Positions 1-64,000 of a DNA stretch of 64,000 nucleotides are shown here, piece by piece (the stretch's first letter is position 1; the number at the start of each line of letters is the position of its first letter). The stretch is from the human T2T-CHM13v2.0 reference genome, Homo sapiens. The DNA lies in NCBI RefSeq assembly GCF_009914755.1, contig NC_060926.1. One strand, written 5' to 3'. The notes below the pieces were generated by a model. That model had not been told where the DNA came from, did not search any database, and saw nothing but the letters and a program-made list of their open reading frames with translations. The translations under genes and the position numbers were made by a program.

Positions 1-19
1 CTCATTTAGTCCTTAGACG

Positions 20-385
20 AATCCTTTGAGGTTATTGATCTCCTTTTACCATTGAGGGTAATACAGCTAAGTGATGAGTGACTTCCCTAAGGTCCCACAG
101 TTAGGATCTGAACAGAGTTGGGATTTCAACCCAGGTTCGTTCTGTCCTCCCAACCATGTTATTTCCACTGTGTTACATTGTCCCCTTAAGGAGACTTACT
201 GATATTAGGAGGAGGGGTAGAAATAACATGTTTGGGATGCCTACTATGCACCAGACATGATGCTAAGTGCTTCACCATTATTTCTTTAACACCAATGACC
301 ATGTGGGGTAGGTGCTGTTATTACTGCAATTTCACAGAAGATGAAACCGAGGTTTAGAGATGTTAAGTGCCTTGCAAACTGTGTA
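20..385 (-). mobile_element. Two adjacent MIR SINE fragments (~20-170 and ~222-385)
   Basis: MIR core on the reverse strand, e.g. TTTCACAGAAGATGAAACCGAGGTTTAGAGATGTTAAGTGCCTTG and GTGACTTCCCTAAGGTCCCACAG. Boundaries approximate. Confidence 0.6.
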
Positions 386-2220
386 TTGAAGTGGGATGAC
401 CTTAGTGGTCTGAGAATCTACTGTTGGAATAATGAACTTAGGAGCATGAATAGAAACTGTATTTTCAGTGGATTGTCAAATATTTGTGGAGTGTCGGTGT
501 TGCTGAAGATTCTGTGTCTGAAATACTCTTCAGAGACACCAAGAAGTGTAAGACGTGCCCTGCTCTTGAGGAGTTGACAGTCTGCTTAGGAGAGTTACTA
601 CACCCAGGAAGGAAAGTTTCCCAGAGGAGATGTTTGAGTTATGCAAGGGTAAGGTGGGCTTGGAAGGGGGATGTATTGGGGACAGGGAAAATAACCTAGC
701 TACGATATGGAGAAAAGGTAGATTTCTTAGTTAGAGCAGACCTTCCTGATTCTGGAGGGCCTTGGGGGCCAGGGTTTGATCTTAGAGATGTTGGTACCTA
801 AGACGCCTTATTGAAGGCCCTGCTTTTAGTGAGTAGGGGCTGGAGTAAGGGTGTTCCGGACGGTTCACCTGGCAGGTGTGCAGGATGAAATCAGGGGAGG
901 GGCATGAGGATGGAGAAAGGCCCACCAGGTTAGAAAGCTGGTGTAAGCTACTGAGTAGGAGACAGTTAAGACAGGGACGCTTGTCAGAGTTAGCAATTCG
1001 ACTGGCTGTGGTTCTTAAGCAAAGGTGAGTAATGTTGAGAAAAAAGGCAGACATCTTACTGATGTGATTGAGTTGGATGCTCAGAGGAGAGAGGTACATT
1101 TGTCCAGGACTGGATGATTGTCAGAGGCTCTAAGAGGAACATGTGAGTTTATTTTCCCCCAGAAGGATGGATTTGCATTTGTTATTAGAAAATTCTCCAC
1201 TTTGGTTTCTTGTCTTAGCTCTACACAGTTCCCATTCATTACCTTAACATTGTACTGAGAGAGACCCAGGTCTGACCTGTATAGCAGTTTGAGTCGAGGG
1301 GCTGTCAAAGGGGTTGCCAAAGTCATCTAAAGGACTTGGCAACAGAAGTAGCATTATGACTTGGATCCACTTCTTTATAGACCAATATTGGCAGCCATGA
1401 AGGCTGGCTTGTCCTGGGTGCGGAATTCAGTTTTAGTGGCTGAATGCACAGACAGCAGGAAGAGAGAATAGGGGACAATGAACAACAGAGAGAGAAGAAA
1501 TGCAGTGTGTAGGGAACCTGCAGGTGGTAACAGTTGAAACTCATATCAATGATCTTGCCTATTTACCACTCCATGTGCCTCACTCTGGCTGTTCTAATCC
1601 AGCAGTAACCAGTATTGTATTCTAGGGTCCTTCCCCAAATTGGAGCTACCCCCAGAATTTCTCAGGCTTTTAATTCCTGAAAATCTTTTAAACTAAAACT
1701 TCTAGGTCAGTTGTCCCCAGGGGAACTGAGGCTGTTTTCTAGCCTGCTGTCATTGTCAGCAAAAGCTTGTCTACATGCTAATTATTCCAACTTTCAGTGA
1801 AGCAATTCAGTGAGTGATCAGTAGGAAATAAGCTTTGAGAGTTGGTTGGTTTCCTAGCATTGTCCTCTTTAATAAATAGAAATGAGACCAAATTTGGGGA
1901 CCTCATCTTGCCAAGGAAGAATTGTAGAGGTTAACCTCTCATGTGGAGAGGGCCTTGATTAGGATGCACCTCAGAGGTGGGCCTGTGTGGGTGGTTCTGC
2001 TTGTCTGTGGGGCTTGCTCTTGGGTGCTTCCTGAGGTGTGGTTGCACAGGGTGGTTATTCCTGAATGCAAGGGCTTACTATGATTTTCTCTTAGTGCCTC
2101 TCATTTCTGATGCTTTCTGTCCTATGAGGTCAGTCTACTTACTAGTTAGTATTCTATATTAATAAGTATGCCAAATGACTTAACTCCTCCAGAAATGTTA
2201 TTCGTTAAAAGATGAGATGT

Positions 2221-2398
2221 GCTGAGACAAGAGGATCGCTTGAGTCCGGAAGGTTGAGGCTGTTGTGTGCTATAATTGGGCCTGTGAATAGCCACTCTGT
2301 TCCAGCCTGGGCAACATAGTGACACCCGTCTCAAAAAAAAAAAAAAACAAACAAAACAAAGCAAAACAAAACAACAACAACAAAAAAACAAAACAAAC
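2221..2398 (+). mobile_element. Fossil Alu monomer (FAM/FRAM-like), 5'-truncated, with tail decayed to CAAAA/CAA repeats
   Basis: GGATCGCTTGAG...GCCTGTGAATAGCCACT...CCAGCCTGGGCAACATAGTGACACCCGTCTC followed by an A-rich tail. The GTGAATAGCCACT segment is typical of 7SL/FAM. Confidence 0.75.
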
Positions 2399-2518
2399 GT
2401 GAGTATGGCCACATTTAGCCTGACAGTCCCTTAATTCTGTGGTAAGGAGGCTGTGTCCTCCAGCACGGTGTTGGTAGGGTATAAGATGAAAAGATGCTGC
2501 CCTGAGATAACTCTCCAC

Positions 2519-2717
2519 CAGGGCTGTGTGGTAGAACTTTCTGTGGTGATGGAAGTGTTCTGTATCTGTGCTATCCAGTATGGTAGCCATTAGTCAACTG
2601 GCTTTTGAGCACTTAAAATATGGCTAGAGCATCTGAGGAATGAAATCTTAAAATTTTCTTTAGGTTGAAATAACCACACGTCATAAGTGGCTTCCTTGGT
2701 GGGCATCGCTGCTCTAG
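2519..2717. mobile_element. MER3-like hAT-Charlie non-autonomous DNA transposon
   Basis: TAGAACTTTCTGTGGTGATGGAAGTGTTCTGTATCTGTGCTATCCAGTATGGTAGCCATTAG...GAGCACTTAAAATATGGCTAG matches the recalled MER3 consensus. Confidence 0.7.
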
Positions 2718-2988
2718 CTGATGGCCAGAGATGACTGATTGCTCTATTTAGCCACAGAGCTAGGATGTAAGTCCTAGTGGGGCTGGCTCATTTGTGAGTG
2801 GAGATTTAAGACATGGATACTCTAATGCACATTAGAAAATTTAATATATTGCATGGGATTGTGAGGTTGTTTCATGTTGGAATTCAAAGAAGACTTTGGT
2901 GAGTTGGAGCTGGAAGTGGGAAGGGAAGTTTTTTTTAGAGGAAGATGGCATGCTTATAGCATTCAGGTCTTCTAAAAAAATTATCCAG

Positions 2989-3401
<413 letters not shown>

Positions 3402-4887
3402 TTAGCTTTCTGAATCTCAGTTTCTTCTCCTGTAAGGTATGAAAAATAGTACCTCAAAGAGGTACAGCTATGTTTGATAACTTGCCTGAGGCTCCTAGTG
3501 TCTCGGCACATAGCAGGTTCTCACTATAGGCATTATTAAGGGGAATAGGATTGGCATGTAGACACAAAGGTCCCTGAAGATCTAAAACTGCATAAGACTG
3601 GGTTCTTGCTCCTTTCCTTCATAGCCTCTGATGAGGGAGACTGTCTTTTCACACGTATTGAGCCAGGAGTGCTGAGATGATCGCAGAGACAGTTGAGAGA
3701 AGACAAGGAGAAAGGTGTGAAGAGCCTGAGTGATACACAGAGGGACCCTTGGAAATGTAAGAACTATAGTGTGATAAATCATGTCTCTGGTCAACAGTAA
3801 GGGCACAAGTTTATTCGTGCATAGTGCAGTCTTCAGAATTCTGACTTTTATTCTCTTCCTCTCCCCGAGGAGTATTAAAACTGGAGTTTACAGCTTAAAC
3901 ATTCTGGGTTTCTGGGCATTTATTTACATCACACCTTGGACACTTTCTGGAGCCAATTCCATTGTTTCCTTATGTGGGCTTTCTGTTGACTTGAACACAT
4001 GAGGTCGATTTAGTATATTACAAGAACTGAACTTCATCTTTCAGACATTAATGTTGCCTTTCTTGTCTGGCATTAAGTGCGAGATTAATCAAAAACAAGG
4101 GAAATTAATAACATGTTGGTATTCACAATTCATCAGGAGACCTCATAGCAGGTATGAAATTAACTTCTCTGAATTAATACACACCTCAACAAATTAAAGG
4201 TATAAAAAAGGTTTTATTTAATATTTAGGAAATGTCTCTGAATGTTTCCTACTTTGGTAATTAGTTAAGTTAGATGTTGGGTGGTGATGGGACAATGCAC
4301 AATAGATGAGGTCACCTCAGGACCCGTAGAAAGCTTTAAATCAACTGTTTTTTTTCTTTATAGGGAATTCACTTAGATAAATGAGATAAAACCAGATGGT
4401 TGATACAGACTTGTCTCTTGTCAATTGAAAAAGGTTTGCCCAAAGACTTGCAGTTTTGATCTCTATTAACTACAAATTTGATCCTGGGTTCTGTGTTTCC
4501 TTGTTATGACATATGGTAAGATGGGTCTCAAAGGATACATTACGAGGAACACATTATGGAAACTAACAGGGAGTTATAAGTCTCTATTACAACATTAGCT
4601 GAGGTTGATAAAGGACAAGCTTTTGTTACTGATTTGTTCCTGTAATTACATCAGAAATAACAGGCAGCAGTCACCTTCCATTAGGGGCGGGAGGGAAGGA
4701 TCCTTACTATTTAAGTGATCACATAAGGTGCTGAATGAATCATCCTCAGCCTCATCATGAGGAATTAAAAATAGAACAGTTGACATCATCCTATAGCAGG
4801 TTTCTAAGGGACAGAAAAATGCCAGATAGTTTAAGGAAAAGAGCTGTCTGAAGTAATGGCCCAGCCCACATGTTTACAGCGTGTTGG

Positions 4888-5067
4888 CAGTGGTTCTCCA
4901 ACTTCAGCATGCATCCAAGAATCACCTGGAGGCCTTGTTAAAACAGTGCTGGCCCCATCCCAGAGTTTCCGATTGAGTGGGCCTGTGGCAGGGTCTTAGA
5001 TTTTTGCATTCATACCTTCCCAGGTGATGATGTTGCCGGTTCGGGGTCTACACTTTGAGAACCACTG
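4888..5067. mobile_element. MER5A hAT-Charlie MITE
   Basis: Terminal inverted repeats CAGTGGTTCTC...GAGAACCACTG and internal AGAATCACCTGGAGG..TTGTTAAAAC. Confidence 0.85.
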
Positions 5068-6752
5068 CGCTAAAGGAAAGAAACACAAGTAGCTTGGGGA
5101 TGGTTTAGAAAACAGAATTTTAAGATTAATACCCTGGTGCTTGTTAAAATTTTGATGACAATACCAAATTTCATTTGTTATGGTGTGCAAGTCTTGTAAA
5201 GGGAATCTGTTCTTTGTGATACTGCAAATGAACATTAAAAATGGTTGCAAACCTACATAAGTGGTCTCCCAGCATGGTTTCATCATGTCTTGGTTAAAAT
5301 TTTGGATAAGCTTTGGCTACAACTATTATCTCTGTAATCCAAGTTAGTGATGGATTCAGAAGTTTGGCTATTTTTTTCTCAACTGTAAATCAAACATGCT
5401 GTACCTGGGGACCATTTGTAGGACAGCAGTCATTTTAACTAAGGGCATTCCAAGTTGCAAGCCATTAAATCATCCTTGTCACACCTGTCTGACAAAGTAG
5501 CTATCAGCAAAATAACTGTCAGGTAGCATCAGGCACCACCTGCTCCTATGGTTCCAGGCTTCGCAGTGGTTCTAGAACTGCCTGTTTATAATCCTATTAA
5601 TTTATTGTTGCATTAAAGCAACAGCAACCAGAGTAATCATAATTGCTAACATTTGTGGAAGGCGCACTGACCCTGGTGCCACACACAGACTGTGTCTCCC
5701 TTGCCTTGGCTGTGAATCCCCATTTTCATAATGAGGCCCCATGACGACCTCTGTTTTAGACACAAAAAGATGGGGGGTTGGAGATCACTTGGTTGCTGTC
5801 ACACAGTTTGACAGCTGGAGCTTTGTATTTGAGCCCAGGCAGTATTAGTGAGTTGGGACAGATTTTGATTTTATTGTATTTGGGGGACACTTTTCATGGA
5901 GACTTGATGAGAGGCCTCATTGAAATGGAAAGATGAGAGAAAGTTTTGAGTTGAGTGAATCTAAACCTATTTAAGGTTACCATTTAATATGTTCTGGCGT
6001 CAAAGACCAACCTAGATCTATGAAACTGGGCTTCACAGTATGGTGAATTTAGCTGCTCTGCCCATGTGGATGAAAGCCACGTGAAGCTAGTATTGTAATT
6101 GTAGGGCTCTTTTCTATGTGATTATCTGATGCATGACAAGGAAGATTGAAAGACTTAAAGTTTATAAATGTGGTCATGATTTGTTTCTAGTGCATATCAG
6201 TTGGTCTTATTTGAAATACTTTCTCTAGGCATAAAGGAGTTTAAGGCAGAACCATAGACACTCTTTACTTTGATGTTCTCAGCCACCTTTGTCTTAGATG
6301 TGGAAAAAGATAGGGAAATCCGTGGTTGTTTTTGGTATTCAGGATTCTGAGATTCTTCTACTGGGAGAGACGTCGTCCATAGGGAATAAGAGAAAGAAAT
6401 GCTTGAGGTTGACCCCTTGAGAAGGGATCAACCTGACAGGTTCCAGTGCTGAGGGTCATAAGTGGGTGGGGAGATGTGAGACCTGCAGGTCTGGAATTGC
6501 CCACCTTTGTCCTGTGCCATTGGATCCTGGGTGGGCACCACACAGCTGGGCCCCCTGCACCTGTATTGGCTTGTCATGGCTTACCTTTAGAAATACTTTG
6601 GGGGAGGGCAAAGAGACAATGCAGGTTTCTGGTAGAATGCTGTGGTAGAGTAAGAATGTATCAAGTAGGTTATTTTGTTTGTAGGGCATTTATAACTTTC
6701 ATCCAAAAAATAAAATGAAAGGAATAAATGTTGGTTGAAAATGGGATTTCAA

Positions 6753-6880
6753 GGCCGGGCGCAGTGGCTTATGCCTGTAATCCCAGCACTTTGGGAGGCC
6801 GAGGCAGGAGGCTCACTTGAGCTTAGGGGTTTGAGACCAGCCTGGGCAATATAGTGAAACCTCATCTCCATAATTTAAAA

Positions 6881-6883
<3 letters not shown>
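6753..6883 (+). mobile_element. Alu left monomer (FLAM_C-like)
   Basis: GGCCGGGCGCAGTGGCTTATGCCTGTAATCCCAGCACTTTGGGAGGCC...CACTTGAGCTTAGG...GGCAATATAGTGAAACC; no right monomer follows. Confidence 0.85.

Positions 6884-6939
<56 letters not shown>
6884..6939 (+). repeat. (CA)n microsatellite with one GA interruption, in the Alu monomer tail
   Basis: Seen directly in the sequence. Confidence 0.97.
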
Positions 6940-6945
<6 letters not shown>

Positions 6946-8354
6946 AAAGATTGAATTGTACTTCCATGATATCCATCTACAAATGCTTTCACAGCTGAGT
7001 TATAATTAAGAAAGGGAAGAAAATTACAGCATAATCCCAAGAAGAAATTGAGGGAGCCAATTAATCTCCAAAAATTACTTTGGGTGAAATCTTGATGAAT
7101 GCTGTGGTGGTATACAGCACCTGATGTGAAAATCAGGAAGGAGAAAGGACTTCTTCAATATTTTCTTTATCTATAGACACAGCTTGAAATGTCTATAAAT
7201 TTCTATTAATGTTATGTACTTGGCTCTGCAGGAAATGATATTTAAGATTAGTTGAAAAAAAGGTTTTGCTGATGGTAGAATTTAAGGGCCTTTTGGTTTC
7301 TTGGTGACCAGGTGTTTTGCAAATGAACAGAGAGCCAAGGGTGGCGCAGTAGTTTTCAGGTGACTCAGGAGGTAGCTTGTCTGATTCTTAAGGTAAAATC
7401 GAGATTTGAAAGCATTGGTGAAGTAAAGGATAATAAACTACTTCTTTATATCATGAACTTTTTTTTGAATCTTACAGTTTCATTACTGGTATGATTCATA
7501 AGTCACCTGCCACCCATGGACAGTACTCATAAGGAAAATTGCCATATGATGCACCAACTAGGTGTTTATGAAAACATAAAAGATGAAAAGCACTGAAACT
7601 AAGTTGGTATCATTTAGGCCCGAGGCATGTGGGTATATATTCCATTAGCCTACACCACTACTCATGAATGAAGTGCTCTTGATCTGACCAAGATGCTGAG
7701 GATTGTTTTCTAGAAACAAATCTTGACTGCACTTACTAGAGTTACAGCTTTTTCCGTATCACGATAATCCATTTTCAAAACCCATTCCTTCACCTCAAGG
7801 CTATCTCAGACACATGCTAGTTTAAAAGGGGTCACTGGCGTGGAATCAATTCTTTCCAACTGTCCATCCTTTAGTAAACATTTATTGAGCCCAGACTGTT
7901 TCATAGAGATGGTGGATTTGTAATGACTGTGGGTTGAGCCTGTTCTCCTAAGTTGCCCAAGTGTACAAACCTCTGTTACTGCTCAGGGCTTGTTGACACA
8001 GACAAAAATGCTAATACTTTATGCGGTTTGCAGGAATTGGCTTCGTTTGGATTAAAAATAATGAAACTCTTCCAGAAACTTTTCAGATGATTATACAGTA
8101 TGCTCTTCCATGAAGTCCTTAAGAATAAGTTAGTATTAAGACAACAGTCAGCTTGAAGGTGGATCTGTCCCTCCCTCCCTTACTGAGGTCTTTCTCAGTT
8201 TTACAATTTTCTGCTCATACAGTCCATGAACATCAGAAACATACTATACATGTCTTTTAATGGACATATTTTTCCCTGGTTTCTTTTTTATAAAGGAGTT
8301 TTGTAGAGGGAAAATAGCCAATCAGAAGCACATAGTAGATATAGATCTCTACTC

Positions 8355-8660
8355 TTTTTTTTTTTTTCTTTTTTTTGAGACGGAATATTGCTCTGTCACC
8401 CAGGCTGGAGTGCAATGGTGCAATTTCGGCTCACTGTAACCTCTGCCTCCTGGGTCCAAGTGATTTCTCATGCCTCAGCCTCCCTGAGTAACTGGGATTA
8501 CAGGCACGTACCATCACACCAAGCTAATTTTTGTATTTTTAGTAGAGATAGGGTTTTGCCATGTTGGCCAGGCTGGTTTTAAACTCCTGACCTCAGGTGA
8601 TCTGCCTGCCTTAGCCTCCCAAAGCGCTGGGATTCCATGCATGAGCCACTGTGTCCGGCC
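8355..8660 (-). mobile_element. AluSx-family element
   Basis: Poly-T followed by the reverse Alu body, with CTCCTGACCTCAGGTGATCTGCC, ending ...CCGGCC. Confidence 0.9.
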
Positions 8661-9770
8661 GAGATATATTTCCAAAATGGCTTTTTATTGCTTCTTTTGG
8701 TTTTATTCTTCAGGGAGAAACAGCTACAAGGAATCTATTTGAACAAACAGGCTTGTAATTCAATTGGGTTTATTTCATACTATAAACTCCTGAGTTTTTT
8801 TTGTAATGGTGCTATTTTTAAAATTGTGCATATATATTTGGGACTGTGTGTATATATTAATGTAGGCTAGTCCGGAAAGCATTAGGATTGGTAAGAGCTT
8901 TGGTTTAATGCCTCCTGAGACCTGGGACAAGAAGCAGTTTTGTGCAGAGGCTCTGTCTTTGCCAAGTGTCACCTTACTCCCGCTGAACTAATAATGGATG
9001 GATTTGGATCCTAACAAGTGAGATAATAATTTTTAGACAAATGCCTCTGGGTGTCGAAGTGATAGGGCCGCCCACCTAGCTATTTTTAAGTATCTTTTTT
9101 TGGGAGACGATCTTAAAGGCAGTTGGGCTCCAAAAAAACGGAGAACCAAAGTTCATACAATCTCTTTGTCAGCCTGTTTGCAATGGATCAAGTCCTTTAA
9201 GAGGAGGAACTTAAAACCGTCCTTGTCCTTGTGATTTCAGAAGTGATTCCTATTCTAAAGTGGACATTGGAGGAGGCTCTGTTAAGCCATGTAAGTACTA
9301 TAGTAAGCAGATACTCACCTGGGCTAAGCAGAGAGCTGGGGTATTTGCTCTTGTCGGGGAGAGGGCCAAGTTATGTAGAGTAGTCCCATGTTATGCTTTG
9401 GGGCCATCAAAATACACTTTGGCACTCTGGTCCCAAAGAGCAAGGGGGTGGCTCTCTTGGTACCACCCATAATCCTGAGGGGACATCTCTGGCTATCTGG
9501 TGAAGGCCTGGTAGAATTTTTTCAGAGTAATTGGACAAGATTATTTTATGTGTATAGAATTAGTGAAGTGACTGGAGCAGAAGGCTATTTTTTACTTCAT
9601 TCAATCATTATCAGTACAAATTTATTGAGCTTGACCATGGCCACTTAATTCTTATGTAGAAAGGCTGGCCCTTTAGAGCAGCCCAACCTGGGCCCAACAC
9701 ACACATCATCATGGTGTCAGTGGAAGGAAGCCCACTGAACTGGAGCGTGTGACTCCTAAGGACAGTATAG

Positions 9771-10186
<416 letters not shown>

Positions 10187-13100
10187 AGTACTTCTTATTT
10201 TACCCATCTGAATTGTTTGTAGCACTTAAACCCACTGCCTAAGGGGCAGACCCTTGAGAAGTTAGCTTGGTAAATCAGATGTTCACCTTGGAGCAGAACA
10301 TTTATATTTCACAGGCTGATAGGAATTGGGTGTCAAGGTTATGGGGTCAACAGAATGAAACATTAAACATTCCTAATTCTTGTTTCTTTTATGTATGTGG
10401 GTCTTTGAACACACTTTGTCTCTGACAACATCACAGGAGGAAAAACACCCCAGCATCCCACAACTAGATGAATGTCTTGACGTGAATAAAAGCATTAACG
10501 TTAGAGCTAGGAAATCGTGTGACCACATGATTTCTATCTAAGGCTTCTCTCTAGCTGTCACCTTGAGAGTTTGTCCCACTGGGAGAAACCGGAGAAACAG
10601 AAAATATGTCCTTTGGAAACTCAAAGGGATTTTTAATCTCTAAAAACATGAGATTTTTGTCTCAAATACAAGCATATTTAATCCATCCTTTCATGTCCCC
10701 CATATATACATCCCACACCCTGCTTAATAGGAATGTGACTTCATTTTAGGGACTGGACAACTGAACAATCTGTCTTCCAGGGTCTGTTTCCCCTGAAACT
10801 GGTTTAGTGCTGCCAGGTAGGGAAGTCTGCTCTTCAAGGGTTGCCAGGTGGGGCAGCTGGGGATAGTAGGCTGGCACTGGGGAGGGTGGAGCTGGGTCTG
10901 TCAGCCCTGCCACCCATTGCTGTGGTTTATGCTCTGGGAAAGATGGTCATCTTCCTGCATGTACTGTGCTGCGATTCTCACGCCAGTATCTGCACCCCCT
11001 TGTTCTCAGCTCTGCACCATGTGGGTTTGACAGCCTTCATGAGGCAGGCAGACGTGTTGGCGTCATGTGGGACTCCTCGGCTGTGTCTTTCTGCCACTAA
11101 ATATGTTGTCGCTTTCCCCCTCCAGCATGTCATATACCTAGCTGCCTTTGGAGAGGCCTCTTGGCGCTCTCAGGAATAACTACCGAAAGAGCAGCTGTCT
11201 GTCAGCCTCCTCCAGAGCCGTCGGCTTGGGCTGTTGTCAACCTGTTGTTGGAGGAGTTCCCAGAGCAGCAGACTTAACTGCCATTGACATTTATAACTCG
11301 AAAGCCATATCACAGATGACTTTACATTCTTTGTAATCCTTTAAATAGCCTTCAGCGTATAAAGCACGTGGCCTCTACACGCTTTCTCCACCTTAGAGAG
11401 TGAGGAAATAGTTGGATCATCCTGAAGGTGGTGAAGTGGCTCACTGTTCTCCCCCACCCAGGTTATAAATCATCATCTCTCTTCTGACTTAGGTAGGAAG
11501 AAGTTGTCCTGGCTTTATGCTTAGATTTATGTGAGATCATACGAAGTCAGTTTAGATTGGGGAAGAGCATTAGCTTCTAAGCCCAAATGAGCCTTTACCT
11601 CTAGCAGCCACAGAGCCTGTGATAAGAGGGTGTCCCTGGGAATTGGATGTCAGGAAACGTTTCTCACATGGCCAGTGGATCTTGTGTCTGGTCATTTATG
11701 TCCTAGTTTCTAAGACAGCCTGTTTTTACATCTCATTTCTTAAGACATAACTGGAAGAGAAAGATGCCATGTTCCTGGTACAAGTAAAAATGAAAGCCAC
11801 CTCAGTGGATCTGAGAAACACATACTGCCAAAGAAAGTAGAGAAAGGGCAGAATTGGAATGGATTTAGTTACTGTGGGTCTGTCTAGACATTATTTGAGG
11901 GCTAGCGCTGGCTTCACTCACCTCTATGCCATGCGTGGCTAGTGCCAGTGGCTGGCACATAGCAGCATATGAGCTGAATGAGTATAAAGCAGTCTAATTT
12001 TTAGGCAGTAAAAGTTTTGTTTCATTTTATTTTTACCTGGGTAGCACAGACATTGAAATGTGTTAATCAACAAATGCAGAGTATGAGATTAAAAACTAAT
12101 GACATTTTCCTGTTGGCATCAAAGATGAATAATTTGAGACAAGTCATGGGAACTAGATGGCAAGTCTTAAACATGATAAAATAAAGCACCTTCATTGTCT
12201 CTGCTCAGATTTCTTCCTGTGCTTCCCAGGATGTTGGTCAGTCATATCTTATAAAAGGCCAATGCCTGATCTTGGCTGGGGTGCATAGCTTGCCTAGCGT
12301 TGGGCAGAAATAGGCCTCTTGAGCCGCTTGATGGTGACCATGGGCTTTGGCAAGATTGTTAACTGAGGAATGTTGTCACCTCTTCTGGTTGCTTTGCCTG
12401 TGATGCATGTCAGTATCTCATCTCAGTCCTCATTCTCAGAGCCTGGGAAGTGGCTCAGAATCCCCACGGTTGCACTCTAGATACCACTGCCCATTGACAG
12501 AGTGGCGAGGTGGGTGAAACCTTGCTTTCCTCCTGGCCCGTGGGCAGGGTGGGGCTGTGGGCCAGCCCATATCTCCCTACCAGGGAGTATGTGTCCGGGT
12601 GTGTGGAGCAGCAGAGCAGTGTTCCTTCACCTGCAGCGTCCAGGTCTGCTGCATCGAATCAGGATTCTGGTTCATGGCAAGAGATTTTCATGTTTCTTTG
12701 TCTTTCCCTAGAAAATGTCTAAATATTTTAAATATTTCAAATATCCACACAAGTACAGAGAGTGAATAGGGCAGGCTCTTATGTACCTACCCCTCCATAT
12801 TCCCTGCCTTTCTGATCTTGCTGCTAATATGTCTTATTAACTTTGGAAGATATTTGCTTTGGCTTGTGTTAAAATTACTGTTATTTTGTCCCTGGAAGTT
12901 CTGAAATGTGTGGTTGGCCTGGGACTCAGACCCATCAGGAACTCTAGTGTACCTCCTGTCTGAGGAAGGTTGGCACTACCTGGATCCACCCTTAGCTACG
13001 GGTTCCTTTGTTGTTAGGTCACTGCCATCTATTTCCCCTCTTAATTCAGTTTCAAGGAGCCATGAGTGTGTGAGAGAGAATCCCCTTCCTCTTTCCTCCC

Positions 13101-13791
13101 TCCTCTTCCGGCTAGTTCAGGACTCCCCTGTGATGGGGTAATTCAGTGGGTCCCACTTGGCGGAGCTGATGCTGTCTCCACATCCTGTTCCCTTCCCATA
13201 ATACTTCATCATAGTTGATGCCACTTTGTGAATAATTTCTCTTTTCTCTCCAAGCCAGGTTTGGGATTTCTCCATGTGTGTCCACCTCCCTGGAAGAAAG
13301 GGGTGGAGGCCGCTTTACTTTGTCTTTGGGGTTGAGAGTGATGGATAGATGGCATCTGTCAGGCAGGTGGAGGTGCTTCCTCAGGTTAATTAATGTGGGT
13401 AGGACCCACAGACAGGTTTCTCCTTCTTTCTTTTAACTGGCTATTTTCTGGGAGCAGGGTCCTGGATTATTTTATGATAGCTTACAATCATGTTGTTTTA
13501 TGACTAGTCATCCATTTAACTGTTTGTTTTGGCCAGATCCTCAGGATGGCTTATAGGAATTGGTGCCCATGGCTAGCACGTTGGAGGGGCTGGGGAAGGT
13601 TAAGACTACTGTTTACAGAGAGAGGTACCACCTTGAGAGGAAGGCTGAAGGGGGTTGCTGGGCCAGAACATGGAGGAGAGCCTCCTGAGAGTAAAGCAGG
13701 AAGGATTGGGAAGGGGGTGTGGAGGCCTTGGGAATTGGCTGAAGAGTTTTGGGACTCTGGGAAGGAGGAAAAATAGTTCTTAAAAATTCTA

Positions 13792-14068
13792 GGCTGGACA
13801 CAGTGGTTCACGCCTGTAATCCCAGCACTTTGGGAGGCCGGGGTGGGTGGATTGCGAGGTCAGGAGTTCGAGAACAGCCTGGCCAACGTGGTGAAACCCC
13901 TTCTCTGTTAAAAATACAAAAATTACCTGGGTGTGCTGGCATATGCCTGTAATTCTAGCTACTCAGGGAGGCTGAGGCAGGAGAATCGCTTGAACCCAGG
14001 AAACGGAGGTTGCAGTGAGCCGAGATCACACCACTGCACTCCAGCCTGGGTGACAGAGGGAGACTCTG

Positions 14069-14101
<33 letters not shown>
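13792..14101 (+). mobile_element. AluS (Sg-like), full length
   Basis: Alu dimer with a long A tail; TSD AAAAATTCTA on both sides. Confidence 0.9.
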
Positions 14102-14103
<2 letters not shown>

Positions 14104-14650
14104 CTAAACCATCAAGAACTGATAAGAATAAACGACTAGAAAAATGACATTTAAAAAGTCTATAATACAAGCCCCTAATTTTATTAGATTCAAAGACATA
14201 ATATTACCTTAGCAAATTGCTATAAAAGTTTCTAGAACACTTACACTCAATTTCAGTATTGATCATAGAGCAGAAACAAATACTTGGTGGACTGGCAGTG
14301 TGCTGCAGGCTCCCCTTGGAGTGGCACTGACCTTTGAGAGGTGGGTCTCAGCTCTTTTCTGCCTTTGGATGCCTGGAGGCCCACCTTGACCTCCAAGGGT
14401 CTTGGTTTTTAGGCTATAGGATGAAAGTGGTGGTTTAACAGGTCACTGGTCTCCCGACAGGACATGTGGGACCAGGAACAGGTGCTTGTTTCTGAGCCTT
14501 TGCCCAAGTGGGTTCCCCTTAGGGCTCCTTCTGGAAGGGACATGCTGCAGTTATCTCATATACCCCCTCAACCACCATGACCAGATATCTGACCCACTCA
14601 TTTGAAAGGCACGTGTCCTGTGATAGGGACCTCCTGTAACAAATGAACCC

Positions 14651-14652
14651 GT

Positions 14653-14690
<38 letters not shown>
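14651..14690 (+). repeat. (TG)n microsatellite
   Basis: Seen directly in the sequence. Confidence 0.97.
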
Positions 14691-14694
<4 letters not shown>

Positions 14695-16371
14695 ATCTCT
14701 ATTTATAGTAATCTTGCATCTAGTGTAAGTTTTTTCTTGTTCATAGTTTTAGGTTGATAAACAGTTCTATGGGATGGGAGGGAATGACCTCTTTAAAGAA
14801 CTTCTGTAGCAACCCAGGCTTTAGGCCTTGACTTTTTGAAAACAGGTTCTCTAGGTCATCCTGCTGTAACTGTCATTCCAGCCCACAGGCCTGGGGGGAT
14901 CTGATGGAGGAGCCAGCATGGAGGTTTTTAGGGCCGGGTCTGGCTGTGGTTAGCGTCACTTTCTACTCGCATTCCATTGCCAAGAACACAGTCACCTGGT
15001 CACCCCTGGCAGGGAAGCGAGGTCCAGCTGTGTGCCCAGGAAGATGACAAGAGTGCGGATTTCAGTGAGTAGCTGGCATTCCTCTCGCCTGCCCTTTCCC
15101 GTTCTTCTGATTCACTGATCAGAATCTTACTCACTATTGCATTCTTCTGTCCAAATGAACTGATTTATTAATCTATTACGCCTGGGCATGATGATGGTCA
15201 GGCATGAAATTTTTATGCACTGGAGTAAGAAACAATGGAAAGCAGAGAATGGAAGTTGCCTCAGAATTAATGGCCAGTGCTCATGCAGGCTCGCAGTCAG
15301 CAGCACGGAATGGCCGATGCTGACAATGAGAGTGAATTGGCGATGTGCCATAGGCTGCATTTGGATTTTGTTTAAAAAGTCAAGGTATTTATGAGTTGAG
15401 AGTAGTGCTCGGTTCTCAAAAAGTACACAGCACTTAAGCAGAGGGAAACTGCATAGGTGTATCGGTGTGAGGCCAATTGGTAGCCCATGATGAAATGTGG
15501 CAGAGGTAATGTAATGTGATTTAAAAAACTTAAATAGCTGTAATATTTGCATAAGTGTGCTTTTTTTCTTCGTGCAGTGGTGAATTAAAGACAAAACCAG
15601 TTTTGTTTTGTTTTGTTTTTTTCTCTCAAAAAAAAAAGAGGTGAGATTTTGGGAGTGAGTTTGGGAGAGATTCTAGGCAGGAAACTTTTAGGCTGTAAAA
15701 ACATCTAAAACTAAAACTTCTAAAAATTGCTTCTAGAGCCAGTGTTTCATAGGGCATGAATCAGGAAAACTAGACTAGGCATTTCTAACAGATTCTAATA
15801 CAGATAATTGCATATTTAGGTGATGAAAGAGGAGAGTTACCAGACTGTTACAGCAACCTAGAGATTTGTAACCTCAGGAAGATGTCCACCCCCAGGACTG
15901 TGGAGGCAGGGTGGTGGGGGTGGCAGCTGATGGAAAGGGCATTGGGTCCTTTGGAGAGAGCTGTCTCCCTAGAGAAGGTTATCCCACCCAGCAAATGGAG
16001 TTGGGAGAGAGACCCAGGCACCTTCCCCTCCCAGCTTCTGATGGTACCTCCCACAGGCCAGCACTACTAGAAACCAGGTGGCAAGGGAGCTTGGGAAATG
16101 TAGTTTCCTGTGATATTTGTAAAAGGACAAAGTATGCAGAGAATGGATTTGAGAGCAAAAAGGCAGATGGCTGTGGCACAAGGATTATAACGTTGGTGCA
16201 AAGGAAGATAAGTCGAGGAGTAAGAGATTGCTCTAGGGAAAGAACTTGAATTCTTGATTCCCTTCCCCCGTGCCACATTCCTTTGTGGCTTTGTTAACAC
16301 CTGTGTCCTCTCTTCATGTTTCTGTCATGCTCTTTACACTGCATGATATTTACATATTTGACTCCCTGTTA

Positions 16372-17182
16372 ATAACTAACATTTACTGAATGTTTCCTGT
16401 GTGCTTTATCTGCATTAATTCATTGACTCATCAAAGCCATCTGTGAAGGCAGGTATAGTCCATCTTCATTATTCTCAGATTTCTGTATTTGTGAATTTGT
16501 GTCCTCATTAATACTTATTTGTAACCCTGAAATCAATACTCTGCACTTTCCTGGTCATTCATGGACATACAGAGTAGAAGATTTGAGTTGCCTGGTGTCC
16601 ATGTTCCCAGCTGCGGATGAACAAGGCCTTCTTGCTTCAGCTCTTATATTGCAAATAAGTGTTCTTCTTCTACCTGGTTAGTACCGTGTTTATCCTTTTT
16701 TTGTGCCTTTTTTTAAAAAAGTGATTTTACTGCTTAAAATGGCCCCCAAGCATAGTGCTGAGGGGTTGTCTAGTGTTATTAAGCACAAGAAGGCTGGAGA
16801 AGGCTGCGATGTATCTTAGGGAGAAAATACGTTTGCTAGATAAGCTTCATGCAGGCGTAAGTTGTAGTAGTGTTGGCTGTGATTTCAGTGTTAAAGAATC
16901 AGTAACATAAGGTGTCGTCAAACACACACATCAACTATGCATTGATCAGTTGGTGAAAATGTTGTGACCAGAGGCTCGCGGGTACCCAACCCTGTATCTT
17001 CTCTAGGAGCAATGTTTCAGGATTCACTAATTCAGTGTTTGCAGAGACTTTATAGAACAAGACCATTCTGGGCACTGCAAGTTGGCTGTCCTATTATCAG
17101 CTTATAGAGACTGAGGCAAGTAGAAGTCTAGAAGTTGTCCAGGGTCACCCGTAGGATCGGAACCCAGGCAGTCTGGTCCCCA
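16372..17182 (-). mobile_element. MIR split by a MER82 insertion (MIR parts ~16372-16455 and ~17089-17182)
   Basis: CATTTACTGAATG...TGTGAAGGCAGGTA joins CTATTATCAGCTTATAGAGACTGAGGC...CCAGGGTCAC...GAACCCAGGCAGTCTGG to give a continuous MIR. Confidence 0.65.
16456..17088. mobile_element. MER82-like TcMar-Tigger non-autonomous DNA transposon
   Basis: Follows a TA dinucleotide. Matches the recalled consensus: GTATTTGTGAATT..TTTGTAACCC..AAATCAATACT, AAAATGGCCCCCAAGCATAGTGCTGA, GTGACCAGAGGCTCGC, GACTTTATAGAACA. Confidence 0.75.
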
Positions 17183-17253
17183 ACCCTTTATTCTTCCCTG
17201 TTCTGCTTTCTTGCCCTTCATATCTGCTTCATGCTCTTTTACACTTCTGAATC

Positions 17254-17865
17254 TGTCAGAGGCATTTGAACGAGAGTAACTCCATCTTAAATAGGGGCTA
17301 AATATGAGAGTGAGACCTGCCGGGCTGCATTTCCAGGAGGCAGGGCATTCTTAGTTCACAGGATGAGGTAGGAGGTTGGCACAAGATACAGGTCACAAAG
17401 ACCTTGCTGGTAAAGCAGGATGCAATAAAGAAGCTGGCCAAATCCCACCAAAACCAAGATGGTGATGAAAGGGACCTCTGGTCATCCTCACTGCTCACTA
17501 CAGGCGAATAATAATGCATTGCATGCTAAAAGACTCCCAGCAGCACCGTGACAATTTACAAATGCCATGGCAATGCCCAGAAGTTATCCTATATGGTCTA
17601 AAAGGGAGAGGAACCTTCAGTTCCAGGAGCTCCCCACCCCTTTCCCAGAAAATATTTCACTACTTGTTTAGTATATAATCAAGAAATAACTGTAAGTATA
17701 CTCAGTCCAGCAGCCCATGCTGCCGCTCTGCCTGTGGAGTAGCCATTCTTTTGTTTCTTCTCTAATGAACTTGTTTTCACTTTATGGACTCACTCTGAAT
17801 TCCTTCTTGTGGGAAATCCAAGAACCCTCTCTTGGGGTCTGTATTGGGACCTCTTTCCAGTAACA
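17254..17865 (+). mobile_element. MER41B solo LTR (ERV1)
   Basis: TGTCAGAGGCATTTGAAC...CCAAGAACCCTCTCTTGGGGTCTG...GTAACA with TG..CA termini; perfect 4-bp TSD AATC (17250-17253 / 17866-17869). Confidence 0.9.
17642..17650. promoter_or_regulatory. GAS (STAT) motif TTCCCAGAA in MER41B
   Basis: Exact TTCN3GAA match at the position of the MER41B tandem GAS pair. The upstream partner TTCCAGGAG (17621-17629) is degenerate. Confidence 0.55.
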
Positions 17866-18665
17866 AATCTGCTGCGGATGCTGCTGGAACCAACTCTAGG
17901 GCTATTTTTAATACTCAAATTCCTCTTGGTAAAGTCAACAGGTACCACTGGTTTACCAGGATGTTTGTAATCCTGGTGTAAAACCATGTATTTCATAGGA
18001 TCAGTTCACACAGCAACGCTATGAAGCATGTGTTACCTTTCATTTCAGAAATAAAAACTGAGGTCTTGGAAGGCTGTGATTTGCTTAGGGTTCCATGATT
18101 AGAAAGCGGCAGAATGTGCCTCCAAATGCCTCACTCTTGTTACCATACCAAGGCTGGCTCAGGACTAGGCTCTGTGAGGACCGCACTCCTGCCCTCACCA
18201 CGGTTCTCATCTGCCGCTTCTGTTCTACTTTGACCTGACCTGGAGAAAGCACATAATGTTAGAACTGTGTGTAAAATAAGAGATTCCAAGAAGGAGACCA
18301 GGAATGTTTTCTTTAGGGGCCAGGAGTTTTTTCTGTAAAATGCCCATTTCCATGTTTACAGAAAATCTTTTATAGGGTGGAATAACCTTGGAAAGATGTT
18401 AATTTGTTTTTCTTTTCAAGGGGCACATTTTTGAAAGAAAACAAAGGGAAGATAATTTGAAAGAGCTGCAGATACTTTCTCAGCGATACCCTGTCTCGCC
18501 TAAACATTTGTTCTCATTTCTTCTCTAGTTTCCTTTGTGTGTTTAAGTGTATTTATTTGAATAATAGATATACATGTTAAGAATTCAAAAGGTACTTTGA
18601 AGCCTTCCACCCCAGAAGTAAGCAATGTACCTGATTTCTTGTGTACTCTTCCAAAGATGTTCTAA

Positions 18666-18860
18666 CAGTGACTCTCAACCAGGGACAATTTTGTTCTCCA
18701 TGGTCATTTTTACATCTTGGTGGAGGTTGGGAGAGTGTTACTGGCAGCTTCCAGTAGGTAGAGTCCAGGGATGCTGCTAAACATCCTACAATGCACAGGA
18801 CGGTCCCCACAGCCAGGAATTATCCAGCGTAAATAGTAGTGTTGAGGTTGAGAAACCCTG
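18666..18860. mobile_element. MER20 hAT-Charlie element
   Basis: CAGTGACTCTCAACC...CAGGGATGCTGCTAAACATCCTACAATGCACAGGAC...GGTTGAGAAACCCTG. Confidence 0.88.
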
Positions 18861-20029
18861 CTCTACACTCATGTAAACCGGAAGGGCTTACGTGTGTCCA
18901 CAAGAGCTTTTGTGCCTAAACTTGTTTTTCTTGTGTGGTTGGGAGGTTTTTGTTGGTGTGGTTCCTTTTGTCTCCTGAGGGTGGGGCAACGGAAAAGGTC
19001 CTCCCCAGGTGCAGCTGTTGTGAGGGGACACATTGTCTGTAGAGACTGAAAACAATCTGACCTCAGCCAGTCTGTTTTTTTCTTTTCTTTTTTTTTATTA
19101 CAATGCATGTGCAGTTCTAAGCTGGTGATAAAATACTTCCTGAAAAATCTTTGGTTTGTCTAAATTCTAAATAATTGCTACTGTCACTAATTACATATGT
19201 ATAGATAAACACATATATATTTATATATACACCTCAGATTAGTACACTTCTTACACCTTAATTATTGCATGCCACATGAAAGCTAATTTGGAGAACTCCC
19301 TATTACACAGTTGGTCCCAATGCACATGGACTCAGCTCCACACTTCGCCTTGAGTAAATTCCTGTTTAGAATTGTTGGAGCTTCCTCTAGGTGCAGTTCA
19401 CATCTCTAACCCTTATGGTACAATATGCTCTTGTGTTTAGAGATTTGTAATAAAAAATGATAGCACAATTTAAGGTGAAGAAACAGAACTTGAGTTTCTT
19501 CACTTCCCTCATTGTGTGTGATCACTAGGAGATTTTATGTGTGATTAAAATGTAAAACGGTGAAGAAGTGAACTGTGAGTATAACATCTGGTTAAGTGCA
19601 TATGGTATGCTTTGGTAGTTCATAGAAGAAATATAATATTGAGGCTCAGAAATAACTTTAAAATTGACACTCTTTCTAAATAGTTGTTTTCAAAACTAAA
19701 GAATGATTCAAAAGGATGTTATGATTATTGATCATTACATGATTATTAGAAATAATTTTGTATGGAGGAGGGAATTTCAATTAGTGATCTGACCTGTTGT
19801 CATCTATGATAGCTATATGCCATACATAGGATGGTTGAGATCTTTAAGAGAAATGAGTGAGAGAATGAAAGCAGGCCCAATAAAACAATATGTTATTTCT
19901 GTTGATCTGTGGCATCTGTCCGCAGGAAACTGGTGCTCTTTTAAATGCTACATAGAATTGAAATTCTGACCCATGATGGTCTTTGTGAGAGTAGACCAAA
20001 CTCTACCCTTCATCCTCAGTATTTTAAGA

Positions 20030-20295
20030 CTTTGTGTTGATTGATACATTTACACAAAGAACAGTGCACACATCATTGGTATGCAGCATGATTTACAACC
20101 AAACACACCTGTGTTAGGAGTACCTAGGTGGAGAAACAAAACATGCACAGCCCTGGAAGCTCCTCGTGTTCCCGTTTCCGGTCACTGTCACCGCCACCCC
20201 ATCACAAGCGTACTTAATCACTGCATTGACTTCTAACAGCACAGGTCAGTTTCACCTGTTTTTCTTTGTTACATAAATGGAATTATATAGTGCAT
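20030..20295 (-). mobile_element. Old L1M 3'-end fragment
   Basis: AGTGCACACATC...AACACACCTGTGT...CCCTGGAAGCTCCTCGTG...TGACTTCTAACAGCAC...ATAAATGGAATTATATAGT resembles L1MC/MD/ME 3' UTRs. Confidence 0.55.
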
Positions 20296-20300
20296 GTTAG

Positions 20301-20617
<317 letters not shown>

Positions 20618-22202
20618 ATAAGATTAATTTTTAACCAATTTCTTGGTTTTGATTCTAACTGTTGATATTTGAAATATTCCCAAATGTGGCAATTAAACAA
20701 ACTGGGCAATTTTCAGTGGTAGAGTCACAAAAATTCCTTGTTCCATGCATGGGTTCACTAATCATAATATTGTTCTTCAAGGTAGTAAAATTAATACGGT
20801 TGCTTTCATAATGAAGAAAACAACATAATTACGTCACTCGTTGGGCTTTAGAACTTTATTTGGAAGGAAGATAATATAGAAATTAGATTTGTGTTCATGT
20901 ATGGATTGACGCAATCAAGTTCATTTGAAGCTAGAGTAACTTACAAGCTTAAGATGTGACCAGTGAGCTGGGTACACTGTATAGAAACTTATCATTGGAT
21001 TTGAGTTGGAAACAATAGCATTGCAGTGCAATCTTACTACATCAGTATATTATATTCTGAATACCATTTTCTGAGTAGTAGTAGTCTTGTCTATAGAAAC
21101 TGAATGGATAGCCTGTTTAATAGTTGAAGTTTGGGCCAGGAGGAGCTGAAATTGCCCTTCATGCCATGGGGAAATGGAGCACTCAGTTTGAAGGCCCTTT
21201 GTAATGTGGAACTGTTAAATTCACTTTAAACTATTATTTTTAAAAAATAGGCTGTCTGCAGCCATCATCCATGGTGAGGATTTGTATTCTCCTTCTTGGA
21301 TCTGTCACGGGCTGGCTCGCTCATGTTGAGCAAGGCGGCCAAGTTTGGAGCTTGATGTGGCTTCCATTGAGGTGTTACGTGGGCAGCAGGCCATGCGGGA
21401 CATGAAAAACGTTTGCCATGCAGTTTCTGTTGGTCCCAGCCGAGACGAAAATGAACAGTTCTAGCAAAATTGCTAAGTCAGGGATGTTTGTCTCTGTAAA
21501 GTTGCTTTTTTAGCTCACTTAATTTTTTTTGTCTGTGAAAGCCTTTCTCTTTTTTAATTCTCCCCTTCAGTGGTTTCTAGCCATCGTCTCTAATTAAAAT
21601 AAAGAATCTTAGCTTTATTTTTTGAAACTTATTTGTACCCACTTTCTAAATCTGCCTTTATTTTTTGCATTTTCCAGCCTCTGATGATGGAGAAATAATG
21701 GTTGCAAATAAAAACCAGTTCAGGAGGAAACTGTATCTGAGACGGGAAATGGATCATGTTGCTTGTGAGTTTCAGGGCTCTTCAAAGTCAGCCTTTGAGG
21801 ACAGGAGAGTCCTGAGTCCTACTTGGCATTTCAGGCCCCTGCCCACTTTGGCCTCTCTAGACTTTCCTTGGCCTCTCCCTGCCTGTCTTTACATTCCAGC
21901 CTGCAGGGAAGGGTACCCTTGAGTGTGACTGGTGCTAGTTCTGCTCTGGGCATGTGCTCTTCTCTCTGCTGGGGATGCCTTCCCCACCATCTTCTCTTTG
22001 TCCTTCAAGGCTCCTTCCAGAAGCTAGAACTGATTCCTTTTTAGAGAAGTCTTCCTTCATCCTCTTGGATCATATGGGAGATGTTTCTTCTGTGTTCTTG
22101 CGATACTGTGTGCATATCATGCACTGCCGCATTTGCACACTGCTGTGAACCCAGGATCCACAATGGTGCTTGGCACGTAGTAGAGCCTCAACAGATACTT
22201 GT

Positions 22203-22273
22203 TGTAGTAGGGTACAGACACATCAGTAGATAATTATAAAATATAATTACTGATGTGTCTGTACCCTACTACA
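22203..22273. repeat. Perfect 26-bp inverted repeat (hairpin/cruciform)
   Basis: TGTAGTAGGGTACAGACACATCAGTA (22203-22228) is the exact reverse complement of TACTGATGTGTCTGTACCCTACTACA (22248-22273). Confidence 0.97.
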
Positions 22274-22440
22274 TTTTGAGAGCAGAGAACATGACTGAGC
22301 AGAGAGCAGAGAGCATGACTGTTCACATATTCAGTGCCTGACAAAGGTGCTCAGAAATGTCTGCATCTCCATGCAAGGCTGGCCAGAGCGGGGACATTTC
22401 AGAGGCAAGGGAGACTTTTCTTTGCTCTGCAGTCATTTAT

Positions 22441-22717
22441 TTTATTTCAATAGTTTGGGGGAACAGGTGGTTTTTGGCTACATGAATAAATTTTTTAGTG
22501 GTGACTTCTGAGATCTTGGTGCACCTGTCCCTTGAGCAGTATATGCCAAGTGAAGTAACTCAGGGATGGAAAACCACATATTATACGTTCTCACTTATAA
22601 GTGGGAACTAAGCTGTGAGGATGCAAAGGCATAAGAATGATATGATGGACTTTGGGGACTCTGGGGGAAGGGTGGGAGTGGGTGAGGGACAGAAGACTGC
22701 ATATTGGATACAGTGTA
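22441..22717. mobile_element. Short 5'-inverted L1PB insertion (twin priming)
   Basis: L1PB terminal 3' UTR on the minus strand (~22441-22547) is fused to the immediately upstream L1 segment on the plus strand (~22548-22717). 16-bp TSD CTCTG(C/T)AGTCATTTAT at 22425-22440 and 22718-22733. Confidence 0.85.
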
Positions 22718-24279
22718 CTCTGTAGTCATTTATATTAAGTCTTGAGTCCTTAAGAGCAGAGCCTCATCCTGCAGCCCTGTGGTCATCGAGGGAATTCCAG
22801 AATGCTGAAGGATAAGAACTATGCCTTTCAATCCCCTATCTTTACCCCTCTTGTTTTCCAAATGGGAATGGCTTTGTATATATGAAGGTGCTGATGAAAG
22901 TGTTCGTGTCTCAGAGAAAATGCTTGACGTTGAGCTGATTACTTTGCTGATTGCTGATGCAGGAAAACATCAGTAAAAAAGAAACTTAAAAGTGGGTTAT
23001 GTAAAGGCAGTGTTAATTATCATCCTTTAAAGGAGCTAATTGCCATTTTTACGTGATTACTGTGCAGCCAACAAGGGCCCTGTATGTTGCATATCTTGTT
23101 TCATTTCTGCAGTAATTTTGATATAAGTGCTTAACTGATTCAGGTACTGGGCCCCTAGATTCATATCAGTGATATTTTTTTCAGTTCCCAGAAAAAGAAA
23201 TTAAACAACAGAATAGAGCTTTCCCAATTTTAAGACCATCTTTCCCTAACCTGCTCAATTTTTGGGCAATTGCTTATCTGCCAGTGAGTACCAACGAGTG
23301 GCAAAATGAATAACCAAGGAAAAATCCAGACCTTGTAGGGAAGAGGAGAGATGGAATGTTTTCTGCATTCTTTGGAGATGCAGAGGCTGCTGTCCACAGC
23401 ATGGTTCTGTTTCCCCGAGTCCAATTGCTCCTGGTTCAGAAGAAGAGAATCCATGTTGCAGGATCGCCTGGTGTTCTGCTGAGAGCCTGTGATATTTGGG
23501 TTCTGCTGTCCTCATGAGGATGAGGAACCGTAGATTATGAATAGAGGCACCTGTGTGGGGCTTGGGGCTCGGGGCTCACATAGCATGACTTACTGTTTGC
23601 AACTTGAGGGAAAGAAAGCAAGAGAGAAGACTGATCCCAAATTGTCAGAAGACAGATTCCTCAATCCTGCCTGTCTCCCCAAATGGGAAAGAGCAGTTCA
23701 ATGTGGAAGGGTCCAGTTAAAGCCCAGTTATGATTTTAGCCTAGAATGTGTCAGCCTTTTGTGTAGTGAGAGTTACTCTGGATGGAACACACTGTGCTGT
23801 CCTAGTGATGGGGGAGATTTTGCCCAATCTAACGGGCAGAGAGGAGGTGTATAAAGACTGAGCAGCCAGAGGGGATAGTCAAGGAAAAAGGAGCCCTGGA
23901 GTCGTTTCTTTTTTTTTTTTTACTTGGAATTTCTGCCCACCCATTTACTGGCAAAGAGGATTTGAGATGTCAGTGCCACTTACCTCAGATTTAGAGAAAT
24001 TCATCAATTAAGGAGCACTTGTTGGCCTTTTTGCATACATGTTGGGTTGTCAAATGATTTTGTAGGGAGTCCATGTCTTCCTAGGGTCAGAATCGGAGCA
24101 CGTTAATTGGAGCAGTTGGCTGAGTCTGATGGATGATGTTGCCTTCTGGGCTTAGCAGGTGACAGGATGTGAACCAGGTGTGCCTTGTCCCTGCCAGCTG
24201 GTGTGGATAGCATGGATGCCCAGGATTGTGGATCGTGACTTTACTCTGTATAACCGAGTCAGTGATGGCATCATCAAAG

Positions 24280-25272
24280 TCATTCATTCCTTCATTTGAC
24301 ATGCATTGATTGAGGTCCTACTCTGCACTCAGAATTGTTGTAGCCACTGGAGGTACAGTGATGAATAAAGGCAGAGGAAGAAACAGGTAAATCTGATGTC
24401 AGGTGGAGATTCAGGCTGTGAAGAAAAACCAAGTAGGGCAGGAGATAGTGCCGCGTGGGGAGCTATTCTAGGTTGGGTGGTCCAGGAGGCTGCTTGAAGG
24501 AGTGATGTTTGAGCAGAGTGCCAAGGCAGTATCCAAGGTGAAGAAAGTTCCGTGAGGAAGAGAGGGTACCTGCAGGGGCCTTGAGGCAGGAACAAACTTG
24601 ACCTAGCTTGAGGGCCGTGTGGGTGGAGTAAAGGGAGCCAGGGGCCGAGTGTGGAGGGCAAGTAGTGCCCGTATATGGAAAGCCTTGCTGGGCAGGGCTC
24701 AGAATTTGGGTTCCATCATGATTATGATGGACGTGTGTGAAGAATTTTGAGCAGGAGGAGGTCCTGAGTTGATTGGATTTGTTTTTACAAGGATCATTCC
24801 GCTTGCATGGAGAATTGTCTGTAAGGGGCAAGAATAGAAGCAGATATCAGCTAGGAAGGTATGACAATCTTCCAGTGGAAGTGATAGTGACATGGACTCA
24901 GGTGAGGGGAGGGAGGTAATGATAAGGGGTTGGATGTATCCGTTGAGAATGAATTGGCCCCTCTCTGACTTTATCTCCTGCTACCTTCCCTATGATTTAT
25001 TTCACTCCAGCCACACACGTTGTCTTTTACTTCCCCCAGATCTTTACTTGCTCTGTTTCTTTGAACTCTTACCATTTCTTGAAGTTATACACACATGTGC
25101 ATGTACATGCACACACATGTATGTTTGCCCATTCCTTCTTTGTCTCTCCTTCTGGCATGTAAGTGTCATGAGGGCAGGCAGGGACTTTGTCAACTTTGTT
25201 GCTATGTCCCGAGTGTCTAGAATGTTGCTGCAGGCAGCAAATGTTCAAAATATTGATCGGATAAGTGAATGA
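24280..25272. mobile_element. L2 LINE fragments (minus ~24280-24955, plus ~24960-25272)
   Basis: L2 3'-end signatures CATTCATTCCTTCATTTGACATGCATTGATTGAGG and ATGAGGGCAGGCAGGGACTTTGTC...AAATATTGATCGGATAAGTGAATGAA. Confidence 0.6.
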
Positions 25273-25879
25273 AATTGAAAGGCCACCCACTGATCTCATT
25301 ATATAATTTTTATTTGAAAAATTTCCACCGTGACTGCCTGAGGTTTTAATTGCTACACTAAACACACTGAAAACTTCAAACTGTATTATCAATTTAATAA
25401 AAATGAAGAAGTATTGAACACTTTAAGTAATAGGGAAAAATAAGGGAGAGGAGGTTTGTGTCAGCCGTGGAGAGATTCCGCCTGTGGTGAAAGAGACGGT
25501 GCTGAAAAGGAAAAACTTTGAACCTCTTCATTTATTGCAGTGAAATTTGTCACTTTTATTCACATCCAGTACCATCTAGCTGCTAATTTGTGTTTTTGTT
25601 GGAAAAGACTTTCAGGGAAATAGTTAACCTCCCTCAGTGCTGTGTTCTCAAAATTAGTTCTCCTGAGCTGCAGTCAAAGCTGGATAATTTTGCCATCAAA
25701 AAGCACACATTCTTCCCTAAGGAAATCGGCATGAGGCCATTCTGAGGTTGGAGAATGGGAGCAAGTGAGGATAGAGAGTAGTGGCTGTCCAAGGGCCCTC
25801 AAGGGTAGGCAGCCATAAGGCACAGCTTTTCCTGTAGACTTGTGGCTAAGGGACAGCCTCTAGGGATGGAGGAGCTTTT

Positions 25880-26075
25880 TCTTTGAATCCTGGCCCCTCT
25901 GCCATGTGGCCTTGCACAAGTCCCTTAACCACTTTATGCCTCAGTGCTCTCATCTGCAAAGTGGGAATGATACAGTACCTATCCTATGAGGTTGCTGTGA
26001 TGATTGAGTTAATACATGTGGAAGGTCTTAGAACCATGTCTGGGGTAGTAAGTACTTAAAACATTTTAGCTGTTA
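25880..26075 (+). mobile_element. MIR SINE
   Basis: TGAATCCTGGCCCCTCTGCCATGTGGCCTTGCACAAGTCCCTTAACC..TGCCTCAGTGCTCTCATCTGCAAAGTGGG. Confidence 0.75.
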
Positions 26076-26206
26076 CTAAAAGGAAGAAGATTGTTGGTCA
26101 TTAACAGTTGGCATAAATATTGGCAGGTAAAAGTTGTGTTATTTGGACCTGAGTGTTGAACTGGTGTGTAGCACTTGAATTAACTGGAAAAAGGAGGTGG
26201 TGGGGG

Positions 26207-26953
26207 TGTGTTCTGACACCTCCTAGTATACTACAATATAATTCTATTGTAACCACCCAGAGTTAGTGCAGACCCCATCAGTTAAAGGGTATGGTTCCCA
26301 AAAGGCTGTTCCCACTTCAGATGCCCACTGTAAGTGGGACTTCCAGGCCATTCACCCTTTTGACTGACTGGTTACAATCCAAGGGGTTCCCATGGCCTTC
26401 TTAGGTTTGATAATTTACTAGAATGAATCTCAGAACTCAGGAAAGCACTATATTTTCAACTATGGTTTTATTATAAAGGGTCTAAGTGAAGGTCAGTCAA
26501 ATGAAGAGACACATGGGCTGATGTCTGGGAGGGTCGCGAATGCAGAGCTCCTGTGTCTTGTCCCTTGGAACTAGGGTGTGTCACCTGCCTGGCACGTTGA
26601 TGTGTTTACCAACCAAAAAGCTCCAGTGAGCCTGGTGTCCAGTTTCTATTGGGGTTTCGTTACATAGGCAGGATTGATTGAGTACAACCACATGGCCAAT
26701 GATTCAATTTCCAGTCCCCTCCTTTCCCCTCTCTGGATTGGGCTGGCTTAGAGCCCTGATCCTCTAATTGCATGGTTGGTTTTTCTGGTGACCAGACTCC
26801 AGCCTGAGTCATCTCATCTTAGTGTAAACTCAGGTGTGATCCAAGGGGTTTATCAAAAATAAATACACTCCTACTACAGCAGGTAGTCCAAGGATTTTGA
26901 ACCCTCCCTCTTCCCAACCAGGGGCAAAGGCCAGTCAGATTCTTTACTGTACA
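26207..26953. mobile_element. MER21-family LTR
   Basis: CAGAGTTAGTGCAGACCCC...CCCACTTCAGATGCC...TTTGATAATTTACTAGAATG...AGAACTCAGGAAAGCACT, as in MER21. Ends approximate. Confidence 0.7.
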
Positions 26954-27106
26954 ATAGGGAAATTATATGTGAGATAGCAAAATATAAGATGGTGGCCTGG
27001 GAAGGGCTTCTTGGGAGAAGTGGGCCCAGCTCTTTTCTCATGTTGGTGCTGCTGCTCTAATCCAATGTCAGGTTGGGTTTCTGGTTATGCAATAACATAT
27101 GACTAA

Positions 27107-27427
<321 letters not shown>

Positions 27428-28176
27428 TCTTTTCCTTTTCTTTAGAATAACTTTATTTAGTCTCATGGCAATTAAGTTGTCTTCTGGAATTTTATGGTGA
27501 CCTTTTACTAAATATACCACAAATACTGCTTTTCTGAATTTGAGTCTTTGGAGAATGTGGTTTTAAAACTTTTCTGTGACATTCTTTGGGAATCCACTGA
27601 GTTGCTGGTTATAAGGTATCTTTCTGGCTTTCAGATATGCCCTTCTGAATAAATGCACCCCAACTTTGGATGGACATGGGGTGCTGGCTTGTGGATGGGC
27701 AGGCTGTCTTTCTGCTTTATGCATCTGAAGTTCTTGGCCACTGAAGACTTGCAATCTGGTGATGGGCAGGCTTGTGGTAAGATTTTTTTGTGGTCTTCCC
27801 TGCTATCTCAGTTATTAGTGAACAGTCACCTGATTTTCCCATGTTTGATTTTTGTAGCAAGTGTGGTTTCTGTAGTTCATTTCTTTGATTTGCTGTTTTT
27901 CTCTTGCTACTGCAGACTTCTCACTTTCATGAATTTCACAGTACATGTTTGTCCCTGCAATTAAAGATTGAATGTTCCCGGGAGTATTTTCATTTTATCT
28001 GAAGAGTTTGTAGTCCCAGCTCCCTTCCCCACCACCCAACCCCACAACAACAAAAATTGTGTAGACTAGCATTACTCCAAAGGACTTGATGAGGATTTGA
28101 TTGGAGCCCAAGTGGCTGGAGCACCCTAACTAGTTACAAAGCTCAAAGGAGGCCCTTTGTTTTCAAATCTCCTCTC

Positions 28177-28551
28177 CTTTGTTTTTGTTTTTTTCAGACA
28201 GTCTCTCTTTGCCCAGGCTGGAGTGCCGTGGCATGATCCATGGAACACTGCAGCCTCAACCTCCCCAGGCTCAGGTGATACTCCCACGTCAGCCTCCCGA
28301 GTAGCTGGGACTACAGGTGCATGCCACCATGGCTGGCTAATTTATGTATTTTTTTTAATAGAGATGGGGTTTTGCCATGTTGCCCAGGCTGGTCTTGAGC
28401 TCCTGTGCTCAAGTGATCTGCCCGTCTCGGCCTCCCAGAGTGCTGGGATTACAAGTGTGAGCCAGTGCACCCAGTCAGCTATTTAAAAAAATTTTTTTAG
28501 AGACAGAATCTTGCCAAGTTGCCCAGGCTGGTCTCCAATTCCTGGGCTCAG
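28177..28551 (-). mobile_element. AluJ (~28177-28478) followed by a partial Alu monomer (~28490-28551)
   Basis: CTGCAGCCTCAACCTCC..GGCTCAGG, GTTGCCCAGGCTGGTCTTGAGCTCCTG; a second AGAGACAG..GTTGCCCAGGCTGGTCTCC..CCTGGGCTCAG follows. Confidence 0.82.
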
Positions 28552-28784
28552 CCCATCCCCCTGCTTTGGAACGTTTCATGTTCCCAAGCCGAAACTGTGT
28601 CCCTCCCCGCCAGTCCCTGGCACCGTCTGTTCTTTTTCTGTATTATGTGCCTGGCACATAGTACGCACCCAGTACCTGTTGTGATTGTGATTTTTATTAG
28701 TAATAGTTGGTCGTACCTAATTGGCATGTGCTGTTTTAAAGTGACAATAAAACGTACACGACAAACTTTGAGAGCATGGGGTAT

Positions 28785-29973
28785 TGTCATGGTTTGAATG
28801 TGTCCTCCAAAGTTCATGTGTTGGAAACATCCCAGTGCAATACTGTTTACAGGTGAGAACTTTAAGAGGTGATTAAGTCATGCAGACTCAACCCTCCTGA
28901 ATAGATGAATGAGGTTATCGCGGGAGCGCGTGGGTTATCGCGGGAGCGCGTTCCTGATGAAAGGGTGGGTTCGCCCCCTCCCCCTACCCCCCCCACCAGC
29001 AGGTTCCAGATGGAAGGGTGGGTTCGCGCCGTCTTTCGCCTCCTCCTCCTCCTCCTCCTTGCGGGAGCGGGTTCCTGATAGGAGGGTGGGTTCGCGCCCT
29101 CCTCCTTCTGGCGCAAGTGGGTTTCTCATGGGAGGGTGGGTTCGCACCCTCTTCCTTCTCGCGCGAGCGGGTTCCTGATGGGAGGGTGGGTTCTCGCCCT
29201 CCTCCTCCTCCTCTTTCTCCTGGCGTGAGCGGGTTCCTGATGGGAGGGTGGGTTCGCGCCCTCCTCCTCCTCCTCCTCCTTGCGCTAGCAGGTTCCTGAT
29301 GGTAGGGTGGTTTCGTGCCCTCCTCCTCCTCGCGCGAGCGGGTTCCTGATGGGTGGGTGGATTCGCGCCCTCCTCCTCCTGCTCGCGCCAGCGGCTTCCT
29401 GATGGGTGGGTGAGTTCACGCCCTCTTTCTCCTGCTCACGCCAGCGGCTTCCTGATGGAAGGGTGGATTCGTGCCCTCCTTCTCCTCCTGCTCGCGCCAG
29501 CGGGTTCCTGATGGTAGGGTGGGTTCGCGCCCTCCTCCTCGCGTGAGCGGGTTCCTGATTGAAGGGTGGGTTCGCGCCTTCCTCTTCCTCCTGGCGCGAG
29601 CGGGTTCCTGATGGAAGGGTGGGTTTGCGCGCTCCTCGCGCGAGCGGGTTCCTGATGGAAGGGTGGGTTCGCGCCCTCCTCGCGCTAGTGGGTTCCTGAT
29701 GAAAAGGTGGGTTCACGCCTTTTTTCTTCTGCTTGCGCGAGCGGGTTCCTGATGAAAGGGTGGGTTTGGCTCCCTTCTTTTCTCTTCCTCCTCCTTTTCT
29801 CTTCCTCCTCCCATGAGTGTGCTCTTGCATCGTGGAGTGACTTGGCAAGAATGCCCTCAAATGCAGGCCCCTTGAACTTGGGCTTTCGCAGCCTCCAGAC
29901 CTGCAAGAAATAAATCTCTGTTCTTTACTTGTCTCAGGTATTCTGTCATAGCAGCACAAATTGGAATGAAACA
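28785..29973 (+). mobile_element. MST-family (MSTC/D-like) ERVL-MaLR solo LTR expanded by an internal minisatellite
   Basis: 5' end TGTCATGGTTTGAATGTGTCCTCCAAAGTTCATGTGTTGGAAAC; 3' end CAGCCTCCAG..GAAATAAAT..GTCTCAGGTATTCTGTCATAGCAGCACAAA..ACA; perfect 5-bp TSD GGTAT (28780-28784 / 29974-29978). Confidence 0.88.
28940..29810. repeat. CpG-rich minisatellite, 16 units of ~44-68 bp, consensus GCGCGAGCGGGTTCCTGATGG(A/G)AGGGTGGGTTCGCGCC(CTC)n
   Basis: TTCCTGAT-like cores counted at 28951, 29004, 29072, 29122, 29172, 29234, 29293, 29343, 29396, 29449, 29505, 29552, 29605, 29649, 29693 and 29746. Confidence 0.95.
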
Positions 29974-30630
29974 GGTATGTAGGCATCCTTATATCTTGCT
30001 AGCTATATCTTGCTAGTTTTGGGGATGTAAATCAGTACAATTTTACTGAAAGAAACATGGGATATCACTGCTACACAAGCCTAAAAATCCTCGTATTATT
30101 GTATCAGATAATTCCTTTGCTCTAAGGAAATATACAGAGGTATGATATACAAATGTAGGAGTGAAAGACTATTGCATTACTTTTTAAAATTTTTTTATTT
30201 TTTTATTTTTATTTTTATTACTTTTTTAAATAGAAAAATTGAACAAATTAAATGCCTAGTACTGTGGGATTATTTAAGTAAAACATGCAATTACTACTTA
30301 GCTTTTAAATTGTGGTAAAATATTTATCATGGGAAAATGTTTAAAATCTGTTGTGATATAAAAGGCTGTAAGAAAGCAAGCATAAATATAAGTGTATTTT
30401 TGTGATATATGTGTATGGATGATATACCATATATGGGAATATATATGGAACATACTAAAATTTTACCATCTGTAGGGAGTGGAATGATGAATGATGTTTA
30501 AAAAAATTTTTCTTTGTGGTTTTCCAGTATTTAATAAATTTTTTGTGATTGAGCAAGTATTTTGGTCTATTAGAAAAAAACAGTAATTTCACTTGGAAAA
30601 GTGATATTTTGATTGGCTCTGTGAGGTTAC

Positions 30631-30940
30631 TTTATTTTTATTTTTATTTTTTATTTTTTTTTTTTTTTGAGACAAGGTCTCGCTATGTTACCCAGGCTAG
30701 AGTACAGTGATGCAGTCATGACTCACTGCAGCCTTGAATTCCCAGATTCAAGCAATTCTCCTACCTCAGCCTCCCAAGCAGCTGGGACTACAGGGACATG
30801 CCAACATGCCTAGCTACTTTATTTTGTAGAGATGGGGTCTCCCTGTGTTGCATGGGCTCATCTTAAACTCTTGGACTCAAGCAGTCCTCCCACTTCAGCC
30901 TCCTGAATATCTGGGATTATAGACATGTACCACATCCAGC
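30631..30940 (-). mobile_element. AluJ
   Basis: T-rich tail, CTCACTGCAGCCTTGAATTCC, GGACTCAAGCAGTCCTCCCAC; diverged. Confidence 0.85.
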
Positions 30941-31201
30941 TGTTACATGAGGTTAAAAGAGAACGATCCCCAGGGGGAGAACCTGGCAAAATGGGCCTGT
31001 TTATAGGGGTCCCCACCACCCAGTGGCTAGCTGGCTCTTCACACAGCAGCTGCCCTTGTGCCCAGGCGGTGGTGGACATGCCCCCTAAGCCCTCCTTCCT
31101 AGCCCTCTTGGGAGTCCCAACCTGAATGTGAGTGAGCCCCTCTGAGTTTTTTGACATCAGAGGAAACAGGGCAATCTCCCCTCTCTTACATACCCCAAAT
31201 C

Positions 31202-31203
<2 letters not shown>

Positions 31204-31251
<48 letters not shown>
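31204..31251 (+). repeat. (TG)n microsatellite, ~24 units
   Basis: Seen directly in the sequence. Confidence 0.97.
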
Positions 31252-31255
<4 letters not shown>

Positions 31256-34181
31256 GACAAGTTTCTAGCCCAGGCCCTGTGGGGTTTGCTGGGAGAGTGT
31301 TTTAATCAATCGCGATGAAAGTTGGCTTCTGCTAGATCCCATTTTTGGATCCCATTTTCCAGGCCTGTTAAATCTTCCTGGCACGCCTAACTCAAGACAT
31401 TTATGTCCTTGTACTTTTGTGCATAAAATCTTAGAATGAGTAAAAATAAACTTGCCTGCTGCTCAGAATTGACCCTGAGCGATATATCTTCCGCTGGACA
31501 CTGGTGCCAGATGGTATTGCACCTCCTACTGGGTTAATGAACAGGCATTTGCCGAAAACCTTGAATTGCTCTTGAATCATTCCATGCACTTTCAATACAA
31601 AACTCTGCCAGTGGCAATTTGCATTTGTTTCTTTTTCTCTCCATCTTTCTATTTTAGGAAGGAGAAAGAGGTGACTTTCTGGAATAATTTCCTGTGAATG
31701 AATTGAATTAGTTTTATTGCTAGTATTGTTATAAATCTGTATCCCTAAATAACTATGTTGTGCCAACTTGGGGGCACAGAGTAAATTTCTTCTCGGAGCT
31801 ATCTGCAATGATGGCTTTAAAATACACTTCAACTTCTGCATTAGGTGGTGCAGGATGCTTATATATTAGTTTGTGGGGGTGGGGGCAGAAAAAATGGTCC
31901 TTGTGGCTTTAATACTACTGCTGTTACAGTTTTCCACATGTATTCTTGATCCTTTATTCTTACTACAACCTTGGACAGTTACAAGGGGGCGGAGGGTGGA
32001 ATATTACCTCTAAGTCTACTTATTAGTCAGTATCTTGAAGATGAGATACGTCTGTGTGCTTTTCAGTAATAATAAGTGTTCGAATCAATCTAATCTTTTG
32101 CTCACACTCTAGGAAACAGATGATAGGGGGTGTTTAGAGTCCTTGAGTTTTGGTCCTGCTAGCGTGCATTCTCTCCCTCCCCCGGGAGGTCTAGATACTT
32201 CAAGGTAGATATAGAGAGTACTGTCTTGCTTCTGTCATTGAACCAGATTGTGAAATAATGCCCCCTTCACCAGGACTTTGGAGAGACAGGAGTGTTCTCC
32301 AAATCTGCCCTCACTTCATGTACTGTTCAAGGCCCTGGTGGAATATCTTCCATGAGCATTTGCGCCCCTTCTTGATATTTGGTATTTTGTGGTTCAGGTG
32401 GTTCATGTTGCTGTAAGAACCTCACTTCTGGAAGCTGATAATGCAGTTGAAGTTGGGTGCTCTTTTACTAATATCTAGTCTTTTCTCTGTAGTCTGAGTG
32501 GATTGTTCAGACTTAAAAGGTCCAGCAGCATTTTATTTGTGACTGGCTGTGAAAGTCACATACCTATTTTATTTTTATGGCCTCTGATCTCAAATATCCC
32601 CCAGAACACAGTCGGCATCCATATAATGCATAGTGGAGGTTGTTAACCTCCAGGACTGAAACACCATTTGGAATATTCCTGTGAACAGTTTGGATTCCTT
32701 CAGGTTCCTAAACCAATGGCTCATTTCTCACCCACCTAAGAGGGTGACTTGAATCTGAATTAGCAGGTACTGTGTTAGACTTCAAACCTTATTAGTCATA
32801 AACAAATTTAATACTCCTTTACATTTTTAACTCAGAAAAAAGATTCAAGTGTGAATTTTCTGTTTCTAGACAAGGATTTATCTTCTCAAAAGTTCTGAAA
32901 TCGCCTTTCAGTTTTAGTCTAGGCATTCTGTTGAACAATTCTTATGTTTTTATCTGCTTAAGTTGGAGTATACTTTCCTAGAATTATCCTAGAAATGATA
33001 AGAAAGATCTAAAGCTTTAAATTCTGGAGTCTGAAATATCCCATAATACCCTGTTTTTATCTCCCATATCGGCTGCAGCAGGTGGTTTCATAATTTATGT
33101 ACGTAGGTTTCCGTTTGCTTCACTAGGCTACTTGTGGATGAGTGTCCTTTGGCCTTACTCATTTTTTAATTCCTAGTACCTACTGCATTAAGTGAATCTC
33201 ATTGTAAAGTTCACCTAGCGCCTTTTTAACGTCTATAATCTTTTCTGTGTTTGATGTCTGGTGTGCGTGAGCCTGTGTTTTAGGAAGAACTTGGAAAAAC
33301 TTCTTAATGGCTGGGTAATCTTATTTTCCGTAGTGGATTTTATTTGTGACAATTGTATTAAGAAATGGACTTTATTCTGTGTGCTGTGCTGGAGAATGTA
33401 CTGGAAGACCAGAGGGGTCTAGGCTTTGCAGTGCCTATAACTGGCTTGTGATCTCCAGCAAGTCACTTAATATATCTGAGTGTCTAGAACAAATGGTCTA
33501 GAAAACCCCATTCCAAAAATTCCAGGGTAAAAAGTCAGGATGATCCTCATGAAACTAAAAGCAACTTTTTCCCCAACATATTATTCAAGGTGTAGTTCCC
33601 TGGAGGCTCCTCTGTAGCACTCTGGACATGGTGCTCTTCGGAAGTTGAATTTGCTCATTGCCTCTGTTGTTTCTTAACCATTAGTTAGACATTTAGTCTC
33701 TATGCCAAGCTGTAAACAAGTTAGCAGAAGTGGAAATTTTTGTGGAGCATAGAATTAATTGGTTTGGATATGCCTGTGCTTGGGAATTTACCTATTGTTG
33801 GTGTTTGAAAGTATATTTTTCCCCTTTCTTTGAAACGATTTTAGGCCGTTGCTTCTGGTACTCAAGTACCAGTATGGAGGGTCTGAATGTGTGGTATATG
33901 GCCTTTTCTTTCAGATCTTAAGGCTTAAAAAAAAAAAAAACTATGGATCCAAGGGAGCTTTTTAAAACACTCTTTAAAATACGTGTTTTGTTTTCTATTT
34001 AATGTAGGATTCATTTTCAAAGCAAAGTGATCATTTAAAAATATGACAGCCCAGATTTGTTAATGAGCTAGCAAATGGTTGCTGTTAAGTGCAAAATTGT
34101 TTTCCCATAAGGTTCAACTCCTAATGATAGTCGATGCTTGTAAGTGACATGGATCTTTAGCTCCGCTTTTATAGTTTAGAG

Positions 34182-34380
34182 CAAGCTTGTCCAGACTGCG
34201 GGCCACCTGTGGCCCAGGACGGCTTTGAATGCGGCCCAACACAAATTTGTAAAGTTTCTTAAAAAATGGAATTTTTTTTTAGCTCATCAGGTTTCCTTAC
34301 TGTTAGTGTATTTTATGTGTGGCCCAAGACAGTTCTTCTAGTGCGGCCCTTTGGTGAAGCCAAAACATTGGCTGCCCCTA
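34182..34380 (-). mobile_element. MER30 hAT-Charlie element
   Basis: CAAGCTTGTCC..GCCCAGGACGGCTTTGAATGCGGCCCAACACAAATT...GTGGCCCAAGACA; 8-bp TSD GTTTAGAG / GTTTAAAG. Confidence 0.88.
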
Positions 34381-35173
34381 GTTTAAAGGCTATGTCTCCT
34401 ATCTCATATTTTAATAGGCTAAGTTGTACTAGTTTAACAGGAATATGTGTGTTTGATTTACAAGGGGATTTCCTAAAGTTGTGGCCTCTGCCTTTGAATT
34501 TTCAACTACTTTAAAAAATACTCTTAAGGACAACCTTAACACAGTTCAATGATTTCTTAATTAGTTCATCAAATATTTATTGAGTTTTTACTGTGCCAGG
34601 TACTGGGATGTATGTGGTGGATGGTATGGGGGGTGGTCAGGGATACAAAGATGAAAAACTGCTTCTGCCTTTAGGAACTCTGCAGATTGGTGGGTTGGCA
34701 GGTATGTATGCCCCAATATACTTCAGTCAATATTTCAAAGTCTTCCAAGCCCTTAGGAGTTGGAACATTTTTACGTTTGAACTTGACCGTGATGTTGTGG
34801 AATTTTCTAGCTCAGGAAGGGCCTTCTAGGCAGGAGAAACAGCATTAGCATTACGAGGTGATGCTAGACCTGTTCCAGAAATTGAGTAATTTATATGAGA
34901 GAGTCTGGTAGAAAATTCAATTCAAAAGGTCGGTTGAGACATTGAGTGACTGGAAAAGCAAAGCTTGTATTTTCAGGTGGATCTAGCACTTAAAAATTGG
35001 GATTTGAGATTAAAGAGAGATTTCTTGAACCTCCTGGTATAACTTGCTATCCTTTGGAGTCAAAGACGATGATGTCGGCCATCTTGTTAGGCTAAGGAGG
35101 AAAAGGAAAGTATGAAGGATTTGCTTCTTGATCAGTAGTTCTTAGTCATGTTCCATGTAGGACGGAAAATCTT

Positions 35174-35570
35174 TGTATTAAGGAACATGTTCAGCTGCTG
35201 TAACAGAAACCTCAAACAATACTGATTTAAACAAGACAGTTTAGTTTCCTTTTACTTTAAAGTCAGCTAGAATGGCATTTCTGCCTGCTAAAGTTATAGG
35301 GGGCTGGGCTCCTTCCTTCTGGTTGCCCTGCCACCCCCAGTGTTGCTCTCCTTTGTATGCCCTGAAATAAAGGAGAAAAAAAGGGTAGGAGGAAGGGCAA
35401 GGAGGAATGATAACCCAGAGGTTGGGTAGATTTTTTTCTACTCCTGTTCCACTTGGCAAAATATAATCACTCTGCCACTCAGCTGCAAGAGATAATTATA
35501 CTCTGTAGTGAGATACTCTGCAAAATTCCTGCTCCTATGGAAGAAAGGGAGAATAGCTTTGGGGGAGCAA
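35174..35570 (-). mobile_element. Old MLT1 (J/K/L-like) LTR
   Basis: TGTATTAAGG..CAGCTGCTGTAACAGAAACCTCAAACAATACTGATTTAAACAAGA terminus. Right boundary approximate. Confidence 0.5.
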
Positions 35571-38260
35571 TAAGGATCCAGTATATCCCATTTGGGCCTT
35601 GTCATCTGTACCAGAAGCTACTGGTAACTAGAAATGAATTTTTAAGCCTGTATAGCCAAGAAGGGTAGCAATAGTCCTTCTTCTTCTGGTTCTTCATATT
35701 GAAAAATGAAACTGATTTTATAAGCTGTGTCTGCCTCTGCTAGCTCAGTGAGCCTGTTCACCAGCCCTCAGTTGCCCTCCCTGAACTTTGCCATCATAGG
35801 CAACCCATGTGCACTGTGGAAGGTGCACTTTCCTTGCTGTCAAGCTCTGTGTAGCTCTGAAGATCACCAGCATTCTGATCCAGTGTTCTTCAGACTAGCA
35901 AGCAGCTTCAGAATTACCAAGCAAGGAGCAGGAAGTTGGCTGGGAGATGCCTTTTACCCTTGAGTCTAGCTGGGTGTGTGAGGCTTGGCTGTTTTGGCCC
36001 ATCTGGTCTCCATCCAAGGTGGCTGAGTTAAGATCTTTTGGGCATTGTGCTACAAAGCAGCTTGTCAAGCTGGAATTCCGTTGGTGTAGGGGAGCATAGT
36101 CAACCTACTCTGTCCATGTTCCTTATGGCAGCTGCCCCCAAACCTGCCTAGTGGTCAAAACTACCTGGAGAAGACTAATGGGTTCCTATGATATATTGTA
36201 GTGGATCAAGTAGTGCACGTTCTCAGGGAGGTGCCCAGGAGTGGACTTTTAAGCAAACACCTTCTCAGGTCTGATCATGGGCCCACTTTGGGAACCACTG
36301 CTTTGCATTCTTCATCTTACTACTTATAACTTTTGGTAACTGCATCATGTTTCCCTTCCTTTGAGGGGTTTATATTACAGCTTAACTTGTAAATATTAGG
36401 TATTTAGTTGTTTCTGACACTCAGCAAGTATAAAAGAGGCCAAAGTTTATTTTTTGAATGAATGGTATTTGTGTGTTGTTACATAGCTCCCTTGAAATGT
36501 ATTCTTGTGGCACATTGTCTTAAAACATTTTGGTTAACAGAAGGTAAAAATTAGCCCACCAGGAAATGCTGCATTTCCATTTCAGAAAAACTAAATGCTT
36601 CCATATTTTCCAGAGTTGATGATAGATTTGAAAGTAAACATTAAACTCCATTCTGGACTTGGTATGTTAAGCTGCTATTTCTTGGGGAAATCTCATGTAT
36701 ATAATTTGACTAAATTCTTGGAGTAACTGTCTTCCCTTCCTTTCTTAATTGCACATCTTTGCCTCTCCTACTCCTCTGATAAGAGGGCAGTGTGTTTTCC
36801 TGTTCCGTGATGTGACTCAGAAGCATGTACATATATCCCAGAAGACAGCCTCCCGGGATGGAGCTGAAGTCTCGGAGGGAGTCCTGGCAGAGGGTGCAAG
36901 CTTTGGGACCAGCTGTGGACTGAAAGCTGTTCTTTGTGTCACCTGTGGACTCTCAGTTCTCTGGTGGAGGCTGAAATTTTAGGGCTGGCTGCTGGCTGCA
37001 ACTGTATTTTGCTTGCCTGCTCCTTTTTTTTTTTTCTTCTAAAAACAGTGGCCTGAACCTCCTTCCACTATTTGTTCTGTGAGGATGGAGCATTAAATCC
37101 CTGCTTAGAAAACAGTGATCTTTGCCTTGTTCTATCGGCTGCTCCAACAGCTCTCTGTCAGTATTCCATGATTTTTTTCTCTGACTTTTGGATGACTTGA
37201 ATACTCATTTTGTGGGTTCATTCTCCTAGTTGTTTAGAATCATTTGCTTTTTCTTTGTTTCCTTTATTATTTGAACCTTCAACTGTGGGAAGCTTACCGA
37301 AAAGTGTTTTGCTTGGGAAATGCTCCCCCTGCATATGGCTACTATCCATTGTTGCTCATGAGTTCTGTTGGAGTTTGAGGGAAGCAGATACTGATTGGTG
37401 CTCTGTATGTGGAGGTTGTGCAAATGGCAAGAATGAACATGCTTCTTGCCTGCAAGAAGCTTCAGTGGTCCAGTGAAAAAATAAAACCCACAAACAGTCT
37501 TAAAATCATTGATTAGAGGTACAATTTTGGTAAACACCTGAGAATTTTTCTCTGTCTCAGGTAAAGGATGTCATGTTGAAATGAGGAATTAATTACGTGC
37601 AGATAGTAAGTCTTTTATTTGGCAATGAGGACTATTTTAGCTGGTGTCCCTGCCTCCCTACCCCGCCCCCCAATCCCCCCATTCCCCCCCTGCCCCGCCA
37701 AGGCTGAGAAAGTCACAGCTTTTGGGAAGTATTCCAGAAATATCTGACTGACTGACCTTGGTAAGGACACCATAGTGGTCACGCTTGAGGGGTTTAAACA
37801 GATTTTCTGCCAAGGGAATATAGTCTCTAGCCTGAATACTTCAGACAGGGATGTCTGCAAGTCCCCTGACATCTTCCTTCCTTTGTAGATTCTTCTGGAA
37901 ATTTCTCTCATGTCTGCAGTGATGCTGCCTTCACAGGAGCACAGCTGTTCTTCCTGGCTGATGGCAGTTGTTGCCAATTAATGGTGTTACAAGTCTCTTT
38001 TTCTTCTTTTCTCTGTTGAGCCTCTTTGTCCTTCACTCCCTAAATGTAATCAGAGAAACCCTATTTGGTGTAGACTGAGTGTCTTTCTATATAACCTCTA
38101 TTAGCATTAGCCTTTCTCCATTTATTCACTCATTCAAGGAATAGTTGAGCACTTAGTGTGCCCTAAACTCTGTTTTAATCACGAAGTATGGAGTGAGCAA
38201 AACAGATGAGTTCTCTGCTTCTGTGGAGCCTATGTTCTGGTAAACGAAATAAACAGGATT

Positions 38261-38603
38261 TGCTGGGCATGGTGGCTCAAGTCTGTGATCCTAGCGTCTT
38301 GGGAGGCCAAGATGGAAGGATCACTTGAGGACAGGCATTCAAGACCACCCTGGGCAACATGGTGACACTCCGTCTCTACAAAAATAAAAATAAAAAAAAT
38401 TAGCCCAGTGTTGTGGTATGCACCTGTAGTCCCAGCTATTCAGAAGGCTGAGGCAGGAGGATTGCTTGGTCTTGCTCTGTCTCCTGATTGCTATGTGACA
38501 CGATCATAGCTCACTGCAGCCTTGAACTCCTGGGCTCAAGCCATCTTCCTGCCTCAGCCTCCTGAGTAGCTGGGACTACAGGTGTGTGCCACTACTCCCT
38601 GCT
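38261..38603. mobile_element. Fused inverted Alu pair: plus-strand AluJ (38261-38468, 3'-truncated) joined directly to a minus-strand AluJ right monomer (38469-38603)
   Basis: ...GGCTGAGGCAGGAGGATTGCTTG|GTCTTGCTCTGTC...CTCACTGCAGCCTTGAACTCCTGGGCTCAAG...; no poly-A and no spacer at the junction. Confidence 0.85.
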
Positions 38604-39340
38604 TGTCTTGTGTTTAATCATTCAAATACCTTTATTAAGGATGCCCTCTGTGCTTGATCTTACTTCGGGGGCTATTTCCTAAAAATATAATCTGGAGAGG
38701 CTGTGGTCTTTGCCCTCTGGAGGGCCGCTTTGGTTTAGTTGAGACAGGTTGGGCTGTGAACCAATAGCTATAGTCGAGTGTTAAATAAGGCAAAAGTAGG
38801 TCCAGGGGTTGGTAGGAGCAGGAAGAACTATCTTTTGTTCTCTTTGAGCTGGTGGACTGGAGTATGGGGTTGGGATATTGTAATCCTCTTATGCTTTGGC
38901 CATAATAAATTATTTTTCTGTATCTTTTCTATTTAAAAAGCCTTTTTCTTTTCATACTGTTTGACATTAGGGAACCAGTAGATGGGAGGGAAGATGGGAT
39001 AATGGGGGTGTGGGGAGTGAGTAATTAGATTCCCCTTCAGCAGTCTCAGAAAAGAAGTCAGCATCTTCCACAGCACCGGGTCAGCTTGTGATGGTTCCAG
39101 ACAGGGTGAAACAATTTTTATGATTTGTCTTCAGATCCTTTTCTCCTTTCACCTTCGGGGCGACCTGTGCTTGTCAGATCCTCCACGGCAGTTGTTATTG
39201 TCAAGTGAGGTAACAGTGGCACAATGCTAATGAGAAGGCAGAATGGTTGTCCAGGGTGGCCTTGGTGGCCGCCAGGCGCCAGCATCTTTATCAGCTCTGA
39301 CATGCTGCTCAGAAGGCCAGCTCTCTGGGCCAAGCGCTGC

Positions 39341-39371
<31 letters not shown>

Positions 39372-39711
39372 GAGAGGAGTGACTATCCCTCCAAAAGCTG
39401 CTGATTAGCACTCTGGCTTGAAAGGCTCCATGCTAATATGTAGTTTGCTACAAAGATGCCAGGGTTTGGTATGGTCACTAAATTATTTTCCCTTCTCTGA
39501 TAATTGGCTGGTTGATACTAATGAAGAGATGCAACTATTTTCATTATATTATTATTGAATACCCTTGAAACCACCCACCCCAAGAACTTGGACTTATCAG
39601 TAACTCATATCTATCTATGACATCCTCTCTTCTTCCATCCTCTGCCACCTGACCCAGCAGCCACTATTCAAAACTTCATTTTCTTGTTCAGCTTCTCTGT
39701 CTTTTGCTGAC

Positions 39712-40078
39712 TGCTATGGTCTGAATGTTTGTGTCCCTCCAAAATTCATATGTTGAAATCTAATCCCCAACCTGATAGTGTTAAGAGGTGTGGGGCCTTT
39801 CAGGCCTCTGATTAAATCAGAGGGAGGAGCCCTTGTGAATGGGGTTCATGCCCTTATAAAAGAAGCTGCAGGGATTTTGTTTGCTCCTTCTGCCATTTGA
39901 GTACACAGCTAGAAATGGCATCTATGAAGCAGACAGTAGGCCCTTACCAGATGCCAAATTTGTTGGCGCCTTGATCTTGGATGTTCCAGCCTCCAGAGCT
40001 ATGAGCAGTAAATTTCTGTTGTTCACAAATTGCGCAGTCTAAAGTGTTTCGTTTTACTAGGCTGAACAGACTGAGGCA
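39712..40078 (+). mobile_element. MLT1A/MLT1A0 solo LTR
   Basis: TGCTATGGTCTGAATGTTTGTGTCCCTCCAAAATTCATATGTTGAAA...GACTGAGGCA; TSD CTGAC / CTGGC. Confidence 0.85.
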
Positions 40079-42249
40079 CTGGCCCAGGGTTTAGCATTCA
40101 GAAGTGTTGCCCCAGGCATCAGCCTCTGGCTGCCAGCCTCTACAGCCCAGCTCACTTTGTGGGGATGGGTGGGGTAGGAATGTCCTTAGGGACTTGTGAG
40201 ATAAGCAGTGTCTTCAGAGCATGTTTTAGCCAGGATCTTTTTAAAGACATTCTTTAATCCTATACGGCCAATTGTCTCCTTTTAACCACTATTTTCTAAT
40301 GCTATCTTTACCGTGCAGAATGCAAGTCACAGATAATGTAACCCAACAACAAACACAATTCTCCCCCAAAAAATCAATGCAATTTCCTAACTGTAATGTA
40401 AAAGGAAAAAAAAAGGAAAGTCATGCGGAGTCAAACAGGCATTTCATCATGTAAATGCGTGGGCCCACCTGTCCTAAGACAAAATGAAATAGCCAGATCT
40501 TTGTACCTGTTGGCAAAATCACCTATAAATGCAACATCTCCAAATACAGGATTTATTTGGTGACTCATATTACAGGAGTGGCTCTATCATCAATAATATA
40601 ACTTTTTTTATGGTTAATAACTTGTAAAGTTCAGAACAGAAAGTATGTTCTTAGCTCATTATACATGGTAGTTGTATTCTGGGACAATTTTAAATGTGTT
40701 AAAACTATGCAAAAATTAGGTTATCCCCATAGGTTTTCCTGACCAGTGGGGTCTTAGTGTGCACAGAAGGTCAGAAACCCCTGGGTGCTCATTTACAATG
40801 CAGATTTTAGTCCCATCCTTGAGATTCAGCAAGTGTGAGGTAGGGCTTTGGAATCTGCATTTTTAATGAGCACCCCAGGTTATCCCAGTGCAGTTAGTGG
40901 GTCCAAGGATAAGTGGTTTTTCACTTAAGCTAAGGATCAGTCACAGGATGACTAATCAGATTTTTGGTGAGGCTTGGTAAGGAACATTTCTAGTGCCATT
41001 GATTTTTACATTAAATGTTTTTTTTCCCCAAAAGCTCAGGTGATGGGACATTCTGAAATCCTAGCACTCCCTAGGGTTTTCTAGGGCATGAGGGTGTGCG
41101 GAGGCTGAATGGAAGAGAGGACGGGGCTGATCGGGTCTCCATACACAACTCCTTGGTGCTTGTGACCTTGAGCAAGTCACTCCACCAGAGCCACGTTGTG
41201 ACTCTTGGGGGCCCAAGACTGGGTTTAGTAGACCTCTTCCTCCATTTAAAATAAAAAATTATATTTTCATGACTGTGTCCAGGATGAATTGTATTCATTT
41301 TTTCCTTCTGACTTTAAAAGAAAGAAAATTCTCATGGGCCCCTAAAAGTTTGGTGGGCCTTTAGGCACTTGTTTAAGTTGGCCTCACACCTCTCTGGACA
41401 TTCATTTCTTCACCTGAAAAATGTGATGGTAGCTACTTTGCAGGTATGTTGTGGGGATTTGATCTGATGGGAGTAATTCCCTCTGAGTACTTACTACCTG
41501 GCACAAGCTAGGAGTTATCATACATGGGCAAAGAGAAAGCATTCCATTTAACAGTGACCCTTTGTACAGGTACTTATAAAAGGATCAGATCTGTCTAATC
41601 ACTGTGTAATTTTTCTTAATTAACCATGCTGTTTACATGGAGATTCTTTTCCCTCCTAATCTTCATTCTTATTCATGCTAGCGCTCATTTCATGCATCCT
41701 GGTGATTCCCACCATCTGTAGGGTTTGACAGCTCTCCCACCCTTTGGGAGGATGGTGCAGTCACGTATTCATCTATTAAAGGAGAATGAATGGAGATGCA
41801 CTGGGCCTTACTGCTGTTGGATTTCTTAATCTCAGTACGAGAAATTCTAATTTCTGCCTAAGTCCCTGTTCTGTACTGTGCCCCTTTCTTCCTTGGCTAA
41901 TGAAATTAGCCAAGTCTCTCAAGTTGACTTGAGAGACTCAAAAGAAAACTTGGTAGTTAGCAAGTGGTGTGATGTCCTGGGGTTAAGTGAGGGCGTTGGC
42001 TAGCCAGAACTATGATGGAGCAGAAACAAGATGTCATGGAAGGTAAGAGAGCTGGCCAGTTGGTAGAGGGGAGAATTGGGCACATAAAAAGAAAAAACAG
42101 ATGCTGGGAGAGGGAGTGAGAATGAAGGGCAGTACCCCAGGAAGGAGATTTTGGTCTCTTTCCTGTAGGAACCCAGGAAATCACTATTCCTTAAAACCAA
42201 GGAGATTGACTAACACTGTACCTTTTTAAGAGGACTTGATATTGCTCTT

Positions 42250-43330
42250 CAATTGTAAAACCATTCAGTCAGCTTGTGAACAGGTATCTCTCTGGGGATA
42301 CTATGGGAAAAGCCCTGCCCTCAGTGAGCATATAGTTTGCTGGAGGGGAGTCACACTCCATCGACAAACAATTAAGACTGCTTCAGGTCTTCCAAAGTGT
42401 TCTGAAAAGACAAAGACAGGCAGGAAAAAAGGGTGGTGAGTGGTTGCTTTTGGTAGGCTAGGGTGATAACTGAAAAGTTGCAGGTGAGGCTTCAGGGAAG
42501 GAAAGGATGATAATACATAGACCTGCAGGAAGAGTGTTTACAGCAGAAGGAGCAGCAAGTGCAACGGCCATGGGTCAGGAACAAGCTTCGGCATGTTCAG
42601 GAGAGGACAGAAGGCCAGAGTTGTGTGCATGGCATGTGAGTAAGAAAGAGAGTAGGAGAGAGGTCAAGGGGTAGGCAGTGGCCAGACCATGTAGGTAATG
42701 GTCCAGTTTGGAGTTTGCTTGTAGCCAGAAGCCCCTGATAATTTTATACCTGTGAGTGACATCCTCTGACATTTACACTTCAGAAAGATGGCTTTTAGCC
42801 CTGCGGAGGGTGGGGCTAGAGCAGGCAGGAAGACGAGCTAGGAGCCTATTGCTATAATGTGGGTGGGAGGTGAGGGTAGCTTGGAATGAGATTGAAATAG
42901 TGGAGATAGTGAAAATAGATTTGGGGTACATTTTGGAGGCAGAGCTGGTAGATACTGATGGATTAAATATGAGGGGTGGGAAGGAGTGAAGAGAACGTAC
43001 ACATGAGGGCTTAAGGGTCTTGCTGGAGCAGCCGGAGTGGGAGATGCTGTTTGCTGAGCTGCTTTGTGCGTCTGTCAGAAAGCAGCGGCTCTCTTTCGGG
43101 CCTGCTAAGCTGGGGATACATACTAAACACTGAAGTGGAGCTCATGAGTGGCACATGGATGTTTGGATCTGGACCTTGTTCAGTTGAGGGGTCAAGGATA
43201 GATACATGAATTTGAGAGCCTCCACTTACAGTTGGCATTTGCAGTCGTGGGACAGGGTACACTTGCTGAGGGAGAGAATATGGATAGAGAAGAGATTTGA
43301 GGACAGAGCCCAGGGGTGTCCCAACAAGGT
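42250..43330 (-). mobile_element. L2 LINE fragment
   Basis: GAACAAGCTTCGGCATGTTCAG..AAGGCCAG..GTAGGAGAGAGGTCAAG..CCAGACCATGTAGG..GGAGCCTATTGCTATAAT pattern. Boundaries approximate. Confidence 0.6.
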
Positions 43331-43961
43331 GAGTTCTGGGAGAGAAGTCAGCTGGGGAATTGCTTCAGTGTCCTGAAGGCAGATCAATGAGAAGGAGCAG
43401 TTCTATAAATAGAAATCCCTGCAGAGATGTTAGAAAACCAGCATTACAGCATGCCAAGAGATAGAATAGTGATTAATAACTGCTTAAAAGTGTATGTTCT
43501 GCCACTGGAATGCTAGGAAAGCTACCCAAAAAGGCTGTTCCTAATTGAGGAATATGGTTCTTAAATGTTTACATTGCCTTATATTTGTGATAGGGATTAT
43601 TGGCTTTGTGAGCAAAGCTCTTTGACATTTGTGGATGGAGTGTACTCATTATTGAGAGGAATTTTCTGAAATGAATGTCAGTTCCTTTTTTCCCCTAAGC
43701 TTTGCTTTGAATTACTATACAGTTTACTTAAGAAACCTGTGATCAGCGAGAGGAAAGAGAAGTGATTTCTGAAGCTTCTAATGGCCACTTCCTGCTGAGT
43801 CTTAGCATTCTATCCTGTCAAGTATGCTAATGGGAGAAGGAGCAACATCTCTGGATACAAAGGATCGCCAGGATGCTGATGTGAATAGTAGGGGTGAGCT
43901 AGCTCTGTCCTCATGCCCAGACCTTGTCCTGATCTGTAGCACACATTTGAGAGACAGGAGC

Positions 43962-44900
43962 TGTATTAATTGCCTATTGCTGCTGTAACAAATTATTACA
44001 CTTAGTGGCTTAAAAGAACATGTTTATTTTATGGTTCTGGAGGTAAGAAATCTGAAACGGCTCTGTAGTAGGCTAACACCCTCCAGGTGTTAGGCTGTAA
44101 CTCCTGAAACGTGGATGTAGCCTTATGTGGAATAAGGGTCTTTGCAGATGTGATTAAGCACCTTGAGATAGGGCAATTATCGTGGATTGTCAAGATGGGC
44201 CCTAAATGCCACCTCAAATGTTCTCCTCACAGAGATGCAGAGGAGGATTACTCAGAAGAGAAGGCAGTGTGACCACAGAAGTAGGAATTAGCATGCTGTG
44301 GCCACAAGCCAAAAAATACATGCAGCCACCAGAAGCTGGAAGAGGCAAGGAACCGACTGTCCCTAGAGCCTCTGGAGGGAGCACGGCCCTGTCCTGCCTA
44401 CCCCTTCGCTTCTACCCAGTGATACCAATTTCAGACATCTGGAGTCTGGAACTGTGAGAGAAGAGTTTTCTGTTGTTTTAAGCCACTAAGTATAGGTAAT
44501 TATTAATGACAATTTGTTATAGCAGCAATAGGGAACCAATACAGAGTCTCACTGGGCTAATCCAGTGTCAGCAGGACTGTGTTCCTTTCAGGAGGCTCTT
44601 AGAATCTGTTTTCTTGACTCTTCCAGCTTCTAGAGTCTGTCCACATTCCTTCACTCATGGCTTCTTATGTCTTCAAGCCAGTCTTTGACACTTTTTAGAT
44701 AGTGATTCTTCTGCTTCCCTCTTCCGCATTTAAGGACGCTGTGATTGCATTAGACCCACCTTGATAATTATCTTAAGGTCAGCTGATTAGCTACCTTAAC
44801 TCCATCTGCATCCTTAATTGCCCTTTGCCATGTAAGGTGTAACATACTCAGATTCTGGGGCTATGACAGAGACATCTTTAGGAGCTGTTATTTTGCCTTA
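43962..44900 (-). mobile_element. MLT1D-like LTR (minus) interrupted by a nested MLT1
   Basis: TGTATTAATTGCCTATTGCTGCTGTAACAAATT... to 44063, resuming at 44544 with GTCTCACTGGGCTAA..CAGTGTCAGCAGGACTGTGTTCC. Confidence 0.75.
44064..44543 (+). mobile_element. MLT1D-like LTR (plus), nested
   Basis: TGTAGTAGGCT...GGGTCTTTGCAGATGTGATTAAG...CAGCCACCAGAAGCTGGAAGAGGCAAGGAA...AATACA; TG..CA ends. Confidence 0.82.
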
Positions 44901-46670
44901 AAAAGGAGGCAATTATTTAAGTATATAAGGTGAATAGTTAGGTCTTTCTCTCCAGGAAACCTAACTTGTCATTCAGCGGTTACCATGCATGGGTATCTTC
45001 TTCCAATTGCCTGAGCCAGCCAGACTTTCATGTTTGAGCATTCAGATTGGGCTTTATTTCTCAAGGCATGTGGCAAACCTCACAATGACACTGAAAGGTT
45101 AAAAAAAAAAAAAAGAAAAATACAGTTGCTTACCAGAGATACTGATCGTTTACTTCTGCTAGGATCAGAAGAGATTTTAAGAGCTTAGTGGCAAATCCTG
45201 ACCTTGGAAAGCCCTGCCTTACCAGGGGTCTTGTGCAGAGGTGTTATTGAGATCAGACACCAGGTTGCAGTGATATGTATCATTTGTGCTCTTGCCATCT
45301 ACCGCCCCCTGCCTGCCACCAAGCCAACCTCAGGAGGTCTTTGCCCAGAGGCTTGGCAAGATGACTTTCCACAACTCAGGGAGGTTTTAAGGAGAGGGAT
45401 TAGCATTGACTCTGATACCTTGTTGGTTTGTGTGTCATAACTTAAAGGTCCATGCTTCTCAGCTGGCCAGTGGTCACACCTGATTGGAAGGTGAAAAGAC
45501 TTTGCGTTCTACTTCCAAAAGTTTTCACATTTGTCACACTGTCCTAACCCTATCAGCTTTGTTGCTATCATTGTAGTGAGGCCTGCCTAGGGATGATAAG
45601 TGAAGGATCCCCAAGGACACATTAAGACAGCACATAGAATCAGAGTTTTCAGACTCTTGGCCGAACTTTTTTTTTTTTTAAGCAGACCAGTATTTTCCAA
45701 ACTTTGGACTTAGTTTCCACCATATTCACGTTACCACCTATACTTGTTACTTAACATATTTTCTTCAGTTTATCCTGCATCAACTCATTTATTTTAATTT
45801 GGTCTCATTCTAATTGACAGCATGTAGCAGCTTATGAATTTGATGTGCGTATGCATGTTGCAACAAATACTTAACTATTAGTATGTATGCTACGGTGTAA
45901 ATGTACCACACTCAGAAAAAACCTTATTAGACCATCCTGACTGTTTAGGAAGCTTGGTGCCCAAGGGAAATAGTCTTTGACCATCAGCCAGAATTTGGTT
46001 AGTTTCAGCAGATAAGAGAGTAGCTGGTAAGCTACTTAGGAACATTTTAAGTAGAATATGTGAGAAATGAGGATAGGATATGCCTTTATTCCCAGCAGGC
46101 AAAAACATGCATTTATTTACTATAGTTGTTATAATATAAATAACATAGATGCATATGTATACCAGAAACATGGTCTTTATCCCATTTGTGGATAAAAGCT
46201 AAGGAAGAACTTGTATTACTTATGTATGAAATGCCCAAGGGAACAGAGCCTAGACAAGTTCTGAAACTTAATATCTAGGGAATGTAAACATTTAATAAAA
46301 CATTACCTTACCCACCTATGTGGCCTTTCTTGGCTGGACTTCTAAAAAATTTTGTTTTTATACCATATTCTTTGTTTTAGGAAAGCATTATCTTACTCCC
46401 AGCCTCTGGGGAAAATAAATAACCGAGAGAATCAATAAGGAGATGCCCCAGTGTTGTGGTCAGTGTCTGTTTTTCCCCAGTGTTCTGGGAGCAGGGTTTC
46501 CTGGTGTTCTGTTACATCAGCATGAAGGAGGCCTTGTGCATGGGAAGACCCAGACCTCACTTCCCCTGTGTCACTTGCAGTCACTTGTCTTCCTCTTTTG
46601 TTTTTGTGTATTTACCGGGGATGAGGAGGTGGATGGGCAGAGGGATTGTATATAGAACTGGCTTATTTTT

Positions 46671-50092
<3,422 letters not shown>

Positions 50093-51789
50093 TTATTTTT
50101 AACATAACAACATAAAACCCCGTAAAATGATCAACTTGATCTTTGGGTTGCCTCTTGCCCAGCCTTGGGAAAATGTTAAATCAGAGCTCTCTGGAAATTT
50201 GGGACAGCTCCAACTTCCTGAAAAATCAAGAATCGAGTTTTCCATGGAAAATGGTGGGAAGAGGTTGGATTTCCCCATACTTTCAGTCTGTTTCCCTCTT
50301 CTTCATTGTATTCTTGCACTTCTCCAGAGATAATCCTCTATTATTCAGTTCCAGTGTATCCAACTATTATCTTCCAGAGAGAGGGAAGATATCAGTAAGA
50401 CCTTGAGACTTGCTTGTCTCCTGAGTGATGGCGTAAGTGAGCCAGCTTGAATGCCGAGCTTCACTGGGCATAGAATGCTGATTTGCTGAAGTTGATGCGT
50501 GTGGGAAAATGTTTGTCTCATCTTCTCCTTGACATTGAAATACTGTTTTGCTGTTTGGAAGAGTCAGGTCTGCATAGGCCTTTTGGATATTTGCATTTTA
50601 TTTTCAGGAAGTCTTTGCTGCTGACTTGGGTAAAAGCATCACTTTGCATGCCCCTCACTTCATTTTCTTAGAGGAAAGAAAGGCAGCCAGATGACAGGCT
50701 GGTAACAAATTGGACTATTGGGCTGAATTTGCAGGTTGATAAATAGGTGGCCCAGGTGGTGAAATGAAGTGAAGTTGTGTTCAATCAGATACTGGACTGG
50801 CTTTGCAAACGTATTAAACACAGCCAGGTGAGGGAGACTTGGGAGCCCCCCCGCCCCCCACTGCTGCCTTTTAAATCTCATGTTCTAAAATGAAGAGGGT
50901 CAGTGTCAAAAATTCTGTTTCTCAAAATACTTGTGACACCAAATGTGGGTGTTTTTTTCCCCTCACACCAATGAATTATCCAACTCTCCAGGTAATAACT
51001 GGATGTCCTACAATTCAATTCTGACACTACCGGGAGTTATTGCATACCCTACAAGTTTAGGGCTCAGTCCCACAAAACTGCCCCCACTTCAGACACCAGT
51101 CACAAGTCCCATGTTGTTACCTGTACTTCTGACCAATTGGCTGTATATTGAGGGGTTCCTACAACCCCCTCTTCAATTTGATAATTTTCTACAATGGCTC
51201 ACAAAACTCAGAAACATTTACTTATATTTGCTGGTTTGTTGGAAAGGATATTACCAAGGATACAAATGTTCAGGTGAAGAAGTACATTTGATGAGGTCCA
51301 GAAGGGTCCTAAACACAGGAGCCTCTGTCCTTGTGGAGTTGGGGTATGCCACCTTCTTGGCGCATGGTTGTGTTCAGCAACCTGGAAGTTCCCTGAACCC
51401 TGTCATGTGGGACTTCATGGAGGCCTCATTATGTAGGGACGATCGATTAAATCAATGTCCACCCTTTCTTCCCTCCCCAGAGATTTTAGGGGTGGGACTG
51501 AAAGTTCCAATCCTCTAGTCATACAGTGGTCTTTGTGGTAGCCAGTCCCATCCCGAAGCTATTTAGGGACCTCAGCCACCAGTCAATAGCATACAAAAAG
51601 ACATTTCTCCCCACCCCACCCTATATTCCTAATACAAAGCTCCCTAAGGCCTTCATAATTTCCCAAGTGATAGGATGAGAAGAGTGTCTTTTGTTATAAT
51701 ATTTGGTCTTACTCCCTAGTTCCCTTCCAAAGAGCTTCCAAGACCCTTGAAAGCTCTATAGCTAGCTTGTCCAACCCATGGCCCAAGGG

Positions 51790-51888
51790 CTGGCTGCCTT
51801 TCTTTCCTCTAAGAAAATGAAGTGAGGGGCATGCAAAGTGATGCTTTTACCCAAGTCAGCAGCAAAGACTTCCTGAAAATAAAATGCA
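51790..51888 (-). repeat. Perfect 99-bp inverted duplicate of 50592-50690
   Basis: CTGGCTGCCTTTC...GAAAATAAAATGCA is the exact reverse complement of TGCATTTTATTTTC...GAAAGGCAGCCAG. Confidence 0.97.
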
Positions 51889-52095
51889 GGAGTGTTCAAT
51901 CTTTTGGCTTCCCTCGACCACATTGGAAGAAGAATTGTCTTGGGCCACACATAAAATACACTAACGATAGTTGATGAGCTACAAAAATTGCAAAACCAAT
52001 CTATGTTTTAAGAAAGTTTATCAGTTTGTTTTGGGCCGCATTCAAAGCTGTCCTTGGCTGCATTTAGCCCTTGGGCCATGGGTTGGACAAGCTAG
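51887..52095 (+). mobile_element. MER30 element
   Basis: CAGGAGTGTTCAATCTTTTGGCTTCCC..CACATTGGAAGAAGAATTGTCTTGGGCCACACATAAAATACACTAACGATAG...GGTTGGACAAGCTAG. Right TSD-like CTATAGAG is present; the left copy is missing. Confidence 0.9.
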
Positions 52096-52339
52096 CTATA
52101 GAGCTTTCAAGGGTCTTGGAAGCTCTTTGGAAGGGAACTAGGGAGTAAGACCAAATATTATAACAAAAGATACTCTTCTCATCCTATCACTTGGGAAATT
52201 ATGAAGGCCTTAGGGAGCTTTGTATTAGGAATATAGGGTGGGGTGGGGAGGAACAAATATTTATGTCGCAACCTAACAGCCAACGAACATTTTAAGTCAT
52301 TGAGGTAACTTAGTAAGCAAACCAGTACCCTTGATTTTA

Positions 52340-53460
52340 GTTTTAACTTTCTGATATGTATTATATCAGAAAAATACACATCCCACATGTAGAGCTTGAT
52401 GAGTTTCAAATGGACACCCACCTAACCACCAGATACACAGAGCATTCTCAGCCTTCAGAAGCCCCCTCATGTCCTCTCTTCCAGCTTCTACCTCTACAAT
52501 CCCCACGCCTCAATCCTGACTGTTTTAGCACTCTGTATAAACTCATAAAATGGAAACTATTTTATGTTTGCTTTCTTTTGCTCAGTATTATGTTTGTGAA
52601 ATTCATGTATATTGTTGCATGTAATCATTCTCATTGCTGTATAGTATTCCATTGTGTGCATATACCAAAATTTATTGATCCACCCATTCTACCGTAGATG
52701 GGCATTTAGATAATTTCCAGTTTTCAGCTACTAGGATTAGTGCTTCTGGAAACATTCTAGTATATGATATACACATTGCCATTGAATGGTGAACATAGGT
52801 ACACATTACAGTTGACTCTTGTCTTAGGCTGTTAGGTGTTGCTATAATACAACACCTGGGACTGGATAGCTTATAAAGAAAAGAGGTTTGTTTGTTTTTT
52901 TAGCTCACAGTTCTGGAGGCTGGGAAGTTCAAGACTGGGTGGCTACATCTGCTCAGCTTTTGGCGAGGGCCTCATGCTGCATCAAGACGTGGTGGAAAAA
53001 TGGAAGAGGAACAGGCATGTGTGGAGAGGGACCAAACATGAGAAGGGATTTGGCTTTATTAACAACCTGCTCTCAAGGAAGCTTATCCATTCTCAAGAGA
53101 TTGAGAACTCAGTCACTCTCTTGATACTGCATTAATCCTATTCATGAGGGATCCGGCTCCATGACCCAAACACATTGCAACTGAAGTCAGCTAAACTTCC
53201 TTGTAAGTTTCAGCCAGTAAATCCATATCCAAACCATAGCAAGTATATACTTAGAAGTGGGATTTTGGGATCATGGGGGTACACATGTTTAGCAATATGA
53301 GATACTGCCAGTTTTCCTAAGCAGTTGTATCAATATATAATTGTACCAGCAGTGCATGAGAGCTTCCTTCCCTCACATCCTCTCCATGGTTGGTATTTGT
53401 CTTTTTCACCTTAGCCATTCTGGTGAGTATGTAGTGGAATTAGTCTGTGGTTTTAATCCC
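52340..53460 (-). mobile_element. Old L1M fragment split by an MST LTR
   Basis: GTATAGTATTCCATTGTGTGCATATACC..GATGGGCATTTAGATAATTTCCAG.. continues after the LTR as AGTATATACTTAGAAGTGGGATT..TTAGCCATTCTGGTGAGT. Confidence 0.65.
52820..53241 (-). mobile_element. MST-family LTR
   Basis: TGTCTTAG..GTGTTGCTATAA..TTATAAAGAAAAGAGGTTT..GCTCACAGTTCTGGAGGCTGGGAAGTTCAAG...ATCCAAACCATAGCA. Confidence 0.8.
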
Positions 53461-54761
53461 ATCCTTTATTTTTGATTCTGAAGGACTTGGTTATCTGCTT
53501 GGTGCTTTTAATGGACTCTAATCTCCACTGTCTTTAGACGGTGACCTTAGAAAGGCATTATTATTAACTTTTCAGAAAGGCTGATGTGTTCCATTAGATT
53601 CCATCATCTCTCAGTGGTTCTGTAAGAAGCTGGTAAAGTCGGTGTCTTGTACTGAATTATATTCTGCTCTCACCATATGTTTGGTTTGTTGCAGTGAGAT
53701 CAGCAGAAATAAGGAACCAAGTCCAAATGAGGCGAGCTTAATTTGAGCTAGCAGAATTTATTAGTATTAAACCGGGACACTTATAGTTCTATACAGGGCC
53801 AGTCAGTGGGTGAAAGATGGCTAAGTCTGAAGCTTGTTCATGTTGTCGTCCTATGAGACCGAACTTGATTTTCAGGTTTTGAGTGGGAAATTCCCATGTT
53901 GTGATCCGATATACTTCCAGGGTAGAGAATGAAGAAGAATGAAGGTGAAGTAGTTTAAAACCACTTGACAACTGAAAGCACAGCCATTGTGTTTCTTCCT
54001 TACCATGGAGTCCAGGTTTTTCTGTTTGTTGAGGCAATTTCAGGATCTACAGAATTTACTGTGAAAATCTTGAAGGAAAATGAAAGCTTGACTAGGAAAT
54101 AGGGCTGGCACAGGAAGCATACTAAAGAAACCCAGGTTGCCCTGTGTGATGGCGAAATGTGATTCATCCTCGAGCTGTGTTCCTGAGACAGTTCACACCT
54201 GACATAGGAAGGTGATTAATGAAGATGAATTTGGTATCAATTTTTATGCTGCTACTTTTGCCATTTCTGCTCTACCTCTAGGGGTGATTATTGTGGTTTC
54301 TCAGGTGCCCAGTGAATGAAGCAGGTGAGAGTGGGATCCTGAGCGGGCTGGGGAGATGTGACTATTGCTGTGCTTGAGAGTTAAGAGCCATAGGAATAGA
54401 TTGGCGCTCTAGTCTGCACATGACAGGAATCTGGCTTAGCATAGGGACCCTTTTGTCAGAAAATAAAGCCATGATGGGCTTGGCAGAAGACTATCTTTAG
54501 TAAGATAACGGAATGCTGTTTCCTAGGGCTGTGGTGGCCAGTTTCTCATAAACTATCTCTGTGGATTGTAGATGGAGGTTGTTCCAGGAGGCTGGCAGGA
54601 TCCTTAGGGGCCCCATGTTGACCATACCTAGCATGGTGTTGGGTAAAAATTTGTTAAATGAAATGTGGTTTTTGGGTATGATTTTCATAACTTACGCTAT
54701 TGCTGGTATTGCAAATGTGACTTGAGCAGAAGGGATGAGTGGGGTCTGAGGGAGAGAGAGT

Positions 54762-54762
<1 letters not shown>

Positions 54763-54800
<38 letters not shown>
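54763..54800 (+). repeat. (GT)n microsatellite
   Basis: Seen directly in the sequence. Confidence 0.97.
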
Positions 54801-54806
<6 letters not shown>

Positions 54807-55855
54807 TACCAAATGTGTTTTTGTAGCTGAAAGGAAGGAAATACATCTTTTTTGAGCACTTACAAGGGTCTGGGCTGTGCCAAACCTTTGGACTTTCATG
54901 TTAAATTAACTCATTCAATCTTATTTGAGTTTTCATTGTATGTATGTGAAACTGAGGCTCACGGGGCTTAATCTGCTAGACCAGAGTTACCTGAGAAAGC
55001 AGGTGTGGGTAGCTGAGAACTGAACTTGAAAGCCACCGTCAAGAGGAAATACATCATGGAAAGACACTGCATTGGCTGCCAGTGCAGCAATTAACCTCAG
55101 TAGGAACATTCATTAAAGTCCTTCATTTAAGAAGTATGATTGACTTTGGGTGATTTCCCAAATAGATGGCTGTAAATAAGGTTGGTTTTGTTACCTGGGC
55201 TTTTTCATTTTAGAAGACAAGCCCTGGGGCTCACCTCCTGCTGTGGATTTCTGACTTACAGTTAGAAAAAATAAGACTGGGCTCTTATTTGGTCCTCTTC
55301 TGAGAGAAAAGGACTGTTTAGTTCCACCAGATGAGTCCCTGAGGGCAGAAGACCATGTCTTTTGTATGCTAGATGTGAGTACAGTACTAGATGTTTAAAG
55401 ATGTTCTTATGCCTTGCCCTTTCCTTAAAGGATTTGACATCTTCACCAAAAATTGAGATTCTTTGAGAGCTGGTTCATGTGACAGATGATGTACATAGGG
55501 GGAGAATAAGACAGGTGATTAATAAACACTGCTGTTACTATTACTGGCTGGCAGAAGGTGTCAGTGGAAATGAGAAGCAGGTTCTTGGTCCTACTCTTCC
55601 ACTTTCCTTTTCAAGAAAGCTTAAGTGAGTCACAGTGGTATAGATGAGGGTGATGATGAATCTACACTAACTTAATCACTTGCAAAATTCAGAAATACTT
55701 TGTGCAAATGCCCCCACAGCAGATCTTGATGTATCTCGACTTGTTGCAACACCATGTTTAAGAACTGTGGTTCTCAGTCTGACACAGAACAAAGACTCAT
55801 AACCCCAGCCTCCTAGGAACTTCACTATCATAAATTAGGCTGTTCATTAATTCAA

Positions 55856-56375
55856 CGTATCAGTTAACTGTTACCACATGACACCCTGTCCCAAAACTTA
55901 ATGGCTTAAAACAGTAAGCCTTCATTGGTGTTCACTAGTCTGTGGGTGAGTTGGGTCGTTCTTTTAGTCTTAGCTGGGTTCACTACTGATGCAGGGGGCA
56001 GGGTGAGGGGTCAGGCTGCTGGTCTCAGCTGGGCTTTCTTATGTATTTGAGGGGTAGGCTGGCTGGATCTGGTCTAGGATGGGTTCCACGGGGCTCCCTT
56101 CCACATGGTCTGCCGTCCTGTGGCAGGCTAGCCCAGGCCATCTGCTTGGTTCTAAGAAGGAAGTAGAAGCATGCAGTACCTTTGGAGGCCCAGGTTGGGA
56201 CCTGGTGTACTGTGACTTCTGCATTTTATCAGCCAAAGCAAGGTGCAAGACTAGCCCAGATTCAAAGGGTAAGGATATAGACTTGTTGATGGGAGTTGCT
56301 GTTGAGTCTTATTGCAAGGGGAATGGGATACAGGGAGACTCTTAATTGGGACTATTCATTCGATTAGCCTGCCAC
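55856..56375 (-). mobile_element. Old MLT1 (G/H-like) LTR
   Basis: CCCAAAACTTAATGGCTTAAAACA...CAGGCTAGCCCAGGC...AGCCAAAGCAAG..AGCCCAGATTCAAAGGG...TGCCACA. Confidence 0.65.
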
Positions 56376-58604
56376 ATCCTTTCTTTTATTCATTGATTCT
56401 GTTATACTTCACGTGGTTCCTTAAGCAATGCTTCATTCTGTTGTTCCATTCTTTACTAATTAAAACTTCTTAAAGGCTGTGTATCATTTACTGTCCATAG
56501 TCTCTGGGAAAGCCACAGAGATGAGTAAGATCCCAGTCCTACTTTGCAGAAGTTGATAAGCAAAGGGCCAGGGGAGATGGACATGTCAGTGGCCAGTAAT
56601 TAGAGAATTTGAGGAAGCCCAGGGAGGTGTGAGTGCGGTGGAGTGGGCTGGGAACCCAGAGGAAGTAGCAGCGAGCCACCTGTCGGGGTGCAGCGGCTTC
56701 ATCAAGGAGGAGCTCAGTCACCCAGGAGCAGGAAATGGCTGAGCGAGAAAGCAAGAAGAGAGCACATGTGGCAGGTGCAGAGGGGCCCAAGGTGGGCAAC
56801 AAGGCTTGTGTAGCTGCTTCTGCAGTGCACAGTTTACTGTAGGGGTGGGAGTGGCAGGAGACAAGGCTGGAAAAGCCCACCTGGGCCAGGTGGGAAAACC
56901 TGCTGTGAGAGCTAAGGGGCTCAGATGTTTTTGATGGCTAAGAAGGAAGTTAACAGGATTCTTCTCTCTCCCATGCCGGTGACTCATCTACTTTAACGAA
57001 CAGACAGTTCAATTATTGCACCCTAATGCTTTTTCCTCACCAGAATGAGGAAGCCGGGATAGTATAGTTGTGTGAATTCCAAACTGTCCTGAGGTGCCCC
57101 GGAGTGCCACAGCAAAGTCACAAGGCTGGCATGGGATATTTTAAAACTTTGAGGAAACACAGAGAGACATCTGTCAGGCACCACTTAACCATCACTACTA
57201 AGTTGTTGGGACCTAACTACTCAGTAAATGGAGCTTTTATGAGTTCTTTTAGGAGATCCTGAAAAAATTACGGAATCACAAAAACACAGTAAAGTGGGAG
57301 TGTTTGAATTTGGGAACTTCTGGTGAAGTTGTTAGGAGTATTGGTTTCAAATCTTGTTCCTGCCTCCTGTCCCTTGAGCGAGAGAGTTACTTTCTTGAAC
57401 TTTCTTGACCTGTTTCCTCTGTGAAGTGGAGATGGCACTACTCCCTTACTTGGTTGAGTTATTGAGAGGAACAACTGAATTCATAGGAGTAAAGGAATTT
57501 AAATGGAGCTTGGCACAGCATAAATACTAATATTAGCATTATTAAGTAATGCCACAGTACCTGGGCTGTTGCAAGTTCATTATCTTGTGAAGGCAGCAAA
57601 TGCATGACATACGTACCCCTGTTCTTGGAAGGAGGACCAGCAGAGTAGTTGAGGAGGCTCAGAATGGTAAGTAGGACTTTATATTCTGCATGAAATTACA
57701 GTGTAATAGTGTTGCATAGCTGTATGCTCTTCGATGGAAAACTAGTTCTTCGCCAGCCTCTCATTTCAGGAGACTGCATTTCCAAATGCAGCTCTAGTTT
57801 CAGAGTAGTGTCCTTGGGCACATTCACTCCGTTTTTCTTTCCCATGTATCCCCCACCCCGACCAAATGAAATGACCTGTCTCTGCCATAAATGGCTCAGA
57901 TAAAAGGCACACAAGATGGTGTCTCTGCCTTGTTTCCTGCACTAATGGAAAGGAGCAGGATGGCCCAATAATAGTTGTTGGGGTTGGTGGGGGGATGTCT
58001 CCCGCCAGTGCCAGGAAATCTGCTCCACACACCAGGAAGGCTTCAGTCTGTAATTAAGAGCTGATTTGTGATGGCTTAGCCAGCCCATTGTGCCCCATCT
58101 ACATTTGGTCTCCTCTCTGTTTTCCTTAAGAGGGCCTCAGATTACACTGGGTTAGATTTTCTGTCCTTAGTGCGTATGTGTATGTGTATGCACGCTGCTG
58201 CTGTTTTTTGCTTTCTGTAGCAGGGATCAGCCTTCTCCCCTCCTCACCCTCCTCTTTCCTTTGCTCTAGTCTGTGTGCTCGCTCTTGTCCAGGGAACTTA
58301 CTTTTTTATCTTCACGTATGTTACTGACTCCTCACTCTGACTTATAGCAGGCAGTTAGCTGTGGCCTCATTGCTCATTCTGATGGTGTTCTTTTTGGATT
58401 CTGCCAAATCTCTTTCGCATTTGTTTTTCACCTCAGTACTCCACGCTGTCAGCAGTTCAGCAAGCCCTTTCCAAGCTAATTTTTCCCCATTTACTTTTTA
58501 ATTAGTTTTCTTCTCCTGCTTCTCCACCCCCTTGTCCTGCAGTTTTTTGTGGATAACAGTTGAGAGCCCCACTCTTTCTTATGTGATTTTTAAGAAAATG
58601 TGGG

Positions 58605-59414
58605 TGTTGACAAAAAGAGTCAAACTCTGTAAAATATTTGAAGAGATTTATTCCGAGCCAAGTATGAGTGACCATGGCCCGTGACACAGCCCTCAGGAGG
58701 TCCTGAGAACATGTGCCGAAGGTGGTTGGGGTACAGCTTGGTTTTATGTATTTTAGGAAGGCAGGAGACATCAATCAAATACATTTAAGGAATGCATTGG
58801 TTTGGTTTAGAAAGGCAGGACAACTCAGAGTGGGGACTTCCAGGCTATAGGTAAATTTAAACATTTTCTGGTTGACAATTGGTTGAGTTTATCTAAAGAC
58901 CTGGGATTAATGGAAAGAAATATTCAGGTTAAGGTAAAGGATTGTGGAGACCAAGTTTTCTTGTGCCGAAGAATCTTTCAGCAGACTTCAGAGAGAGAGA
59001 GAGAAAGAGAGAGCAGGTTGTAAAATGTTGCTTATCTGACCTAAAAGGATGCCTGGCTCTTAGTTGATTATCTCCTGGGAAAGAAGGAAGGAAGGAAAAC
59101 AAAGCGGAAAGGGGATTCTCTATAGAATGTGGATTTTTCCCACAAGAGACTTTGCAGGACGATTTCAAGGTATGGCAAGGAAATATATTTTGGGGTAAAA
59201 CTTTTTTATTTTCTTGCTTGTTATGCCAGAGTCAGAGTGGAAAGTTAAGTCACTATATACAGCATCAAATAAAACCCATCTGGTGAGAATCTAGGCCCAG
59301 GGACAAACGCAGAAAAGGTGGGCACGTAAGATTGTAAGGTCCGGTTTGAGGAATAAAATTAGGACCTTTCAGATAGGAATTTGGGCAAGATAAAAAATCA
59401 GAGCTTAGTCCTCA
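58605..59414 (-). mobile_element. MER4-group LTR (MER4D/E-like), 3' LTR of a provirus
   Basis: The minus strand starts TGAGGACTAAGCTCTGATTTTT and ends ...TTTGACTCTTTTTGTCAACA. It is preceded on the minus strand by the polypurine tract AAGAGTGGGGGAC. Confidence 0.85.
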
Positions 59415-61635
59415 GTCCCCCACTCTTAGCCAAAAATCATTCCACAGAAGGCCAACAGCAGCAGGTCCCATGGCTCTAGGAACGCTCATTCCTGGAGTTG
59501 TCTGATCTGGTCATTTGTCCAGGTCCCACGGTGCTAGAAAGGCTTGTTCCTCTGATTTGATGGTAATAGTTTTAAATATTAGCGATTTGGATAATGGGGA
59601 GAGGACATGCTCTGACCTGAGGTAGTAGCCAATTCTTTAAGAGGTGAGATGGAGTCAGGCCTAGGGTTTAGTCTAAAACAATCCTGGATCAGATCTATTT
59701 TCTGAGCTATCATGATCTGGGTCTTTAATTGTGCCTTTCCTTCTGCTGTATCTGGCATAACATTTACAAGGAATGTCTAATGTTAATATAGTAACAAATA
59801 TCATAAAGATAGTGAAGATGTGGGCGTCCAGGGCTATAGGTAGAATCTGAGGGCAGTAAACAACCCAATCAGCCAGAAAAAAAAACCCCTGCGTGCATCA
59901 TTATATTCTTTGATTAGACTTACAATGTGTTTACCCTCCTTCTTAAGGGTTATTTGAATTCTATGATATATCTTACTTGAAAATTGTGGGACCAACATTT
60001 AATTAGAATTTAATAAATTTAATTTCTTTTCCAGCCAATTTATCTCCATAGGTATAGTATCCTGAGGAGGGTATAAATTAAATGCAAAAAGTGCCTGGTC
60101 CTTGGTGTTTAAATTGTTATAGACTTGTTAACAGTAGACAAATCTATTTTTCCCATCACTTTTGTATTGCACCATATACTAGTATTTGGGAGAGAAAAGC
60201 TTTTGTCACAGGAGAAGTCATATAATTCTGCAGTGTTATTTTTTCCTCCGCAGGACTCCCTATGGCTGAGGGCTTTAAGAGTCAAAAGACTTAGAGCCAA
60301 TTAATTGTTCTAGGCCATATAGGAATGGATGTGGACAGGCATGCATTACTTCTTAAAATTATTAAGTAAAAACTGACAATAAAACCAAAAGGCAAAGTTA
60401 AAAGACTGACTTATTTTTAACTTTTTTGTGTTAAGCTACTGTAAGCTTGGTTTCTGTTAGACTTATAGCAATTAGCTATACAAAACATAAACATTGTTCT
60501 GAAAAATAATTAAAAATATGTATATTATATATCTATATCTATATTTATCTTCACAACTTATAATTGGGAGTATTATAACCAAGAGGCTTTGTTACAAAGT
60601 ATTTTATCCTGTTAGTAAATATTTTCCCTTAATTTTATAGTAAGCAGAAAATTTTTATGGCTGGGGTGGATGCAAAAGTGACACATCATAGTTTAGAAGG
60701 CAACTGAACTTGTTTTACCAGCTGTTTAGGCATTTTTTGTACCCCCTTCTTGATTTGGAGGGTTTGATCTTGTCCTAATTTTATTCCTCAAACCGGACCT
60801 TACAATCTTACGTACCCACCTTTTCTGCATTTGTCCCTGGGCGTAGAGCAGGGTAGCTCCTATAGTTTTAGCAACAGAGCATTAGCAGTGAAACAGATCC
60901 AGGGCCAGTGGGATGCCAAATGAGGGAGATCCTTATCTCTAGTCTTCAGAATACCATGATTTTTGTTTTCTTGGAAGTAAAACATTTATATTTTGACAGT
61001 TATAAGAGTAATTTGTATGTTAGAACCGAAAAAGGAACCTCTTCCATTAGGGCACCAACTAAAAATGTGAAGAAAAATTATAATCTGCTACTTTCTAGAG
61101 GATTATTGTAGCCAAGAAATAATGCTTTAATCTGCACTCAAAAAATTAGGGCTGAAATCTAGTATTAAGTGTTACGTTTTACCCTCGAAACAGTTTTTAA
61201 GCTACCTTTTTTTATTAAAGAGAATATTATAGCAAGGCCAATTTATGTGCAAGGTTAGTTTTAGCCTTATTATGCTTGCCTGATGAATACTTATATAAAA
61301 TGCAGCAAGAAATTTTTTGACTGGCCATATAGACTCCTTTTAAAGTTGGTTTTGCTGAAGCTTTACCTAAAAATAGGCTATTTTAGTTTCAGTCTTGGTA
61401 AAATAACCAGTGTCTCCAATTGTTTAAAAAACTGTTATTGAACTTATACAGACAACTATATTGTCATAAAATTACAATCTGAATTTTGGAGAACTCAGGT
61501 AAATTTGCTTACAAAAACATACTTTACCCAAATAACTTAAAAGAAAAAGATTTTCTTGACTCTTCTTTAACCAGAGCAGCAGCTTTTAAAACAAGATGTT
61601 TGTTTAACTTGGAAATGCCATTTACAAACTGAACA
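59415..61635 (-). mobile_element. MER4-group ERV1 internal sequence (non-coding, 5' part and 5' LTR absent)
   Basis: Contiguous with the PPT and LTR. AT-rich MER4-int-like motifs (GGCTGAGGGCTTTAAGAGTCAAAAGACTTA, TAGGGCTGAAATCTAGTAT, CTTTAACCAGAGCAGCAGC). No gag/pol/env ORF. Confidence 0.72.
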
Positions 61636-62277
61636 TGGGTTTGAGCAATGCTCGTCATGGCATTTATTTATTGTTCCCAAGGTTGTGGGTTTGTCTTGAC
61701 ATTTGGGGTTTTATTCATCTGTCATCTTGCTTAGTGATAGATACAATATGGGTCCTATTAGCAGGCGTTTCATGATCTGTGGGAAGTTTCCAGAGCGGTA
61801 CTTGGTATCTTCCATAAGTATTAGTCAGAAAGGATTTGTGTAAAGTGCTATGAATGAGTGATAACCTGTGTCTTTAAAGTATGTCTTCTGGAAGACAGGG
61901 AGGCAGCTTCCTTTTATAAATGAGATTGGGATATAGTCAATGAAACACCTAAAATGTTAAACCTTTAGTATCCGTGAATTTTGAGGGAGAAGAGTGTTTA
62001 TAGCTTTTACTTAAACACTGTGGCCCCCAAATATTAGGATCTCCGGCCTGGGTTATTTAGAAAGCCCTTGAGAGATTTGAAATGATAATGAGTGATCTGA
62101 AAGAAAAGGATAGGAACACACACCTGTTTCTTTTAAGAATAAAGCCTAGGCACTTGGAGTTACACCAGTCTAGGTCTCCAAAACTATGACATCCAAAAAA
62201 AGCTATGGTAGAGAGTTTTCTGCCTGTACCAATTCTTACCTCTTAGGGTTGATTGCTAATAGACCGTTAGACGCTTA

Positions 62278-62631
<354 letters not shown>

Positions 62632-62781
62632 TGCGGTGGAAATCGGGGGGGAATTTCCAATCTCAAGGCACCGCATCAGGCTCTGTCCTCTGTGACAAGA
62701 GCTCTGCTAACTCAAGGAATGTGGTGTCCACTGCAAGGAACAAAGGTGGTTATGGGTTCCCACTGGTGCTCCTAGATCCTT

Positions 62782-62925
62782 TGTTCTCAAGGGTGGGCCA
62801 AAAACTGGCAGTTTCAGCAACACCTGGGAGCTTGTTAGAAATGCAGTCTCCTTAGGCCTGCTGATTCAGAATCTGGATGACCAGATCCTCACACGAGTCA
62901 CACAAGAGTGATGTTCAAGGAGCAG
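62782..62925. mobile_element. MER5-family fragment
   Basis: TTCTCAAG..CAGCAACACCTGGGAGCTTGTTAGAAATGCAG..AGGCCTGCTGATTCAGAATCTG. Confidence 0.6.
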
Positions 62926-64000
62926 TTATAGGCTCAGCCTGTTTCATGGGCAGCAGTGGTGGCCACATCTTAGAGGGATTGTGTTGTGGGCATGGTCTTG
63001 CCGTGTTTTAGTTTAAGTTCTGATTTTCTATCATTTTTTTGATAAATTCTAATACAAAGTGATCTAGTTATATATCCATATGTCAGTATGTGATTTGGTT
63101 TTTTACCTTTCTGTGGGTATTCACGTTCAAGTGTATAGATCAGGAAAAGAATTCTTTATTATCTTCCATGAGGTCTCAGGATGGGAAGATAACAGTGCCT
63201 GTTGTATACAGTCATTATAGGACATGCTGGAGATAGAAGCAGTAAGACACTGCTTCTACATTTGATAAGTCTGGTCCAGGGAGATAAATATGTAAAGGGA
63301 AAACTTTATCTCAATAAACTACATCTCGTGATAGCATAAGGGACCAGAGAGAATAGCCTGTAGTTCTTTATCCCACTGCTGGGGTGTCACTAACAGTGTA
63401 CTAGGATAGATGGACAACTTTATATGATAAAGACAGTTTTAGAGCTTTACGAGACTTTTGACCTCTTCTGGGAGCTGTCCTGATTCCTCTTCAAACCGAA
63501 TGATAGCACCTTTTGTGTGTTAAGTAGCCTAAACAGTCATTTGTTTAGTTACCACCTGCTGGTGTGTAGCCTTAGGAGAAGAGTGTTTACTGTTGAGTGG
63601 TTGTTCTGCTCTGCCCCTTGGCTAAGGATTCCTGCTTTCCATTAAATGGAATGACTACCCTCTCTTTTTGTCTTTGAACTCAAATGGAAGTCATGTTATC
63701 TTTACATCTTTAAAGCTTTTCCTTCCAAATTGCCTAGTTGATGCATGGTCACTAATCCTTGTAGTAGAATTAACCCTAATTGAAGATTTAGCAGGTGGAT
63801 TTTGGCTCTCATAATGCAAGATGTCTTAAGAATTTTGCAGAAGAGAGATGCAATAACCATATAACATATCTCCTTTTTGTCCATAAGTATGGAACAAAGA
63901 CTATGTGGGAAACCAGAGTGTTTGCAATCAGCCTATTGCCTTTTCTTAAAAACTAGAAGTTCTTTTTCTATATTTCTCTCTGCTTGCTTTTACTGTATTC

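What the first reader, a model, noticed from the sequence alone, without database searches (positions are those of the whole stretch)
28914..29810. CpG-island-like minisatellite born inside an ancient MST LTR, forming an array of E2F-like and KLF/SP motifs
Seen: an LTR with intact TG..CA ends and TSD GGTAT has grown to 1189 bp (MST LTRs are roughly 0.4 kb) by 16-fold amplification of its own internal GCGGG..TTCCTGAT..GGTTCG segment plus a variable (CTC)n spacer. The array is very CpG-rich (GCGCG, TTCGCGCC, palindromic CTCGCGCGAG), whereas the LTR flanks and the rest of the window are CpG-depleted. Most units carry GGGTGGG (CACCC box, KLF/SP), and many carry TTCGCGCC (E2F-like). Inference: either the array is unmethylated in the germline, or it is recent and/or subject to GC-biased homogenisation. 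It is a candidate orphan CpG island, a copy-number-tunable enhancer or alternative promoter, or a variably methylated locus. MaLR LTRs are known to act as oocyte and early-embryo promoters.
Basis: partly seen in the sequence, partly recalled or inferred. Interest (0 to 1): 0.75.

Follow-up and report, generated by a model that had tools for sequence, protein, structure and literature searches.

The report
Sperm-unmethylated repeat island inside old retrotransposon
A 16-copy repeat grown inside an old retrotransposon remnant in an intron of the human MGAT5 gene forms a CpG island that published data show unmethylated in sperm but methylated in eggs and body tissues, which likely explains why its CpGs have survived and makes it an unlikely everyday gene switch.

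Summary
In detail: a solo LTR (28785-29973, TG..CA, 5-bp duplication GGTAT) is 1189 bp against a median 393 bp in 27 relatives, because one internal segment was amplified to 16 units (GC 0.64, 70 CpG, o/e 0.76). The array is old, not recent: no two cores are identical, yet unit pairs keep 78% of their CpGs against deamination where equally diverged Alu pairs keep 27%. A published methylome table (PMC5106035, supplement) lists a 720-bp, 54-CpG interval that fits only window 29112-29831: sperm 1.5%, oocyte 97%, blastocyst 36%, placenta 87%, 14 somatic tissues 95-99% methylated. So it is an intragenic CpG island that behaves as a transient maternal germline DMR, one of 4,352 in that study. Lack of methylation in sperm likely preserves the CpGs; transcription of MGAT5 through it likely methylates it in oocytes and soma. 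The enhancer reading is weak: methylated in soma, no strict E2F site, same length in hg19 and CHM13, absent from a human oocyte LTR-transcript list. The origin of this island by tandem amplification inside an LTR was not found in print.

The parts
28780..28784 (.). left target-site duplication GGTAT
28785..29973 (+). solo MaLR-type LTR (MST-like, name recalled), 1189 bp, same sense as MGAT5
   Evidence: TG..CA ends; 40 of 40 scored candidates each gave matches to the 5' and 3' parts; relatives median 393 bp
28785..28912 (+). 5' part of the LTR, no CpG left
   Evidence: 81% identity to relatives, like relatives among themselves (82%)
28913..28951 (+). 20-bp doublet, a family feature, here with identical copies and 8 CpG
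28938..29810 (+). minisatellite: 16 cores of 40 bp (28938-29772) with 5-29 bp C/T spacers and a C/T tail
   Evidence: the G-rich unit form is found only here (9 of 9 genome-wide matches)
29112..29831 (.). published oocyte-methylated, sperm-unmethylated interval (hg19 chr2:134949155-134949874; 720 bp, 54 CpG)
   Evidence: PMC5106035 supplementary file 11, row 2213; only exact fit among 547 starts tested
29806..29821 (+). partial 17th unit start at the 3' edge, its three CpG places read CA, TG, TG; likely the short repeat that seeded the first duplication
   Evidence: 72% copy in family D4; relatives show a CA/TG run here; role inferred
29909..29914 (+). LTR poly(A) signal AATAAA
   Evidence: present in 22 of 27 relatives
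29935..29943 (+). splice-donor-like CAG|GTATTC near the LTR 3' end, use untested
   Evidence: 13 of 27 relatives have a like word; position fits MaLR donors described in PMC5538554
29974..29978 (.). right target-site duplication GGTAT

Best explanation
This is an old minisatellite, grown from one segment of a solo LTR in an MGAT5 intron, that forms a CpG island unmethylated in sperm and methylated in oocytes and somatic tissues, and it likely keeps its CpGs because it escapes methylation in the male germline, likely with little or no role as a somatic enhancer. Steps: (1, shown) a CpG-bearing segment of the LTR was amplified to 16 units; (2, inferred) the first duplication used short CG-rich repeats on both sides of the segment; (3, shown by divergence) units have since drifted apart with little homogenisation; (4, shown) CpG loss among units has been several times slower than in Alus; (5, published table) sperm 1.5%, oocyte 97%, blastocyst 36%, soma 95-99%; (6, inferred) high CpG density shields it from de novo methylation in male germ cells, which in turn spares the CpGs, a self-sustaining loop; (7, inferred) MGAT5 transcription through the island directs methylation in growing oocytes and, after implantation, on the paternal copy, so it is a transient maternal germline DMR.
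For: Unit pairs keep 0.78 +/- 0.05 of CpGs against TG/CA decay at strict non-CpG difference 0.067-0.106; 561 pairs of 34 Alu copies keep 0.36 at most in any bin, 0.27 at matched divergence; decay per unit divergence 2.3-3.6 (pessimistic bound 8.4) against 12-24 for Alus; related LTR copies share 4% of CpGs. This sequence result came before, and agrees with, the published methylation row, whose 720 bp and 54 CpG fit only 29112-29831 (1 of 547 starts); with that offset probe cg20063095 (hg19 134,977,141, PMC6471696) falls 2 bases from a CpG. PMC2987832 reports that maternally methylated regions lose CpG no faster than unmethylated islands because methylation in oocytes is brief. PMC6102241 states that oocyte methylation follows transcription, including at intragenic islands. 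Edge sites have decayed: 4 of 5 decayed-CpG-type sites in the 3' query read TG in the window, the fifth lies in unit 16 and is intact.
Against: The methylation values are one re-analysis of public short-read bisulfite data with low oocyte coverage (54.8% of CpGs) over a repeat; 36% in blastocysts was not shown to be allele-specific. CpG transitions still run 2.5-3.3 times the non-CpG rate relative to unit 14, so protection is not complete. The array core is only 40 bp x 16, so errors are wide, and tandem repeats may mutate faster than Alus. A second table row in MGAT5, used as a mapping control, fitted only loosely (offset about 300-490 bp away, no exact span). Why male germ cells leave it unmethylated was not tested. 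Function in germ cells or embryos is not excluded.
Confidence: 0.8

Rival explanations
1. A functional transient imprint: the unmethylated paternal copy acts as a promoter or enhancer in male germ cells or preimplantation embryos, starting an alternative MGAT5 transcript that would use the LTR's splice donor.
For: Unmethylated in sperm and 36% in blastocysts; LTR in the sense of MGAT5 with poly(A) signal and donor-like word kept; CACCC-type word in 13 of 16 cores; PMC5106035 reports that some transient maternal DMRs drive imprinted expression in embryos; an annotated transcript exon begins at 27648, 1.1 kb upstream, without an AG before it.
Against: No annotated exon or RefSeq functional element at the array (hub annotation); no ZFP57 hexamer (recalled motif) in the LTR; not in the placenta-specific or PGC tables searched; it is one of 4,352 such regions; units show free decay, 32 distinct variants in 40 columns.
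Confidence: 0.1
2. A somatic orphan-CpG-island enhancer whose strength is tuned by unit number through KLF/SP and E2F sites, like the VNTR in LTR10.
For: Island composition; precedent of LTR10 VNTRs carrying AP1 motifs (doi 10.1126/sciadv.ado1218); PMC12881830 mentions a tumour-hypomethylated MGAT5 enhancer, but its text and supplement legends give no coordinates.
Against: 95-99% methylated in 14 of 14 somatic tissues and 87% in placenta; 0 strict E2F sites; no identical cores, TRF match 76-78%; same length and CpG count in two reference haplotypes over units 4-16.
Confidence: 0.05
3. A neutral GC-rich minisatellite, methylated in both germlines, whose CpGs are kept by recent turnover or GC-biased gene conversion, perhaps at a PRDM9 hotspot.
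For: Before amplification the seed gained strong bases (3:0 and 4:0 weak-to-strong against 10:10 in the flanks, p 0.23 and 0.11); the 20-bp doublet is fully homogenised; 11 of 16 cores are one mismatch from the recalled PRDM9 13-mer and one exact match lies at 29475.
Against: Sperm methylation 1.5%; variants among units run 21 strong-to-weak to 1 weak-to-strong (polarity assumed from unit 14); 17 of 32 variants are private to one unit; a one-mismatch PRDM9 word arises in 11% of shuffled units; flanks show no GC rise.
Confidence: 0.05

Closest known systems
Transient oocyte-derived germline DMRs (tDMRs) at intragenic CpG islands (PMC5106035; mouse concept in PMC3778900, seen only as a search listing)
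   Same: Oocyte-methylated, sperm-unmethylated, partly methylated in blastocysts, fully methylated in soma; this very interval is a row in the study's table.
   Different: The table gives no sequence origin; here the whole island is a minisatellite built from an LTR segment. Allelic methylation in embryos not shown.
Minisatellites born in transposable elements, e.g. mouse Ms6-hm and Hm-2 in MaLR LTRs; short-flanking-repeat model of Haber and Louis (as cited in reviews PMC9659126, PMC6947457)
   Same: Tandem array inside a MaLR LTR with short similar repeats at both ends of the amplified segment.
   Different: Units are 44-68 bp, old and diverged, with no sign of hypermutability; single locus (9 of 9 matches here; among 100 listed of 110 family-form matches only one 24-bp duplication).
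LTR10A/F internal VNTR enhancers (doi 10.1126/sciadv.ado1218)
   Same: Tandem repeat inside a primate LTR that multiplies factor-binding words.
   Different: LTR10 VNTRs are subfamily-wide, polymorphic and active; this array is private to one copy, methylated in soma and unchanged between two references.
Lineage-specific orphan CpG islands (PMC11170920, PMC12582260)
   Same: Island without an annotated start site, inside a transposable element, which such islands rarely are (LTRs 1.3% of island DNA).
   Different: Those papers name substitutions, element insertion and GC-biased conversion as routes; the word 'tandem' occurs 0 times in either main text. This island is methylated in soma.

Membership tests
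MaLR solo LTR | TG..CA ends with 5-bp target-site duplication | tested here: met
MaLR solo LTR | dispersed family of about 0.4 kb sharing both flanks | tested here: met
   1210 and 941 first-look candidates, 40 scored each; 27 copies median 393 bp
MaLR solo LTR | poly(A) signal and splice donor near the 3' end | tested here: met
   AATAAA 29909, donor-like word 29935; function untested
MST subfamily (MSTA/B/B1/B2) | best match to a Dfam/Repbase MST model | not testable with these tools
   no repeat library held; name recalled
CpG island (sequence definition) | >=500 bp, GC>=0.55, o/e>=0.65 | tested here: met
   897 bp, GC 0.64, o/e 0.76; only such island in the window
Active orphan-CGI enhancer | unmethylated and open in somatic cells | tested here: not met
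   0.95-0.99 methylation in 14 of 14 tissues; chromatin not testable
Transient maternal germline DMR | oocyte high, sperm low methylation | tested here: met
   0.97 against 0.015 in the published row, mapped by exact span and CpG count
Transient maternal germline DMR | intermediate in blastocyst, resolved after implantation | tested here: met
   0.36 blastocyst, 0.87 placenta, 0.95-0.99 soma
Transient maternal germline DMR | methylation confined to the maternal allele in embryos | not testable with these tools
   no allelic data seen
Imprinting control region (lifelong) | about 50% allelic methylation in soma; ZFP57 sites | tested here: not met
   soma 0.95-0.99; 0 ZFP57 hexamers, motif recalled
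VNTR (polymorphic minisatellite) | unit number varies between people | tested here: inconclusive
   no difference between hg19 and CHM13 over units 4-16; two haplotypes only
Oocyte LTR-initiated transcription unit | transcript starts in the LTR in human oocytes | tested here: not met
   no matching row in PMC6102241 supplementary tables, which include the human list; one dataset only
E2F target array | TTTSSCGC sites (recalled motif) | tested here: not met
   0 matches

The most novel reading that the evidence does not exclude
Tandem amplification inside a dead LTR created from scratch a self-sustaining CpG island that became a primate-specific transient imprint, whose unmethylated paternal copy fires an alternative MGAT5 promoter in male germ cells or early embryos; more generally, minisatellite birth is an unrecognised route by which new germline DMRs arise.
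Probability: 0.1. Interest if true: 0.7.

Novelty: new member of a known kind. Interest (0 to 1): 0.33.

Why it matters
It is a clean single-locus case of how a CpG island can be born and kept in a CpG-poor genome: an old LTR segment was copied 16 times and now differs between sperm and egg in methylation. Relatives of the same LTR serve as controls, having lost nearly all CpGs. It makes one question testable: whether CpG density reached by tandem amplification is enough to escape male-germline methylation and to seed a maternal germline DMR. As a regulatory element of MGAT5 in normal tissue it is probably unimportant, and the interval is already catalogued among thousands.

Tried and rejected
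Recent amplification: rejected (16 of 16 cores distinct; closest pairs differ at 2 of 40). Ongoing GC-biased conversion: not supported. Subfamily-wide VNTR as in LTR10: the array as query found only itself (1 candidate), the G-rich unit only this locus, TRF on 38 related copies showed no expansion of this segment, and the family form showed one 24-bp duplication among 100 listed of 110 matches; these searches are lower bounds and would miss diverged arrays. E2F, GC box, ETS CCGGAA, NRF1, NF-kB, DUX4, BANP and ZFP57 words (all recalled motifs): 0 matches each. Canonical G-quadruplex with loops up to 7: none; 4 long-loop candidates. Structured RNA: 0 Rfam matches in 27500-31000. Literature on this locus: searches for MGAT5 with VNTR (7 papers), 'variably methylated' (0), coordinate prefixes (1, irrelevant), CpG island/intron/methylation (25), germline-DMR terms (0 of 25 listed, of 200, mention MGAT5), and MSTB with tandem repeat and CpG island (1, not read) gave no description of the repeat. 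The CoRSIV paper's one held supplement had no hit, but its large tables may not be in it. An MGAT5 STR (PMC10097659) and an MGAT5 enhancer (PMC12881830) could not be placed: no coordinates in the text held, one scanned file unread. Rows dropped: 11 of 38 related copies (5 mis-delimited or interrupted, 6 segmental-duplicate twins of L006).

Full report
Observation. The element runs from 28785 to 29973 (1189 bp), starts with TG, ends with CA and has GGTAT on both sides. Sixteen units were found by two repeat finders; each has a 40-bp core and a C/T spacer of 5-29 bp. The array (28914-29810) has GC 0.64, 70 CpG and o/e 0.76, against o/e 0.19 in the rest of the window; the best of 1227 other windows of the same length has 21 CpG, and no other 500-bp window passes the stricter island test. 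GGGTGGG lies in 13 of 16 cores and TTCGCGCC in 7 of 16, but the strict E2F pattern (recalled) has 0 matches and the words arise in 4-7% of shuffles of one unit.

Family. Searching the genome with the 5' and 3' parts gave 1210 and 941 candidates, of which 40 each were scored. Of 38 non-self loci fetched, 27 were used; 5 were mis-delimited or interrupted and 6 were duplicate twins of L006. The 27 are 335-450 bp long (median 393) with 0-5 CpG. The window's 5' flank is as far from them (81%) as they are from each other (82%). Poly(A) signal and a donor-like word sit where PMC5538554 (passages read) places them in MaLR LTRs. The name MST is recalled, not tested. The G-rich unit form occurs only here (9 of 9 matches); the A-rich family form has 110 matches, and among the 100 listed only one adjacent pair, a 24-bp duplication. 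So the expansion is private to this copy, within the limits of these searches.

Origin of the unit and its CpGs. Related copies show mixed TG and CA, the mark of a decayed CpG, at the start of the segment (at 28941: CA 7, TG 9, CG 2 of 22), in its second half (TG 9, CA 4 of 16) and in a run just downstream (TG or CA in 8 of 12 and 9 of 12). Two other CpG places of the unit look new in this copy (relatives TG 16 of 22 with no CA; GC 13 of 16). Both ends of the segment therefore held short CG-rich repeats, which fits the flanking-repeat model of minisatellite birth as summarised in PMC6947457 (passages); this step is inferred. The partial repeat at the 3' edge has CA, TG, TG at its three CpG places, so the edge has decayed while the interior has not. 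End units 1, 15 and 16 stay closest to the A-rich family form at the variable four-base block.

Age and CpG decay. No two cores are identical; non-CpG difference among units is 13-14%, or 0.067-0.106 on a strict measure on which related LTR copies differ by 0.154. The array is thus roughly half to two thirds as old as the LTR family, likely tens of millions of years (inference; tandem repeats may run fast). Distances are largely star-like around unit 14, with some shared variants in neighbouring units. Still 62 of 96 CpG places are intact. Unit pairs keep 0.78 +/- 0.05 of CpGs against TG/CA decay, while 561 pairs among 34 Alu copies keep 0.27 at matched divergence and never more than 0.36 in any bin. 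Decay per unit of divergence is 2.3-3.6 (pessimistic bound 8.4) against 12-24 in Alus. Against this, CpG transitions still run 2.5-3.3 times the non-CpG rate relative to unit 14 (p 0.02 and 0.008). Variants run 21 strong-to-weak to 1 weak-to-strong, which does not suggest ongoing GC-biased conversion; an earlier GC gain in the seed is possible but not significant (p 0.11-0.23).

Methylation. In PMC5106035 (passages and supplementary files searched; files 13 and 15 not searched) sheet 'Mat meth DMRs in embryo' lists hg19 chr2:134949155-134949874, 720 bp, CpG island, 54 CpG, MGAT5 gene body: oocyte 0.97, sperm 0.015, blastocyst 0.36, placenta 0.87, and 0.95-0.99 in 14 of 14 somatic tissues. In the window exactly one of 547 runs of 54 CpG spans 720 bp, 29112-29831, covering units 4-16. 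With that offset an array probe from PMC6471696 (table passage) lands 2 bases from a CpG 28 kb away. A second MGAT5 row 62 kb upstream fitted only loosely, about 300-490 bp off with no exact span. The exact fit also shows that hg19 and CHM13 have the same length and CpG count there. The study counts 5,438 oocyte-derived DMRs, 4,352 of them partly methylated in blastocysts; all three MGAT5-named rows of that file are on this sheet, one being MGAT5B, and the file 14 search was blank. Caveats: short-read bisulfite data over a repeat, low oocyte coverage, no allelic test.

Mechanism. PMC2987832 (passages) shows that regions methylated only in oocytes lose CpG no faster than unmethylated islands, since that methylation is brief, whereas male-germline methylation lasts long. 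This explains the slow decay. PMC6102241 (passages) states that oocyte methylation follows transcription and H3K36me3, including at intragenic islands; the array lies in an intron of MGAT5, so read-through likely methylates it. Its human oocyte LTR-transcript table has no row for this place or for MGAT5, so the LTR is likely a target of read-through, not an oocyte promoter. That CpG density itself protects the island in male germ cells rests on my own knowledge of CXXC-protein recruitment and was not tested.

Comparison and novelty. It works like, and on the testable features is, a transient maternal germline DMR at an intragenic island; it fails the tests for an active orphan-island enhancer and for a lifelong imprinting centre. 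Minisatellites in MaLR LTRs are known from mouse (tables in PMC9659126 and PMC6947457), and VNTR-tuned LTR enhancers from LTR10 (doi 10.1126/sciadv.ado1218, passages). Two papers on island birth (PMC11170920, PMC12582260, passages) do not use the word 'tandem'. The original papers on MaLR/MstII elements and on PRDM9 and minisatellites were not held and are only recalled. Ten searches found no description of this repeat; subscription papers are not covered. PMC7396431 concerned MGAT5B only and the bioRxiv preprint mentioned MGAT5 only as part of an introgressed segment.

Verdict. Real feature, already catalogued as a methylation interval, with an origin not found in print. New member of a known kind; interest 0.33; confidence in the best explanation 0.8; a functional transient imprint remains possible at about 0.1.

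Noticed in passing
L052 1367-1830 (G000:C1 near 199,715,930): An unexpanded copy of the same LTR family keeps 15 CpG in 464 bp (o/e 0.57), far above the 0-5 of other copies; it is the only other genome-wide match to the intact CpG-bearing doublet word. It may be a second germline-unmethylated copy and is a natural control.
   Followed up: partly
L054 424-471 (G000:C7:105140123-105140170): An independent 24-bp tandem duplication inside the same LTR segment in another copy, CpG-poor.
   Followed up: partly
L055 3260-4800 (G000:C2 about 134,569,300-134,570,800, MGAT5 intron, outside the window): A CpG-rich stretch with a perfect (CCGCCCCACA) x 8.2 repeat and 41/121-bp repeats that recall LTR12 (name recalled); it likely corresponds to the second MGAT5 row of PMC5106035 (oocyte 0.97, sperm 0.075, blastocyst 0.46).
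   Followed up: partly
window 27635-27776: The alternative MGAT5 exon has an AG before 27635 but none before 27648, so the model starting at 27648 looks like a transcript 5' end, 1.1 kb upstream of the LTR.
   Followed up: no
window 28951-28965 and the same place in each unit: The amplified segment includes an A-rich, TATA-like word in related copies (inference from real copies such as L010 and L037); in all 16 units here it is G-richer and flanked by a CACCC-type word.
   Followed up: partly
window 20301-20647 and 21260-21507: An Alu with 12 CpG and a nearby short stretch pass the loose 200-bp island scan, next to the RefSeq enhancer at 20826-20995.
   Followed up: no
window 28938-29772: A and T columns of the core outside the variable block are almost invariant (2 changes in 10 columns x 16 units), while G and C columns vary freely; cause unknown, small numbers.
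   Followed up: no

What the first reader, a model, noticed from the sequence alone, without database searches (positions are those of the whole stretch)
50592..52250. Three-junction templated rearrangement: a 185-bp near-perfect inverted repeat enclosing a perfect 99-bp inverted copy from ~1.1 kb upstream
Seen: at 51607 the MER21 LTR switches to an inverted copy of 52066-52250 (184/185 identical). Through a 2-bp microhomology (CT, 51790-51791) it then becomes a perfect inverted copy of unique sequence 50592-50690. Through a second 2-bp microhomology (CA, 51887-51888) it returns to the first bases of MER30. The MER30 left TSD (right copy CTATAGAG) is missing, implying a small deletion. The host repeats are ancient and diverged, yet the copies are almost identical, so either the event is recent or the arms are being homogenised. 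Inference: this is a serial template-switch scar of the FoSTeS/MMBIR or polymerase-theta type. If transcribed it gives two overlapping long duplexes (185 bp and 99 bp), a non-Alu dsRNA substrate for ADAR, Dicer or MDA5. It could also mediate recurrent micro-inversion of the 274-bp spacer.
Basis: partly seen in the sequence, partly recalled or inferred. Interest (0 to 1): 0.82.

Follow-up and report, generated by a model that had tools for sequence, protein, structure and literature searches.

The report
Young templated inverted insertion, MGAT5 intron
A roughly 280-base patch in an intron of the human MGAT5 gene was stitched together from backward copies of two nearby stretches of DNA, a recent copying accident of a well-known kind with no sign of a function.

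Summary
Window 51607-51791 is an inverted copy of 52066-52250 (184 of 185 identical). Window 51790-51888 is a perfect inverted copy of 50592-50690 (99 of 99), a sequence otherwise unique in this assembly. The copies join through a shared CT, and the second joins the first two bases (CA) of a hAT-type transposon. That transposon has lost its left target-site duplication.

Other genomic copies of the host LTR-like repeat run straight across the break. About 12 bases (range 9-15) were therefore lost and 278 gained. Family copies are only 66-86% alike, so the event is young. One difference in 282 bases fits under about 10-15 million years and is improbable for an age shared with Old World monkeys, unless gene conversion acted.

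The best reading is one germline serial template-switch event of the MMBIR/FoSTeS type. The copied tracts (99 and 185 bases) are far longer than the polymerase-theta insertions described in the passages I read.

The predicted RNA hairpin is very strong, but it is intronic and shorter than 300 bp. The two duplexes cross, so a nested fold cannot hold both. Editing, small RNAs, spacer inversion, polymorphism and ape orthologues could not be tested here. This is an ordinary mechanism and a clean example.

The parts
50592..50690 (+). Source 'a': 99 nt of single-copy intronic sequence, the template of the second copied tract.
   Evidence: It is 99 of 99 complementary to 51790-51888. A genome search with 50540-50760 found only itself and the inverted copy, with 2 of 2 candidates scored.
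50933..51608 (+). It ends at junction J1. The start coordinate is approximate.
   Evidence: BLAST to 5 other genomic copies gives 65-78% identity over 50913-51603.
51607..51791 (-). Copy b': the inverted copy of 52066-52250. It contains an inverted orphan of the last 30 bases of the transposon, the target-site duplication and 147 bases of LTR flank.
   Evidence: 184 of 185 bases are identical to the reverse complement of the source; the mismatch is at 51686.
51607..51608 (.). Junction J1 (LTR to b'): CT is possibly shared by both partners. This is inferred, not directly visible, because the ancestral continuation has been deleted.
   Evidence: In the aligned family copies the bases that line up with 51607-51608 are followed by 4-5 further bases and then the stretch that lines up with the target-site duplication.
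51686..51686 (.). The only difference between the 185-nt arms. The copy carries the changed base.
   Evidence: The source arm has T at 52171, as do 4 of 5 aligned family copies. The copy has the equivalent of C.
51790..51888 (-). Copy a': the perfect inverted copy of 50592-50690.
   Evidence: 99 of 99.
51790..51791 (.). Junction J2 (b' to a'): 2-bp microhomology CT.
   Evidence: Both templates read CT at this point and diverge immediately on either side.
51887..51888 (.). Junction J3 (a' to transposon): 2-bp microhomology CA, which is the first two bases of the transposon.
   Evidence: Eleven other copies aligned, and 25 of 39 family hits start at window 51886-51887.
51887..52095 (+). It is intact at both ends.
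   Evidence: Thirty-nine other genomic copies at 80-85% identity were scored, out of 2285 candidates of which 40 were scored. The ends are defined by alignment to 11 copies.
52096..52103 (+). Right target-site duplication CTATAGAG. The left copy is absent.
   Evidence: The stretch aligns to an uninterrupted stretch in other LTR copies.
51792..52065 (.). The 274-nt spacer between the 185-nt arms: copy a' plus the first 179 bases of the transposon.
52066..52250 (+). Source 'b': the template of the first copied tract. It comprises the last 30 bases of the transposon, the target-site duplication and the LTR flank up to a G-rich run.
   Evidence: It is continuous with the rest of the transposon and of the LTR.
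52096..52289 (+). Right part of the same LTR-like repeat. The end coordinate is approximate.
   Evidence: It is colinear with the left part in 5 of 5 copies found through the arm and in 10 of 29 copies found through the left flank.

Best explanation
This is the scar of one germline mutational event, a serial template switch of the MMBIR/FoSTeS type.

Before the event, an old hAT-type transposon sat inside an old LTR-like repeat in an MGAT5 intron, flanked by its 8-bp target-site duplication. I describe the event for a growing + strand; the mirror description for the - strand is equally valid.
1. Synthesis left its template at about 51608.
2. The strand re-primed through 2 bases on the opposite-polarity strand about 640 bases ahead, and copied 185 bases backwards (52250 to 52066).
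3. It let go, re-primed through CT about 1.1 kb behind, and copied 99 bases backwards (50690 to 50592).
4. It let go again and re-primed through CA at the first bases of the transposon, skipping about 12 bases (4-5 of LTR plus the left target-site duplication).

The net result is 278 new bases and a length gain of about 266 bp.

The event is recent: probably under about 10-15 million years, and possibly human-specific or polymorphic. It has no selected function. Its by-products are a 185-bp inverted repeat with a 274-bp spacer in DNA and a very stable hairpin in the MGAT5 pre-mRNA.

Shown: the sequence relationships, the junction positions, the microhomology at J2 and J3, the polarity of copying, and the youth of the copies relative to the host repeats.
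Inferred: the microhomology at J1, the size of the deletion, that it was a single event, that it was replicative, the age, and neutrality.
For: - Two inverted copies with 1 mismatch in 185 and 0 in 99.
- 2-bp overlaps at J2 and J3.
- Both templates lie in cis within 1.3 kb, one on each side of the insertion point.
- The LTR family is colinear across the break. For example, L004 position 1490 aligns to window 51601 and position 1501 to window 52095. Colinearity holds in 5 of 5 and 10 of 29 copies, so only about 12 bases are missing.
- The transposon ends and target-site duplications were defined on 11 other copies.
- Host-family copies are 66-86% alike, against 99.5-100% for the arms.
- Poisson check: with one difference in 282 bases, P(1 or fewer) is 0.45 at 6.5 My, 0.08 at 15 My and 0.003 at 29 My. 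This uses a rate of 0.5e-9 per base per year, which I recalled together with the split times.
- Literature passages: inverted templated insertions near their template, flanked by microhomologies, are the stated MMBIR signature. They occur as germline variants, and multi-template events are mentioned (PMC8421209).
- Theta-templated insertions are quoted as 2-35 bp and 5-15 bp (PMC7454005), much shorter than the tracts here.
Against: - No orthologue, second human assembly or read data could be examined. The ancestral allele, the age and even presence in other humans are all inferred.
- J1 microhomology and deletion size rest on diverged family copies (65-79% identity) that differ among themselves by a 2-base indel at exactly that point.
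- 19 of 29 copies fetched through the left flank had no BLAST match to the right flank. The family is therefore heterogeneous, and colinearity rests on 14 distinct loci.
- In either replication direction one template lies ahead of the fork and one behind. A simple single-fork picture does not explain that.
- Nothing in the sequence separates replication-based switching from break repair by long-tract synthesis.
- The single mismatch could be a copying error or a later mutation, so it dates nothing precisely.
Confidence: 0.75

Rival explanations
1. A double-strand break at or next to the left end of the transposon was repaired by polymerase-theta or synthesis-dependent microhomology-mediated end joining, with two rounds of templated synthesis before the ends were joined.
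For: - There are 2-bp microhomologies at the start and end of each copied tract, and a small deletion at the site.
- Theta insertions are described as started and finished with microhomology, with templates adjacent or many kb away (PMC7454005).
Against: - The tracts of 99 and 185 bases are 3-10 times the 2-35 bp and 5-15 bp ranges given in the same passages.
- Each end would have had to copy the strand that resection removes on the other side of the break. This is my inference from the geometry.
Confidence: 0.12
2. There were two or more separate events: first a fold-back type inverted duplication of 52066-52250 next to the transposon, and later an insertion of the inverted 99-mer exactly at that junction.
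For: Each tract alone is a known kind of event. The 99-mer has 0 differences and the 185-mer has 1, which allows slightly different ages.
Against: - The second event would have had to hit the exact junction of the first.
- Both pairs are nearly identical, so both would be recent.
- Every junction shows the same 2-bp style.
Confidence: 0.04
3. The event is old, and both arm pairs have been kept alike by gene conversion between the inverted copies.
For: Arm-to-arm conversion is well known for large palindromes (recalled, not checked here).
Against: - Two independent pairs, one only 99 bases long and 1.1 kb apart, would both have to be homogenised.
- Arms of 99-185 bases are at or below the homology length usually thought necessary (recalled).
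- Recency explains both pairs at once.
Confidence: 0.04
4. The structure is an assembly artefact, or a change that arose in the cultured cell line behind this assembly.
For: Only this one assembly could be examined. Fold-back chimeras do occur in long-read libraries (recalled).
Against: - A read chimera would give a simple fold-back, not three junctions that include a unique segment from 1.1 kb upstream.
- The one mismatch between the arms argues against a purely computational duplication.
- No check of reads was possible.
Confidence: 0.03

Closest known systems
MMBIR / FoSTeS complex rearrangements and 'MMB-templated insertions' (PMC8421209, passages read; the original FoSTeS and MMBIR papers are recalled only)
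   Same: Inverted copies of nearby sequence are inserted at one point with microhomology at every junction. There is more than one template switch in cis and a small loss at the site. The kind is known from germline variants.
   Different: The detection tool in that paper looks only for templates within 100 bp and for inserts up to read length. Here the templates lie 0.46 and 1.1 kb away on opposite sides, and the tracts are 185 and 99 bases. Classic FoSTeS cases involve kb-Mb copy-number changes.
Short-range template-switch mutations in great apes, which can create perfect hairpins and new miRNA genes (PMC7954356; PMC10710096; passages read)
   Same: [quoted passage not shown] The product is a hairpin transcribed with the host gene.
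   Different: Those events have one template and two switch points. Their median copied length is 12 nt with a maximum of 128, and the hairpin stems counted as miRNA-like are 30-55 bases. Here there are two templates, three junctions, 99 and 185 bases copied, and a stem far too long for a miRNA precursor.
Polymerase-theta templated insertions (PMC7454005, passages read)
   Same: Microhomology-primed copying of flanking sequence into a repair junction, including snap-back (inverted) copies.
   Different: The quoted sizes are 2-35 bp and 5-15 bp, several-fold shorter than here.
Long, highly paired intramolecular dsRNAs of the human genome (PMC11838218; passages and section 10 read)
   Same: A near-perfect inverted repeat inside a gene, predicted to fold into a long duplex that splicing removes.
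   Different: That survey counts 31,017 predictions with over 96% pairing and 2,018 that are also over 300 bp, mostly between inverted LINEs. This one is 185 bp and is not made of two repeat insertions but of a local copying event. MGAT5 is not mentioned in the main text (0 occurrences). I did not look at its supplements.

Membership tests
MMBIR/FoSTeS-type templated rearrangement | Two or more novel junctions in cis, with inserted sequence copied from nearby templates | tested here: met
   There are three junctions and two inverted templates, 0.46 kb downstream and 1.1 kb upstream.
MMBIR/FoSTeS-type templated rearrangement | Microhomology of a few bases at each junction | tested here: met
   J2 shares CT and J3 shares CA, both read directly. 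CT at J1 is only inferred from family copies.
MMBIR/FoSTeS-type templated rearrangement | Error-prone synthesis leaving extra point changes in or near the copied tracts | tested here: inconclusive
   There is one change in 282 copied bases, and it lies on the copy. It cannot be told apart from a later mutation.
MMBIR/FoSTeS-type templated rearrangement | Origin in replication or break-induced replication (dependence on the replicative polymerase and its accessory subunits) | not testable with these tools
   This needs genetics or mutation-accumulation data.
Polymerase-theta end-joining scar | Templated insertion started and ended with microhomology | tested here: met
Polymerase-theta end-joining scar | Insertion length in the range described for theta (2-35 bp in the passages read) | tested here: not met
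   The tracts are 99 and 185 bases, against the ranges in PMC7454005.
Short-range template-switch mutation (single inverted fragment) | One template close to the target, two switch points, and a copied length of tens of bases | tested here: not met
   There are two templates, three junctions, and 99 and 185 bases copied from up to 1.1 kb away. The published maximum is 128 nt.
Fold-back inverted duplication | An inverted copy directly continuous with its source through a short spacer, made from one snapped-back end | tested here: not met
   The 185-nt copy is separated from its source by a foreign 97-base tract plus 179 bases, and it is attached to the far side of the break.
hAT-type non-autonomous transposon (the element at 51887-52095) | Family-wide sharp ends and 8-bp target-site duplications | tested here: met
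   The ends are shared with 11 aligned copies, most of which carry 8-bp duplications. In this copy only the right one survives. The family name was not tested because no repeat library was available.

The most novel reading that the evidence does not exclude
The break that started the rearrangement was not random. It was made exactly at the terminus of the ancient hAT-type transposon. The transposon side is intact to its first base, while the flank lost about 12 bases including the target-site duplication. That asymmetry is what one-ended cleavage by a hAT-like transposase, leaving a processed flank, would produce (chemistry recalled, not checked). If so, some transposase-derived nuclease still cut such ends in the recent hominid germline. 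A milder novel reading is that the event gave birth to a young, long hairpin RNA in MGAT5 that is edited or diced and affects the host gene.
Probability: 0.02. Interest if true: 0.8.

Novelty: new member of a known kind. Interest (0 to 1): 0.3.

Why it matters
This is a clean, fully resolvable example of a germline multi-template switch. Its size (99 and 185 bases) falls between the short template-switch mutations catalogued in apes (median 12, maximum 128 nt) and the kb-Mb rearrangements of genomic disorders. Events of this size are easily missed by tools built for either extreme.

If it proves to be human-specific or polymorphic, it would be a natural test case in three ways:
- how fast perfect inverted repeats decay or flip;
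- whether a 185-bp perfect intronic duplex is hyper-edited;
- which polymerase makes tracts of this length.

As it stands, nothing suggests a function or a new mechanism.

Tried and rejected
1. Chance. Rejected: the expectation is about 1e-53, and 142 kb of other loci hold no comparable pair.

2. Insert copied from a spliced RNA (segment a joined to segment b, then inserted backwards). Rejected: read, the implied intron would begin and end AG..TT, GA..TA or AT..AG in the sense direction, and begin with AA, TA or CT in the antisense direction. None is a standard splice pair.

3. Transposon hairpin stalling the fork at its base. Not supported: the 209-base element folded as single-stranded DNA is no more stable than shuffles on either strand (z +1.81 and +1.73; 195 and 199 of 200 shuffles fold at least as well).

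4. A known RNA family in 49500-53500. There were 0 Rfam matches at E up to 1.

5. Copies of the 99-mer elsewhere in the genome. None was found.

6. Print record.
   - The search 'MGAT5' + 'inverted repeat' + 'intron' gave 2 papers, both unrelated by title and abstract listing.
   - MGAT5 occurs 0 times in the main text of the dsRNA survey.
   - I searched the supplements of the great-ape template-switch paper for numbers beginning 134212 to 134216. That position in the other human reference was estimated from a recalled gene coordinate, so the estimate may be wrong. There were 0 occurrences in the 6 files held. Their method would not be expected to catch an insert of this size anyway.

8. A second possible history. 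The primary product could have been the flipped isomer: a 364-base inverted copy of transposon plus flank, then a direct copy of the 99-mer. A later flip of the spacer would then give the present form. This also needs three junctions but adds a step. I kept it as possible but less economical.
Full report
**What is there**

The window is intronic for the selected MGAT5 transcript, which lies on the + strand with no exon in the window (hub annotation).

- The repeat finder on 50000-53000 gives two inverted pairs: 51604-51791 with 52066-52253 (188 nt, 99%), and 50592-50690 with 51790-51888 (99 nt, 100%).
- Base-by-base comparison shows a 185-nt core, 51607-51791 against 52066-52250, with one mismatch at 51686. 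The three extra bases include a second mismatch at 51606. The 99-mer is perfect.
- The two copies overlap by CT (51790-51791). At that point both templates read CT and diverge on either side.
- The 99-mer copy ends in CA (51887-51888), which is also the start of the next element.

**More than chance**

- A perfect 99-nt inverted pair in 3 kb is expected about 1e-53 times.
- As an empirical background I scanned 45 other loci of the same genome (142,247 bases) that were fetched for other reasons. The only inverted pairs of 40 nt or more at 95% or better were five overlapping offset alignments of one pair in L013. I take them for a simple repeat but did not inspect them. The next best pair was 88%.
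- In the 64-kb window the only other pairs at 95% or better are one at 59290-59365 / 60772-60847 and a set of offset hits at 6878-6939 / 31204-31255.

**The host repeats**

*The transposon.*
- A genome search with 51860-52130 scored 40 of 2285 candidates. It returned 39 other copies at 80-85% identity, of which 25 begin at query base 27-28, which is window 51886-51887.
- Aligned to 11 of them, the element runs from 51887 to 52095. Two of the 11, L011 and L012, are identical copies.
- Most copies carry similar 8-bp stretches on both sides, as hAT elements do. Here only the right one is present (CTATAGAG, 52096-52103). The eight bases to the left of 51887 belong to the 99-mer copy.
No repeat library was available to test it.

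*The LTR-like repeat.*
- The sequence around the transposon belongs to a second, older family.
- The arm query found 20 other hits at 73-85%, and 18 hits at 86-94% to the transposon's first bases (40 of 212 candidates scored).
- In all 5 loci kept from that search, the family runs colinearly from the left of the break to the right of the transposon. For example, L004 position 1490 aligns to window 51601 and position 1501 to window 52095.
- A second search with the left flank (51440-51606) gave 29 other loci. Ten have a colinear match to the right flank and 19 have none at E 1e-3. One of the ten is the same place as L004, so colinearity rests on 14 distinct loci. The family is evidently heterogeneous in its right part.
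- The family extends from about 50933 to about 52289.

**Size of the loss**

- In copies whose two flanks align almost to the break, 11-18 bases lie between the alignments (L022, L023, L025, L038).
- In the multiple alignments, the window's left flank can be followed to 51608. The other copies then carry 4-5 more bases, followed by a stretch that lines up with the 8-bp duplication.
- The event therefore removed about 12 bases. I give a range of 9-15, because the copies differ by a 2-base indel at exactly this point.
- It added 51609-51886, which is 278 bases, for a net gain of about 266 bp.
- CT at 51607-51608 is probably shared between the old flank and the start of the 185-nt copy, which would give a third 2-bp microhomology. 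This and the deletion size are inferences from copies only 65-79% identical to the window.

**Direction of copying**

- The right arm is continuous with the rest of the transposon and of the LTR.
- The 99-mer source lies in continuous single-copy sequence: a search with 50540-50760 found only itself and the inverted copy.
- The middle segments are bounded by junctions on both sides. They are the copies.
- At the one mismatch the source arm has T at 52171, as do 4 of 5 aligned family copies, so the copy carries the change.

**Age**

- Host-family copies are 66-86% alike, while the arms are 99.5% and 100% alike.
- I used a rate of 0.5e-9 per base per year and split times from memory. With one difference in 282 bases, P(1 or fewer) is 0.97 at 1 My, 0.45 at 6.5 My, 0.28 at 9 My, 0.08 at 15 My and 0.003 at 29 My. 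At twice the rate the values are 0.12 at 6.5 My and 0.002 at 15 My.
- Barring gene conversion, the event is younger than the ape / Old World monkey split. It is most likely of African-ape age or younger.
- It could be polymorphic or private, because the one mismatch could be a copying error. No second human genome, read set or ape genome was within reach of the tools, so this remains open.

**Mechanism**

The anatomy has these features:
- three junctions;
- 2-bp microhomologies;
- two inverted templates within 1.3 kb in cis, one on each side;
- a small loss at the site;
- long copied tracts.

This matches the stated signature of MMBIR-type templated insertions: an insertion in inverted orientation near its template, flanked by microhomologies, present as germline variants, with multi-template events mentioned (PMC8421209, passages).

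Polymerase-theta joining leaves the same style of junction. However, the passages I read give 2-35 bp and 5-15 bp for its insertions (PMC7454005), so tracts of 99 and 185 bases point to a more processive polymerase.

Whichever strand one follows, one switch goes to the opposite-polarity strand ahead of the point of departure and the other goes behind it. The inserted block as a whole is the reverse complement of a-joined-to-b. I cannot tell the direction of replication. I also cannot exclude that the first product was the flipped isomer, which likewise has three junctions but needs one more step.

**Ideas tested and dropped**

- *A spliced-RNA template.* The implied intron borders are not a standard splice pair in either direction (read).
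- *A transposon hairpin stalling the fork.* The element folded as single-stranded DNA is no more stable than shuffles (z +1.81 and +1.73).
- *A known structured RNA.* There were 0 Rfam matches in 49500-53500 at E up to 1.

**The coincidence at J3**

- The junction falls exactly on the transposon's first bases. The element is intact, while the flank lost about 12 bases.
- With repeat boundaries every few hundred bases (my estimate) and six endpoints that could have coincided with something, this is expected in a few percent of such events.
- I keep transposon-end-specific cleavage as the most novel reading, at about 2%.

**RNA and DNA consequences**

- As RNA, 51590-52270 folds into an almost uninterrupted stem: -442.9 kcal/mol against a shuffle mean of -185.3, z -34.7, with 0 of 20 shuffles as good.
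- Folding 50570-52275 as one molecule gives 187 pairs between the long arms and 0 between the 99-mers.
- The 99-mer duplex forms in full (99 pairs) only when the right arm is left out.
- Taken alone, the stems are worth -372.6 and -184.8 kcal/mol.
- The two duplexes cross in the order a, b', a', b, so they cannot both sit in a nested fold. During transcription the 99-bp duplex could form first. That is my inference.
- The structure is intronic and 185 bp long. A genome-wide survey quotes over 300 bp as favouring MDA5. It counts 31,017 predicted duplexes with over 96% pairing and notes that exon-intron duplexes are removed by splicing (PMC11838218, section 10).
- Nuclear editing by ADAR is plausible. 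An MDA5 role is unlikely. Neither could be tested.
- Template switching is already known to create perfect intronic hairpins and some primate miRNA genes, but with stems of 30-55 bases (PMC10710096, passages) and copied lengths of median 12 and maximum 128 nt (PMC7954356, passages).
- At the DNA level, I recall that a 274-bp spacer should make the inverted repeat much less fragile than a true palindrome, and that 185 bases is near the lower limit for efficient recombination. I checked neither point.

**Verdict**

The thing is a young, probably neutral, three-junction templated insertion of a known mutational kind, unusually neat and of intermediate size. The functional suggestions are untested and, for MDA5, unlikely.

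The print searches were as follows:
- MGAT5 with 'inverted repeat' and 'intron' gave 2 unrelated papers.
- MGAT5 occurs 0 times in the main text of the dsRNA survey.
- A number search in the supplements of the ape template-switch paper, using a recalled coordinate, gave 0 hits.

I did not open the supplements of the other papers, and they may list the locus.

Noticed in passing
window 59290-59365 and 60772-60847: A second inverted pair in the same intron: 76 nt, 96% complementary, 1406 nt apart. The 76-nt unit is a multi-copy family with sharp ends: 38 other genome hits at 77-87%, nearly all covering the same query bases 21-96. The two local copies are much more alike than any other pair. They could be the two ends of one element, or a younger local inverted duplication.
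   Followed up: partly
window 52236-52251 (and its copy at 51607-51621): A G-rich run (GGG T GGGG T GGGG A GG) lies exactly where the first copied tract begins. This LTR copy has 8 more bases here than the 5 aligned family copies. The extra bases are present in both arms, so they predate or accompany the event. Whether the run helped to expose the template is unknown.
   Followed up: no
window 9879-10197 and 13781-14099; also 6738-6816 with 10123-10201: Ordinary diverged inverted repeat pairs (134-142 nt at 80-83%, and 79 nt at 77%), presumably Alu elements in opposite orientation. They make a useful contrast to the 99.5-100% arms of the finding.
   Followed up: no
window 6878-6939 and 31204-31255: Several offset inverted matches of 49-52 nt at 96-98%, 24 kb apart. 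The staggered offsets suggest complementary simple repeats.
   Followed up: no
loci L024, L027, L028, L031-L037, L039-L041, L043-L046, L049, L050: Nineteen of the 29 genomic copies that match the LTR's left flank (window 51500-51606) have no detectable match to its right flank (52096-52200) within 1.5 kb. The family seems to have subfamilies that differ in their 3' part, or many truncated copies.
   Followed up: no
loci L011 (C16:35.06 Mb) and L012 (C6:0.11 Mb): These two copies of the hAT-type element, with their flanks, are identical in the aligned stretch. The two loci probably lie in a recent segmental duplication.
   Followed up: no
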